NCBI GenBank assembly: GCA_002189035.1
Contig: CM007989.1
Location: forward strand, 2,046,001-2,110,000
DNA: 64,000 nt
Origin: Utricularia gibba
Lineage: Eukaryota; Plantae; Magnoliophyta
Direction of reading: 5' to 3'
Of the stretch, positions 1 to 64,000 are shown in pieces. Under the pieces are notes generated by a model. The model made no database searches, was not told the DNA's origin, and worked only from the letters and a program-made list of their open reading frames with translations. Position numbers and translations under genes: made by a program. Each line of letters starts with the position of its first letter. Position 1 is the stretch's first letter.

Positions 1-545
1 GGGTCAGTGCACAAAAGAGGTACGTTCGAGCAATGAGCAACTGGCTGGTGAAATGTCTCTTTTACGTTCCTGAGGAGACACCGGATGGAACAGTTCCATT
101 CTCTCCCAGGAGGGTCGGTGCACCCCCTATCGTCGTCGTATGTTTCCACTGGTGCCAGTCTTTGGAGAGTGTATCTGAGAAAGGCGTTGTTGCCTCGATG
201 CGCGATTTAGCATCCACCATTGTCCATCTCAGGGAACAGGACATGGCCGCGATGCGGCAGAAGTTTCTTGTGAACAGGGATGAGAGGAGACTCAAGCTTC
301 AGGACAGGGAAGCACAGAAGATAAAAAAAGATATGGTGGCTATTGAGAAAAGGCTCGCTGTGATCTCAGCGGACAGCAAGGGCGACATGTTGACTGGGCA
401 TGTGTATCAAAGTGAGACTAGTAAAAATGGCAGCCTGCAGACAAGTCTACAACACGTTCTTGAAGAGATGGAGAAATTTGCTGCTAACTCACTGGAAATA
501 TACGAGGAGCTGCAACAACAAATTCAAGAGGATCATCAGAAATAA
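1..545 (+). CDS. Last exon (5'-truncated by the window) of a DUF630/DUF632 (NRG2/APSR1-like) protein
   Basis: Frame is open from position 3: VSAQKRYVRAMSNWLVKCLFYVPEETPDGTVPFSPRRVGAPP...SEKGVVASMRDLA...GHVYQSETS...SLQHVLEEMEKF. This matches the DUF632 C-terminal motif pattern. The ORF-track Met at 33 is internal. Confidence 0.85.
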   Translation, partial: VSAQKRYVRAMSNWLVKCLFYVPEETPDGTVPFSPRRVGAPPIVVVCFHWCQSLESVSEKGVVASMRDLASTIVHLREQDMAAMRQKFLVNRDERRLKLQDREAQKIKKDMVAIEKRLAVISADSKGDMLTGHVYQSETSKNGSLQTSLQHVLEEMEKFAANSLEIYEELQQQIQEDHQK

Positions 546-1039
546 GGGCAGATGAACAGCACGCAAACTCATCCATCCATTCATCATTTATGCATTTCGA
601 GTCAAGATACTCAGAGGGGGTTCATGCACCCGACCCCAATAGGCTTCAACGGTCCTTCGCTTATGGATGAAGAAGCTGGAGAAAGCACTAGGGAATGCAT
701 CTTGTGGCGGATGGCTGTGAGGAGCCAGTGGCAATGCATCATCGGAGGCAAACAAAGTGTTGGTCATGGTAAACTAGCCATGAAGGTCATGTAGTCATGT
801 CACCATGGGAGGTACAAATCGACATTGTTTTCGTCGGTTGGTCGCCAATTTATGTAACAATGAATAATAAACCTGGAAATTGTTGATGGCATTTGGGATG
901 GAAAAGCAATGGGCTGCCAGAACACGTAGCATAGTGAAAACATATCAAAGCCATAGCATGGTCACATGCTCAGTCATATTTAGCAACGATATGAATAAAC
1001 ATACACGATTGCGGCAGACTCCTGGCAGAAACAGTTTGC

Positions 1040-2196
1040 TCACGGCTTATCAGCGATCTGCATATGCAAGAATTTGGGCACGATAAAGGTCATGAATGTC
1101 TTCGAGAACTCCAAAAAAGAAAAGCATAGTATGCGAAGGATGAAGAAACATGGAAGTGTAGGTGCCTACAAAAGGGATGATGCCTCGAGGATACTGCAAA
1201 TGTAAGTAAAAGAAAAAGAAAACCTTGCAACAATGGATTTCGATGCGACCAAATAGGGAACACGATGAAAAGATGGGAGTTTGTGATAACGAGGCAGGAT
1301 GGGTTCAAGACAATGACCATGCATCTTAGACGCATTAGCAGATCATACAACATTACCCAAGAGGTGGTCAATGCACAATTTGCAGCAGCACAGCAAGCAG
1401 ACTATAACCAAGCATCCAAAAAGTGCTCTAATTCACCTGATTGAGAGGGTTGTCAGGGGATTTCTTCCAGAGTTTCCAAATCATATCCTTATACTGTGTA
1501 TGTGTTAGGCCGGGCTTCTCTTCCTTTATCTTTGGAAGCTCAGCTTCTTCAAAAGCCTACGCCAATTAAGAATGTTGATTGAAATTACTCCCAAATGTAG
1601 TAGTTTCTGGGAGGGTAAAAAACTAAGCCAGCGCGTACCTTGAACGCAGCTTTGAGTCGCTTTTCTGGGTGCTTATCCACGGGCAGGATATCGGCCACAG
1701 TAAGACGTGCAATTGCTTCATCCACCGTGCGGGCTTCAATTATAGTATCATCACGATTCGTGTTCACCATAGTCACCATCCTCTCGTACTCTTCCTCGTC
1801 TGATATCCTGCTCTGCTTCTTCTTCTCCTCTTCCGACTGCCGTTGAAGCGCCAATCGCTCTTCCTCTCTCCGTCTACGGAGCTCAACCTCTGTGACCTTG
1901 GGGACGGGCACTGAAACCCGACTCGCCTTTTTATCCGGCTTCTTCAAGCTTTTCTCGATATCTTTCTCCTCTTGCTCGGCCAACCGGCGTGCTTCAGCTT
2001 TCTTGGCGGCGGCCTCCGCTCTCTTCTCTGCTTCCTCCTCACGTTTCTTCGCAGATTTCGATTTCTCTCCCTCGGCCTCACGCCAGTACTGATCTTCCTT
2101 ATCCTTGGCTTCACGATCCTTGCGCTCCGTCTCCGTGGCGGTTTTCCGAGCCCTAGCCGCTTCGGCTTTGCTATTCACTCCCATTTTCTTCGGCAT
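1040..2196 (-). CDS. CCDC124: Coiled-coil domain-containing protein 124 (Lso2/CCDC124-like ribosome-binding protein)
   Basis: Begins MPKKMGVNSKAEAARARK and contains VNTNRDD..IEARTVDEAIA and DKHPEKRLKAAFK. Exons: 2196-1639, 1556-1437 (AFEEAELPKIKEEKPGLTHTQYKDMIWKLWKKSPDNPLNQ) and a probable 1057-1040 (IADKP*), all GT-AG. Confidence 0.9.
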
Positions 2197-2391
2197 CTTC
2201 ACCGCTTAACTACTCACCGATTTCCTCCTGAATCACGAAATCTATCAAATTCAACGCAAATCACACCCGCTGAGCCTGTCCATTCGTGCAAAATACCGAT
2301 TTTCTTACCTTGCGATACACGGATGACATTCAAGAAGATCCTCGTCATGCTGTGCTGGGGTCAAAGGCATCCATTAATAGGCCGCCGCCTT

Positions 2392-2428
2392 TGGGCTTCA
2401 TATATCCAAAAAGGCCCAAAACAGCCCA
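2392..2428. promoter_or_regulatory. Site II (TGGGCY) cluster upstream of the CCDC124-like gene
   Basis: TGGGCT at 2392, GGCCCA at 2413 and AGCCCA at 2423, about 200 bp upstream of the ATG. Typical of translation-related plant promoters. Confidence 0.55.
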
Positions 2429-3772
2429 CACTCTTCTGTTGCACTATGAGCATCAAATGTGCTTCATATATAATGTTACTCACATAGACACAATTGGAGT
2501 AGGAGAAAAAGTACTTCACATAGAAGGTACAATGTTTTAAATTATCAAAAAACACTGATTCTTTTAGCACAAAAAGTTCATAATTGGAACAGTTCAATCG
2601 CAATAACTGAACCGTTCGTTTTTTTTAAAACAAATCATTTAAATATTTTTATAAACAATAATAAAATAATCAATTCAAAAATAAAATATTAAATTATGTC
2701 CCAGTCATAATTGAACTATGATTAAATCGTGATTCATTTTTTCTATTTTAAAAGAATTCGAATTTAAGGTAACCTCAATAACGATTCAAAATAATACTAT
2801 AAATTATATTTTATATATTTAAATAAATGAAATCATAAGTGTTTTTTTAAAAAAATCATGTTAAAGTGTTTTTAGAATTGGTAATTATTAATACCAAGTC
2901 TAATCCCTCTAATTAAATAATATATAGAAACTAATCTTGTTATATTACATTTATTTAAACTTAAGTAAATTAAATCTTCTTTATCCTATTCACAAAACAA
3001 TCAGTAAGATCATACCTATCTCCTCTCTATCAATGTTGATGTCAATCCAACCTCATCATTCAGTGTTGGTCACAATTGATGATATCATATGATATGTTCT
3101 TATCCCTGCTTCTATCAGACATACTCACAACCCACCCAACATCCCACCTACACCATTTTTTCCTACTTGGTAGGATTGTCACACAATTTCTATGTTGAAA
3201 TATAGTAAAATTGATTGTATTTTGTTATAATTATTTATATTTTATTAATTAATCAATCATCTTAGTCTAAGTTCCAAAAATAGAAACCTACAAAACCAAT
3301 AGATTATACTCTAATGCAAAAGGGGGAAAAAACATTACCATAAATAGTAGATATTCCAACGCAAATAAAATATTATTTAATAATTGAAAAGAAAAAAAGT
3401 AGCAAGATGGCCCCTGAGCACCTCGGAGAGCCGTCCTCACGTGGCCTACTTGCCGTCTCAGGGTTGTCTTGGACCTTATAAAATATCTTGAGTATATCCT
3501 AAAGAAGATTTTTTTTTTTATATCAAGATATGGTTAGTTGAGCTTCCATTTATATTTAAAAATAAGAATTTAAAAAATGATTTGAATATTTTTTTCAGTT
3601 TAATGATATTTTTTATAGTAGGTTGAAATTGTTTAATAATTTTTTAATTATATAAAAATGATTTGTATTGTTTTATTTAATTGATTCATATAAATACATG
3701 CGCACCGATGGAGGCAGCATAAGTTGGCTGACTGTGTACCCGCCGCAATTTCTTTATCTGCTGCTCGCTTGA

Positions 3773-6700
3773 ATGGGGATGGGTGTTGAAGATGAAGATG
3801 CTTCGCGAAGTCCGCCCGTTGTCGGATCCGGATCTACGGGGTCTCCAAGGCGCTGCCGGAAGAAACTGGAGGTTTACAATGTGATTCTGCGCCGTCTCCA
3901 GGAAGTTCATCATCCGGAGGCGCAAGACCCCTCTTTCGCTCGTGACTTGTGGAATCATTTTAATCGCCTTCCTTCCAGGTTTTTAGTCTTCACAGGAACT
4001 TGTATTCGACTTTATAAGTTTTTGATTAATCGAAGCGTTCTGTGTTTTCGTTGTATGTGTGTGTGTGGATATTGTTGATCGTATCCATCCATTGTTTAGC
4101 TTGAACTTGTGAAGGTATGCCATGGATGTAAATGTGGAGAGGCCAGAGGATGTTCTCTTGCACAAGCGCTTGCTGCATCTGGCTCGTGATCCTTCCAACA
4201 GACCTATCTTCGATGTCCGGCTTGTGCAGGTCATTTGAGTTCCCATCTTTTTTGTCTTCTGTTGGGTTTGATTTGTTTTGAGCGAGTTGGTATCGAAAAA
4301 TGATTCATTTCCAGCTTCTACCTGCCATTGATGAAAAGTCGGGGTGTCCAGTTCGGCCATTATCAACAAGGAAGGGAAGGTACATATAATTGCTTGATTG
4401 ATGGCACGGCGTATGTTCCAATTATCGTGTCCTTCATTTCTTTTTTGGTTTCTTTTTAACTTATTGTAATTTTCATTGTTCTTCATTTTCTCAATGCAGC
4501 ATTCATCCTCCACCTGCCTTTGGCTCTTCTCAAAATCTTGAAGCTCTCGCAGTCGAAGCAGCAAAGTGTCAAATCAACGGTTCAGAAAACTCTGCAGATT
4601 CTCATGCTAATTTTTCGAGGTATACGTTTTTTGCTCAACTTCTTAATGTGATAGCTGCAGGATCTGCCCATCAGTGAACTTCGATACACAAAATTAGAGA
4701 ACCCTGGCCTACTTGTTTAGATTTGGTCTGTTTCTTTTTTGTTTTTTTGGCTGCTGTTCATTATTAGCCGAGGAAAAAGATGTATGTCTCAATACTGTTC
4801 CGTTTTTTACGGTTAATTTTTTTTATATAAACTTTCATTCTTTTCAATTTCTAAATGTTGAAGTATAAAGAATGTGAGTTTAAATGTTTCCATAACAATT
4901 ATACAGGCCAACACATGAGATCACCTTTTTGACAGAAAATAAGCCAAAGATGCTCAGTCTGGTAATTCGTGCACTCATTAACTTTAATTAACTTTATACT
5001 ATTAGTACGTGAACATGCTTTCAACTTGTCAACATTGAAGGTGACTTCTATATTTTCCGAAGTTGGTCTTGATATCCAGGAAGCACATGCCTTTAACACT
5101 GTAGATGGCTATTCATTGGATATCTTTGTTGTCCATGGATGGCCTTCTGAGGTAACTTCGCCTTCTTCTCTTATGCATCATCCTTTTGAAATAATGTTAG
5201 ATCACACGAGCCATATCTTAGAAATTGGTGATTTTAACATGTTTAGTTTTGTTGTCACTTTCCCTGGAACTGGTTGCACTTTTTCAGCCTATTGCTATTT
5301 CCAGTATCATTATTCCAATGTCATGGTGATCTGGTTTTTGTTTGCCTGTTTTTGTCGTGGCAAGAGTGCCTTTCTAATTACTCTACTGTTAGGAGGTCGA
5401 GGAACTACGGAATGCTCTGCAAATAGAAGTTTTGAAACTTAAGGTATTTACTTTAGTCATGCTTACTTAAATAGAGAACTCTTTTGGTATATGGCTGCTT
5501 AGTTTCAAAGAATTTTCGTATCTATCTAATGCAGGAAAACTCTGGGGAAAGCCATCTTTCATGGAAATGTGATACTCAAGAAGAGAAGATTTGTGAATCT
5601 GTTCTTCAGAATGCACCGCATAATAGCATGGATGACTGGGAAATTGATCCCCGTTTTCTGGAATTTGGGCCAAAAGTAGCTTCCGGATCCTATGGCGACT
5701 TGTAAGTGCAAGCAGTTGTGCATTCCAAATACCCAGGCTTTCAAGGATCCCTTAATGACATTTTCTTATCCAGATACAAAGGAATTTATCATGGTCAAGA
5801 TGTGGCAATCAAAATTCTTAAGACAGAGCGTTTGAAAGATGAACTGCAGAAGGAGTTTTTGCAAGAAGTTTCCATAATGAGGTGTGTGGTCTGGACTTAC
5901 TGTTGCATTGTTGAAGTTCCATGAAAGGGAAACTCCACATGTAACGTGAAGCATTCATATTGATCAAATTGTGGCAGTGATGTTTGCAGACATCATTTAC
6001 AATTGGTTTTGATGCCCGAAACTTTTTCTAATTTCCTTTTTAATATCTTGCGTGGAAACATTTTGAAGCTTCTAATAAAATTAAACTACCCGTTTTTTTT
6101 AATGATTCTTATTTTTTAAATACAGAAAAGTTTGTCACAAGAATGTTGTGCAGTTCATAGGCGCTTGCACCAGACCGTCTAACTTGTGCATAGTGACAGG
6201 TATGTATGTGGATATGTAATGGAAAAAGTATTTTTAGAGGAATGGGTTTGAAAAATAACCTTTCTTAGCCTTATGCCGCTTTAAAAAAATAGTTTCTCAA
6301 TGAATCTCTGTATTTTGACCTCAGAATTCATGTTTGGAGGTAGTGTTTACGACTTCCTACACAAGAGGAGGGGCACTTTTAAGCATCCCGCGTTAATAAA
6401 AGTGGCAATTGATGTCTCAAGGGGAATGAATTACCTGCATCAGAATAATATTATTCACAGGGACTTGAAAGCTGCAAATTTGCTGATGGATGAAAATGAT
6501 GTATGTAATCAGAACTCTCATACTTGAAGTTAACCCATGTAAATTACTACCTTGGATTTGGTTGGTTTCTGCTTTCTACATTTTTAGTTAGGTAGCTCAT
6601 AAGTTGACTCACTGTTATGCTATTTTTTTGGTTGCTTTTAAAGTTTAATGGAGCTCATAATTTGTTTATTTTTTCCAGGTTGTCAAGGTCGCTGATTTTG

Positions 6701-7712
6701 GCGTGGCAAGAGTCAAAGCACAAACTGGTGTAATGACCGCTGAAACCGGAACATACCGGTGGATGGCACCTGAGGTATGCATTACCACCATATTTGGAAA
6801 TGCATTGCAAGGCGAATGATAAAGCTATAATATGTATAACTGGCTACAGGGGTTTAACATGAGCCCTCTTACTACTTCATTTTGTCTGCTTCGTTGGATT
6901 ATCATGACATTCATTAACTTGCATGGTTTTCCTGAAGGTTATTCAACACAAACCTTATGATCATAAAGTAGATGTCTTCAGTTTTGGCATGGTTCTCTGG
7001 GAATTGCTGACTGGAAAGGTTCTTCTTCTTGTCCTTATAATTCGCTGAATTACTGAAGCATTCTTGGAGTCATCTTCAGCTGGTCGTCTTTTTCATGGAT
7101 GCAGGTTCCTTATGAGTACTTGACCCCTGTACAAGCAGCCGTGGGAGTAGTTCAAAAGGTATCAAACTCTCGTCATGCGGCTGGTTTTTGTTTCATCACT
7201 CTCAACTTTGTTTCGTTTTTCCTAGCTTTTGATTTGTCTCAAACCAAGGGACATTATAACCGGACATTCACAAACATACAGGGATTGCGACCCTCTATTC
7301 CAAAGCACACTCATCCAAAACTGGCTGATCTAATTCAGAGGTGTTGGCAGCAAGATCCTGCTTTGAGACCCGATTTTTCTGAGATATTACAAATACTCCA
7401 AAACATCTCCGATGAGGTATGTTCCTTTCTCTTATTCTTCATTATCGGTATTTGCAAAAAGCGCCTGCATTCACTCAGGCTCATAGGAGCTCAAACCAAA
7501 GACACCCTTGGAATATTCATTTGAACCATACCTGCTAACTGATCTACAAAGAATAAACATGCCTTTTTTTCTTGGAAGCGCAGCTTGTCATGGTTTCTGG
7601 GTTTGATCAGATCGCATTTGTGCATACTGAGCAGGTTGCGAATGATGTAAATGATACTCGAAGCGACGGGCCATTTGGATTCCTTACCGCTCTACTGCGC
7701 CATAATCACTGA
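3773..7712 (+). CDS. STY46: ACT-domain Raf-like Ser/Thr/Tyr protein kinase (STY8/17/46 family)
   Basis: 16 in-frame exons: 3773-3978, 4115-4229, 4315-4379, 4500-4619, 4907-4961, 5041-5151, 5393-5443, 5535-5701, 5775-5881, 6126-6199, 6326-6500, 6679-6774, 6938-7018, 7105-7158, 7282-7416, 7636-7712. Motifs: [16 protein letters not shown] ([21 protein letters not shown]), [28 protein letters not shown]. Confidence 0.93.
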
Positions 7713-8280
7713 AGCATGAAACCAGCAGTGAGTGTGTTTTGTGTTGACCAGACTGTACAGGTATACCTTATACACCACATACAACATTCTCTGCTACATT
7801 TCCTTGGTCTGTATATTTGAATTGCACGTACGAGCTCTGCTCGTCGTGCTGTATGTACCTTAGTAGCATATACAAGTTCTCCAGTTGGGCCGTGGACAAG
7901 ATCAAAGGACTTTGCAACCGTCACATGGCCTACAAGCCTACAACAATATATTTTTAATTTTTGAATAACTTCATAATTAAATTTTAAATTTTATAAATTC
8001 ATACATACCTGAGCCTGTTTTGTAATTATAATTTAACTTATCAAATTTTATCATATAATTCATCTTATCCAACTAAACAATTAAAAATTAATAATCTTAA
8101 AATTACCTTTATTTTACATAAATTTGATGCACAAGAGAACAAACCCGCTGTATCTCATAAATCGATACACACAATTCCCCCGTAGTTGTCTAACTCATCC
8201 CACACCACATTCCACAACCAACTGATCCAATGGTCATGTTAAAAATAAGCCAGGGGGGAAATGACATTGCGAAGATGTCC

Positions 8281-8315
8281 CTCTCTCTCTCTCTCTCTGC
8301 TGCTGCTGCTGCTGC
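8281..8315. repeat. Compound microsatellite (CT)9-(CTG)6
   Basis: Read directly; lies just beyond the stop codon of the minus-strand DUF632 gene. Confidence 0.9.
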
Positions 8316-8358
8316 AAATAGCCTAATCTGGTCTGCTAGCTAAGCACGCTCCTTGGAA

Positions 8359-10757
8359 TTATTTACTTGATTCCCTTGCGTTCTGATCATCATGCTTTGA
8401 TTCTGTACACCTCTGCTGCTTACTGCCATCACCACCTTGTGTGCTGCTGCAGAGCCCTTCATACATCTTCAGAGAAGACTTGGAAAATTCTAGCATTGCT
8501 TCAAACACCCTTGAGAACCCTGTCTGGAGACCGTTTAAAGTGATCCTCTCTGTTTCCCGCATACACTTGAGGTGTTTATCCTTCTCAAGATCGAGTCTTG
8601 TTCTCATCTTCTGGACCATGTCTTCTCGTAGTGGTTCTGAGGCCATTTCTGGCTGTTCTGTTGCTCCACTTCCATCTGTCAACAGAAACTGGACATCCTT
8701 ACTGGTAGATTTTTGGAAAGTCAGCATCTTTCTCTGGAGTTCCTTTGACAAAGAATCTACTCTCCTCTTCTGCTGTTGCTCCACTCCTTGCTGGAACCAC
8801 AAAGCTCTAACATCCTTGGCACAGCTCTTGATCGAAGATGAAGCTGAGATGGTAGGCAGGTTGTTGATGAGATCTATCCAGTCGTGGCACAGCTCGAGAA
8901 GCCGTGGACCGATGGCCTGTTTCACAGTCCTTCCTCGTGGTTGAATTTCGACTTCTGGAGCAACGAATTTGGATAACCATGCATAAAGGGAAGCAGCATA
9001 CTCCCTTTCAGCTGAAACATACTCCATGAAACATGAACGCCAATTCAAAAGTTCTGTTTCAAGCTGCAGGGTGGCTAGCCGATGAGATTCATTGCAGAAC
9101 TTCCCATAAGATGGGCATGCAAATGTCATAACTTCAAATATAATCTTGTTCTGAATTTCATGCGATTCCAGCATAATTTTCCATGTTTTCATCATGCTGC
9201 AGTTAAAACACAGGGAGTGTTAACTACCTCTTCCACTTTCTCAATGCAGAAGTTTGTGATCTTACCCTTGAAGCAACTCCCTTATCTGAGGTTCCAGTTC
9301 TTCATCGATCAGCTTCTCAATTCTGCTTGAAATTGTTTCAGCACTGCGAATCGCCACAAGGATCCTGCTATACAAGTCTTTAACTGATGCTCTAGTTTTG
9401 TCGACTGATAGCCCTTCATCTCCTTTAACAACCTGATTTCTAAGCTGATTACACTTCTTCTCGTAAATCCTTCTAATGCAATCACCCTCCTGGATAAAGA
9501 AAACCAATGAATGACAGCAATCAGTTTCATCTCAGTGAAGGGCTTTATACGTCCTACAAAACCATTACCCTGACTTCTTCAAGGAGCTTCTTTTCCCAGG
9601 CATAAAGTCTCCCTAATGTGGATGAAAGGCTACCAGAATTCATTCCACCCCAATCATCAAAAAGATCGTTGCTGAACTCTGTCCACGTTGAGGATCTTCT
9701 AGAACCAGAAGCGATTAAGCTCTTGGATGATGATGAGCGTGAAGAGGGCGTTCTCCAAGCGATGGTCTGCATCAGTTTAGTCGAGGTTTCTGCAACCAGA
9801 AGATTGTTTCTTGTTAATGTAGAAACCCCATAAAAAAGGGATGAAGGACAAACAGGAGCAGAAATAATCACCTTTGATTTCGTCTAGATTTGACATTAAG
9901 TGAAACCTGTTGCACTCTAACATCCTTGAAACCTCTTTCCCAGAATCATAAGCCCTGACAAAATGGTCTTCAATGTCCTTCAACGCCTCAAGCAATTCTC
10001 TACCTTTAACAGGGGTGTCAATAACAGCAAGTCCCTTTGGCAGAATCTCCCCTTGGTTCATCTTAGAAACATCTACCGCATTTCCAGCTTCAGATCCATG
10101 TTCCTTGAGCTTCTCTGTTTTCAACGACTCCTGCTCCACAACAGTCTCTATATTTTGCTCTACACACTCACCGAGCTCGTCTTCAAGCTCTGGGATTCCC
10201 TCTTGCTCTCTAACAGCCCTCAAATCCTCCTCGGAGATCCTGTTGAAGGCACTTAAGGATTCCAGTCTAGCAGCATTGTCAAAAGGGTTGAAGAAATCCC
10301 AACCAAAGTTCCTCTGAGGAGACACTGGGGCAGCATACGGCATGTCCCTGTAGAAATACCCACATTCCCTTTCTTCTTCAGGCTCAATTCTCTCGTCAGA
10401 GTCCTCCGCAGACGATACTATTGAAGTGGCAGAAGAAATGCAGGGAATGGTTTCATTTGTGGGCTTTGAAGGAGTCTGTTGAAGAAACAATGGATTTGAT
10501 ACCACACTGTTGTTTTCTTTGTGGGGTGAGGATGGGGAACGAGGAGGAAACGTGATGTAAAATGGAGTAGGGGGTGAAGAATGGCGAGCAACGAAGAGAC
10601 TGAGAGCAGCGGAAACTCCAAACAAGGATTGGCAGTACCTGTAATGTGCATCTGCCAGAGCATATCTCCTCTCTACGGCTAACTTGAGTTGGTGCTTCCT
10701 TTCTCTACATATCGACACTACCTCCTCCTCTTCAAATCTCGAAGAAACACAACCCAT
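8359..10757 (-). CDS. DUF630/DUF632 protein (NRG2/APSR1/REL2-like)
   Basis: Begins MGCVSSRFEEEEVVSICRERKHQLKLAVERRYALADAH (DUF630) and contains WDFFNPF and STLGRLYAWEKKLLEEV. Exons 10757-9872, 9789-9569, 9489-9266 and 9196-8359 join in frame. Confidence 0.93.
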
Positions 10758-12240
10758 TTTCCCTTACGCTCTCTGAAGTGAAGGAAGGAGTATGAAGACA
10801 AAACCCCACCACGAAAAAGTGAAAACAAAGACCAGCGCAGGGCCTGAGCCGAGCTGGGGAATTGTCTCTTTGAAGAAGTGGTCTCAAGAACCAGAAAAGA
10901 CGTTTCTTTTCACGTATTTTTCCTTCTTGGTCATCTAAAGAAGCAGTAGCATTTTGGAGAAATGTTGGAGAAAATGAAGCATTCCTTCCGGCAGGCAGAA
11001 AGTCGACAACTTTGCAGTGAATCAAAAACACAGAAAGACGGATTCCCCCGGCACAGCAACAAAAGAATCCTTGGCTTCAGCCTTCAACTTGGGTGGTGGA
11101 GAATCCCGGTCCTATGAAAGGAAAAGAAGCGGAGAGTTCAAGAGGAACAACAGGACAAAGGGCAGGGGCTCGAGGTAGAAGAGATGATGGCATTTCTATG
11201 TCTTGGTAACGTGGAACAGTGCAACTCCATCTGTCGACTCCAGTGAAATCAATTGATTTCTCAGCCCCTTCCTTCTCTCTTTATTCATTGAGGAGAGATA
11301 AAAAAAAGGGAGGGAGAGGGATTCAGAATCAGCACCAGCTAAGACGACGCAGAGGGCTTTGCACAAACAGACAGAGGAGTTGCTGACTCTGCCCGCCAAA
11401 AGAGAAGTCAAATCTTGTGGTAATTCCTGAAAAGCAAAAGCCAAAACCATTTAAATGCCACCCATTAGTAAGTAAGTCATGAATTAATTGGCCCATATTT
11501 AAATTCTTTTTTTTTTAATTTCGTAATTACATTTTTTTATTAATATTTCATTTTGAAATCATATTACATAAAAAAAGGATTTATCAAGATTTTCAATAAT
11601 TTCAAATTTTTAAATAAAAAATTCAAATATCCAAAATTTGAGATGAACCGAAGTTTCCATTTTGAAATTCAAATGAAACACATGTCATGATATTTCACGA
11701 CAGAATTTATCAAAAATTATATTCGGAAAATCACAAAATAAAATATTGTAGAATAACATTTCCACAAAATGAAAATTTTTAAATAACTTGATCAACTTTA
11801 AAAAATGTTATAAATAATTATTTTCTCAAAATTTTATAATATTTAAGTTATTATTTTTTAATATCAATTAAGATTAATTCCCTAAAATATTATAAAAATA
11901 AAATTATTAAAGATGATTCAATTGACAGAAAGAACTCCAATAATTGGTTTATTACATGGACGTTGAGAGAACAAGGGACAGGTTGGTCCAGGAGCGGACA
12001 AGAACAACGCAAGGGCGTTCTTCTTTCTTTACGAGTGTGTGGCCGTATCTGGGGACTGGCTTCAGGTAGTAGACCCCCGGCTGAGTGTGTGAGAGACTGG
12101 GCGAGCGACGGAGCTCGCAATAAAGAAATGAATTTGGGGTGTGGCTGCCTGGTCCTATCGCTGTCTGTCTTATGCGAGCAGAGACCGGTATTCTCATAAA
12201 GGTAGCGTACAGCAGGCTGAGGAAGAGGAAGACGGTGGGG

Positions 12241-13835
12241 TCAATGGCTGGGTGCGCCTTTGATGGATACCTCGGGGCGTCGCGGTGTGCTGCTGGCCCG
12301 GCTCACCGGATGGGGGGGATCCAGGAACACGATCACCACCGTGATGTCATCGTGGAAATGACGGCGCACTCCTCTCTCGATCTTCTTCAGGTCTGAGTAC
12401 CTCACCTCCCTCTTCTTTGCGGCCTCCTGCAACGCTGCTTTCACCAGCTTCCTCGCGCTCCCCTGGAGGTTAACATTGCTGAGCTCACAAGATGAAAACT
12501 CAATAAAGCATGCTTGGGTCGGTATGGGGTAGGGGGGATCTTACATGGGGTGGGTGATTTTGAACCAGGGTAACTGCCTCCTGGTTGGAAAGGTGTTCCC
12601 ACAGGCCATCTGATGCAAATATGATGAACTCATCCTGAGGAAGCAAGCGGTGGACTACGATGGATGGATCGGAACTCAAAATTGGCCTTTTGATGGGCTC
12701 CCGAAGGCGAAACTTTTGAAGTAACGGTTCCCTGTTATACTCAGCCTTTTTCAGATACACGTCTCCAATTGACCTTGAGACCTGTAATACAGCAAGCTAG
12801 TTCTTGATTGCACAGACGAATGAAGAACACTAGAGAGTAAAGGAAATCAGTTGCATTTTATGCCAAAGGCGGGGCGATGACTAATCTCAAGCATCAATAT
12901 TGTGCAGGTCTCAGTTAAGATAAAAAACCTGAGTGTTGACCTCAGGGCAAAGAATAAAACGAACCTGTATTAGACCCTTTACTCGCCACACATTGTGCTT
13001 TCTAACAACAATCTGGGGGTCATCTGGATGTAGAGACTGCAATTCCTGTCTGACAGATTCGATACTCGCGTTGTGTTCCATGGAGAGTTGAATAGGAAGC
13101 ACCTCTCCAGTTGCCTTGACAAGCCTTCCCAAAACAGCACGGGAGTCACCAAGGTTGGCGACATAGAGGGTCTCACCACAAAAGACGCCTACAAGGCAAC
13201 AAGAGCCAACCGCTGAAATCTGTGGTTTCATCGGCCATTCTCTGCTCACTACAGACAGAAATTCATCTTCTGTGGCTTGAAATGCCTTGCGAATGACCTC
13301 AACAGACATGGATTGATTCTCTGCGGTGAAACCTGTTGAATCATAACACCAAGGATTCATTTTGCTAACAGAAAGATTAACATAAACTAGAATCTAGAGC
13401 AATGCATCATCTTGGTGTTGCTTTTAGTTTCAAGGATGGAATTTAATCAAGTATTTAACAGAAAAAAGAACTTAAAAAACATCCAAATATTCATAGAACA
13501 TATTCACGGTACTCACTCTTAAGATGATGAAAAAGATGATCATTGATGAACCTGGATGTCTCAGGTCCACCGTGTCCGTCATAAACACCAACAAAAGTTC
13601 CGTATGGTCCTGACTCATTAACGCTCAAACAACCAGACTCGAGCTGGCTTTGATCCTCCAGTAAATTATTTGCCTGAACAACTGCCATTGAAAACTCACC
13701 ATTAATGTGATGGCCCAAGTCCTTATACCAAAGTAGACCATCTTGGCGACCACCGAGATCTGAGCCTGAGTGCACGGACCGATCTCCATTAGGCTGAAAA
13801 CAGGACCCCAAAAAGTTCATCAACCCTGATAACAT
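12241..13835 (-). CDS. Protein phosphatase 2C, clade D
   Basis: Motifs [59 protein letters not shown] and HFHDDITV. Exons 13835-13517, 13332-12965, 12781-12545 and 12462-12241 are in frame. Confidence 0.95.
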
Positions 13836-13902
13836 CCCTCATCTCCTCGGAAACAGCCCTCCAAATTATAACAAGTTCCAGAAGCGCAAACAGAACTCAG
13901 TT

Positions 13903-14037
13903 TCAGAATCGTGCCTCTACTGCTCCTTTTAAAACACCCATCTGAAGAAGTACTACCCTTAAGAATACGACGGAAGATGTATGCGAAGAGAAATGTACAA
14001 GAAACTGATTCAACGCCGGTAAAAGATTCAACGTCAT
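13903..14037 (-). promoter_or_regulatory. Candidate 44-aa upstream ORF in the PP2C-D leader
   Basis: ATG at 14037 to TGA at 13903: MTLNLLPALNQFLVHFSSHTSSVVFLRVVLLQMGVLKGAVEARF*. It ends about 67 nt before the main ATG and lies downstream of a putative acceptor (CAG at 14057-14055). Confidence 0.45.
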
Positions 14038-15177
14038 GTAGCAAAAAACAAACACTGCGAATGATCAAAACGAGCGACACTACAGACTACGAATCCATGA
14101 AGTGCAATTGTGAGACCGCGCATACAAAGAAATGCCATTGTCAACACATCCAAACAAAACAAGGAGAATTATAAAACCCCACCAAATTCTACAAAATCAC
14201 ACAAGCCAGTCAGGCATCACCATCCATCAGGAAATCATAAATCAGTAATCTTGGCAGAATAACAAAGATGGGGTGACTCCGAACTCATAAAAGAAATCAC
14301 CTCTTAATGTGAAAACCGGTGAGAAGGGAGTGAGATCTGAAACTGAAAGAGGAGGCTCAGATCTGTCGACCCATCAAATCAAAAGAAAAGAGAACAGCGA
14401 AATGTATGATTTGGGAAAAGTTTTCATGTCCCTCCCACTCCTACTACTCCTCCTACTCCGGCTCCAGTACCGCAGTTTTCTCCAATAGATTGCATTGTCC
14501 CCTCTTTTCTTTTGAGGGCACTGTGCAATCGCCACGACAAGCCGTGACGCTGATTGAATTTCCATAATATTCATTTGCTATTCGTCATTTTTGGCGCAGA
14601 AACTCTGACGAGGCCGCGTGACATGCTAACAGGAATCTGGGCTTTGTATAAACAATTCGACCCGGTAAAGAAGTGGGCCTTTGAATTTCTTATTATTATT
14701 TCACAGCTAAAGTCCTGGTGTTACAGTTATCAGACGCGTGTCCCGTATCATATTCGACCACGTGGACGGCATCGGTATGACCCCCGCAGTGGACGGCCCA
14801 TTTTGAATGTTTTAAAAACTCAAAGTAAAACATCCCACAGTAACCAAATGATTTTTTGATTGCGATTTAATATTTTTTATAAAAAATTAAAAATATGAAA
14901 TTTAAATAAATAATTTTATTTTTCATGATATATTCAAATATATCTTTAAAATAATACACATTTCAATTTCAATTTCAAAATAAAGCCCACCCGCATGCGC
15001 TGTATAAATAAACAAAGACTGGCGCACACCGGCGGTGCTTTCCAACTGTGAGAAGAAGAAAAAGTGAGTGCGTCCCGCGCCTGGCCTGCCTCTTTTACGA
15101 TACAAAGGTGTTTGCTTCTTCTGATCTCTTTCCTGTCCTTCATTTTCCCACCCTGTGCTTTGCAGAAGAAGAAAAAC

Positions 15178-15748
15178 ATGGGCGCTTTGCATCACCTTTC
15201 GCACTTGTTCGACTGCTCCTCTTCTGCTCACCCCAAGAAGTTCAAGAAGAACAGACCCCTCCAGGTATGTATGTATGTATATGCGCCGTGTCCGGGTACC
15301 AGTTGACCCGAGTTCTTGATTCGGATCTTGGGATTCATCGTGTGTTGTGGAGTTTGATCAGACGGTGCTGATAAAGATAAAGATGGACTGCGAGGGGTGC
15401 GAGAGGAAGGTGAGGAGGTCGGTGGAAGGGATGGAGGGAGTGAGCTCCGTGGAGGTGAACCCGAAGCAGAGTAAGCTGACGGTGACGGGTTACGTGGACC
15501 CGGAGAAGGTGGTCTCCCGGGTGGCACACAGGACGGGGAAGAAGGCGGAGCTGTGGCCGTACGTCCCATACGACGTCGTCCAGCACCCGTACGCCCCGGG
15601 AGTGTACGACAGGAAAGCGCCGGCTGGGTATGTACGGAACGTGGAGGCGGATCCGTACGCTTCGCAGCTGGCGACGGCGAGCTCGACGGAGGTGCGGTAC
15701 ACCACCGCCTTCAGTGACGATAATCCCTCGGCGTGCGTCGTCATGTAG
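15178..15748 (+). CDS. HIPP26: Heavy-metal-associated isoprenylated plant protein (HIPP26-like)
   Basis: Exons 15178-15264 and 15362-15748. HMA motif MDCEGCERKV, then AELWPYVPYDVVQHPYAPGVYDRKAPAGYVR, and C-terminal CaaX CVVM*. Confidence 0.93.
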
Positions 15749-16659
15749 TAGTAAGTAGGTTATGTCGTTTAGCTGGCGACCAAAGAAGGATCTAGCGGCT
15801 TTTTGAATTCAAGCGGTGGTTTGTTTATTTGATTTCTTTTTTGTTTTTTTCCTTTTTTTTTTTTTGTAATTCTTACCTGTTTAGCTGTTGTGTGGGTTTG
15901 TTTGTGTAATAATCATTATGCCAGGATAAGGATTCCCCATTGTGCACCTTGTTGAATAGTGAACCGCCCGGTTTGTCAGGACAGCCTTCCACATGGATTG
16001 GTTTACTAATATCGTCGCATGGACCCGGTTCGCGGGTCGGTTTACTACTAATGGATAAAAAAATTGATCGTTTTAATTTTTTTTTTTTTTTTTGAAAAAA
16101 AGTAATGCGATCCTCCGAATCTTTCCTCAGCCTGCATAAAACAGCTTAAGCAAGAAGACCTAAAATAGAAGAAGATACGCTTGGGAGGCCAGAATTAGGG
16201 GTGACTATTGAAGTTAACTCAACTCATAACCGAATATGTGTATAAATATCTTGTAATTACAATGATCACATTCCACTTGGGCAATGTTTTTCGATCGTAC
16301 CACAACATGGGCTATTATTTGAGCACTTGGGATTTGCAAGTTTTTTATTGTGTTGTTTCATGGTGCATTAATCATCAACAGGCAACCATGAATGATCACT
16401 GTGAAACAGTTACAGTTACAGGCCTGGCCACAATGAAACACTGCTTCATTGAATGCACAATTCCATGAGGAAAGGGGAAAAAAATCTAGTGTTTGTCCTT
16501 CAGTTGAAGTGCAAACCAGCTACCATGGCTCCTTGAGAGATTATTGAGATGAACTGGAATCAATATTTCTAAAATCGTGAAGTCTACCAGAAGACTGTAA
16601 ACTGTAAAAGCGCTTTTGACTATGGAGACGATTTCGCACCATCTTCATCTTCCGCGCGA

Positions 16660-17607
16660 TTAGAGGAGGGCAACATCATTTCCAACTAGAAAGCCATTGT
16701 CGTAGCAGTAAGGCCACGATGAATGAGGCAACATCATCTGCGGTTGGAATGGAGGCATATCCGATGAGTTGAAGTTCCATATTGCGGGATGGAGATCCAT
16801 GCTTTCTTGAACTGGGAAATTGACCGTATCCACTGCTTGAGTTGCTTTCATCTGCTGTTGAAACCAAGCAACCTCAGGGGTTCCGCAGTTCCGCTTTCCG
16901 GGATAAAGATCCCCGCTTTCTTGAACTGTAAAACCCGCAACGGCCCCTGCTTGAGTTTCTTGCGGCTGAAACTGAATCATGTCAGATGATTCAAGGTTCC
17001 ACATTTCAGGATAAAGATCCCTGCTTTCTTGAACTGTAAAACCCACAAGTTGAGTTTCTTGCGGCTGAAACTGAAACATCTCAGATGATTCAGGGTTCCA
17101 CATCTCGGGATACACATCCCTGCTTTCTTGAACTGTAACATTCCCAACACCACCGGCTTGAGTTGCCTTTATCGTGTCTATCCATCGTTCAGCCGTGTCG
17201 ATCTTAGCCTTCAACAACTCAACGAAGGATTCCAACTCCCCTCCCGACAAAGAACTAATCCTTTCATCATAGTCAGAGTACTTGGCGTGGTTGTTCTTTT
17301 TCGTCATCTGCTTGGTCTGATCCTTGAACAAATCAGACAAGTGATAGGTTTTGGTTCTTGAACCAAAACCCCCGTTTCTGGACTCGTAGCACTCTATCAA
17401 TCTTTCAAGTACTTCTGGTTCAGGAGGCCACACCGAGGGTTCATTTGATTCTCCAAAGGGATCCTGAATGATCATCCCGACCTCCACGTCACAAAGAACA
17501 GAGAGCTCTAAAGCCGATTTTTCAAGGGCCTTCTTCCTTTTCTGAAACGCCCTTCTCCGTTCCTTCTCACTTCGTATCAGTTCCATGCGCAGCTTCGCTC
17601 CTTCCAT
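16660..17607 (-). CDS. Type I MADS-box protein copy 1 (AGL82/AGL103-like, probably M-beta); 315 aa, 4 C-terminal repeat units
   Basis: Intronless. MEGAKLRMELIRSEKERRRAFQKRKKALEKSALELSVLCDVEVGMII is a MADS domain, followed by PSVWP and YSDYDERISSLS..L..LLKAKI. Confidence 0.85.
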   Translation of the reverse strand: MEGAKLRMELIRSEKERRRAFQKRKKALEKSALELSVLCDVEVGMIIQDPFGESNEPSVWPPEPEVLERLIECYESRNGGFGSRTKTYHLSDLFKDQTKQMTKKNNHAKYSDYDERISSLSGGELESFVELLKAKIDTAERWIDTIKATQAGGVGNVTVQESRDVYPEMWNPESSEMFQFQPQETQLVGFTVQESRDLYPEMWNLESSDMIQFQPQETQAGAVAGFTVQESGDLYPGKRNCGTPEVAWFQQQMKATQAVDTVNFPVQESMDLHPAIWNFNSSDMPPFQPQMMLPHSSWPYCYDNGFLVGNDVALL

Positions 17608-17749
17608 CTTCCAAAACGAGACAAGGAGGATGTCTTGGCAAGAAGAGAGTTCAGAGGATGATCAAGACAAGAGAGCCACTAATCCTTCGTAAGTAAACTG
17701 ATTAGTGCACTATGTAAACTCTCATTATAAAGCATACTATTTCATTAAT

Positions 17750-17811
17750 AACAGATGTTGTTTCCTTAATGACTCTTTGGTCAAAGAGTCATTAAGGAAA
17801 CAACATCTGTT
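17750..17811. repeat. Perfect inverted repeat: 30-bp arms, 2-nt loop
   Basis: AACAGATGTTGTTTCCTTAATGACTCTTTG-GT-CAAAGAGTCATTAAGGAAACAACATCTGTT; arms were checked base by base. Confidence 0.95.
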
Positions 17812-18822
17812 GGTGCGGGTGCGGGCGCGGGATATCTTTTCTTCATTCACTTTCAATCCATCGATGTCAAGTTATTTTTCTCTGTCAACTCTGTTGATGG
17901 AATTAGCGGTTTCGTGTACTGCTTTTTCTTCACATAGTGTGGCAGTGCGCCTTTTCGGTGGCCTTTTAGTTTCTGGTTGTTTGACCTGTGCTTCGTTGTG
18001 GTGACTGTGTATGGAGGAAACAGGAAAGACAGCGTGCTTTGCAAGCACGGAAACTGGGCTCTAGCATTTGCTTGATGATTTTTTTTTTTGAGAAAGATGG
18101 CCTGCTCTAACTCGTTTTAACTTTGTCTACTGGTTGTAATGAGAAAAAATTGATCCATCAGAATTCTATGGTAGAATGTTCGATGCAGATCCATTTGTTC
18201 GTTTCTTTTTTTTTTTTTTTTGAGTATATGCATCGCATTATGTTTGAAGACATGATTTTGGATTAGCCTCCAAATGTCTACTGATTGTAATGAGAAAAAT
18301 TTAATCCCTCAGGATTAAATCATGCTTATCCATTTGCCCTTTTCGGTTTTTTGAGGATATGTATCGGCTTATGTTTGGATTAGCCTCAGAAGTGTCTGTT
18401 AGAAAATCTTGCCCATCTTTTTCATGGATTGTTCTTTTTAATTCTTCATAATGTTCATGAGCTTCCTGCATTTATATTTTGGCTGTTGCTGACTGTAATT
18501 GGAGATTAGCATATCATGTGTAGACAGTTTTTAAGTTGGTTAAGATATGATGTGGAATTCTTGAACCAGTTTCTGAATTTTCTTTTTCAGGATCCAGTCA
18601 TTAAACCATTGGTCGAGCATGATTCAAAAAATTTACAGCGATTCCTTCCTGAAATACCATTTTGGGTGACGAATCCAGATTACGACCGTGTAACCTTTCT
18701 CACCTTTATTTCTGGTTTCCAACATTTGTATCTCTCTGTTTTTTCTGTGACATTTTATCTGATATTATAGGTTGACTGCCTCAATTAGTTTTTGGAGATC
18801 ATTTGGCCTTACGTGGATAAAG
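17806..18822 (+). pseudogene. Synaptotagmin fragment (3' part of exon 1 to exon 3)
   Basis: Homologous to about 23440-24165. No ATG, the exon-1 donor reads CAAG|TT instead of CAAG|GT, and exon 3 has an in-frame TAG (GTT GAC TGC CTC AAT TAG). Confidence 0.88.
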
Positions 18823-18867
18823 TGATCATGTGACATTTTTCTTCTTGCCAAGACATCGTTTTGGAAG

Positions 18868-19920
18868 ATGGGAAGAGCTAAGCTGTGCATGGAACTTATA
18901 CCAAATGAGAAGGAACGGAGGGCGTTTCAGAAAAGGAAAGGGTCCTTGAAAAATCGGCTCTAGAGCTCTCTTCTCTTTGTGACATGGAGGTTGGGATGAT
19001 CATTCAGGATCCCTTTGGAGAATCAAATGAACCCTCGGTGTGGCCTGCTGAACCAGAAGTACTTGAGAGTTTGATAGAGTGCTACGAGTCCAGAAAGGGG
19101 GGTTATGGTTCTCGAACCAAAACCTATCACTCGTCTGATTCGTTCAAGGATCAGACTGAGCAGATGACGGAAAAGAACAACCAGTACAACCACTCTGTCT
19201 ATGATGAAAGGGATTAGTTCGTTGTCGGGAGGGGAGTTGGAATGCTTTGTTGAGTTGTTGAAGGCTAAGATCGACACGGCCGAACGATGGATAGACACCA
19301 TAAAGGCAATTCAAGCAGGTGCTGTTGGGAATGTTACAGTTCAAGAAAGCAGGGATGTTTATCCCGAGATGTGGAACCCTGAATCATCTGACATGTTTCA
19401 GTTTCAACCGCAAGAAACTCAACTTGTGGGTTTTACAGTTCAAGAAAGCGGGGATCTTTATCCTGAAATGTGGAACCTTGAATCATCTGACATGGTTCAG
19501 TTTCAGCCGCAAGAAACTCAACCAGAGGATGTTATGGGTTTTACAGTTCAAGAAAACGAGGATCTTTGTCCTGAAATGTGGAATCTTGAATCATCTGACA
19601 TGATTCAGTTTCAGCCGCAAGAAATTCAAGCAGGGGCCGTTGCGGGTTTTACAGTTCAAGAAAGCAGGGATCTTTATCCCGGAATGTGGAACTTCGGACC
19701 TCCTGAGGTTGCTTGGTTTCAGCAGCAGATGAAGGCCACTCAAGCAGTGGATTCGGTGAATTTCCCAGTTCAAGTAAGCATGGATCTCCATCCTGCAATA
19801 GAGAACCTTGACTCATCGAATATGCTTCCATTCCAACAGCAGATGATGTTGCCTCATTCATCGTGGCCTTGTTGCGACGATAATGGTTTTCTGGTTGGAA
19901 ATGATGTTGCCCTTCTCTAA
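18868..19920 (+). pseudogene. Type I MADS copy 2 (inverted), two frameshifts, 5 repeat units
   Basis: Starts ATGGGAAGAGCTAAG. A -1 shift near 18940 gives TAG at 18961, there is a +1 G near 19210, and one Arg codon is deleted. The C-terminal half is open (ORF 19201-19920). Confidence 0.8.
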
Positions 19921-20294
19921 TCGTGCGGAAGATGAAGATGGTGCGAAATAATCTCCATGGTCTAAAGCGGTTTTACAGTTTACAGTCTTCTGGTAGAATT
20001 CATGGTTTTAGAAATATTGATTCCAGTTCATCTTAATAATCTCACTAGGAGCCATGTTAGGTAGTTTGCAGTTTAATTGAAGGGCAAACACTAGATTTTT
20101 TTCCCCTTTGCTCATTGAATCGTGCATTCAATGAAACAGTGTTTCATTGTGGCCATGTCTGTAACTGTTTCCCAATGATCTTTGGATTCGATCGCCACTA
20201 GTCTCATGGTTGCCTGTTAATGGTTCGTCCACCATGAAAGAACACATCTTGAAAAAATTGCAAATCCTAAGTGCTCAAATTATAGCCCATCTTC

Positions 20295-20710
20295 CGTCCC
20301 TCTGACTGATCTGCAAATGACCGTGTTTGAGAACTGTGGAGAGCCAAGAGAGTCACGAAGATGACTGAGGAAGTTGCTGTTGGAATTCTTTCCGGTGTGG
20401 TGAAGGTCTAAGGAATCTTCACCAGTTCAGTTGCGAACTCAAAAGCAGGGCAGAAGTTTTTCAGCCTTCTTCCTGGTGAAATTGTGCTTGCCCATTGGAA
20501 GGCTTCAGTACCTTCTCTCCCATTTTTTTCTCTATATCACAGACAAGATATGTGATCATGTGCAATGCCAATGCCGTCTGTAACTTTTATCCAGTAAACA
20601 AAGAGTGCTTAATCTGTTGTTGTAGCCTTGTGCAGTTGCTCTGTTATGTTAATGGGCGACACAAGAATAAAATGCTTTGCTTTTACCTTCTGGTTTCATA
20701 AACTGACGCG
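20295..20710 (+). pseudogene. ERD7/senescence-domain gene fragment (intron 1 end, exon 2, part of exon 3, 3' UTR), inverted
   Basis: Reverse complement of about 27070-27460. In-frame TAA at GTGAAGGTC-TAA. Confidence 0.85.
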
Positions 20711-21108
20711 ACACAAATTCCTATGAGTAGTCTCAATATTCCTAGCAGTTGTTTAAAATAAAAACAGTACACCTTTGTTTTCCGCTCTTCGCCTTGGAAG
20801 ATGATGCGGGCGTAGGGGTTCATGTGATGCTTTCCCTCAAGATCTAGAGCTTCATATATTGTAACCACAAGCACTCCACCACCATCTGGTGCATCTTCAT
20901 GGGGCTTTTGAGCTGCATCTGAATCTTCAACATCGTTGCGTGCTTCATCCTCCTTGAAAGGCTTGTAGTTAACTCCAGCTCGATCTGTCCACGAGTTTTA
21001 TCATTTTGAGGATCATTTGAGTCCAATGTCTTGAGAAGATCAAACGTCTTCACCACTGGCTCATCAGGCACAAGCTCCTTCAAGGGAACAGCGTTCATGC
21101 ACATCTTA
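20710..21108 (-). pseudogene. Synaptotagmin exon 10 fragment, inverted
   Basis: Translates to NAVPLKELVPDEPVVKTFDLLKTLD...ELT and GKHHMNPYARIIFQGEERKTK with a frameshift; homologous to about 25950-26320. Confidence 0.88.
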
Positions 21109-21447
21109 TTAAGGGAAAGAGTAGTACTTAGGATTTGCAAGTTTTTAATGTTGGTTCATGATGCATTAATCATTAACAGGTAACCATGAAACCAGTGGTG
21201 ATCGAATCCAAAGATCATTTGGAAACAGTTACAGACATGGTCACAATGAAACAGTTTGCTTCATTGAATGCAAAATTTCATTAGCAAAGGGTAAAAAAAA
21301 CTAGTGTTTGCCCTTCAATTGAACTGCAAACTACCTAACATGGCTCCTTGTGAGATGATTACGATGAACTGGAATCAATATTTCTAAAACTGTGAAAGCG
21401 CTTTTGAGCATGGAGACGATTTCGCACCATCTTCATCTTCCGCAAGA

Positions 21448-22487
21448 TTAGAGAAGAGCAACATCATTTCCAACTAGAAAGCCAGTGTCGTAGCAGTAAG
21501 GCCACGATGAATGAGGCAACATCATCTGCGGTTGGAAAGGAAGCATGCCCGATGAGTCAAAGTTCCATATTGCGGGATGGAGATCCATGCTTTCTTGAAC
21601 TGGGAAACTGACCGCATCCACTGCTTGAGTTGCCCTCATCTGCTGCTGAAGCCAAGCAACCTCAGGGGTTCCGAAGTTCCACATTCCGGGATAAAGATCC
21701 CCGCTTTCTTGAACTGTAAAACCCGCAACGGCCCTGCTTGAGTTTCTTGCGGCTGATACTGAATCATGTCAGATGATTCAAGGTTCCACATTTCCGGATA
21801 AGGATTCCCGCTTTCTTGAACTGTGAAACCCATAACAGCCTCTGGTTGAGTTTCTTGCGGTTGAAACTGAACCATGTCAGATGACTTCCACATTTCAGGA
21901 TAAAAATCCCCGCTTTCTTGAACTGCAAGATCCACAAGTTGAGTTTCTTGCGGCTGAAACTGAAACATGCAAGATGATTCAGGGTTCCACAGCTCGGGAT
22001 AAACATCCCTGCTTTCTTGAACTGTAACATTCCCTGCTTGAGTTGCCATTATGGTGTCTATCCATCGTTCGGCCGTGTCGATCTTAGCCTTCAGCAACTC
22101 AACAAAACATTCCAACTCCCCTCCCGACAACGAACCAATCCCTTCATCATAGACAGAGTGGTTGTCCTGGTTGTTCTTTTCCGTCATCTGCTCTGTCTGA
22201 TCCTTGAACAAATCAGACAAGTGATAGGTTTTGGTTCGAGAACCATAACCCCCCTTTCTGGACTCGTAGCACTCTATCAATCTTTCAAGAACTTCCGGTT
22301 CAGGAGGCCACACCGATGGCTCATTGGATTCTCCAAAGGGATCCTGAATGATCATCCCAACCTCCACATCACAAAGAACAGAGAGCTCGGAAGCAGATTT
22401 TTCAAGGGCCTTCTTCCTTTTCTGAAACGCCCTTCTCCGTTCCTTCTCACTTCGTATCAGTTCCATGCGCAACTTCGCTCTTCCCAT
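21448..22487 (-). CDS. Type I MADS copy 3, one frameshift at 21732-21734 (possibly a sequencing error), 5 repeat units
   Basis: MGRAKLRMELIRSEKERRRAFQKRKK starts at 22487, with an in-frame upstream ATG at 22547. GGCCCTG here versus GGCCCCTG in copies 1 and 4; restoring one base joins the two ORFs. Confidence 0.78.
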
Positions 22488-23384
22488 CTTCCAAAACGAT
22501 GTCTTGGCAAGAAGAGAGTTATCAACACAACTGAAACTCTCATTCATATACTACTACATTGTTTCCTTCATTAGTCTTTGATCGCAAAGACTTTCGCGCG
22601 CTCCCCAGCTATTACATTTACAACGGTCGATTTTTCTCGGGTCGGGCCACAACATTCGTCATTCTCTAGAGCAAACCGAAAAGGGATATTTTTGGGCACC
22701 AAAATTTCCCAATCCCCGATCGGGGAGAACTCCACGGCGCCGCCATGGATCGTATATTCATCCCCTCCCTCGCCGCCGCAACACTCCGATGGGTCCATCG
22801 GCATCGCCGCCGCCAGTGAGAGAAAAACAAATCGTCAAGAACCTCGAAGTGTCTAGACATTCCGCGGAAGGTTGCTGATTCCGAAACCGAAGCTCCAGAA
22901 GCACAAAATCCTCGCAGAGGCACATAAAAACTTGGAGTCCATTCCCAACTCAGAGAGAACAAATAGACAACCGTTGCCTTTCGTGTGCAACTGTTGTCGT
23001 TTCTGAGAAAAAAAATGTGGAGTAAAAATTAGTCCAATTTTGGTACAAGACATGTAATAAACGGGACCCAGCGTTATTTGAGAGCACACCTGTCGCCTGT
23101 GTACCTTGCCGACTGGGGAAGGTCATCTCGTCTCCCTGCAGTGACACATTCCCAACAAACCGTAATCGGATTCAGGGCCACGCGGCGCCACCAGAGATGG
23201 ATATCTAAATGCGTCTTTTCCGAGTCTCTACTACCAAAAAATGCTATGGCGAATGACCAAAGGTGAAGCAGGTTATTTTATAATGCATGCTGTCTAGATG
23301 AGAGAATCTGCCGACAGAGTGATTCTTTTCGTGCTGGGTCGCCTATTAAACAGCCTAAAATCTGGACTTGAAGTGGATTAGGAG

Positions 23385-26300
23385 ATGGGATTTCTGAGTA
23401 CTGTGTTTGGTTTATGTGGGTTCGGCGTTGGGATTTCTGTTGGTGCGGGCGCCGGATATCTTTTCTTCATCTACTTTCAATCTATCGATGTCAAGGTAGT
23501 TTTCTCTATCAACTCTGTCGATGGAGTTTGCGGTTTCGTGTACTGCTTTTTCTTCACGTAGTATTGTAGCGCGCTTTTTCGGTGGCCTTTTAGTTTCCGG
23601 TAGTTTGCCCTGTCCTTCGTTGTGGTGACTGTGGATGGAGGAAACAGGAAAGACAGCGTATGTTCGATGCTGATCCATTTGTCCTTTTCGGTTTTTTGAG
23701 TATATGTATCGGATTATGTTTGGATTAGCCTCAGAAGTGTCTGTTAGAAGATCATGCCCATCTTTTCATGGATTGCTCTTTTTAATTCTTCATAATGTTC
23801 ATGAACTTCCTGCATTAATATTTTGGCTGTTGCTGACTGTAATTGAAGATTAGCATATCATGTGTAGACGGTTTTTGAGTGGTTAAGATATGATGTGCAG
23901 TTCTTGAACCAGTTTCTGAATTTTCTTTTTCAGGATCCAGTCATTAAACCACTGGTCGATCATGATTCAAAAAATTTACAGCGATTCCTTCCAGAAATAC
24001 CATTTTGGGTGAAGAATCCAGATTACGACCGTGTAACCTTTCTCACCTTTATTTGGGTTTCCCACATTTGTATCTCTCTGTCTTTTCTGTGACATTTTAT
24101 CTGATATCATAGGTTGACTGGCTCAACAAGTTTTTGGAGATCATGTGGCCTTACCTGGATAAAGTAATCGTTGTTTCGAGCATCATTCACCCTTTATTAC
24201 TAGGACTACATGCCATTTCAGCAGTTTTGCTTCCAATTCGTGTAACTTTTGTAGGCTATATGCAAGACAGCTGAAAACATAGCTACACCGATTATTCGTG
24301 AGCAAGCTCCTAAATATAAGATTGACTCTGTTAACTTTGCGTCTTTGACTCTGGGATGTCTGCCACCCACTTTTCAAGGTACATCAAGCTACTTTTTGGC
24401 TTTATCAAGTGCTTTTTGCATAGGACAGAAGCACTTTTGGGTGGTGGCTTTTACGTTTAGAACCCATTGTATGCTTGCTGTTCGTGTTTGTGTTCAACAT
24501 GTTTTGATGGCTCACTGTATTTTCATGCATTATAACTTTATATGCTCTCCGTATGTAGGCATTAAAGTTTACCTTACTGAAGAAAAAGAGTTGATCATGG
24601 AGCCTTGCATCAAGTGGGCAGGCAATCCTAATGTAACTGTTGCAGTGAAGGCATATGGACTGAAAGTAACTCTTCAGGTTGCTTGCTTCCTTGCTGCTTT
24701 GGTGGTTTCATGACAACTTAGAGATAACAAATTCTCATATGGATCATTCTACTCAAGTGTTTTTCTTCTTGAATCTACCCTGTGTTTTCTTATTTATGCG
24801 CAGAAAGACTACCATCTTTATAAACATCGGAACATTTAGCTTTCAGAAAGGCCAAATAACAAATTTTTCTATGCTGTTGCAGGTAGTGGATATGCAGGTT
24901 TTCATTCATCCACGGATAACTCTGAAGCCTCTGGTTCCAAGTTTTCCATGTTTTGCCAAAATCTATGTATCGTTGATGGAGAAGGTAGCCACATCTATGT
25001 GATAGAAGAAGTTGCAAAGTGCTTCACAGTTGAACAAAAATGAAAATTGATCTTCCCATGTATTCATTTTTTTTTTTCATTTCTTTATTCTCAGCCTCAT
25101 ATTGACTTCGGACTCAAGTTCGCTGGGGCAGATGTCATGTCAATTCCTGGACTCCACCATTATGTGCAGGTACCATTGTCTTACATTGTGCCTTGAGACA
25201 GTGAATATGGTCTCTCAATGTGATCAAAGTTCTATGAGAGGAAAAAACAGTAACAATGAATGTTAGATATAAAGAAAGTCCGTTTTAACGGGGATTACAT
25301 ATTCTATTTCATCTTTTTTGCGATAACCAGTAGATGCATTTGTTTTTCTTCAGCAACTCTGAAATATCTGGTGTTTGTATTGCATTTTCGACCTGATGTT
25401 TGGCTGGCTATGTTCTCTAGTTCTTCTCTTTTTTTTTGGATATTGAAAAGGATTTATGCACAGGAGCTTATCAAGGATCAAGTTGCCAGCATGTATCTCT
25501 GGCCTAAAACTCTTGAAGTTGAAGTCCTTGATCCCACAAAGTATGCATCTTCCTGTGATTTGAATATACGTTGAACACTCTTATTTTGGTTTCTAATGTA
25601 AAAGCTAATTCAATGTCACATGCCAATCAGAGCCATGAAGAAGCCTGTTGGAGTTCTCCATGTAAAGGTTTTGCGCGCTATGAATTTGAAGAAGAAAGAT
25701 CTGATGGGAGCATCAGATCCCTATGTAAAGCTGAACCTCACAGAAACTAAGGCTCCATCTAAAAAGACCACAGTGAAGCACAGCAATCTGAACCCTGAGT
25801 GGAACGAAGTCTTCACCCTGGTTGTAAAAGATCCTGAAACACAAGTTTTGGAACTCACTGTTTATGACTGGGAGCAGGTAGTTAATGCATTGCAAACTAT
25901 TGATCCTTAGAGCCAAGCTGATTTTATTGTTTCCTGATCAGATAAGCAAACATGATAAGATGGGCGTGAACGCTGTTCCCTTGAAGGAGCTTGTGCCTGA
26001 TGAGCCAGTGGTGAAGACGTTTGATCTTCTCAAGACACTGGACCCAAATGATCCTCAAAATGATAAAACTCGTGGACAGATCGAGCTGGAGTTGACATAC
26101 AAGCCTTTCAAGGAGGATGAAGCACTCAACGATGTTGAAGATTCAGATGCAGTTCAAAAGCCCCGTGAAGATGCACCAGATGGTGGTGGAGTGCTTGTGG
26201 TTACAATATATGAAGCTCTAGAACTTGAAGGAAAGCATCACACGAACCCCTACGCCCGCATCATCTTCCAAGGCGAAGAGCGGAAAACAAAGGTGTGCTG

Positions 26301-26862
26301 TTTTTATTTTAAACAACTGCTAGGAATTTGTGGTTGAGCATCAAACTTTTCTGGGTTTCATCAGCTTCCCTGCATCATCTCTCTCTGTTCCTGACTTGCC
26401 TCTATTTCCACAGCAAGTGAGGAAAAACCGGGATCCAAGGTGGGATGAGGAATTCACATTCATTCTTGATGAGCCGCCATCGAAAGAGAAGCTGCACGTG
26501 GAGGTACTCAGCACCTCAACCAAGATCGGCTTACTACATCCAAAGGTATTTACCAATACCATCCATCCTTGACATTGTTTTCATGGTAGAAGGCTTGAAG
26601 AGTGTGATGCCAACTTGTTCGAATGGACCCATTTTACATCTGGCTTCGCCTGCACGATGATCAAAACACCCACATTGAGCTGCAGCTTATCTTCTGATAT
26701 ACTGAAGTTTGTGGGAGTTGATGTGACAATCAGGAAACCTTGGGCTATGTGGATATCGACCTGAGCGATGTCGTCTCCAACCGGCGAATAAACGAGAAGT
26801 TCCATTTGATAGACTCCAAGAACGGACGCATCCAGGTGGAGCTGCAGTGGCAAACCTCCTGA
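23385..26862 (+). CDS. SYT1: Plant synaptotagmin (SYT1/SYT2-like: TM, SMP, two C2 domains), 538 aa, intact
   Basis: 12 in-frame exons: 23385-23495, 23934-24032, 24113-24163, 24255-24378, 24559-24677, 24883-24984, 25095-25169, 25464-25540, 25631-25877, 25942-26292, 26414-26545, 26734-26862. Motifs: PEIPFWVKNPDYDRVDWLN, KKKDLMGASDPYVKL, KNRDPRWDEEF, SKNGRIQVELQW. Confidence 0.94.
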
Positions 26863-27199
26863 GTTCTTCCAAGTCCGTACATGATGGCTGCTTGCTGGTG
26901 TGCCGGAGCTCACCCTTATTTACTACATGTTTGGCTTCCTTTTTTCTGAAGAACAATATACTTGTGGGACTTCTGTTTTGAGAAATACAAAAATGAAAGG
27001 AAATTAAAGCAGAGTAGCCGCGCATCTCCATTTTATACTCTGCTACTTCGTTGTGCAGGCACCTAGCCGAGAAGGCGTCGTCGGTTTATTAAACCAGAAG
27101 GTAAAAGCTAAGCATTTTATTCTTCTGTCATCCATTAACATAACAGATTAAACACTCTTCGTTCACTGGATACAAGTTACAGACGGCATTGGCAATGCA

Positions 27200-27460
27200 C
27201 ATGATCACATATCTTGTCTGTGATATAAACAATCAGTTCAGAAAAAAGAGAAAAAAATGGGAGCTTCATCTAAAAGTGGGAGAGAACTTACTGAAGCCTT
27301 CCAATGAGTTCGTAACTGAACTCGTGAATAATACTGAGACCTTCACCACGCACGGAAAGAATTCCAACAGCAACTTCCTCAGTCATCTTCGTGACTCTCT
27401 TGGCTCTCCACAGTTCTCAAACACGGTCATTTGCAGATCAGTCAGAGGGACGGAAGATGG
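27200..27460 (-). pseudogene. ERD7/senescence-domain gene fragment with internal deletions
   Basis: Matches about 29890-30180, joined directly to the ERD7 3' UTR (GCACATGATC|ACATATCTTG); most of exon 3, exon 4 and part of exon 2 are missing. Confidence 0.85.
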
Positions 27461-27799
27461 GCTGTAATTTGAGCACTTTGGATTTGCAATTTTTTCAAGA
27501 TGCGTTCTTTCATGGTGGACGAACCATTAACAGGCAACCATGAAAGATCATTTGGAAACAGTTACAGACATGGCCAAAATGAAACACTGCTTCATTGAAT
27601 TCGCAATTCCATGAGGAAAGAAGAAGAAAATCTAGTGTTTGCCCTTCAATTAAAGTGCAAACTACCTAGCATGGCTCCTTGTGAGATTATTAAGACCAAA
27701 TGAAAGCAATATTTCTAAAACAGTGAATTCTATCAGAAGACAGTGAACTGCGCTTTTGACAATGGAGACGATTTCGCACCATCTTCATCTTCCGCACGA

Positions 27800-28948
27800 T
27801 TAGAGAAGGGCAACATCATTTCCAACTAGAAAGCCATTATCGTAGCAGTAAGGCCACGATGAATGAGGCAACATCATCTGCGGTTGGAATGGAGGCATAC
27901 CCGATGATTCAAAATTCCATATTGCGGGATGGAGAGCCATGCTTTCTTGAACTGGGAAATTGACCGTGTCCACTGCTTGAGTTGCCCTCATCTGCTGCTG
28001 AAACCATGCGACCTCAGGGGTTCCGAAGTTCCACATTCCGGGATAAAGATCCCCGCTTTCTTGAACTGTAAAACCCGCAACGGCCCCTGCTTGAATTTCT
28101 TGCGGCTGAAACTGAATCATGTTAGATGATTCAAGGTTCCACATTCCGGGATAACGATCCCCGCTTTCTTGAACTGTAAAACCCGCAAAGGCCCCTGCTT
28201 GAGTTTCTTGCGGCTGAAACTGAATCATGTCAGATGATTCAAGGTTCGACATTTCAGGATATAGATCCCCGCTTTCTTGAACTGTAAAACCCACAACAGC
28301 CCCTGGTTGAGTTTCTTGCCGCTGAAACTGAACCATGTCAGATGACTTCCACATTTCAGGATAAAGATCCCCGATTTCTTGAACTGCAAGACCCGCAAGT
28401 TGAGTTTCTTGCGGCTGAAACTGAAACATGCAAGATGATTCAGGGTTCCACAGCTCGGGATAAACATCCCTGCTTTCTTGAACTGTAACATTCCCTGCTT
28501 GAGTTGCCATTATGGTGTCTATCCATCGTTCGGCCGTGTCGATCTTAGCCTTCAGCAACTCAACAAAACATTCCAACTCCCCTCCCGACAACGAACCAAT
28601 CCCTTCATCATAGACAGAGTGGTTGTCCTGGTTGTTCTTTTCCGTCATCTGCTCTGTCTGATCCTTGAACAAATCAGACAAGTGATAGGTTTTGGTTCGA
28701 GAACCATAACCCCCCTTTCTGGACTCGTAGCACTCTATCAATCTTTCAAGAACTTCCGGTTCAGGAGGCCACACCGATGGCTCATTGGATTCTCCAAAGG
28801 GATCCTGAATGATCATCCCAACCTCCACATCACAAAGAACAGAGAGCTCGGAAGCAGATTTTTCAAGGGCCTTCTTCCTTTTCTGAAACGCCCTTCTCCG
28901 TTCCTTCTCACTTCGTATCAGTTCCATGCGCAACTTCGCTCTTCCCAT
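27800..28948 (-). CDS. Type I MADS copy 4, intact, 382 aa, 6 repeat units
   Basis: Uninterrupted ORF from MGRAKL... to ...GNDVALL*, with an in-frame upstream ATG at 29008. Confidence 0.88.
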   Translation of the reverse strand: MGRAKLRMELIRSEKERRRAFQKRKKALEKSASELSVLCDVEVGMIIQDPFGESNEPSVWPPEPEVLERLIECYESRKGGYGSRTKTYHLSDLFKDQTEQMTEKNNQDNHSVYDEGIGSLSGGELECFVELLKAKIDTAERWIDTIMATQAGNVTVQESRDVYPELWNPESSCMFQFQPQETQLAGLAVQEIGDLYPEMWKSSDMVQFQRQETQPGAVVGFTVQESGDLYPEMSNLESSDMIQFQPQETQAGAFAGFTVQESGDRYPGMWNLESSNMIQFQPQEIQAGAVAGFTVQESGDLYPGMWNFGTPEVAWFQQQMRATQAVDTVNFPVQESMALHPAIWNFESSGMPPFQPQMMLPHSSWPYCYDNGFLVGNDVALL

Positions 28949-29019
28949 CTTCCAAAACGATGTCTTGGCAAGAAGAGAGTTATCAACACAACTGAAACTC
29001 TCATTCATATACTACTACA

Positions 29020-29152
29020 TTGTTTCCTTCATTAGTCTTTGATCGCAAAGACTCATTAAGGAAACAAGATCTGTTGGCGCGGGGTATATTTTCTCTACGA
29101 TGCCAAGGTAGTCTTTGACCGCAAAGACTCATTAAGGAAACAGTATCTGTTG
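29020..29152. repeat. Imperfect hairpin (29020-29067) plus a direct duplicate of its core and right arm (29110-29152) flanking a synaptotagmin exon-1 remnant
   Basis: GTCTTTG-ATCG-CAAAGACTCATTAAGGAAACA is repeated as GTCTTTG-ACCG-CAAAGACTCATTAAGGAAACA. Between them lies TCTGTTGGCGCGGGGTATATTTTC...GATGCCAAGGTAG, resembling SYT exon 1. Confidence 0.85.
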
Positions 29153-29164
29153 ATTGTCTGTTCA

Positions 29165-29450
29165 AGTTCCATTTGATAGACTCCAAGAACCGACGGATCC
29201 ACGTGGAGCTCCTGTGGCTGCCTCCTGACCTGTCCGAAGTCCGATCAAGATGGCTGCTTGCTGGTGTGCCGGAGCTCACCCTTATATATTACATGCTTGG
29301 CCTCCTTTTTTCCAAAGAACAATATACTTGTGGGACTTCTGTTTTGAGAAATACAAAAATGAAAGGAAATTAAAGCAGAGAAGTCGTCGTCGTCGTCGGT
29401 TTATGAAACTGCGATCGGAACGCCGCGGTGAACCAGAAGGTGAAGGCTAA
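29165..29450 (+). pseudogene. Synaptotagmin last-exon and 3' UTR duplicate
   Basis: AAGTTCCATTTGATAGACTCCAAGAACCGACGGATCCACGTGGAGCT... is homologous to about 26797-27110. Confidence 0.85.
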
Positions 29451-29571
29451 GGATTTTATTCTTCTGTCATCCATTAACTACACGAAGCTACAACAAACAG
29501 ATTAAACACTCTCCTTTCACTGGATACAAGTTACAGACGGCATTGGCAATGCACATGATCTCGATCATGAA

Positions 29572-31113
29572 TCACCATTTGCTGAGTTTGGGTTGCATGG
29601 CAGCCTTGGCAAGACGAGTGGGCTTCAAAGCGCCTTTAGGATTCAACGCCTTGCGTATCTTGAAGACTGCCCAGGCAGCCCCAATCGCATGCCCCGCTGC
29701 ATCTAGTCCTTCATTCGTCATCTTCCCCGCTTCTTCTCCGTACCTGCAAACATCCAATCTCATTAGCATTGTTTCTGGGTTTATTTGTGGATGCTTCTAT
29801 AGTTGACGTTGTAAGACCTTTGGGAGACCAGCCCTGTTGTTACGACTGAAGTTGTTGACATGACGTTCTTCCCGGCGACTTCAACAGCATCACATATCTT
29901 GTCTGTGAGATAAACAACCAGGTAAGAAAAAAAGAGAAAAAAAATGGGAGCTTTATCTGAAAGTGGGCGGGAACTTACTGAAGCCTTCCAATGAGGCAAG
30001 CACAATTTCACCAGGAAGAAGGCTGAAGAACTTCTGCCCTGCTTTTGAGTTCGCAACTGAACTGGTGAAGAATCCTGAGACCTTCACCACACCGGAAAGA
30101 ATTCCAAGAGCAACTTCCTCAGTCCTCTTCGTCACTCTCTTGGCTCTGCATAGTTCTCAAAGACGGTCATTTCTAGATCACACAGTCATAAAGGAAGGAA
30201 TTTATGCACTAAATGCAATAGATTTGTGTACCTCTGGACTCTTCTCATTGCCTGGGGCTGACTTCAGATACGGGCCCTTTACCCACTCTCTTTTTCAAGA
30301 ACTCGTTACCCCATTTGAGACGATCCACAGTCACATCTCCACACCAGAGTATGGCTCTGATGACCATCCCTGAGCCAGAAGCTATCATCCTCGCAAAGCT
30401 TCCGCTGAAGTCATCTACATTGGGAGCCAGAGTTGTCCAATATGCAGAGGCGCTTTTCTCTATTTCCTCCTTATTCTCCACCATCTCCGCCGGAGAAACC
30501 TTCTTCGCCACACTGCCCCACCATTCCTTGTCCTTTGCTGTCGCCTTCTCGGCCTTGAAAGCGCTGAATTTCTCGAGGAGCGAATCCAATTCCTTCAAGG
30601 ATTTTTCCTGCCCCTTCGCGGCTATCGTCAAACCGTAATTCAAAATGGTGTCGGTGGTCGAGTCTCCGGCTTCAGGAGGAGCCCTGAGAGTAAAAAAGTA
30701 ATGGGATTCATCGAGCTTCACTGCAGCTTCATCTCTCGCAAGCGGCCACTGAATCTCTTCTCCCACTCGCGCCAAGGCAGCTACGATGTTACCCCCCTGC
30801 TTCAACTGAACTATGGAGAACTCACCGCTCGCAAGCTCAACACTTTGGTCTTCGTCGATCAAGTGCACCAACGCACCAGGGATACGAATGATCACTTCCT
30901 CCGATGAATCAAACGAAGCAGGATTCATTGACACTTTCCCCCTTTCCTCCTCCTCTTCTTCCCGAAACAGGTTTTCTGCCAAATCTTTGATTTCAACCGA
31001 GGGATATAAAGAGGTCTTCCCCGTAGGATTCGAACAGAACGGAGACTCGGAATCGGGATTGGTCGAAATGACTTGTGGGTATAGCGAATCGCTCTTCTTC
31101 CAGAATTCTCCAT
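29572..31113 (-). CDS. Senescence/dehydration-associated protein (ERD7/At4g35985-like, spartin senescence domain), two apparent -1 frameshifts
   Basis: Motifs SLYPQVI, SLYPSVEIKDLAENLF, EEVIIRIPGALVHLID, IQWPLARDE, YWTTLAPNVDD, ILWCGDVTVDRLKWG and GHAIGAAWAVFKIRKALNPK. Exons about 31113-30232, 30145-29990, 29913-29817 and 29744-29572. Shifts lie near 31100 and at 30254-30257. Confidence 0.85.
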
Positions 31114-32662
31114 ATGTGTGCGTAATGATGATACAGATCGAGCTTGGATTTTCTCTTCGTGCTATTTAAATGGAGTGAATCTTCTGACAGAAGAAAGGAA
31201 TGAAAAACTGAAAAAAAAAACAAAAAACAAAAGGAAACCCCCACAGGCCACAGCACACAAACACACGGTGACTTCGCTACACGTCGCGGCGATCGGAATA
31301 AAAAAACACAGCCCGCGTTGCAACCGCGGAAATCAGTCACCGACATTTAAAAGCCCATCTCACGGAATACGCGTGGGCTTCCGGTATCCTGGCCCAGCCG
31401 GGAGTACCAACTCGGTGGGTACGAATACAAGTCAATTCAAATGTCTTTCGGGTTGATCCGTGACTCATAACTATGTCGATCCATCTATACATATTCATCG
31501 AATTGTAATTTTTTATGGTGATTTGATGGGTTCAACCAGTTAACAGTTGGATTTATGATCTCTATATCACCCCTCTTAAGTAAATCATAAAATGTTATTT
31601 GTAAATCCAAATAATCATAAATTAAATATATTATTGTAAATAAATTTTTGTTTCACGCTTTTTAAATTCAAACAATTTAAATCTCAATAATTTTTATGGA
31701 ATTATCTAATATCAACCCTATCTACATAATAATGGTCTTGTTTACACATTTGTCGTCAAGCTCAATCAAGAGATCAACCCCGTAAAAAAAGCACACAAAC
31801 AATTTTAACAGATGGTGCTTAGTTCACCCAAATAAGCATGCGGTGTTTGTTATGGAGCCAGATCAGTGTCATTGAGAATTCTCCCTCAAATCCTATGGCC
31901 TGAAGTCATGAAGGAGCATCTCCTGGCTGGGGACGAAGGCCCCCTTAATGCTCTATTCATGAAACCTCCTTCCTGTGGGATCTGCTGACATCAACACATG
32001 GCCAATAAGCATACATACTTGCCCACCTCAACGGGTTAGCACATGTTCTGAGATCCATGCTTGGTAACAGGGAAGAAGAGAGCAGCAACAAGAAATAAAT
32101 GAGAAGACTGCAAGGTCGATGATAGACATACAAGATAAATGATCCCGGGCTCAGATATCGAGCACCTTGGTGGATGATTCTTCATGGGGAATGTGCGGGT
32201 GATAACACCAGCAATTTTCATTAGAATGGATGAGATTAGATGGCTTTGGTTTTAATCTAAGAAAGAGAGATGGAGGAACAGAGGAAGGCACGAGAGGTAT
32301 GGGAGGAGGACAGGAGAACATGGCCGGGCGGCCACCCTGAGTAAAAGCTGCAGGGGTGTACAATCTGTCTTTGACCATTCCAAAAATAAAAAAGAGAAGA
32401 CCATCCTTGAGTGAAATATTCAATTTTAACAAAATGCAACTTCAGATGGACAAAATCTGTCGAAGAAACGATAATATAAAGATGCAGCAAGAAGAAGAAA
32501 AGATCTACACCCAGTATAGGCACACTGAACTATACATGAAGCTCAGTCGTTGCTACACAAAGGAATAATCACCGATTCTCCACGGGCAAGCCAACTACTA
32601 GTAAAAAAAACGACCCAACTCCAAATCCAGACGGAAAAAAACAAGCAGCAACCGTCCAGAGA

Positions 32663-33190
32663 TTAACGGCTAGGATTTGGGCAGTCACGAGCAAAATGCC
32701 CATCTTCACCGCATGAGTAGCAGCCCCCTCCACCGTACCTTCCGCCTCCTCCACCGCCACCGCCGTCACCCTGCGAGCAATCTCTCGCCATATGACCACT
32801 CTCACCGCATTTGAAACAGCCCCCTCCACCGCCGCCGCCTCCACGAGGACCGCCGCCACGGCTGCCACTGTTGTAGCCGCCGCCGCCGCCACTGTTGTAG
32901 CCGCCGCCGCCACCGCCGCCGCCTCTTCCCCCGTAAGATCCACGGGTGCTCCCCTGGACCTGCGAGCCACCGGGTCCGGTGACATTCCACGCCTTAGCGC
33001 GGCCGTCGTTGCCGTGCTCCACGACATACTCAACAGCTTCGCCATCGGCAAGGGTGCGAAAACCTTCAGCCTTTATGGCGCTTTGGTGAACAAAGAGATC
33101 CTCGCTGCCATCGTCGGGGGTGATGAAACCGTAGCCCTTCTCGACGCTGAACCACTTCACAGTCCCCTTTTTCACATCTCCGTCCGCCAT
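32663..33190 (-). CDS. CSP2: Cold-shock domain protein with Gly-rich linker and two CCHC zinc knuckles (CSP2/GRP2-like)
   Basis: Intronless. [30 protein letters not shown], then [14 protein letters not shown] and [14 protein letters not shown]. Confidence 0.96.
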
Positions 33191-33196
33191 CTCGAA

Positions 33197-33473
33197 AAAC
33201 CCTAGAAATTCCTTCACTCTGAAATTTGTCAAATATCAACGCCCTTATATATAGCCGCCTCCAATGTGCGGATTTCATTCTTCGTATAAACTGATTGAAA
33301 ATTCCTAGGTGGGGTCCGGATTAATCTCTTATTTCACCTTTCCGAGAAAATCGGACGGTCCTTATGCAAGCACTCTTCTCATCCACCGTCGATATGAAAA
33401 ATAATTCTCACAAGGCCTATAAAACATTAAAAATATATTAATGGACCCGGCCCAAAATGTACGGCCAGGCCCA
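33197..33473. promoter_or_regulatory. Telo-box and site II elements upstream of the cold-shock protein gene
   Basis: AAACCCTA at 33197-33204, a TATA-like tract near 33246-33253, and GGCCCA at 33449 and 33468. Confidence 0.6.
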
Positions 33474-34260
33474 TCAGAAAAACCACGGTGTTCAACGGCG
33501 GCGATAGCAGGCAAGAGGAAGAGGACGCTACCGGTGCTACATGTAGAGTCTCCTGTTTCCTTATTTGCAAGTTAAGGCAAGTTTTAGGGCCGTCCACGTT
33601 AGCAGCAGAGTGCCCTCCATGCGTCGTTGCAGACCACGGAATCCTACCTCACCATTGGAGGTGCATCCTGCAAAGCAGATTCAGCTGCCCTTTACAGTTC
33701 GGTATGAACTTTTTTGAACCTCATCGGTTTCATTGTAGTTCTTCCAGCTGATCTTTTGGTGTATTCTTTACCATGATTCGCGCTTTGGACCACAGTTTGG
33801 CAGCGTTTAACTATTCCATCTGTGGGTATTGTAGCAGATACCTGGAACCTTCCTGGTGAAGGGAACATTGCTTCAGAAGGAAAGCTCCATTTCTGGTTTG
33901 TTTTCTGCAGTTTTCCATCAGCTGGAAGAGTTTCTAACGTCCAAGACCTGTTCTGAAAGCACTGCCACCACAACTACTTGTTGATGAGCAAATTGTTTTC
34001 CATGCAGTCTTCTCAATTCCCTCCCAAGTTCAGTACATCTAACACTCACTCCAGGCAAAGAGAAAATTCACATTTGCTCATTCACCCACCTGCGCAGTTT
34101 TGAAGTGTCCCTGCAAGTGTTTAGAAATAGGAAACTATTTATCGTTTATGGAACACACAGGCCACCCATTGCTCCATTTACAGTTCCAAGCATATGAGCA
34201 AACAGTTGAGAAATGAATAGGGCAAATTCACATAATGAATTGAAGATGGGGGATGATGAT

Positions 34261-35217
34261 TCAAGCTTTCCCTTCAATCCTCGCCCTCGTTAGCCCGGCG
34301 CACGCATCCACCAAACCCTCATCAATAAAATCCGTTGACAGTATCTGCAATCTATCAGCAAATCCCCGCGCAAAGCATTGGGCAATGAACATCCTCGCGT
34401 AAGCATGGATCCTACCAGTTACAGGCTTCACGCACAGAATTGGGTTGTCTGCCTGCGGTGTCACCGTGTTCTCTACCCGATAAAAGAACCTCCGCTCTTG
34501 CACCGGCGGCTGCTGACCCAGAAACTTCAAGTTGCTCTCGAATTTCGTCGATGGCAGATCCGTATCTATCCAGTTATCTTTTAAGTACCCTGCACTCCAC
34601 AAGTGGCTCCCGCCTTTCGGTTGGGGTGCTTTTCTCGGCTTCCAGATGCAAATCACTCGCTTTGGGAGAAGTTCTAAGATGGTTTTGTTGAATACTTGAT
34701 CGTCTTGGTGGATCAGATACTCCCCCAGCGTATCTTCAAGGTACTTGTCGAATTCCGGTGGGTCGTCATGTCCGAACTCCGTCCGAATCTCCAGAATCAC
34801 GATCTCCGATTCCGTCTCCCCGAGAAATCTCTTAACCTCGTCGATCACCACATCAACAGAGTAGCTGAGTAGGATTCCATGGCAAACGCGGCGATCTTCC
34901 TGAACGCGGATGTCTAGCACCCTGGCCCCTGTTTTCAGTTGTTCATATATCGACAGAGATTGACACTGCGCAAAAGGACGCGTTATCAAGGGGATCCCAA
35001 TCTTGTTGGTTGCAGAATCATGGGTTCCCGGCCAGACAATCTGGTTGATCCGAAGCTTTTCTGGTCCAATGCCCGCCATCCAGTTCTTCCTGTCAGAAGG
35101 AGGGTAGTCGGATCCAGGGAACACGGTTCCGCCATTTTCTTGGAGATCAACGAGGAGTTTCTTCTCCGAATGAATAGATTTTCTTCGCTCCACCTGTTTG
35201 GAGATCACAGCTCCCAT
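34261..35217 (-). CDS. PI-PLC X-domain (PLC-like phosphodiesterase) protein, single exon, 318 aa
   Basis: Motifs WPGTHDSAT, QCQSLSIYEQL, GARVLDIRV, CHG, EIVILEIRTEFGH and WIDTDLP. Confidence 0.92.
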   Translation of the reverse strand: MGAVISKQVERRKSIHSEKKLLVDLQENGGTVFPGSDYPPSDRKNWMAGIGPEKLRINQIVWPGTHDSATNKIGIPLITRPFAQCQSLSIYEQLKTGARVLDIRVQEDRRVCHGILLSYSVDVVIDEVKRFLGETESEIVILEIRTEFGHDDPPEFDKYLEDTLGEYLIHQDDQVFNKTILELLPKRVICIWKPRKAPQPKGGSHLWSAGYLKDNWIDTDLPSTKFESNLKFLGQQPPVQERRFFYRVENTVTPQADNPILCVKPVTGRIHAYARMFIAQCFARGFADRLQILSTDFIDEGLVDACAGLTRARIEGKA

Positions 35218-35810
35218 TTTTCACGGCTGAGAAGAAGCACCGACGAGGTCAGCTTCCTCTCCCACCTCCGATTATAAAACAGCTACAACCAAAATCAGAC
35301 AGGACAGGGCAGGGGCGTTGGGATGGGATAAGATCAATGCCCATTGGATGTTGATGGAATACCTGCTCATCTGGGTCCACTCGCATCCATGTCTGCCTCA
35401 TCAGACACGAAATAAATCTATCTTTAATGATGTAACTGAACAATACACAGTTTTCAGATGTCATAACACAAGAAAGAATGGGCTCAATATCTGCACTAAC
35501 CAAAATGAAGCCCCTCAAAATCTGCACACTCCAGCTGGCCTTTTGCAGCTCCATGTAGAGTTGCGACTTGTTTCGAACTTATCGATTTTAGTTGTGAATG
35601 GAATGGTTTTTTTGAAATATCGATTCATAAACTGAAATAAAAAACGTTAGAACCTAATTGAAATCAAATGATTTTTTTAAAGATTAATTATCAAACATTT
35701 ACATAAACTTTTTTAGAAGTTTTTTCGAGCTATAACATTTATTAAGAATATCTAAAAATAGTATTGAAAATAAAGAATATTTATTAATTAATCATATGAA
35801 TCGTTAAAAG

Positions 35811-35988
35811 CATCTTTAATGATTTTCGAAAATGATGACGTGACTTCTTTTATTGAATTTTCATGAGGAAACGGAATTTACTAAAAGTGATTTTCGCAGT
35901 ATAGAGTTTACTTAAATTAATTATTTTCATAAAAATAAAAATAATTTCTAAAAAGCTATATCAGCATTTTCGAAAATCATTAAAGATG
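35811..35988. mobile_element. MITE/foldback-like element with a perfect 24-bp inverted repeat
   Basis: CATCTTTAATGATTTTCGAAAATG (35811-35834) and its exact reverse complement (35965-35988) flank 130 bp of AT-rich DNA. No clear target-site duplication was seen. Confidence 0.55.
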
Positions 35989-36611
35989 TTTTAAGAATAT
36001 CTAAAAAACATATGGTTCATTTTAAATATTTTTTTAATCTATCCAAACGATTGTTAATAGTGGTTGGAACATATAAAAACAAAATCCATGGTTCAACTAT
36101 TTCAAACCGTTAGTTCCATAGATTACACAAGGTTAGAATTGTGGTTTCATGATTTCAAATATCTCAAATCGATCCGAAACCATGCTTTCTAAACCATACG
36201 GACACTTGTATTCTTGAGCCGAACCATAGGTTCCATTTCGAACCAATTACAACTCTACCTCCACGAACCTCACCGCATGCTGTTTGTGCATGAGATACCA
36301 GCTGCTGGGCTCATAGTCTACCAACTCTCACGATGTGATCACTAACTGGGCTGCACCTCTTGGGCCCATTCTTCCATCTGAGCCTCCAAGTGGTTCTCTG
36401 GATTGATGGCCCAAGCTAATGAATACGACAATTTAATATTTATGCAGAATGGTTTACAGAGAATGGAAGGAAGCGTGCCTGCTTCTCCTCATGACAAAAT
36501 ATATTTAATTCTTCAAAATAAACAGATTAGTAATATGGGGTATTAAATTTGATTTGTATCGCATGAAGTTTAATTTAATGATTCCATGCAAATATCTAAA
36601 ACGGAAGTGCA

Positions 36612-37855
36612 TCAGTTGCAAATGGTGAATCTGCAAGAAGAATGCGTGGTTTCGCCGGAGTTGGCCCTAAGGAATCGGAGAGCTGTTCGGAGAACTTGCA
36701 TTTTGGAGCCCATCAGCGCCAGATTCATGTCCTGGATGACTTCCACGGGTTGATATGGAAACCTGGTGCTGTCGTACGAGTTTAGGAGTGCAGTGATTCC
36801 TTCTCGGAGCAGAGTCCTGTAGGGGTCCCCTCTGTACTCCATCGCCTGAATCAGCGTCACCTCGCTCCCGTAGCTACGTGCCGCCGTCAACCCGAAAACC
36901 ACACCCACTTTTGTGTCCGGCGTCACCACCTTCCAATAGCATCTATGTTCCGGCATCATCCATTGCCTGCGACACCAATAATTTCTATTAATTTCTCAGA
37001 AAAGTAGAATTTTTGCAGTGTAAATGTCGAGCTTGCCGGAATGAGCACGCCGACTCTTCGAGAAATGGCAGCACCGGCGTTTTCGGGTCCCCCTGTGCGG
37101 GCGGTGAAATTGGGAATAGCGGTGGGAGAAAAGGGAATGGTGGTAAAGCGGGAAACCGGGGAATGGACGGCGATGGCGGAAGCTGAAACACCGGTGGGAA
37201 CTGGGGGAGTGGCGGTGAAGGGGGAAACTGTGGAAAAGGCGGAAGCTGAAACACAGGTGGGAAATGGGGAAGTGACGGAGAAGGGGGAAATTGTGGAAGA
37301 GGCGGAAGCTGAAACACGGGTGGCGAAACTGGCGCAGATCGTGGGCAGAACGACATGGGTTCCGCTGGCTGCGAGAGCAATGGATCTGTAGGTGTGTACA
37401 CATCAAATCCAAATATGTCAAACACGAGTCTCAGAGGTTTTGGTGTCCCCGCCGCCGCTGAACAGTCACCACTAAATCCTTCTCCTCCGCCGCCGGCGAC
37501 CTGAGCATAGCAGCTGCTCAAATCCGGTGTCCCATCAAATCGAATGGTATAACTTCCAAACCAATTCGTAATCTCTTCTCTGCGCACTTGAGACACCCCA
37601 TCACTACCTGGGCACACAATCTGCACCTTAACCCCTGCACCCCACAAGAAAAAAAGCTCAGATTTGTTTGCAACAGAATGTGATGTCGAAACAGTGGATT
37701 CAAGAATCTTTACCGTGTACAGGGAAATCAAAGAGGGATATCTTCCCATCTTTGCATTGATCGCAGAACACAGTTCCAGAAACGGTTGTGTATCCATGAA
37801 GAGAATCAACAGCAGTAGCCAGGAGAAAGGCTGATAGCCACAACCAACACCCCAT
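36612..37855 (-). CDS. Secreted Ole e 1-domain / proline-rich protein with a PDF1-like C-terminal domain
   Basis: Signal peptide MGCWLWLSAFLLATAVDS, then VSGTVFCDQCKDG, TNWFGSYTIRFDG, Pro-rich repeats and CYWKVVTPDTKVGVVFG...RTLLREGITALLNSY. Exons 37855-37714, 37634-37037 and 36966-36612; intron 2 is GC-AG. Confidence 0.88.
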
Positions 37856-38852
37856 GAAGTTTGTTTCAGTTACTGATGGCCAAAAAGAACGATAAATGGG
37901 AATTGTCTGTAAAGAGAGTTGAATGTGACAATGAACGTGAACAAGAGCTTTTAATAAGGTGGAAACGGGAAGGCAAGTACAGGACGGTGCTGCTGCAACT
38001 TAACTCTCAACTATCACAACTTAAATGCTGCTCTTAAAATCAAAGAATTTCATTTTGAATTTAGGGTGTCGGCTACTGACTCTGTTACAAGAATGAGCAG
38101 AGGAATTTTTTTCCTTTCTTTTTACTTTGATTTCCGTTCACACACAACTGGTTCATCTGTCTTTGGATGCTCTTAAATGGCACATGAATTTTCAAGGACA
38201 GGGTAAAACGTAAATGATTGTACAGTCTAAGAAGAGGCCGTGTTTCCCTTAAACGCACACCATCTCTGTGGTGCAGCACAGATGTGGAAACAATACGACC
38301 ACAAAACGCAGAAGCACAGATGGGATGTAACGAGAGACCTGATATGGGTGGAGGACACGCTGGGAGGCAATCTGGCAGCGGAGGGTCATTTTTACTCAGC
38401 AACACAAGACCTAACAACATTTGCATATGTGACTTTAATGATGCAAAAAATTACTGAAGAACACAAGGGGCTCAAACCAAAGGTCTAAGATCTGTCACAG
38501 TAGCGTACGTGAATGCCGGCGTTCAATACTAGAAAAAACAAACTAGAGATTATCAACAGTACTGAGATTTGAGAAGCACAAGTAATCAACTATAGTTTTT
38601 TCAAGAATGGCTGTCACATATGGGATATGACGCAAGATAATCGACTAAAATGGAAGAATAAGGCGCAAATACAAAGCAGCATAACAAGTATACCAATGGG
38701 GATCTACCAAAAACGCTAACAGTAACACCCTAAGGCGTTTAGACATGTGGAAGTGAAAAAAAGGATTAAAAATAAGTTTCAATATTTCAAATGATCAAAT
38801 CTTCACGAAAACTGCAGCTCCAGGCGTCACATTTCAGTAGCACAGCAGCCTT

Positions 38853-40358
38853 TTAAGCGTTCTCTTTCTCTCTGATCTCAGCATACCCATTTTCAGATCC
38901 ACCAGCACTCCTATAAAAGGCAATTTAAGAAGTGTAAACGCAAGTAATAGTGCAGCAAGAGAAAGCTTCAACTGCCAAAAAGAAAGCACATCATGGAAAT
39001 ATAATACAGAAACAACAGAATGCAAATACCCAGGTTGTCCTGCACAGCTTCCCACTAAAGCCATGGGCATTCCACTTACTAAAAAGTTGCAAATTTGGAG
39101 TGGCACAGTCCATGCTCATCAAGGAAAACGAAAATAGCGTAAACCTAAAAATCTGTTTTTCATGTATACAGAACTACCCGTAGTTCTTGCAAAGATAAAA
39201 CTCTAAGCCGAAACTAAGAGTTTCAAGCTGTGTACATACCTATGGGGGCGAGAATCAACTGATTGTGGTCTTCTCCATGCATTCTCAACCTTATCTTCGA
39301 CTAAGCGATTTCGACTCCAAAAGTTTTTCTTCCCAACTGAAGGAACTTCAGTAGAACCTAGAGAAGCCACCTCCTTCAACTTCATCGAGTCAAGCTTTTC
39401 ATCAATCTCCTTCCAATCCTGTCCCTTCTCTTTGAGAACATCCTCTCTTGGCCTAGCATCACCAAATGGATTATTTCCCTTCCGCTTAACTGGATTAGCA
39501 ATTTCAGAGTTTTGCTCTTCGCCCAATGGCAGAGTTCGGGGCTGCAAATTCAGTCTTGGCCTAGTACCAGTATTCACCTCCTCTGTTTTCTTGAACCAGC
39601 TCTGAGAATCTGCTTCATTAGAAACCAAACCCACTCTTCTCTCCCTCAAGGTATCAAATCCTCCACCTACGACTCTTCTCGCTTCCTCCCCCTTCGTCCT
39701 CCCCCAATTATCGGAATCCGCACCGCCATTCCTGGATTCAAACCCGAACCCCACTCTTCTCTCATTTCTGCGAGGCTCAGAGGGAACAAAGCTTTTATTC
39801 ATTGCCCAGTTATCAACATCATCTGCTCGTGACTGCGAATCCCTGGGAAAACCCCCTCTTTCCCTCCTTTCAGGCCCATTATCGAAAAAAGATGACTTCT
39901 TTCCCGATGCCCAACTATCAGACTCATCAGCCCTCGATGGCGTGAATTCACCATTAGTGTCCCTGTTAAAACCTCCCTGTCGTCGGGGCTGTTCATCCCT
40001 CATGCCGTAGTTTCTGAATCCGCTTCCAAGCCGATTCCGATCAAGCTCCTCCGCAGTGCGCTGACGGGGCCCGTGGGCAGAATCAAAAGTTCATCGGTCG
40101 TCAAACCCTTGGTCTGAAACTCCGCCGTCTTGGGAGCCCCATATGTATTGAATTCCTGAATAGATATCGACTGCGGCTTTTTCTTCTTCTTGGCCTTGGC
40201 GGCGGTGGCTACAGAGAGCGAGGGAAAATCAGCGGCGTCCCCGTCATTATCCACCGCCCCCCTCCACTACTAAGTTGTTCCCGGAGTTCCGCCTCATTCT
40301 CCTCAGAATCCATTGCCCACGCTCCCGGCTTGCCCCACGCGCTCACAGTCGACGCCAT
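38853..40358 (-). CDS. eIF4B3: Plant eIF4B (eIF4B3-like), two apparent -1 frameshifts
   Basis: Motifs SAWGKPGAWAMDSEE, DFPSL, LPTGP(RQRTAEELDRNRLG), RPRLNLQPRTLP and NPFGDARPREDVLKEKGQDWKEIDEK. Exons 40358-39241 and 38910-38853. Shifts lie in the C6 run near 40257-40262 and the G4 run near 40066-40069. Confidence 0.87.
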
Positions 40359-41057
40359 CTCCGTCAATCCGCGCCCTCTCCCTTGTTCGCGATCGGACTT
40401 TTCCGTGCCGTGCACAAGAAAGACGAATAGAAATGTGATTCAGACGGGCGGCCCTAATTCCATCACTCGCAACAAGTTCCCTCTTTTTTTATTATTTTTT
40501 TATTGGGCATGAAATTCCGGTATTGGCGTGTTACTGTTGCATTTACCAAATCATGCATCTGATTTCCTTTTCCAACAAGAAATTCAATTCAACCGTCTTT
40601 CAGTTGTTGAGCAAAAACCCATTTGGTTATGTCACTTGTTTTGAAGGAGTTCAATCCCATACAAGAAATACCTTCCAGACACAACCATCCTCTTTACAGC
40701 AGCCGGTACGAACATAATTAGAGCTTATGGTAATTCTCTGATATAAAAAAAATGTAAATAAAAAAATATATGTTTTCTCCCTTCCGATATTCCCCTCCAT
40801 ACTCTTTTTGTTTTTTGTATTTCAAATTATCATAAAGATTCAATTTTTAAGTATCATTTTGTTTATATGTTTTTAATAGTGAGTTTTGTAGTATCACATA
40901 TGTGTGTATGCATACCTTGGTCTTGACCAAATTAATCAAAATTATATATAAATGCATCCTTCATTAGCTAACACAGGTAAATATCATGGGTGACAATTTT
41001 TAAGTATTCGTTCTCCTCAAACCCAAGAAAACACATGGAATATGCAGAGGCCGTCGA

Positions 41058-41109
41058 TGGGCCAATACTTAGCCCAATTATTCGCCTGAAGCCCATATAT
41101 ATCGGCCCA
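41058..41109. promoter_or_regulatory. Site II cluster (four TGGGCY/RGCCCA motifs)
   Basis: Motifs at 41058, 41071, 41090 and 41104, about 0.7 kb upstream of the eIF4B ATG. Confidence 0.45.
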
Positions 41110-42997
41110 GTACATAAATGGTCCATCAGTAAGGAACGGTCTTTTTCTATGACGATTATTTCGTAATTTTACTTATTTGTGATGATTTTCACTTTTTGAC
41201 GTAAAGTAATAATTTTAAAACATATATATCAAAGTTCAAATAAAATATTGGGAGGAAATGTATAATTATGTATAAATACAAGGGAAAAAATTTTTTTTAA
41301 AAAAAGAAAGGATATACATTGAAATTGAATGAAAGTAATCAGAGGGAATAATGTGTATGTATTTCTATTGATGCTAATCACAGTAATGTAAAGGATAATA
41401 AAGAATTAGAAATTATGACATATAGAACTTGAATATATATATTGTTGTTATGATCCACATTTAACTTATACAATATTGTTTATTTCATATATTTAATACT
41501 CGCAGTTTTATGTTATCTTTTTTTAAGAAAAATAAATCATACAAAATTATGAATATCTCTTTATTCAAAATAGTTCATAATAAGTACAGAATATCATTAT
41601 TAGGTATTTGGCCTTATATTAACAAACTCTCATCTAATCTCAATCTGCATATTTTGTTTTTAACAAATTTAATCTTTATTTGGTTGTAAACGTGAGTATT
41701 TTTCAGTTTATTTAAAATGAGAAGCTATTTTAAATTAATATTATTTTAGAATAGAAATTGTCCTGTAAATATTTTAAAAAAAAAAATAGACACTGTTCCT
41801 ACCAAATAAAACATAATATCCGATGATATAGCTGTCAGAACCAAGTAGCGAGCGAGGAGAGTGATGAGTGGTGGGTGCTGGCGGGTGGGCGCAGTTGTAG
41901 GGTCTTGTGCTTCTGAAACAGCGCGACGAGGCACCAACTCGGCATCCCGGGCTTGCGTTGCGGGTGGGCATTCAATCAAAACACTCCAACCAATGCCACC
42001 ATTCGTTGTCTCCTGGCTCTGATTGGTCGTCCCATACGATGATGCAATCAAATACTAGTGTTATCGCAGACAAAGTTATTAGAAGAAATAATTACACATT
42101 CAAATTTAAAATTTAAATATTCAAATATATAATAAATTATAAATTATTAATAATATTTTAGATTTCATATTTTTTAATGTAATTCATATTTATTATGTAT
42201 TTAAGTTTCATCTGTATTCTTTTAATACATCTAATCTTTCATTTTAATAAAGTCATATTTATGTTATAACAATAATGTATGCCCACATGGGGCTTAATGA
42301 TAATGAAAATATTATGTATCCTAATCAATCATTAAATAACAATTTTCACAAAATAGATTCATATTTTTTTTTCAAATCATTCAATATATTCCAAATCGTC
42401 GGCATCTACAAGTTTTCAATTCAATTATCTATTATAAATACTTAAATAATATTATTATGCATAAATACAATTATAAAAAATTTTAACTAATATGTAATAT
42501 TTTAAATAATACTTGTTTATAAATACATTTATATGTTTTTCAAATCATTTATTTTTTACCTCACATATATACAAGTTCATCATGAATAGAAATCTCCTTA
42601 TTTATCTATACAAATCCAAAATAAGGCATATGCTAACTCTAATTGTTTGAAATGGTTTCACTTCATGAGATTAGAATTACATCTAAAATCTGGATCGAAC
42701 TCGAAATTAGATTCGATTCAGTAATTTGTATAAAAAAATTAAAAAAAAATCATGAAGTTTAGAAATATTAAATATAGTTTTTACTTTTTGCAATATATTG
42801 GATTCAATTCAAATTCGTTGTAAAAAAAAAAAAAAATCAACCCAAAATGATGAAATCGATTTTTAAAACAAGTATATCACAATTGTATTGCACTTCCAGG
42901 GTATTGCACAGTGGATTGTGCATGAAATCTCAAGTTAGGTGTATGAGGATGCGGATCTGAGCTACAAAACTACTCTACGTGGGGGGTGTGGGAGTCA

Positions 42998-43264
42998 TCA
43001 TCTGAGATGAGAGATCATCTCTGTGAACAAACTCTCGCTGCAGGGAATCGTAAGGCCACGGGATGGATGCTCGAACCCGAACTCTTCCTCAGCTAGAATC
43101 AGCAACTCTTTGAAAGATGGATGCTTGAGGTACGATACTGGAATGACGAACCTCTTCTTTTCGCTCTCGAACTCGCCGACGTAAACCACAAAGTGGCCTC
43201 TGGGAACGTCGTTCCACCGCTTTTCTCCAGAAAGTGATCGCTTGATCATTTTCCCGATAGCCAT
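42998..43264 (-). CDS. SAUR: Small auxin-up RNA (SAUR) protein 1
   Basis: Intronless. [51 protein letters not shown] near 43349 and an AuxRE (TGTCTC on the minus strand) at 43380-43385. Confidence 0.93.
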
Positions 43265-45293
43265 TCTCACCACGAGTGAGCTCCTGAGGGGAGATCAGGT
43301 TCCTGGAATACTTGGTTGTCGATGTTTTCTGAAGAAGGGTTATGTGTGTATATATACTACGATCGGCAGCGCAGGCAAGGAGACAATGCCTGTACGAGCC
43401 ATGACAGCATGTCATGTGCGCGTGGTTGGAGTTCAATGATTGTAGAGCAGGAGGACCCCTCCATATGCCGAAACACTTGCATTGCATTATTGAGAAACAT
43501 GGCTCGGAACGACCCAACAAGCATTCAAGTTCGTTAGATGGAGGATTGAACCGGAAGGACATAAATTCGGTGAAGCGACGTGCAATTGAGGGAGAACATG
43601 GCGATGGGTGGAAGTAATTGTGGAACAGACATTGAAGGGACCAATTTGCTCTACAAAAATTGATGGTATCACGTGAATTGTCTTGTCAGCATTCAAGTAT
43701 CGTGGGCTCTCTTTGATTAGTTCAAAACAGGTCTTAATTTGTAAACATCGCAGAGCAGGCTCACAAATGAATGGAACCCGACGTGCGACCTCTGCTTGCC
43801 ACTGAAATATCTATCTCACATTAGACAACAAAAACAGTAGATCATTGCAGTATGGATGGAAACAGCATAATGTTACAGATGATGCAGCAGTTTTTTGTTT
43901 GTTTGAAAAAAAACGTTTATTAATGCACAAGTGTTTGTAGGGATATACCCGATAATGCATTATATTGGAATGAGTCCATGTAAGAGAAGATAGCTGGTTT
44001 TACAGGTGTTACTACACCCAAGCCTGTTCACCTTGTGCCTTTCCAAAATCAGGTTTCAAAAAGGCAACTTTTTTTAGGTTGTGTTAGAGCTGACTGTTTA
44101 CCATCCAGAGCTGATCGAGTTGGCACATAGAACCCCAGTTTCAAGACTTCCTTGTGTGCCAATGATATGGAAAATAGCTTAGATGGACTCCTTAAAAGGC
44201 AGTGATTATTTTGGAATTAAAAACTCGAAGATATCAGCATCAGACACATTTCAATAATAATTGGAAGAGAGCGACTAGATCAGCCAGCATCACCCTGTTT
44301 GTCCTACCTTGAGGGAGTTTGTTGCTAGGATTACGGTCTGCACGTTACTTTTGCTGTTTTCCTTATTTACTAGTATTTTTCTAAAAGTTTCAGTGTTGCT
44401 GTAATAGAGCAAGTGAATTTTTCAGCAGAGAATTTCATTCTCAAATTTGCTGTCCAAAAAGCAGTACACTCTGCACATTTTTCTCCGTCCTGATCCACAT
44501 AGCTACACTTGAGAGTTGCTTCCAATGTTGAGCATCTGCCACACAAATTGCAATATATAAAGTGAATTGCATGTTGATATGTTTTTTTCCTCCAAGTTGG
44601 ATATGATTTTTGGCTACTTGAGTTGGTGCTTTTTTTTTTTCAAACCAAGAGCATAATCCATGCCGAGTGAGTAAGAAAAAACAAAAAACGAAACATGGAC
44701 TCAACGGGTCCATCGTGATTCATGCAAAAGCCCGTCGTGTGGGCATTTATGATCCATTTGTGTGTAAGTGAAAAGTTAGGCCACTGCATGCCCTACAACT
44801 CTGGCCGCTCATCTCCTCAAGGATCCATTAAACAACATGCAGGGCTCTGGCCTCAGTCTCCTGTCCAGTGCATCAGAGTGTGTCAGAGTAGTGAAAGGAG
44901 GATGCCATAATTTTACACGATTGTGCTTGCGCTTGTGAATAAAATTCATTGGCATTACAGTATGTCAGAGACTATTCCAAAGCTTGTGCTTGTGAATACA
45001 CTGAATTTGAATGTGAAAGTTTTAAAGGAGAACAGATGATGTGAATGTTTGGCATCTAAACTTCAAGATTATCAGTAGGGTTGCCAGATGAACAGAAAAA
45101 TAATATCGTTGCAAGATATGGATTTGGAATTGTGAGATAAAGGGAATAACTTTCAGTTTTTGAGAAGGAATTATGATGAAGAAAAGGTATCATTTCATAA
45201 GCCATTGCTGTGAGCCGTTTTTACAACAAGGATATCTAAACTCCTGACTAAAAGAAAAAGCTATGATCTTCCAATACAGCGCATGGGGATGTC

Positions 45294-45563
45294 TTATAAT
45301 CCGCCCAAGCGTGATGTTACTGAAAGAAAGTAGTCATAACTACAAGGAATTGTGAGGCCACCCATCGGATGATCGAATTCGTATTCTTCTTCAACTTGAA
45401 GCAAAAGCTCCTGAAACAAAGGTTGATTCAAATGCCATACAGGAATCACAACCCGTTTCTTCTCATTCTCACCCACGTACACCGCAAGATGTCCCTTGGG
45501 AACTTCAGATGGGGATCTCCTTTTACCAGAGAAAGATCTTCTGAGCATTTGGCGGATGGCCAT
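45294..45563 (-). CDS. SAUR: SAUR protein 2
   Basis: [50 protein letters not shown]. Confidence 0.93.
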
Positions 45564-46467
45564 GGAGTTGGGAAACTAGAGCTTTGAAAGGGGGTTACAA
45601 GAAAGAGGAATCTCCCAAGCTGTGGTGATTTGGAAATGGGAAATCTCTGCGTGTTATATACAGAGACGCGTAAACGCGGGGTGTAAGGAATTTGGTCTGT
45701 GAAGTTAATATGCTGATGATGGGTAGTTGAAGGATTGGTACAGAATCACATGAATGCACATGCACTTGTCCGTATCGAAAATTCATTTAGTGGTTAGGAA
45801 ATCGACAACAAAGGCCCCCACCCCCACATTTGCATTGTCCTGCCCACTCCCAACTTGACCGCTCCCTGTCCCATTTGCCGGTGTAACAGCCCTTCTACAC
45901 TTCCTTACTGAAGCCTTCATTTCATTTGCTTAGTTCTGATTTCTGGAGCAGAGAAGATAATGCATTTGTATCCAAAACAGTTTCTTGGATCTCTCACTTT
46001 GCTTACTTTTCATTGCGGAACACAATGAAATCTAAAGTAAATTGGAGATCTGACATCGAGCACGTTCCACTCGTACAGATTTGTACCCTGTGTATTAATT
46101 GACAGTAGAAAAAGGGTTGCATTGCTCGTGTTGTGGTACCACAAGGTACAGTACTCCTTGACCCCATGTGGTTTTTAATGAGAATGCAGATGAAGGTGGG
46201 ATACCACGGTGAAAACTGGTTGAGTTGAAACCTTGAAATTCACTGTTGTAAGTTTTACTCGCCACCACAGACATCGGGACACCCACAAACCCTCTTATTC
46301 TCTAGAGGACATGGTTCCTCTCTCAAGCTTCCATTCGGGCAGCAGAGAATGCCATACATGTTTCCTCTCTTAAGTTTTCAGGCAGTCGTGGATACAAGGA
46401 CAAAGAAAACAACAGACAGATTACAGATGATCTTCAGCGGGTAGCTGCATTACAACCAAGGAAGAGA

Positions 46468-46599
46468 TCTTGGGATGATCCGGTCCATATTCTTCTTTGA
46501 CTTGCTGCAACAACTCTTGAAATGAGATCACTAAGATGATGGATGGAGATCTCCCCTCAGGCTACTGCAGATCTGCTAAGCATGTGAGGGAGTAGCCAT
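46468..46599 (-). pseudogene. SAUR remnant
   Basis: ATGGCTACTCCCTCACATGCTTAGCAGATCT aligns to the 5' end of SAUR2 (ATGGCCATCCGCCAAATGCTCAGAAGATCT). It is followed by FQELLQQVKEEYGPDHPK; the VPKGH..VYVG segment is deleted and there is an early stop. Confidence 0.7.
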
Positions 46600-49219
46600 G
46601 GCACATCAGTTGGTGATATGATGGATGGGCAGTTGAAAAAATAGGACAGAAGCACATGTATGATCACATGCGCGTTTGCCTTTTTCTACAATCCTAATTT
46701 GACTGGAAATCCAGCAAAATGTCCCCTACATCCTCCCCTGGCCCCCTTTCAGACCCCGCACCTTCTCGTACAATTAAATAACTTCCCGATGTATCCCTCA
46801 ACTCCACTTATCACCAACTAACAAAAGTATGAACTCCCGTATACGCAGTTCGTGATAACTGTACAAACGAAGAAGGAGAAGTGGAAAAAACGATAGTCTT
46901 TCCATTGTACAAAATATTTTCTAAACTAACGTCACAATCTAAGCCTATCAACAAGCTAATTAACTCTATCTATGAAAATACAATAACCCCGTAAATTCCT
47001 TGCGATTATTAAACTCAATGTTGGTGATAAAATTTACGCATTGAGTTGTTTCCCATATTCACAACATTACAATTATAAATTCAGGATGTGATGTCCAAAG
47101 ATTTTTGAACAAGTAGTTGGACTTGTATTCATAGCGACAGTGTGCATTAACAAATAATTTTATACTTTTGTTGGTTCTCTTACTAACAAACCCTGTAAAC
47201 TTAGATTCTCTAGTATTTTATTGGAACTTTATGATATTATTTGTGATCTTTGACCTCACTTATTAGAGTATCTTTACCAATTTTTGGAAATTGAGTTATT
47301 GAATTTACTTTATCAAATTTACTTTTTATTTATTTATTTTTTAAAATCATAATATTAAAATAATTTAAAGTTACTCTGATTTTAAACCATTTTTCGAAAA
47401 AAAAACTATATTTTCTCATTTTAGTTTTATAAAGAAAAAAAGTACATTTATCGATCTCCGAAAATCTTTACCCTATTTCCGAAAATGCCAACATTTTCGA
47501 AAATGGGTTAAAATGTTCTTACTTGATTTCTTGGGTAAAATGTTTTGATTAAAATGTTCTTAATTGAAAATGGGTTGAACATATAGTTTGGTATGTTTGA
47601 TTCGAAAATAAAGTTGAATCAACTATATGTGATTTCATCTGTTATGTGTGAGGAATGCATGGTATGTGTAGAATTAGTTTGGCATGTTTTGATTGAATGC
47701 AAGAGTTGTTTTGGAATAGATTGGAAAGATGGTATGATGGTAGGTTACGCACTCAAGAGAATCAATATAAGAATTATAAGTGATCACATGTTCTTCTTAC
47801 ACAAAGAATGATAACGAAATTAACGAACTCAAGCCTCCAGTAGACACGCACTGCGATTTCTAGGTTTTCCCGATGGCAGCATTACGATCAGATTAGGGCT
47901 GCCGGAATGAAAGATAGAAGAACACATCTATGTCGCAGAGCCTTGGAGGGACCCGAAAGATTTGGAGAGAAGCCGATGTTTTCTTGCGCGATATTGACAT
48001 GGGAACAGGGGAGGGCTTGAGCAATTACTTTTGGTTCTTGGAAAGAATCCCTAGCTCGGCGCAATGGCATTGACGATCAGGGACCCTGTGGGCAGTCAGT
48101 GGAGATGGGTTCGGGATGAAGGAAGTTTGGTGGGAGAGACTAAGACTGAAGGGGGACTGGAGCGATCGGAGATGAAGTATTGGCATCGAAGAAGACGGCG
48201 ACTTGGAGCCTGGAGGATGGAAACATATTTGAAATATTCTCCGTGATCTCTATGAAATAGTAAAGCCGTATATGTTCTCAGACTACGCATTGGTATTGAT
48301 CTCTCTATTTTTATGCGTCTTACAGAATGGGGGTGGCTGCTATAACTTGGACCTTGCTTCTCCACTTGGTCCTTTTTACATGGCGAGAAACAGCGGTAAG
48401 CCCACTTCACAAGTTGCAGAGTTTCACGTCTTACTTGAGAGATTTGAGCCATGAAGATGAACAAGACCATGGAGAATAACTAATCATTTGTTTTTCCAAG
48501 GGGCGAGGAGGAAACCACTCATCACTAGGGGCCACATGTTCCCAAAACCAGTTTGTGGGCAGTTGATATTTTGAATCATGCACAGGTGTTCCAACTTCCA
48601 ATCAATGTTAAAGTGCAACCAACATGTGGTTGTTGAAATCTTTCTATCATTAATTATCTTGTGCTTGATAGATGTTCCCAGAAACATATGTTCAAATGTT
48701 TGAATCATTTTTGTGACATCAACAGCAAAAGCAATAAATAACTAATCATCACAACACGAACACAAGGTGATGTTAGAAGTTTTTTGTATAAATGGGAGTA
48801 AACCGCCACGACACGAATCCTATTCCCTGCTAAAAGAATATGTGAAATCACACCCCCGACAATTGAGAAGCACAGGCTCCCATCTTGTACTGAAAGGGAC
48901 TGTACGAGCACTTTTTGCATTCAATGTGGAGACAAAGAACTGAACTTGAATCATATTCTGATATGATATTAAAATTGAAACCAGGGGCTTCTACTGGATG
49001 CGCAAATAGAATTGCAGTCTCCACATTGTATGCAGATGAGTTTGCATGTGAGTGATGTTGTTAGAAGGGTGCGTATTCATTGTTCCATGGACCCCTTACT
49101 GTCTAAAGCACTCCAAGCATGCATTATATAGACAAGACGTAACTCAGATCTCATTTTCCATCGTGCTCTCAATCTCAGCTGCCAAGAAACTCAAGTGTTC
49201 TGAGTTCAGCTTCAACTAA

Positions 49220-49468
49220 ATGAAGCAACTTTTTCGTTCTTTTTCCTCTAAACACCGGTTGGCCCCGAAGGGTCACTTGGCAGTGTACGTTGGAGAAAAT
49301 GGCAATAAGAGCAGATTCATCATTCCGATTAGGTGCTTAAATCACCCTCTGTTTCTTGAGTTGTTGAAGAGTTCGGAGGAAGAATATGGCTTCAATCCTC
49401 CCATGGGAGGCCTTACCATCCCCTGCAGTGAAAGTGATTTCACATGTTATTTAACTAAGATGCAATGA
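49220..49468 (+). CDS. SAUR: SAUR protein 3
   Basis: [55 protein letters not shown]; TATA near 49125. Confidence 0.92.
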   Translation: MKQLFRSFSSKHRLAPKGHLAVYVGENGNKSRFIIPIRCLNHPLFLELLKSSEEEYGFNPPMGGLTIPCSESDFTCYLTKMQ

Positions 49469-50124
49469 TGTCGCTGGTGATTCTACTTGCATCAAGGAAT
49501 TTGTTTTTTTAGCTATCATGTATTATGGTGTTAGAAGTATTTGAAATAAGCACAAGCACTCTCCAAAAAGAAATGAACTGTCAAAATTCCAGTTAACTGT
49601 TGGGAGACAGGCTTCTTTCATCCTTAAAAAACCCATTTTCCTTGGAGTTCTCACTTTTCATTTGCATCAAACCCCTCAGCAAACCCTCTTTCTCTCCCAA
49701 CATGAAAATAGCTTTTTTGCAAAATTACTCAGAATGCAGAATTAATTGCCTTTTTAGAATAACTACGTAATATCAACTTGCAGGGTTTACACTTTTAAGC
49801 CGTAGTCCTAACTCGTCCTTCTTTGGTACCTTCAAAAGTTCTACTCATTACTCTCTGGCTATGAATCCGACACAAATGTATCAATTGTTTCCTGTAACCA
49901 TTCTCAATTCATGGTGATTCCAGATCGTTTGTTGTGGCATCAACGGTTTATCTTACCAGAATACTGCTTTTATTGTCTTAGAGGTTACAGAGAGCCAATT
50001 GTATGGTTTTCTGTTGTCTTTGCTTCAACTTATTTTCTGGGAGACAAGCAAAACCACATCTTTTGCTAGAAGAATGGCACCTGGGTTTTCACTCGGCGCT
50101 AAATTTGCAGACAATCTAACAAAG

Positions 50125-50153
50125 AAAATTTGCAAAATCTATGATCTAGACCC
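50125..50153 (-). promoter_or_regulatory. DST-like mRNA instability element in the SAUR4 3' UTR
   Basis: GGGTCTAGATCATAGATTTTG contains the ATAGAT core; the downstream GTA subdomain is imperfect. Confidence 0.3.
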
Positions 50154-50173
50154 ATGACGAATGATGGAATGCC

Positions 50174-50443
50174 TTACAAACCGCTCAAGCGCGATGCTAC
50201 TTGGAGGAAGAAACTATGACTACAAGGAATAGTGAGGCCACCCATCGGATGATCGAATCCATACTCTTCTTCAACATGTTGCAACAGTTCTCGAAACAAG
50301 GGATGATTCAAATATGATATCGGGATCACGAATCGCTTTTTTTCATTCTCTCCCACGTACACGGCAAGATGTCCCCTTGGAACTTCAGACGGCCATCTTC
50401 TTTCTCCAGAAAAGGACCTTCTAAGCATTCTACCAATAGCCAT
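50174..50443 (-). CDS. SAUR: SAUR protein 4
   Basis: [54 protein letters not shown]; close paralog of SAUR2. Confidence 0.93.
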
Positions 50444-51437
50444 AGTTTGCAAGAAAATCACCCAAAAACTGGAAAAGATTTTGCGTTGAAGTTGTGGTGA
50501 CTTGCAAATGGGGATGGTGCGTGCATTTTATAGGGATGCTTGGCGCGGAGCGGGGCGTGAGGTTAATATGCCGATGATAAGGTAGTTGAAGATTTCCGAC
50601 AGGGAAGGAGGAGAACATGGTGGAAGCACATGCATTTGTTTTTTTGGGGGATTTTATAGCAAAGCACTAAAATATCAAACCTGTAAGGCCTATAAGTTTA
50701 AGAGCAGCCCAGAACAACACACTGTGTAAGCTGCACAAATCATCTTCGGTTCAGCTGAGAACGTTCTTGATATCACTGAAAAAATCATCAACTTCAGGAA
50801 TGAGAAGAATTAAACAAAGGTATATGAGAAGCGCAGACTTCAATCTTCACTGGACATGGGGGAGCAAAGTTCAACAGGGGAGACAAGAAGTGGATTCTCA
50901 AAGGAAGGATATTATAAGGAAATTGAAACCAGGGGCTTGAATCCGCGGGGCAAATGGAATTGCAGGCTCCAACTTGTTTGAAGATAACTTTGCATGTGGT
51001 CGATGTTTCGAAAAAGGTGCTGCTTTTGGATCATCAGTTCAAAAGCAACTGAATGGGCATCAGAATGTCTGGCTCGACATCCCAAAACATGAAATTTACA
51101 TGAACTCAACCCGAGTCATTACACTGCTGTTACTCATAAACCAATCCGTGTGAAAACTTTGCTACATTTATTCTGTCCTCGGGCACTGGAAGCAACTCAG
51201 GGCAATGCTATGCTCATTTTTTCGAGAACAAGCCAACTTAAAGAGGAAGACCGGAGAGTATTTCCCTTGGAAAAATCAGATCTCATTGCAGAATGCTTTC
51301 CTTTAAGTGTTATGCTCAATGATTACAGACCCATCACAACACATATTGAAGCCAATCACAGAGCCACTGGCAAGAATCATCTTAAATACGTATATACATT
51401 AGAGGGTGGTACATGCAGGATCTAAAGTCCATCAATT

Positions 51438-54400
51438 TCATCCTAATGAGAAATAACCGGTCCGAATGTTTAGCTGCTGACGGCTAATTCCTGAGCTCAA
51501 GTGCCTCAAGGATGGATTAATGTCAACAGGCTTTTGATTGAATGGAGAATCAATCTTTGGCAGGAACCACCTTCTTATGGTGACACCATTTATCCGAATC
51601 TTTCCAAATGATTCATTGCCTATGTACGACAGCCCAAGGCGCCGCAGCATTGAGGCAATGGCTTGGCTTACCCTGTTGCCGGACAGAATAGTTTCCAATA
51701 CTCGCCGATTTGAGGTAAAATATCGAAGCCACGAAAATATGGCCTACCTTCCTGCAATAGTAATGGTTTTTTGTCCATCTGACGTCAGAACCTGTGCCTT
51801 CTCAGTAGCCACCAAGATCGTTATGTTAGGCAACTTGGCACCTGTGCAAATGTAGCACAAAGAGATCATACGCAACAAAGTGTTCACCGCATTCGTAATG
51901 ATTAAAATTTTCATGGTCATTGAAAGAAAAAATGCTCATGAAAGAGATTTTAAGTAATGCCCAAGTAAAAGCCCATCAATAATCAACATGATGAGGGTGG
52001 GAAAGATGCCAAAATCATGCTCATGTGCAAACATATAATCCACAGGTACATAAAAACCATCAAAGCAAGTTTTCTCCTGCAGCAAGAATCCAGAAAGATA
52101 AAAAACTTGCAGAGCAAGGATTCACCTGCAGCTAGGCGATACTTCAGACCTTTCAGCACCGTCAACAGATAAACCTGAAAGAAACTTTAGTCATTTCAGC
52201 GAAAAGTCACTAAAAAATTTCAAATGGAGGGTAGTCTGCGGCCTTCCAGTGAAGGGCATTAAAAAAATCATCAAAAGCTGCGAAAAGATGGAAAGTTAAG
52301 TAAAAGTTTCATGCTGCCATTTGGATATTCTTATGCTGCATAAATAGCCCAGTGAACTTGATTCAGCATAATAGTTCAAAAATGAGATACGCATAGACCG
52401 ATGCAACCAAGAGATGAATGCAAGCTTAATTGTTTGCCATAGAATCTCAAGCTGAGGTATCTCAAGATTGTCATTTTAATGTAGCGACTAGTTTATATGC
52501 TGCCAATTGATTCATCTAAAAATTTACAGTGACACAAAACAACTCAAAAAGGGAAATTCCCACCTCTGCAGTGTGAACCTGCAATGCTCTTGTATCAACA
52601 ACAATAGGACTTTCCTTGAAAGAAACAAGCGGAAAAACTCCAAGAGAAGAAGCCTCCTAAATTGCTCATAGAAATTGGTAAATAATAAAATGTGGGCAAA
52701 GGATTCATTATTCCAAAATTAAAAAATGATGAAGGTAATTGCAAACCTCCACTAAAGAAAGTGCACGTGGGTCATATTCCCCAAATCCATCGACAAGAGC
52801 ATAGAGATTTTCTCCTCTTGACGAACTAGTACTAGCTACAAGATTTTCAGTGAGCCTACTTCTTAAACATGCATCGAGAGGGACCTTTAAACATCCTAAA
52901 ACTTGTGAAAGCTCCCCAGTCGTTGGTGCTACACCACCTTTTAGTGTTTCCCTGTAAACCATCAATGCCAAAGATGTCCTATACAAAAGAATAAGCATGT
53001 CATCTTTCTCAACCTGACATTCTCCTTAATCATCTATAAACATGAGTTCTAATTGAAAAAAGTACTGAACTAAAAGTTTGTAAATGAGCAGAAAAAGAGA
53101 TTGTGTAAATTGCTTTAAATATACAATAATACAATTGATATTGTTTATTTGGACGGGGGAGGAGCTAAATGAAATTTCGTGCACTTTGAAAGAAGAATAA
53201 ATGAGGGATATGAAAATTTTATCTGCAATGCCAGTGATTTTATTAAATCCAAAATGAAAAGGAGACCATACCATTTACTGTTGAGTTGAACTCTCCCTGT
53301 TGTAAATGAAATTACTGACTCGGGAAACTGGCAAGCTGCCTGGAATCTCCTTAAACACATTGCTTCAGATAAAAAAACATTTGATAATTTAGAAAAACAA
53401 TGCAATTATAAATGACAACAATTTACACTTTCGTATTTGATATTGAAACAATAAAATGATGGTCTTTCTAGGTATTCAAAACCGAATAGTGAAAATGAAA
53501 TTCATCATCCAACTACTTTCCCTGAATAAGTTTTAATAGCAAAATCATAATATATTTAATACTTACATACGATACACCGACACATCACCAGGTTCAAAGC
53601 AACACCATCATTTTTAGCTTGAGATAGCAGCAGGAGCCCGGCATCTATATCATTCTTCCTGTGAAAGATATGAACTACCTCTCAACAGTTCGTATAATAC
53701 TGAGATGGAGGAAAATTATTTCTGCTATAATGCAAGGGAATTACTTTTCAGTTGCCACCACAAGAACTGAATATGTTATAGTATTAGGGCGTAGGCCAAC
53801 TTCCCTCATTTCAGATAAAATATTAATGGCTAATTTCATTTGGTCTGCATCACCTGAAAGTGTGAAAATTGACCGTACAGCAACCAAACAACAGAGGTAA
53901 GTTTTGGGTTTTAGCAAATTCAAAAATCAATATCAGAAAGCTTAATACAATAAGTGAAGATTAATTGCAAGAGAACTTGTGGCAGCGAACAACTTACACA
54001 AGCTAGTTATCAAGGCATTCATCATTGGAACTGTTGGCTTTAAACTTAATCGATTAATGTCATCATACAACTGCAATGCCTTCTTCCAATCTCCAGCCTA
54101 AGATGATACCCATAGAAAAGAGAACATGAACAATTTATGCTAGACAACTCAATGAAAGTCTCAGTCATTTAGAGCACAGACGCAGAAGAAGAAAATAAAT
54201 GTCTACTGACAAGTGAAAAAAAAAAAAAGGCCAAGGTGTTCACTGCCGAGAATTGTATCACCTAGTTGCATAATATCAAAGAATAATATAACTCGACATC
54301 AACATTTTGTCATACATTGCAACAGGCTCCCATCAAAGAACTGTATGATATAACACCAACATCCATTCCTTTAGCTTTTGCTTCTTGTATGATTTCAAAA

Positions 54401-56428
54401 GCAGCATCTACTTTTCCAGCATGTCCAGCAACATCAATCAACGCACTGATGAATACCTAGATTACCGTTTCATACAGAAAAATAAGATATGCAACAATGA
54501 CTGCTAGACGTTTGAACCAAATATTATGCCCCAGGGCTTCTTCAAACAGAGGATGGTAATCTAAAAGCGTACCTCATCGGGTTCAACACCTTTTTTCAGC
54601 ATGCCATCATAAATGCTGCAAGCGAACTCCCAATCATCTCCATGGCGACAGCAGCTATTTAGAGCAATAGTGTACAACCGTGCAGTGCCATGGATTCCAT
54701 ATTTATGAATCAAATTATAAACCTCCTTTGCCCGGTCACTCTAAAATCAAATGAGTATTCCCAATTAGGTGGATATCAAACAAACCAAGGGACCAGATAC
54801 CTAATAGATAGCAGTAATGGAGCATTAAAAATAAAAAATGACCTGACCAGCACCAGCACAGGCTTTCATGAGAGCACCAATGGTGATATGATCAGGGTCT
54901 ACAGGTGGTGCTTCTGCTCGCATTTCAGCCAACACATCAAACGCACGGTCCACTTCTCCAGATTGGCCGCATGCGGTTATAAGAGCATTGAAAACTACCC
55001 TGTCCGGCTTCACATTCTCCTATAGGAAAATAATTTAATCTGAAGGTAAGTGATTCTATTGAATTTTCGAGCGTGAAACTATTATTTAGTAATAAATTGA
55101 TAAGCCAGATGCCAAGAATAAACTGAAGAACAAAAATCATATCTAACTAAATCACCTTTGATCGTAGAATTCCATAGGCACCAAAAGCTTTAGCAAGTTG
55201 ACCAGCTTTTGCGCAGCCATCAATCAGCGCACCATACGTGTGAACATTTGGTTCAACTCCAGCATTGACCATTTCATGGAAAACCTAAAATAGTGTGTGA
55301 CAAAAAGCTAAGTTGAGAGATAAAAATTTGAATTGTCTTCACAACAAATGCATAACGGAACAACTTATCATATTTCATTCGTGGAATCACTCCAAATGAA
55401 GAGAAAATTTGCAACTATGTTCATTAAATAATTGAAATCATTGTCTGGTTAGTGTACGATTCCATACCTTGAACATTATATCCACTTTTCCACTTTTAGC
55501 ACAAGTAGATATCAATGCAGTATAGATCTTGCAGTCAGCATTTAGTCCAGTTTCCTCCACGGATTTCAATACTTTAAAAGCACCTGAAAGGAACAGCAAC
55601 AAATGAGTTCATCAAGCAACCAGGCAATGTTTCGATAAAACAACGTGCTAGTAGGTTAACAGACGTGGGGAGCTTCAAACCTTCAGAATCATGGGCGCTT
55701 GTGCAGACAGACATGAGCATATTAAATGTACTTAAGGTTGGATTCGGAATAAGTTTGGCGAACTGAAATGCCTGTTTAACAGCCTTTTGCTTTCGGCAAA
55801 CCTCAAAAAATCTCACATGATAGATCTGTAGAGGATCGAGCACAAGTAAACTTTTTTGGCAACTAGACTACCAACTTATTAGTGAGGTAAGGTAACCTTA
55901 TCCATATCCAGCAACCCTGTTTCTTCAAGATCTTCTAGCAATGCTATACAGTCATTCAGTCTAGAATCAAATAAGTGGTATTAATCAAATATCATACAAG
56001 TGTAAATACTCCAAAAAGGTTCAAATGAAAAATGATACACTTTCAAGCACAAAAATCCATTAGGTAATCAATACCACAACTCTTGATTGAGTTGCAGTCA
56101 TCTCTCTTGGAGTGAATGTTGCCCATTTACAAATACATCTCCCAAAGCAAGAAGGGAAAAAGAATCACCTGCCTTCTCCCAAAAGTTGGTTATAGACGCG
56201 TAATTGCCACGAAGGATTGCGAGCAGTACTACCAGTCTTCTCCATCGGATTAAAAGACGACATGCTCACAGGTTTGCTGCTTTGTAAAGCGCCGGCATCG
56301 TCGCGCCTTTTATCTCCGCAGTCTTTGTCGCCCATCACTCCGGTTGCTCGAAAAGCAAGACCATATGCACTTCGAGGGCATGTAAACACCGTAACTGGGC
56401 GCGGCTTCACGAAGAAGCTCGATTCCAT
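51438..56428 (-). CDS. MRL1: MRL1-like chloroplast pentatricopeptide-repeat protein with a short N-terminus
   Basis: About 17 exons. Motifs YNQLLGEGRLNDCIALLEDL, IYHVRFFEVCRKQKAVKQAF..LIPNPTLSTFNMLMSVC, GVEPNVHTYGALIDGCAKAGQ, VKPDRVVFNALITACGQSG and C-terminal GAKLPNITIL...LRRLGLSYIGNESFGKIRING. Confidence 0.88.
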
Positions 56429-57839
56429 TGGACCCAATCGAGTCTTGGGCGGAGGAGAATGCCTAAACCCTTACACGCGAGTGATTAACGTTATCTTAAA
56501 TATTCGAAGGTGAGAAGACCGGAACCAAATCACTTTACACGTGGACCTCCGCAGTCGTCCCCAGTACAGAACTACCTCAGCCACACAAAACTTATATCTC
56601 ACCATTCGATTCTCTTAAAAACAGATTCCGCCTCCGCTCCGGGGATTTCATAGCCGGATCTCCGTGCCAACTCGCTGCTAAGGCCCGATAACTTGTTCTA
56701 CATCTACAAGATCAATTAGGGCGGCCGAAAGGGTGTCCCTTTCTTACGGCCAACCCAACGTCTCCTCCCTGTGAACCCCTACAAACCAGATCAGGCATTA
56801 CTGTCCTCTTTTCTTTTCATTGGTTCATAAGCACTTTCATTCCATCCTGCCCATGTTCATGAACACGCTGCAATCCTTGACCTCCTAATCCGTGGAGTAG
56901 CCGCTTTTACTCCATCCCGCCACTGAGTGTAGCTTCAAACAATCCTACCTATAAGTAGTCACTCTTAACAACATCGCGCCTTCCAGTCTACCCACTGGAG
57001 AGTGATACTTGCGACAGTAATGAGACAAAGACTGGTCTTTCAAAAGACATGAACGGAGAGTACACTAGGCAAAAAGTTTACAACTTCATCCCCATAAAAC
57101 CGGAGGAGGCTTAGCACATCATGGCTAAACGTAGCACAAGTCCAACAAACTCTGAGTAAAACAAACATGAGTTTGGATGAAGAAGGGCAAGAATTCTGAA
57201 GAGCACCCGGGAATTCTCTGTTTCTCCTTCTTGCTTCTGCTCTCGACTACATCTCTAAAGTTTTCTTCACCACATCCTTTTTTTAGTTCAACCCCTTTTA
57301 TCTCTATTTCTATATAAAAGCTCTCCAATATCCAAGTAGTATGTCTCAGACACAGTTTAGCAACAGATTTCATTACATTACCAGTGTGATGCACACATGA
57401 AAAATGTTCCTTTTTGCAAGGTTTACGTTTATCAACTTGTCCATCCTCTTATATCAATCAGTCCACAGTACTTCAATCTATGAGATTTTTGTCTCTTTTT
57501 TTTTTTTTGAACATCGAATTTGATTGTATGTTATCGTTTTTTTTTTTTTTATCATACTCCGAATTTTGATTGGTGATCCGAGTTTCTCTAAAAGCCCAAA
57601 ACCAGTCACCAGTTCTCCTCCCAGCCGAGATTTCAAAATGGGTTGTGTAAAGTACAACTGGGCTGATTAGTCGGGGCGTGTCGAAGACCCACCAGCTTCA
57701 TCATGACCCCGATCCAGTCGGATGAAGCCCAGACGGCCGGCCCTGTGGCAGACTTCCAGAAGGTTCAAGCCTAGGTGACTGACGGCCAATGACCATTCGG
57801 GAATTATGGGCAATCATGCCCATAGTAGTGCATGAATAG

Positions 57840-58060
57840 AGTTGCCACCTTTTCGATTCGGAACCAAACACTTCTTTCCAATCATTAGTTCATAAACCGT
57901 AGTTCATTGTTGATTTTAATTTTGATTTCAACTCAAAATTGAATTTTCAAACTTTGAACCAAATCGAAACCAAAACCGAATCATATGATTTTAATTCAAA
58001 ACCAAAATCAAAGATACTGAATCAAACCTAAATCGGAACCAATTAATTAATATATTGATT
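57840..58060. mobile_element. Possible non-autonomous DNA-transposon remnant rich in (G)AACC(A/G) motifs; a similar tract lies at 36040-36257
   Basis: Clustered GAACC/AAACC motifs. TAGAGTTG occurs at 57838 and its reverse complement CAACTCTA near 36250. A matched TIR pair could not be shown. Confidence 0.3.
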
Positions 58061-59954
58061 AATATTTTATTAATTCATTCATTCATTTTAAGAAATAAAA
58101 TAGTCTGAATCCTACCTGGCCTCAACTACGTTTCGCGGCTGCTAGATGGTGCCAAGATCTACATTTGTGACACCACCTAGACATTGGTATGTGGTTGCTA
58201 GATAGTGCCCAGACCAACCTTCGTCTATGGTCGCTATTTGGGCACTTGTCATGGAATCCTCTTTCTAAGCCCTTTTTACTCAACTACTTCTTACCTAGGA
58301 CTTTGTGATATGAGCAGTTGTATTAGTATTATCTTGCCTTTGAGTTCTTTGACTATTGATAAAAGTCATGAAATGCACCTAATTCAAAAAAAAGGGTTTT
58401 TAAAATACATTAAAAGCTAACAATACTATCAAATTTTCATTCATTACTTATTTGACATTCTTAACATTTGCGTGTTGACAAATGCCATAGAATTCAAATG
58501 AAGTACTTTTAGATCAGCATCGAACAATATAGGTCCAAACAAGACAATTTCTAAGCATTTTTTACTACCGATTGTCACGAAATGCACCCAAATTTAAATG
58601 TCATGGTTTTACAACAAAAACGAAAAGAAACATCTCCAAATAGGGCAAATCTTGCTTGTTTGAATCATGTAGTTTTATTTTTTTTTTTCGAGATAAGAAG
58701 CATGTAATCGAAGAGCTTCCTATGGATTAAGATATTTCTTGGTCTAATTTACACATTTCAAATGTCAAAATATCCAAAGTAGCATACTGAGATTGATTTT
58801 TGAACAATGATTGTAAAAGTTGAAGACTGTCGCTGTGGTTTATCTGCATGAAAATGCTACTGTTAACCTAACATAAGAATGGCTTCTGGTAGTGATGGAC
58901 CAGACCGAATAAAGTAATGCTTTAATGGCCGGGCCGCACATACAGGTGAGTCTGCCTTTGTAGACGGAATGAATGCCATTCAAAACTCATCAGTGAGACA
59001 TCCGCACCCCACATCATTAATCTTTACTACACCCCATGTGTTGCTTTAAACCACACCACGCCTGTAAGTTTAATATCTACTGGACAAGAGATGCAAATCA
59101 CTCATCTCATGTTTCTAATCCACAGAACCTTGATGTGTTGTTTCATGATCAACCTTGCAATTAAAATGAAATCAACATTTCTGCATCTGTTTTCCAGTAA
59201 GATGCTTTTCTCTTGTATCAGATCTCGGGGTTCTTGCATTTTCATCTTGACTGCACTTTCCCATAAGACAGTCACTTGAGTAGAGATATTGTCTAGTCCC
59301 AGACACAATCTTGTTAAAACCATGTGAGTGTCCCATTAGTAAGTCATCAAAAGTAGAATCGTTTTCCAATTGAAGCTCATGGCAAAAGAAACCGTCTATG
59401 TTTTTCGTAGGTATATTTTTCCATTCACACCTGTAAATGAGTTGCTTACCGCTTCTTCATAAGTGTTCAAAATAGACTATAATCCACTGTGTTTAGTTTC
59501 TGAATACTTCTTGTGAGTGGATTCATCTCTTCAAGATATACACCATCCCATTAGTAAAATCTGGACAGTCTCGCTCTTCGAGTGTAGAACAGTAGAAAAC
59601 TAGATATCTTGTTCCACTTGAATGAGGGTTAGTTGGGCAATAAATGAAGGGAGCTGGCGATATTGCTAAGCTGTTTTTGCATGTGGACAACTTTCGTTGC
59701 TCAAGTTTGTCCATTTTCTCCAAGAAAGAAAAAAAAATTCATTTATTTAATCTTCTTTTCCATTACTCCTCTCCAATCCCGATCAGTTGAACCTAACATC
59801 ACATGATGCCATTGAAGTCTCTGTATGAGTGGTGAAGGTGCAAAGCAAATGTCTCGGAGTCACTTATATATACTGATGTCTTCTTTGTGAAATGCAACCT
59901 ATCAGCTTAGGCTGAGAATTTCCCTTAAGACTGTCATCGCCTTCACCCCACTCA

Positions 59955-61346
59955 ATGGGGAGGATTCCTTCCCCTTTTCAGGGATTCTTCTTGTTGTTTG
60001 TACTCCTTGCACCTTCGACATTATGCTTTGCAGATGCGGCCCCAATCTTTCATGTTTCTGGGTATGGAGAATGTGCTGACTGCAAGCAGAATAACCTCAA
60101 GACGAACCAGGCTTTCCCAGGTGGTTTGTTCACCTATTGCATTCGCTAGTCCCACACTCTACTAATTGCAATTCGCATTTCATTCTGTAGGTCTGCATGT
60201 GACCATTGACTGCAAACTCGGGAATGGAGGGATGCAAAGAGTTGGTGAGGGTGATTTGGATGAAAAGGGCAACTTCAACCTTCCTCTGCCAAAAGAACTT
60301 GTAGACGAAAGTGGGAAGAAACTGAAGCAAGAGTGCTACGCACAGCTTCACAGCGCCTCGGCGACTCCCTGCCCATTCCATGACGGGATCGACTCAGCCA
60401 AGATTGTGTTCAAGACTCTAGCTAATGGCAAGATGACATTTGGACCAGCAAAGAACATCAAATTCTCAACCACATTCTGCAATTCCAAAACCTTTTTCAA
60501 GTTCCCTCCACTTCCACCCCCCCCCTCACCCTTGGTTTAAACCTCCTGTCTACAAGCCACCGGTGGTGACACCTCCGGTAGAAAAGCCACCTGTGGTAAC
60601 GCCACCTGTTGAAACCCCTCCGGTATACAAACCCCCAGTTTACACGCCTCCGGTATATAAGCCACCAGTCTACAAACCTCCGGTTGAAAAGCCACCTATT
60701 TATAAGCCTCCGGTGTATAAACCACCAGTCTACAAACCTCCGGTCGAAAAGCCACCCGTCTACAAACCTCCTGTCTACAAACCTCCTGTCTACAAGCCAC
60801 CCGTCTACAAGCCTCCTGTGTACAAGCCACCCGTATATAAGCCTCCTGTCGAAAAACCACCCGTATACAAGCCTCCTGTGTATAAGCCACCCGTGTACAA
60901 GCCTCCTGTGTATAAGCCCCGTGTACCCTCCTGTGTATAAGCCACCCGTGTACAAGCCTCCTGTTGAAAAACCACCTGTGTACAAGCCTCCTGTTGAAAA
61001 ACCACCTGTGTACAAGCCACCTGTTTACAAACCTCCTGTTTACAAGCCACCAGTGTACAAGCCTCCGGTTGAAGCTCCACCAGTGTACAAACCTCCGGTT
61101 GAAGCACCACCAGTGTACAAGCCTCCAGTAGCAACGCCTCCCGTGTTTGTTCATCCGCCATTCCCCTTTTTCAAACACCCATTCCCAAAGGCGCTTCCAC
61201 CGCCGTTTCCCTTTTTCAAACACCCCTTCTTGAAGCCACTTCCTCCACTTCCACCATTTCCCACACTTCCTCCACATCCAAAACTTCCACCATTCCCCAC
61301 ACTTCCTCCACATCCAAAACTTCCACCCACCATTTCTCACCCGTAA
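59955..61346 (+). CDS. PRP4: Proline-rich cell-wall protein (PRP2/PRP4-like: Ole e 1 domain plus PPVYK repeats), two apparent frameshifts
   Basis: Signal peptide, [11 protein letters not shown]..., LHVTIDCK and [15 protein letters not shown]. Exons 59955-60120 and 60191-61346. Frame breaks lie in the C9 run at 60517-60525 and the C4 run at 60917-60920. Confidence 0.87.
60541..61140 (+). repeat. Coding 15-bp tandem repeat ([10 protein letters not shown], about 40 units)
   Basis: (AAG/AAA)CC(T/A)CC(T/C/G/A)GT(G/C/T)TA(C/T) periodicity read directly. Confidence 0.92.
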
Positions 61347-62172
61347 AACGAAAACTCAAAGAATGTGTTTTCCAACACGCGAAGCGAGTTAGCTATTTTG
61401 GTTCATAAGCTTAATAAAAAAAAAAAACAAGACAAGTAAGAAATGTGAAATTGTATTTGTTTTTAATTCTTATTGCGGTTGGTTAAGATTGACTTGTTCT
61501 TGTGGTTTGCTTCCATGTTTGTATCCTGCTTCTCATGTTCCTACATTTTCATTGTCCATATCAACAAACTAAGTGCAATCTTGGAATGCTTTCCGACAAT
61601 CTTGGAATGTCCTTGGCTACACAAAAACATAAAGCCAGCCTATGCTTTGCTTTTATTATCCTGGATCTTGGCTCTAAAATTCAAATAGGCAAGGCTGATC
61701 GAGTCGCCATGTTCCAAAAATTCAGACACACATACAGAAACTCTAACAGCTTTGAACTAATCAGCCAACTAGATTGCACAGACAGCAGCTCAATTGATGC
61801 AGAGAGGTTTCCGGATAGTAAAGATGCCACCTTGGCCATGATCCCATGATTATCCGCTAGCTGACCCTTGCCGCTCTCTTGTTTTCTTTCAATCAGTTTA
61901 TGCTTTTATTAAGTTGCTGTCAAGTTTCGTTTGTTGCTATGTTCTGATTTTGATGGTGTCATTGTGGCCCTGTTTTTCTTTAGTTTGTTCTTATCAGCTT
62001 ACCAGCTGAATTGCTACTCATGTCATCCTTCCAATCAGGTCAAATCAAGTGTTGTTTCATTCAATCAGCACAACTCATTACATAATCAGTGATCACATTG
62101 AAACACTAGACTTTCGATCCCCACCACACCCAGGAGACAGATAACATTTTCAAGAATGCAGACCTTCAGGCA

Positions 62173-62200
62173 GCAGGTAGCAGGTAGCAGGTAGCCGGTA
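62173..62200. repeat. Short 7-bp tandem repeat (GCAGGTA)x4, last unit imperfect
   Basis: gcaggta gcaggta gcaggta gccggta. Confidence 0.8.
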
Positions 62201-62455
62201 GGGGCTGCCGCCTGCCCCCTTTTTTTTACTATTTTTCAGGATGCTGTCTCTTTTATTTACTGTAGTTCTTGTGCGACAAGTCCGTGGATGAACAGGCGGA
62301 GATAAACACGTAGACTAACGCGTATGTTGAGAGGTGGACGAGCATACACGTAATCCGGGTGTTGCTAACTTCCCATTGGACGCAGGTCGGAGGAAAGATA
62401 TCCATAAATCTCAGCATTCCCAGCTTCAAAACTTGGAACTCATCCAAGCATCAAA

Positions 62456-62698
62456 ATGACTGGTGGAAAAGGCGGCGGAGGTGCCGGCAAAGGCAGCGGC
62501 GGAAAAGGCGGAGGAAGCTCAGGTGGAGGCAGCGCTGGAAAAGGGGTTAGCAGCAGCCATGGATCCCAGAAAGTTGACAGCATGAAGGCCCCTGGTGGCG
62601 GTGGCCAGTATATATCCAGGTCTGGTTTCGAAGCGGATCCAAAGGGATACTTCCAACAGCTGCATCGCAGTGACACCCCAGGAAATCAAGGGAAGTAA
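62456..62698 (+). CDS. Small glycine-rich protein of unknown function (80 aa)
   Basis: A Gly/Lys/Ser-rich N-terminus is followed by MKAPGGGGQYISRSGFEADPKGYFQQLH, which resembles a small conserved plant protein motif (from memory). Good start context (AAAATGA). Confidence 0.7.
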   Translation: MTGGKGGGGAGKGSGGKGGGSSGGGSAGKGVSSSHGSQKVDSMKAPGGGGQYISRSGFEADPKGYFQQLHRSDTPGNQGK

Positions 62699-64000
62699 CT
62701 CGTGTCTTACTGCAGTATAATAGGATGCTACCCTGATAAATACAGTGGAAATCATGAATAAACACAGTGAGGTTCTTGCTTCTTCAATCCTCATGCACCA
62801 ACTACCACCCTAATAAACACGCGCCTCCCCGACTTCAACAATGAAGAAAACAATAAACTCTATTGATTTTATTAACTTTCCTTAAAATATAAAAAAAAAT
62901 AATAAATCACGATTTAATCATAATTTGACTATAATTTAATATTATTAATAAAAATAGTAATTTTTTTTAGAAAACAAAGTTTCAATCATAGTTTAAATGG
63001 TGATTAATCGTTCCTATTTGTGTAAATGATTAATTATTTTTTAATGGTTTTAAAATGAAAAAATTGTATTAAATTTAATTCTTGTTGGACCAGAATCGGG
63101 CTCAAGTTATAAATCCAAGTTGCGAGTCGATAACCTCGGGTATGGATCATGGTAAAGGCCCACGAGCTTAGAATAATGGGCTGGATCAGATGTGGTTGTT
63201 GCCCGACTATTTGCCTTACGTGGATGGTGGGGATCAAGTTTTCATACATGGGTTAAATCGGCGTCCATACTCTTATTAATAATTATATTTACAAATAGAC
63301 GGAATGCATCCTGTTTTCTATAGGTAACTTTTTCGAAAAATAAATACATAATTGATTTTAATAAAATTAAAAATTATAATAAAATGAAAATTGATATATA
63401 TTTGAAATTATTTTCAAATAATTATTACAGAATTAATTTATATTTGGAATATAAAAATAATAGTTAATTTTAATATATTAATAATTATATTTTCTAAATT
63501 TATAATTTTAAAAAATATGTTTTATATATCATGTGTATTATAAAAAATATTATATGATTTTTGAATTATAATTTATATTACTAATTTATATTAAAATTAT
63601 GATTTAAAAATTAAAATATCTAAATTATTTATAATAATATTAATTAAATTATTTATAAAAATAGGTATAGTTGTAATTCAATCTTAGAAACACTTTTTAA
63701 AAATCAATTTTCATAAATAAGGTACAATCTCATTTTATGCCTATCATATAATTGAAATGATTCTAAAAAATTAATTATAGTAAAATAGAATTCAATATAC
63801 GTTGAAAATACAGAAACAATGATATCAAAATATAATTAATTCTACCGACTTCCAAACCTTGCTATATGTATTTCAATAAAGATATTAATCCGTTAAATGG
63901 CTTCGATTATGTGTCCGTATCTATGTCTAATGCTTATTTTAATCGTTCACTGATTAATACTATAAAGGTTTTCAAAAATTAACCAACCTATTATGATTTT

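Follow-up and report, generated by a model that had tools for sequence, protein, structure and literature searches.

Four neighbouring, intronless type I MADS-box genes (c1–c4) lie at 16660-29008 of the window, the 64,000-nt stretch of Utricularia gibba DNA analysed here, and their C-termini carry different numbers of a tandemly repeated unit. The locus raises the question of whether these numbers form a tuned series of activation strengths, as the original prediction proposed, or whether they arose by drift in a tail that gains and loses repeats. Our analysis favours a duplicated, birth-and-death type I MADS cluster with an amplified activation or docking motif whose unit number has drifted, and we regard this explanation, taken as a whole, as somewhat probable.

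The tblastn search showed four MADS copies in the whole window and no fifth, which agrees with the predicted four-copy array. However, uninterrupted ORFs are present only in c1 and c4, since c2 and c3 are frameshifted. The features are as follows.

16660..17607, minus strand: c1, intact type I MADS ORF of 315 aa, with four units (A, C, D, and E)
16732..17133, minus strand: c1 repeat array (A 17035-17133, C 16927-17034, D 16813-16926, E 16732-16812; TRF period 99)
16660-16731, minus strand: conserved tail of c1, after the array
18868..19920, plus strand: c2, pseudogene, inverted relative to c1, c3, and c4, and head-to-head with c1
21448..22487, minus strand: c3, MADS/I region intact and identical to that of c4; array 21520-22022
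21966..22565, minus strand: tract of about 600 nt in c3, 100% identical to 28427-29026 in c4
27800..28948, minus strand: c4, intact, 382 aa from the conserved MGRAKL start, with six units (A, B, C, C', D, and E); array 27872-28483

The four copies are in different states. An alternative in-frame ATG upstream of the c4 start, at 29008, would give a protein of 402 aa. The N-terminus of c1 reads MEGAKL against MGR in the family, so that G2 and R3, which are near-invariant across the family in a 52-sequence alignment, are both altered; judged from its sequence, c1 is intact but changed at the DNA-contacting N-terminal arm. The MADS domain of c2 hits a stop because of −1 and +1 frameshift indels, which lie together with a 3-nt deletion in the N-terminal 345 nt (the MADS/I region), and the leftover 239-aa ORF (19201-19920) has five units (array 19339-19848) without a MADS domain. 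The array of c3 has lost 1 nt at about 21735, from a run of GGGG where units C and D meet. The ORF is out of frame after three units (A–C), and the mechanical ORF is 21636-22547. An assembly error could account for this frameshift, located as it is in a homopolymer of 4 nt. The cluster thus appears to be in the middle of birth and death, with c4 fully canonical, c1 intact but altered, c3 frameshifted, and c2 dead. In annotation, the label of functional gene would suit one copy or at most two.

The Pfam search identified the SRF-TF domain (PF00319) in c1 (E 3.1e-11), c3 (E 2.1e-12), and c4 (E 3.5e-12), all above the gathering score, while in c2 this domain is broken by the frameshift. No K-box match was found in any copy at E up to 0.1, and the sequence that follows the MADS domain aligns with type I proteins alone. 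Both c1 and c4 are single continuous ORFs from the conserved start to the common C-terminal end, and we infer a single-exon structure from their collinearity with full-length relatives. The SRF-TF domain without a K-box, the continuous ORFs of c1 and c4, and the two damaged copies bear out the earlier description of a type I, intronless, birth-and-death cluster.

The numbers of C-terminal tandem units in c1, c2, c3, and c4 are 4, 5, 5, and 6, respectively, and the same C-terminal end is present in all four copies. Counts and common end are as predicted, but the five units of c3 require read-through, and the unit length is 31–38 aa rather than 33–38 aa. At the DNA level, TRF reported tandem repeats with periods of 93–108 nt and scores of 236–635. 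When internal repeats were scored by an ungapped offset scan against shuffled sequences, the c4 tail reached 309, compared with at most 39 in 30 shuffles. The unit identity matrix revealed five positional unit types, A-B-C-D-E, which are positional orthologues across the copies; c1 has no unit B, and c4 carries C twice (C and C'). The units are therefore not equivalent, because each difference in number concerns one type. The ancestor of all four copies appears to have already had five units, A-B-C-D-E. The spacing of the aromatic and acidic positions is kept in all 20 units. A derivation of the unit from an "EP.VWP" motif behind the MADS domain was rejected, as the unit-HMM matches there all had E > 0.08.

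The identical c3/c4 tract begins about 80 nt before the ATG and extends across the MADS/I region into unit A, and outside it the two copies share 83–97% identity. This pattern points to recent gene conversion, or else to a recombinant duplicate. Segmental duplication, both direct and inverted, would have produced the cluster itself, and gene conversion would have followed. Sequence homology among the copies stops 12–105 nt upstream of the ATG; the copies therefore have different promoters, and some of the intact ones may not be expressed.

Comparison of c1 with c4 gave a dN/dS of 0.21 for the N-terminal MADS/I region (17 synonymous and 16 non-synonymous differences) and likewise 0.21 for units D and E with the tail (8 synonymous, 7 non-synonymous). 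For units A and C it was 1.14 (2 synonymous, 8 non-synonymous), with a dS of just 0.054. The old paralogous pairs of A or C with E gave 0.14–0.26 at dS above 1; single-unit dN/dS values are based on 10 or fewer differences each. At a dN/dS of about 0.2, the MADS/I region, units D and E, and the tail are evidently under purifying selection, and the central units that vary seem to evolve almost neutrally and to have been homogenised.

In the AlphaFold2 model of c4, pLDDT is 86–96 for most of residues 11–150, the confident part is 1–155, and helices are predicted at 14–39, 64–78, 90–109, and 122–151. From about residue 156–170 to 382, pLDDT is below 50 and no secondary structure is predicted, which is partly expected because the alignment contained no homologues for the tail. 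Residues 156–382 (227 aa) have a net charge of −23, with 12% D+E, 2% K+R, and 13% W+F+Y. Every unit is acidic and aromatic, and the unit is rich in Q, P, and S. The predicted tail is thus disordered, acidic, and aromatic with few basic residues, the composition by which acidic/aromatic activation domains are recognised, and it fits a candidate activation region. Previous work has indicated that type I MADS C-termini are disordered and contain many mapped activation domains (PMC12373214). The suggestion of an activation-like unit is in keeping with these data as far as composition and predicted disorder go. No Pfam, ESM Atlas, or protein-representative match was found for the tail, and the whole protein matched only "MADS-box" clusters in the ESM Atlas.

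Among 1.84 billion protein representatives the unit sequence had no match save one copy in Paulownia, the closest relative, so the unit can be called lineage-specific, as had been supposed. This copy was found with an HMM of the 20 units at residues 172–195 of the Paulownia fortunei protein KAI3469307.1, in collinear position (E 5e-4 among 154 proteins). The protein is the best of 787 phmmer matches, with 48% identity over residues 1–173; it falls into the same Lamiales clade, and its tail is also repeat-bearing. However, it has one unit, compared with four to six in U. gibba, and its own tandem repeat (33 aa × 4) lies further downstream and is unrelated in sequence. No synteny with its locus was detected, where the neighbours are a CAMTA gene, an Arf gene, and a Pyr_redox_2/Pyr_redox_dim pyridine-nucleotide-disulphide oxidoreductase gene. 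The top phmmer matches are all Lamiales proteins with 48% identity or less, aligning to residues 1–150 or 1–190 only. Word-based protein searches, with the full protein or with residues 1–155, found a sole relative, from Cynara, and the profile search gave 13 matches, none of them from Arabidopsis.

In trees built without Arabidopsis references, c1 and c4 cluster together with an SH-aLRT of 100; their clade has a long stem and is nested among Lamiales proteins only, in a group with SH-aLRT 87–93. They stand on a 92-row side together with Eucgr.K02593 (EUGRSUZ_K02593) of Eucalyptus grandis, the one published Mbeta anchor (Qiu and Kohler 2022, PMC8788222, Table S2), and are split from proteins named AGL80 with SH-aLRT 88. 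The AGL80-named proteins in the match list aligned to the MADS domain only (residues 3–76 and 1–81). On the basis of this one anchor and of AGL80 names that are automatic, the genes look Mbeta-like. Mbeta genes are reported to be active in the female gametophyte or in maternal tissue of the seed, and to be barely expressed and dispensable in endosperm (PMC8788222). The proposed link to hybrid barriers is weakened by this grouping. The Arabidopsis Mgamma proteins PHERES1 and AGL80, which are endosperm and central-cell regulators, resemble the U. gibba proteins in being type I and intronless with a disordered C-terminus that has activation domains (PMC12373214). Their names have been borrowed in the automatic annotation of several relatives, but AGL80-named proteins match in the MADS domain only and are separated from the U. 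gibba genes in the tree. Roles in endosperm and hybrid barriers that are documented for Mgamma genes should not be transferred to the U. gibba cluster, which by itself has no bearing on hybrid barriers.

Repeated tails are found elsewhere in the family. Internal C-terminal repeats of their own, with unrelated units, were detected in 28 of the 136 closest representatives (about one in five). A repeat in the tail is thus no rarity for this family. Eucgr.K02593 is collinear with the U. gibba proteins over the MADS and helical regions (33% identity, residues 1–143, E 2e-19), and its C-terminus is likewise tandemly repeated; close relatives differ there by one unit, the near-orthologues having four in E. 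grandis and three in E. globulus. Its 46-aa unit shares neither sequence nor the same aromatic-acidic character with the unit described here, and it belongs to a rosid rather than a Lamiales gene. In the literature on type I MADS tails, including reviews and a C-terminus survey, we found nothing specific on internal or tandem repeats. The U. gibba cluster is a fairly ordinary case of a repeat tail, with a lineage-specific unit.

If the units were additive activation elements, unequal crossing-over would have generated paralogues of differing strength, selected as a dosage series in seed development or hybrid barriers. The acidic and aromatic character of every unit, the motif kept between old units, and the many activation domains mapped in type I tails (PMC12373214) are consistent with this, and unit number does differ among the paralogues and, in a related gene, between Eucalyptus species. 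But intact genes make up just two of the four "steps", each difference amounts to one unit gained or lost (±1) relative to an ancestral five, and the units concerned have a dN/dS of about 1 (2 synonymous, 8 non-synonymous differences). In addition, the Mbeta-like placement points to a subclass reported to be barely expressed and dispensable in endosperm (PMC8788222). We consider such a graded series unlikely, and the claim that dosage is tuned by unequal crossing-over finds no support here. A little less unlikely is that slippage or unequal recombination simply expands arbitrary segments of a weakly constrained disordered tail, the unit and its number being functionless and the cluster decaying. 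This would account for the unrelated units that about 20% of the nearest family members acquired independently, the two broken copies, the loss of near-invariant G2 and R3 in c1, and the near-neutral central units. It does not explain why units D and E and the tail are constrained between c1 and c4, why old unit pairs keep the motif despite a dS above 1, or why the motif is recognisable at the same position in Paulownia. The units might also form a multivalent docking array, in which a short linear motif that binds not to the general activation machinery but to some other partner, such as the Malpha protein or a co-regulator, gains avidity or forms condensates by repetition. The conserved aromatic/acidic spacing and the predicted disorder of the tail would suit such an array, but it has no known partner, the tail matches no Pfam, atlas, or protein-representative entry, and sequence alone cannot separate docking from an activation domain. 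This possibility seems to us very improbable.

In the explanation that we prefer, drift in unit number on a motif that is itself maintained, the first 155 residues would be the folded part, consisting of the MADS domain and a helical intervening region. By family analogy, this part would bind CArG-type DNA as a heterodimer with a Malpha partner, as type I heterodimers pair Malpha with Mbeta or Mgamma proteins (PMC8788222). The remaining 160–230 residues would be an intrinsically disordered acidic/aromatic tail produced by tandem amplification of one short motif, most likely a short activation or cofactor-docking element. This motif, of which the nearest relative known has a single collinear copy, would have become a five-unit array in the common ancestor; later, slippage or unequal recombination probably removed one unit from c1 and duplicated one in c4. 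Purifying selection on the motif is seen in the old unit pairs, and the ±1 differences appear to sit in the youngest and least constrained units. For these differences, drift in a repeat-prone tail is more likely than adaptive tuning.

The cluster offers a clean small example of how the disordered tail of a transcription factor may grow, from one motif to a five-unit array, followed by single-unit gain or loss and gene conversion between paralogues. Coding tandem-repeat length variation occurs in other transcription factors, such as the poly-Q and poly-A tracts of RUNX2 and ELF3. The common element is a DNA-binding protein with a disordered regulatory region whose repeat number is altered by slippage or unequal recombination. 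However, those tracts are homopolymers, whereas the U. gibba unit is a complex motif of 31–38 aa, and its variation is known between paralogues of one genome, not alleles.

The cluster and the survey of relatives together suggest that C-terminal tandem amplification recurs in the subfamily. A systematic look at subfamily tails would be worthwhile, because type I MADS C-termini are otherwise treated as unalignable and left uncharacterised. It is a doubtful further step that repeat-prone tails are a general, overlooked property of Mbeta-type proteins, each angiosperm lineage amplifying its own motif independently and unit number changing between close paralogues or sister species, as a fast evolutionary dial for activation or partner-binding strength in the female gametophyte or seed. 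Automatic annotation has given AGL82 and PHERES names side by side inside single clades, and automatic PHERES and AGL80 names are misleading for the clade that holds the U. gibba genes.

Our ORF listing and six-frame reading revealed the four type I MADS-box genes of the original prediction, c1 to c4, at the following positions:

16660-17607, minus strand: c1
18868-19920, plus strand: c2
21448-22487, minus strand: c3
27800-28948, minus strand: c4 (a second in-frame ATG lies 60 nt upstream, at 29008)

No fifth copy was found in the window by a tblastn search of the 64 kb with c4 as the query. A Pfam scan placed the SRF-TF (MADS) domain in three copies, c1, c3 and c4, at E-values of 2e-12 to 3e-11, with no K-box detected. 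Around the cluster are ordinary plant genes (HMA, DUF630/632, PI-PLC-X, eIF-4B and Senescence/ERD7-like).

When the C-terminal tails were cut at the VQES starts, 4, 5, 5 and 6 units were obtained in c1, c2, c3 and c4, respectively, with a C-terminal end common to all. Tandem Repeats Finder reported a period of 93-108 nt in all four copies (score 236-635), and an offset scan gave the c4 tail an internal-repeat score of 309 versus at most 39 for shuffles. The predicted unit counts were thus borne out. The identity matrix of the 20 units showed five positional types.

Positional unit types in c1 to c4
Unit A: first position, 99 nt
Unit B: present in c2, c3 and c4
Unit C: single in c1 to c3, double in c4
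Unit D: divergent, penultimate
Unit E: terminal

Units of the same type are 88-98% identical across genes, A, B and C are mutually 79-96% identical, and D and E match the other types at 60-74% identity. This pattern indicates that A-B-C-D-E was already present in the ancestor of the four genes. The variation in unit number is a one-unit change in each direction, with c1 lacking B and c4 having C duplicated.

Scanning all 1.84 billion representatives with HMMER yielded 787 matches, the best of them at 48% identity, and no protein matched the array. In essentially all of the best 150 of these matches, the alignment was confined to the region between residue 1 and about residue 150-190. The top matches were from Lamiales (Paulownia, Erythranthe, Buddleja, Fraxinus, Genlisea and Dorcoceras). 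An HMM of the unit identified one copy in the best match, the Paulownia protein KAI3469307.1, at residues 172-195 and in the collinear position (E 5e-4 among 154 sequences); a similar stretch in a Genlisea protein was judged by eye. This indicates that the array is an amplification of a pre-existing motif. No synteny of the Paulownia locus with the MADS cluster was found.

Of the 136 closest representatives that reach 200 aa, 28 have significant internal repeats (score ≥60 and z ≥6) in the tail, a few of the 28 being gene-model fusions (P0018, P0032, probably P0027, and partly P0022 and P0061). At least 10 representatives have clean tandem arrays built of unrelated 12-48-aa units; these are from Cynara, Deinandra, Centaurea, Paulownia, Castilleja, Pisum, Melastoma, Cucurbita, Eucalyptus and Persea. 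A 46-aa unit occurs four times in E. grandis (P0121/P0167) and three times in E. globulus (P0168), in proteins 92% identical; here a published Mbeta gene of Eucalyptus has an exact one-unit difference between two species. In a limited literature check, such repeats were unmentioned in two recent treatments of type I genes and in the 2025 survey of MADS C-termini. The cluster is a lineage-specific case in a known gene family, and its tail architecture is common in that family.

The automatic names of the relatives are not diagnostic of subclass, since AGL82 (Mbeta) is mixed with PHERES, AGL80 and AGL90 (Mgamma), even inside one Proteaceae clade. In a quick ML tree, c1 and c4 formed a clade (SH-aLRT 100) with a long stem, within a 14-row group (SH-aLRT 93) whose identified members are all Lamiales. 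A split with a support of 88 put them on the side of Eucgr.K02593 and the AGL80-named proteins, whose match to the query is confined to the MADS domain, on the other. Eucgr.K02593, which is P0167 by its locus tag EUGRSUZ_K02593, could be aligned to residues 1-143 of c4 (E 2e-19) and is listed as Mbeta in Table S2 of Qiu and Kohler (PMC8788222). This tree, with Eucgr.K02593 as its one published anchor, points to a putative Mbeta assignment, in agreement with the earlier label AGL82/103-like. Qiu and Kohler report that Mbeta genes show hardly any expression in endosperm and have their presumed site of action in the female gametophyte or maternal tissue, and that type I proteins function as heterodimers of Malpha with Mbeta or Mgamma (PMC8788222).

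Although the four copies are there as predicted, half of them, c2 and c3, are broken. In c2, a 3-nt and a 1-nt deletion fall inside the MADS box and one extra nucleotide follows some 270 nt further on, so that the MADS domain runs into a stop; non-conservative substitutions, e.g., R to C in the first helix region, were also found. What remains is an uninterrupted 239-aa ORF (19201-19920, plus strand) with the helical region and five units and without the MADS domain, which, if transcribed, would give a tail protein lacking a DNA-binding domain. Its dN/dS is 0.33-0.48 against c1 and c4. In c3, a GGGG run that closes the third unit (about 21735) has lost one G, and the ORF therefore terminates out of frame; c3 is truncated as the sequence stands, and the missing G could reflect an assembly error. 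The c1 gene is uninterrupted, and its N-terminus reads MEGAKL instead of MGRAKL (17599-17607, minus strand). Both G2 and R3, which at least 90% of 52 aligned relatives conserve, are altered, so c1, though otherwise intact, may be impaired in DNA binding. Judged by sequence, c4 is the sole fully canonical copy.

The two intact genes were compared for dN/dS.

dN/dS between c1 and c4 (synonymous / non-synonymous changes)
N-terminal 150 codons: 0.21 (17 / 16)
Units D and E plus tail: 0.21 (8 / 7)
Units A and C: 1.14 (2 / 8)

The dS of units A and C is low (0.054), which fits homogenisation. Paralogous old units within c4 (A or C versus E) gave dN/dS of 0.14-0.26 at dS above 1, from small single-unit counts, suggesting that the motif itself has been retained.

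AlphaFold2, run on the 52-sequence alignment, predicted a confident MADS domain and three helices to residue 151. Past residue 170 there was no structure (pLDDT <50), which is weak evidence of disorder because the alignment contained no tail homologues. The c4 tail has a net charge of −23, with 2% K+R, 13% W+F+Y and 28% Q+P+S. The units are all net acidic. Such a composition is expected of acidic activation domains. It agrees with the many activation domains experimentally mapped in Arabidopsis type I tails (PMC12373214). The motif is reasonably regarded as a putative activation module, but the tuned dosage proposed with it is unsupported, as is the hybrid-barrier role.

About 600 nt are without any difference between c3 (21966-22565) and c4 (28427-29026), starting some 80 nt before the ATG, crossing the MADS box and reaching into unit A; outside this tract the two are 83-97% identical. 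The tract points to recent conversion between the genes or to a recombinant duplicate. Two 185-aa ORFs, at 22017-22574 and 28478-29035 (both plus strand), overlap the MADS regions of c3 and c4 in antisense orientation and are identical because of this tract. They have no family support and most likely result from listing ORFs mechanically.

The copies lose homology 12-105 nt ahead of their start codons and therefore do not have a promoter in common. Two direct-repeat blocks (17818-18035 / 23442-23659 and 18322-18827 / 23667-24169), 90-94% identical, occur upstream of both c1 and c3 at different distances from the gene, and c3 has about 850 nt of additional sequence immediately upstream; the promoter-proximal DNA is therefore unlike among the copies. 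Between the MADS copies are two synaptotagmin/C2-like fragment ORFs (20683-21140, minus strand; 25885-26337, plus strand), which are 96% identical and inverted (20734-21109 versus 26330-25955), suggesting that the duplicated blocks included bits of neighbouring genes. The one that was scanned matched no Pfam family at E 0.001. The 1.2-kb spacer separating the head-to-head c1 and c2 contains a long perfect hairpin at 17750-17811, with a stem of at least 20 pairs (17757-17804).
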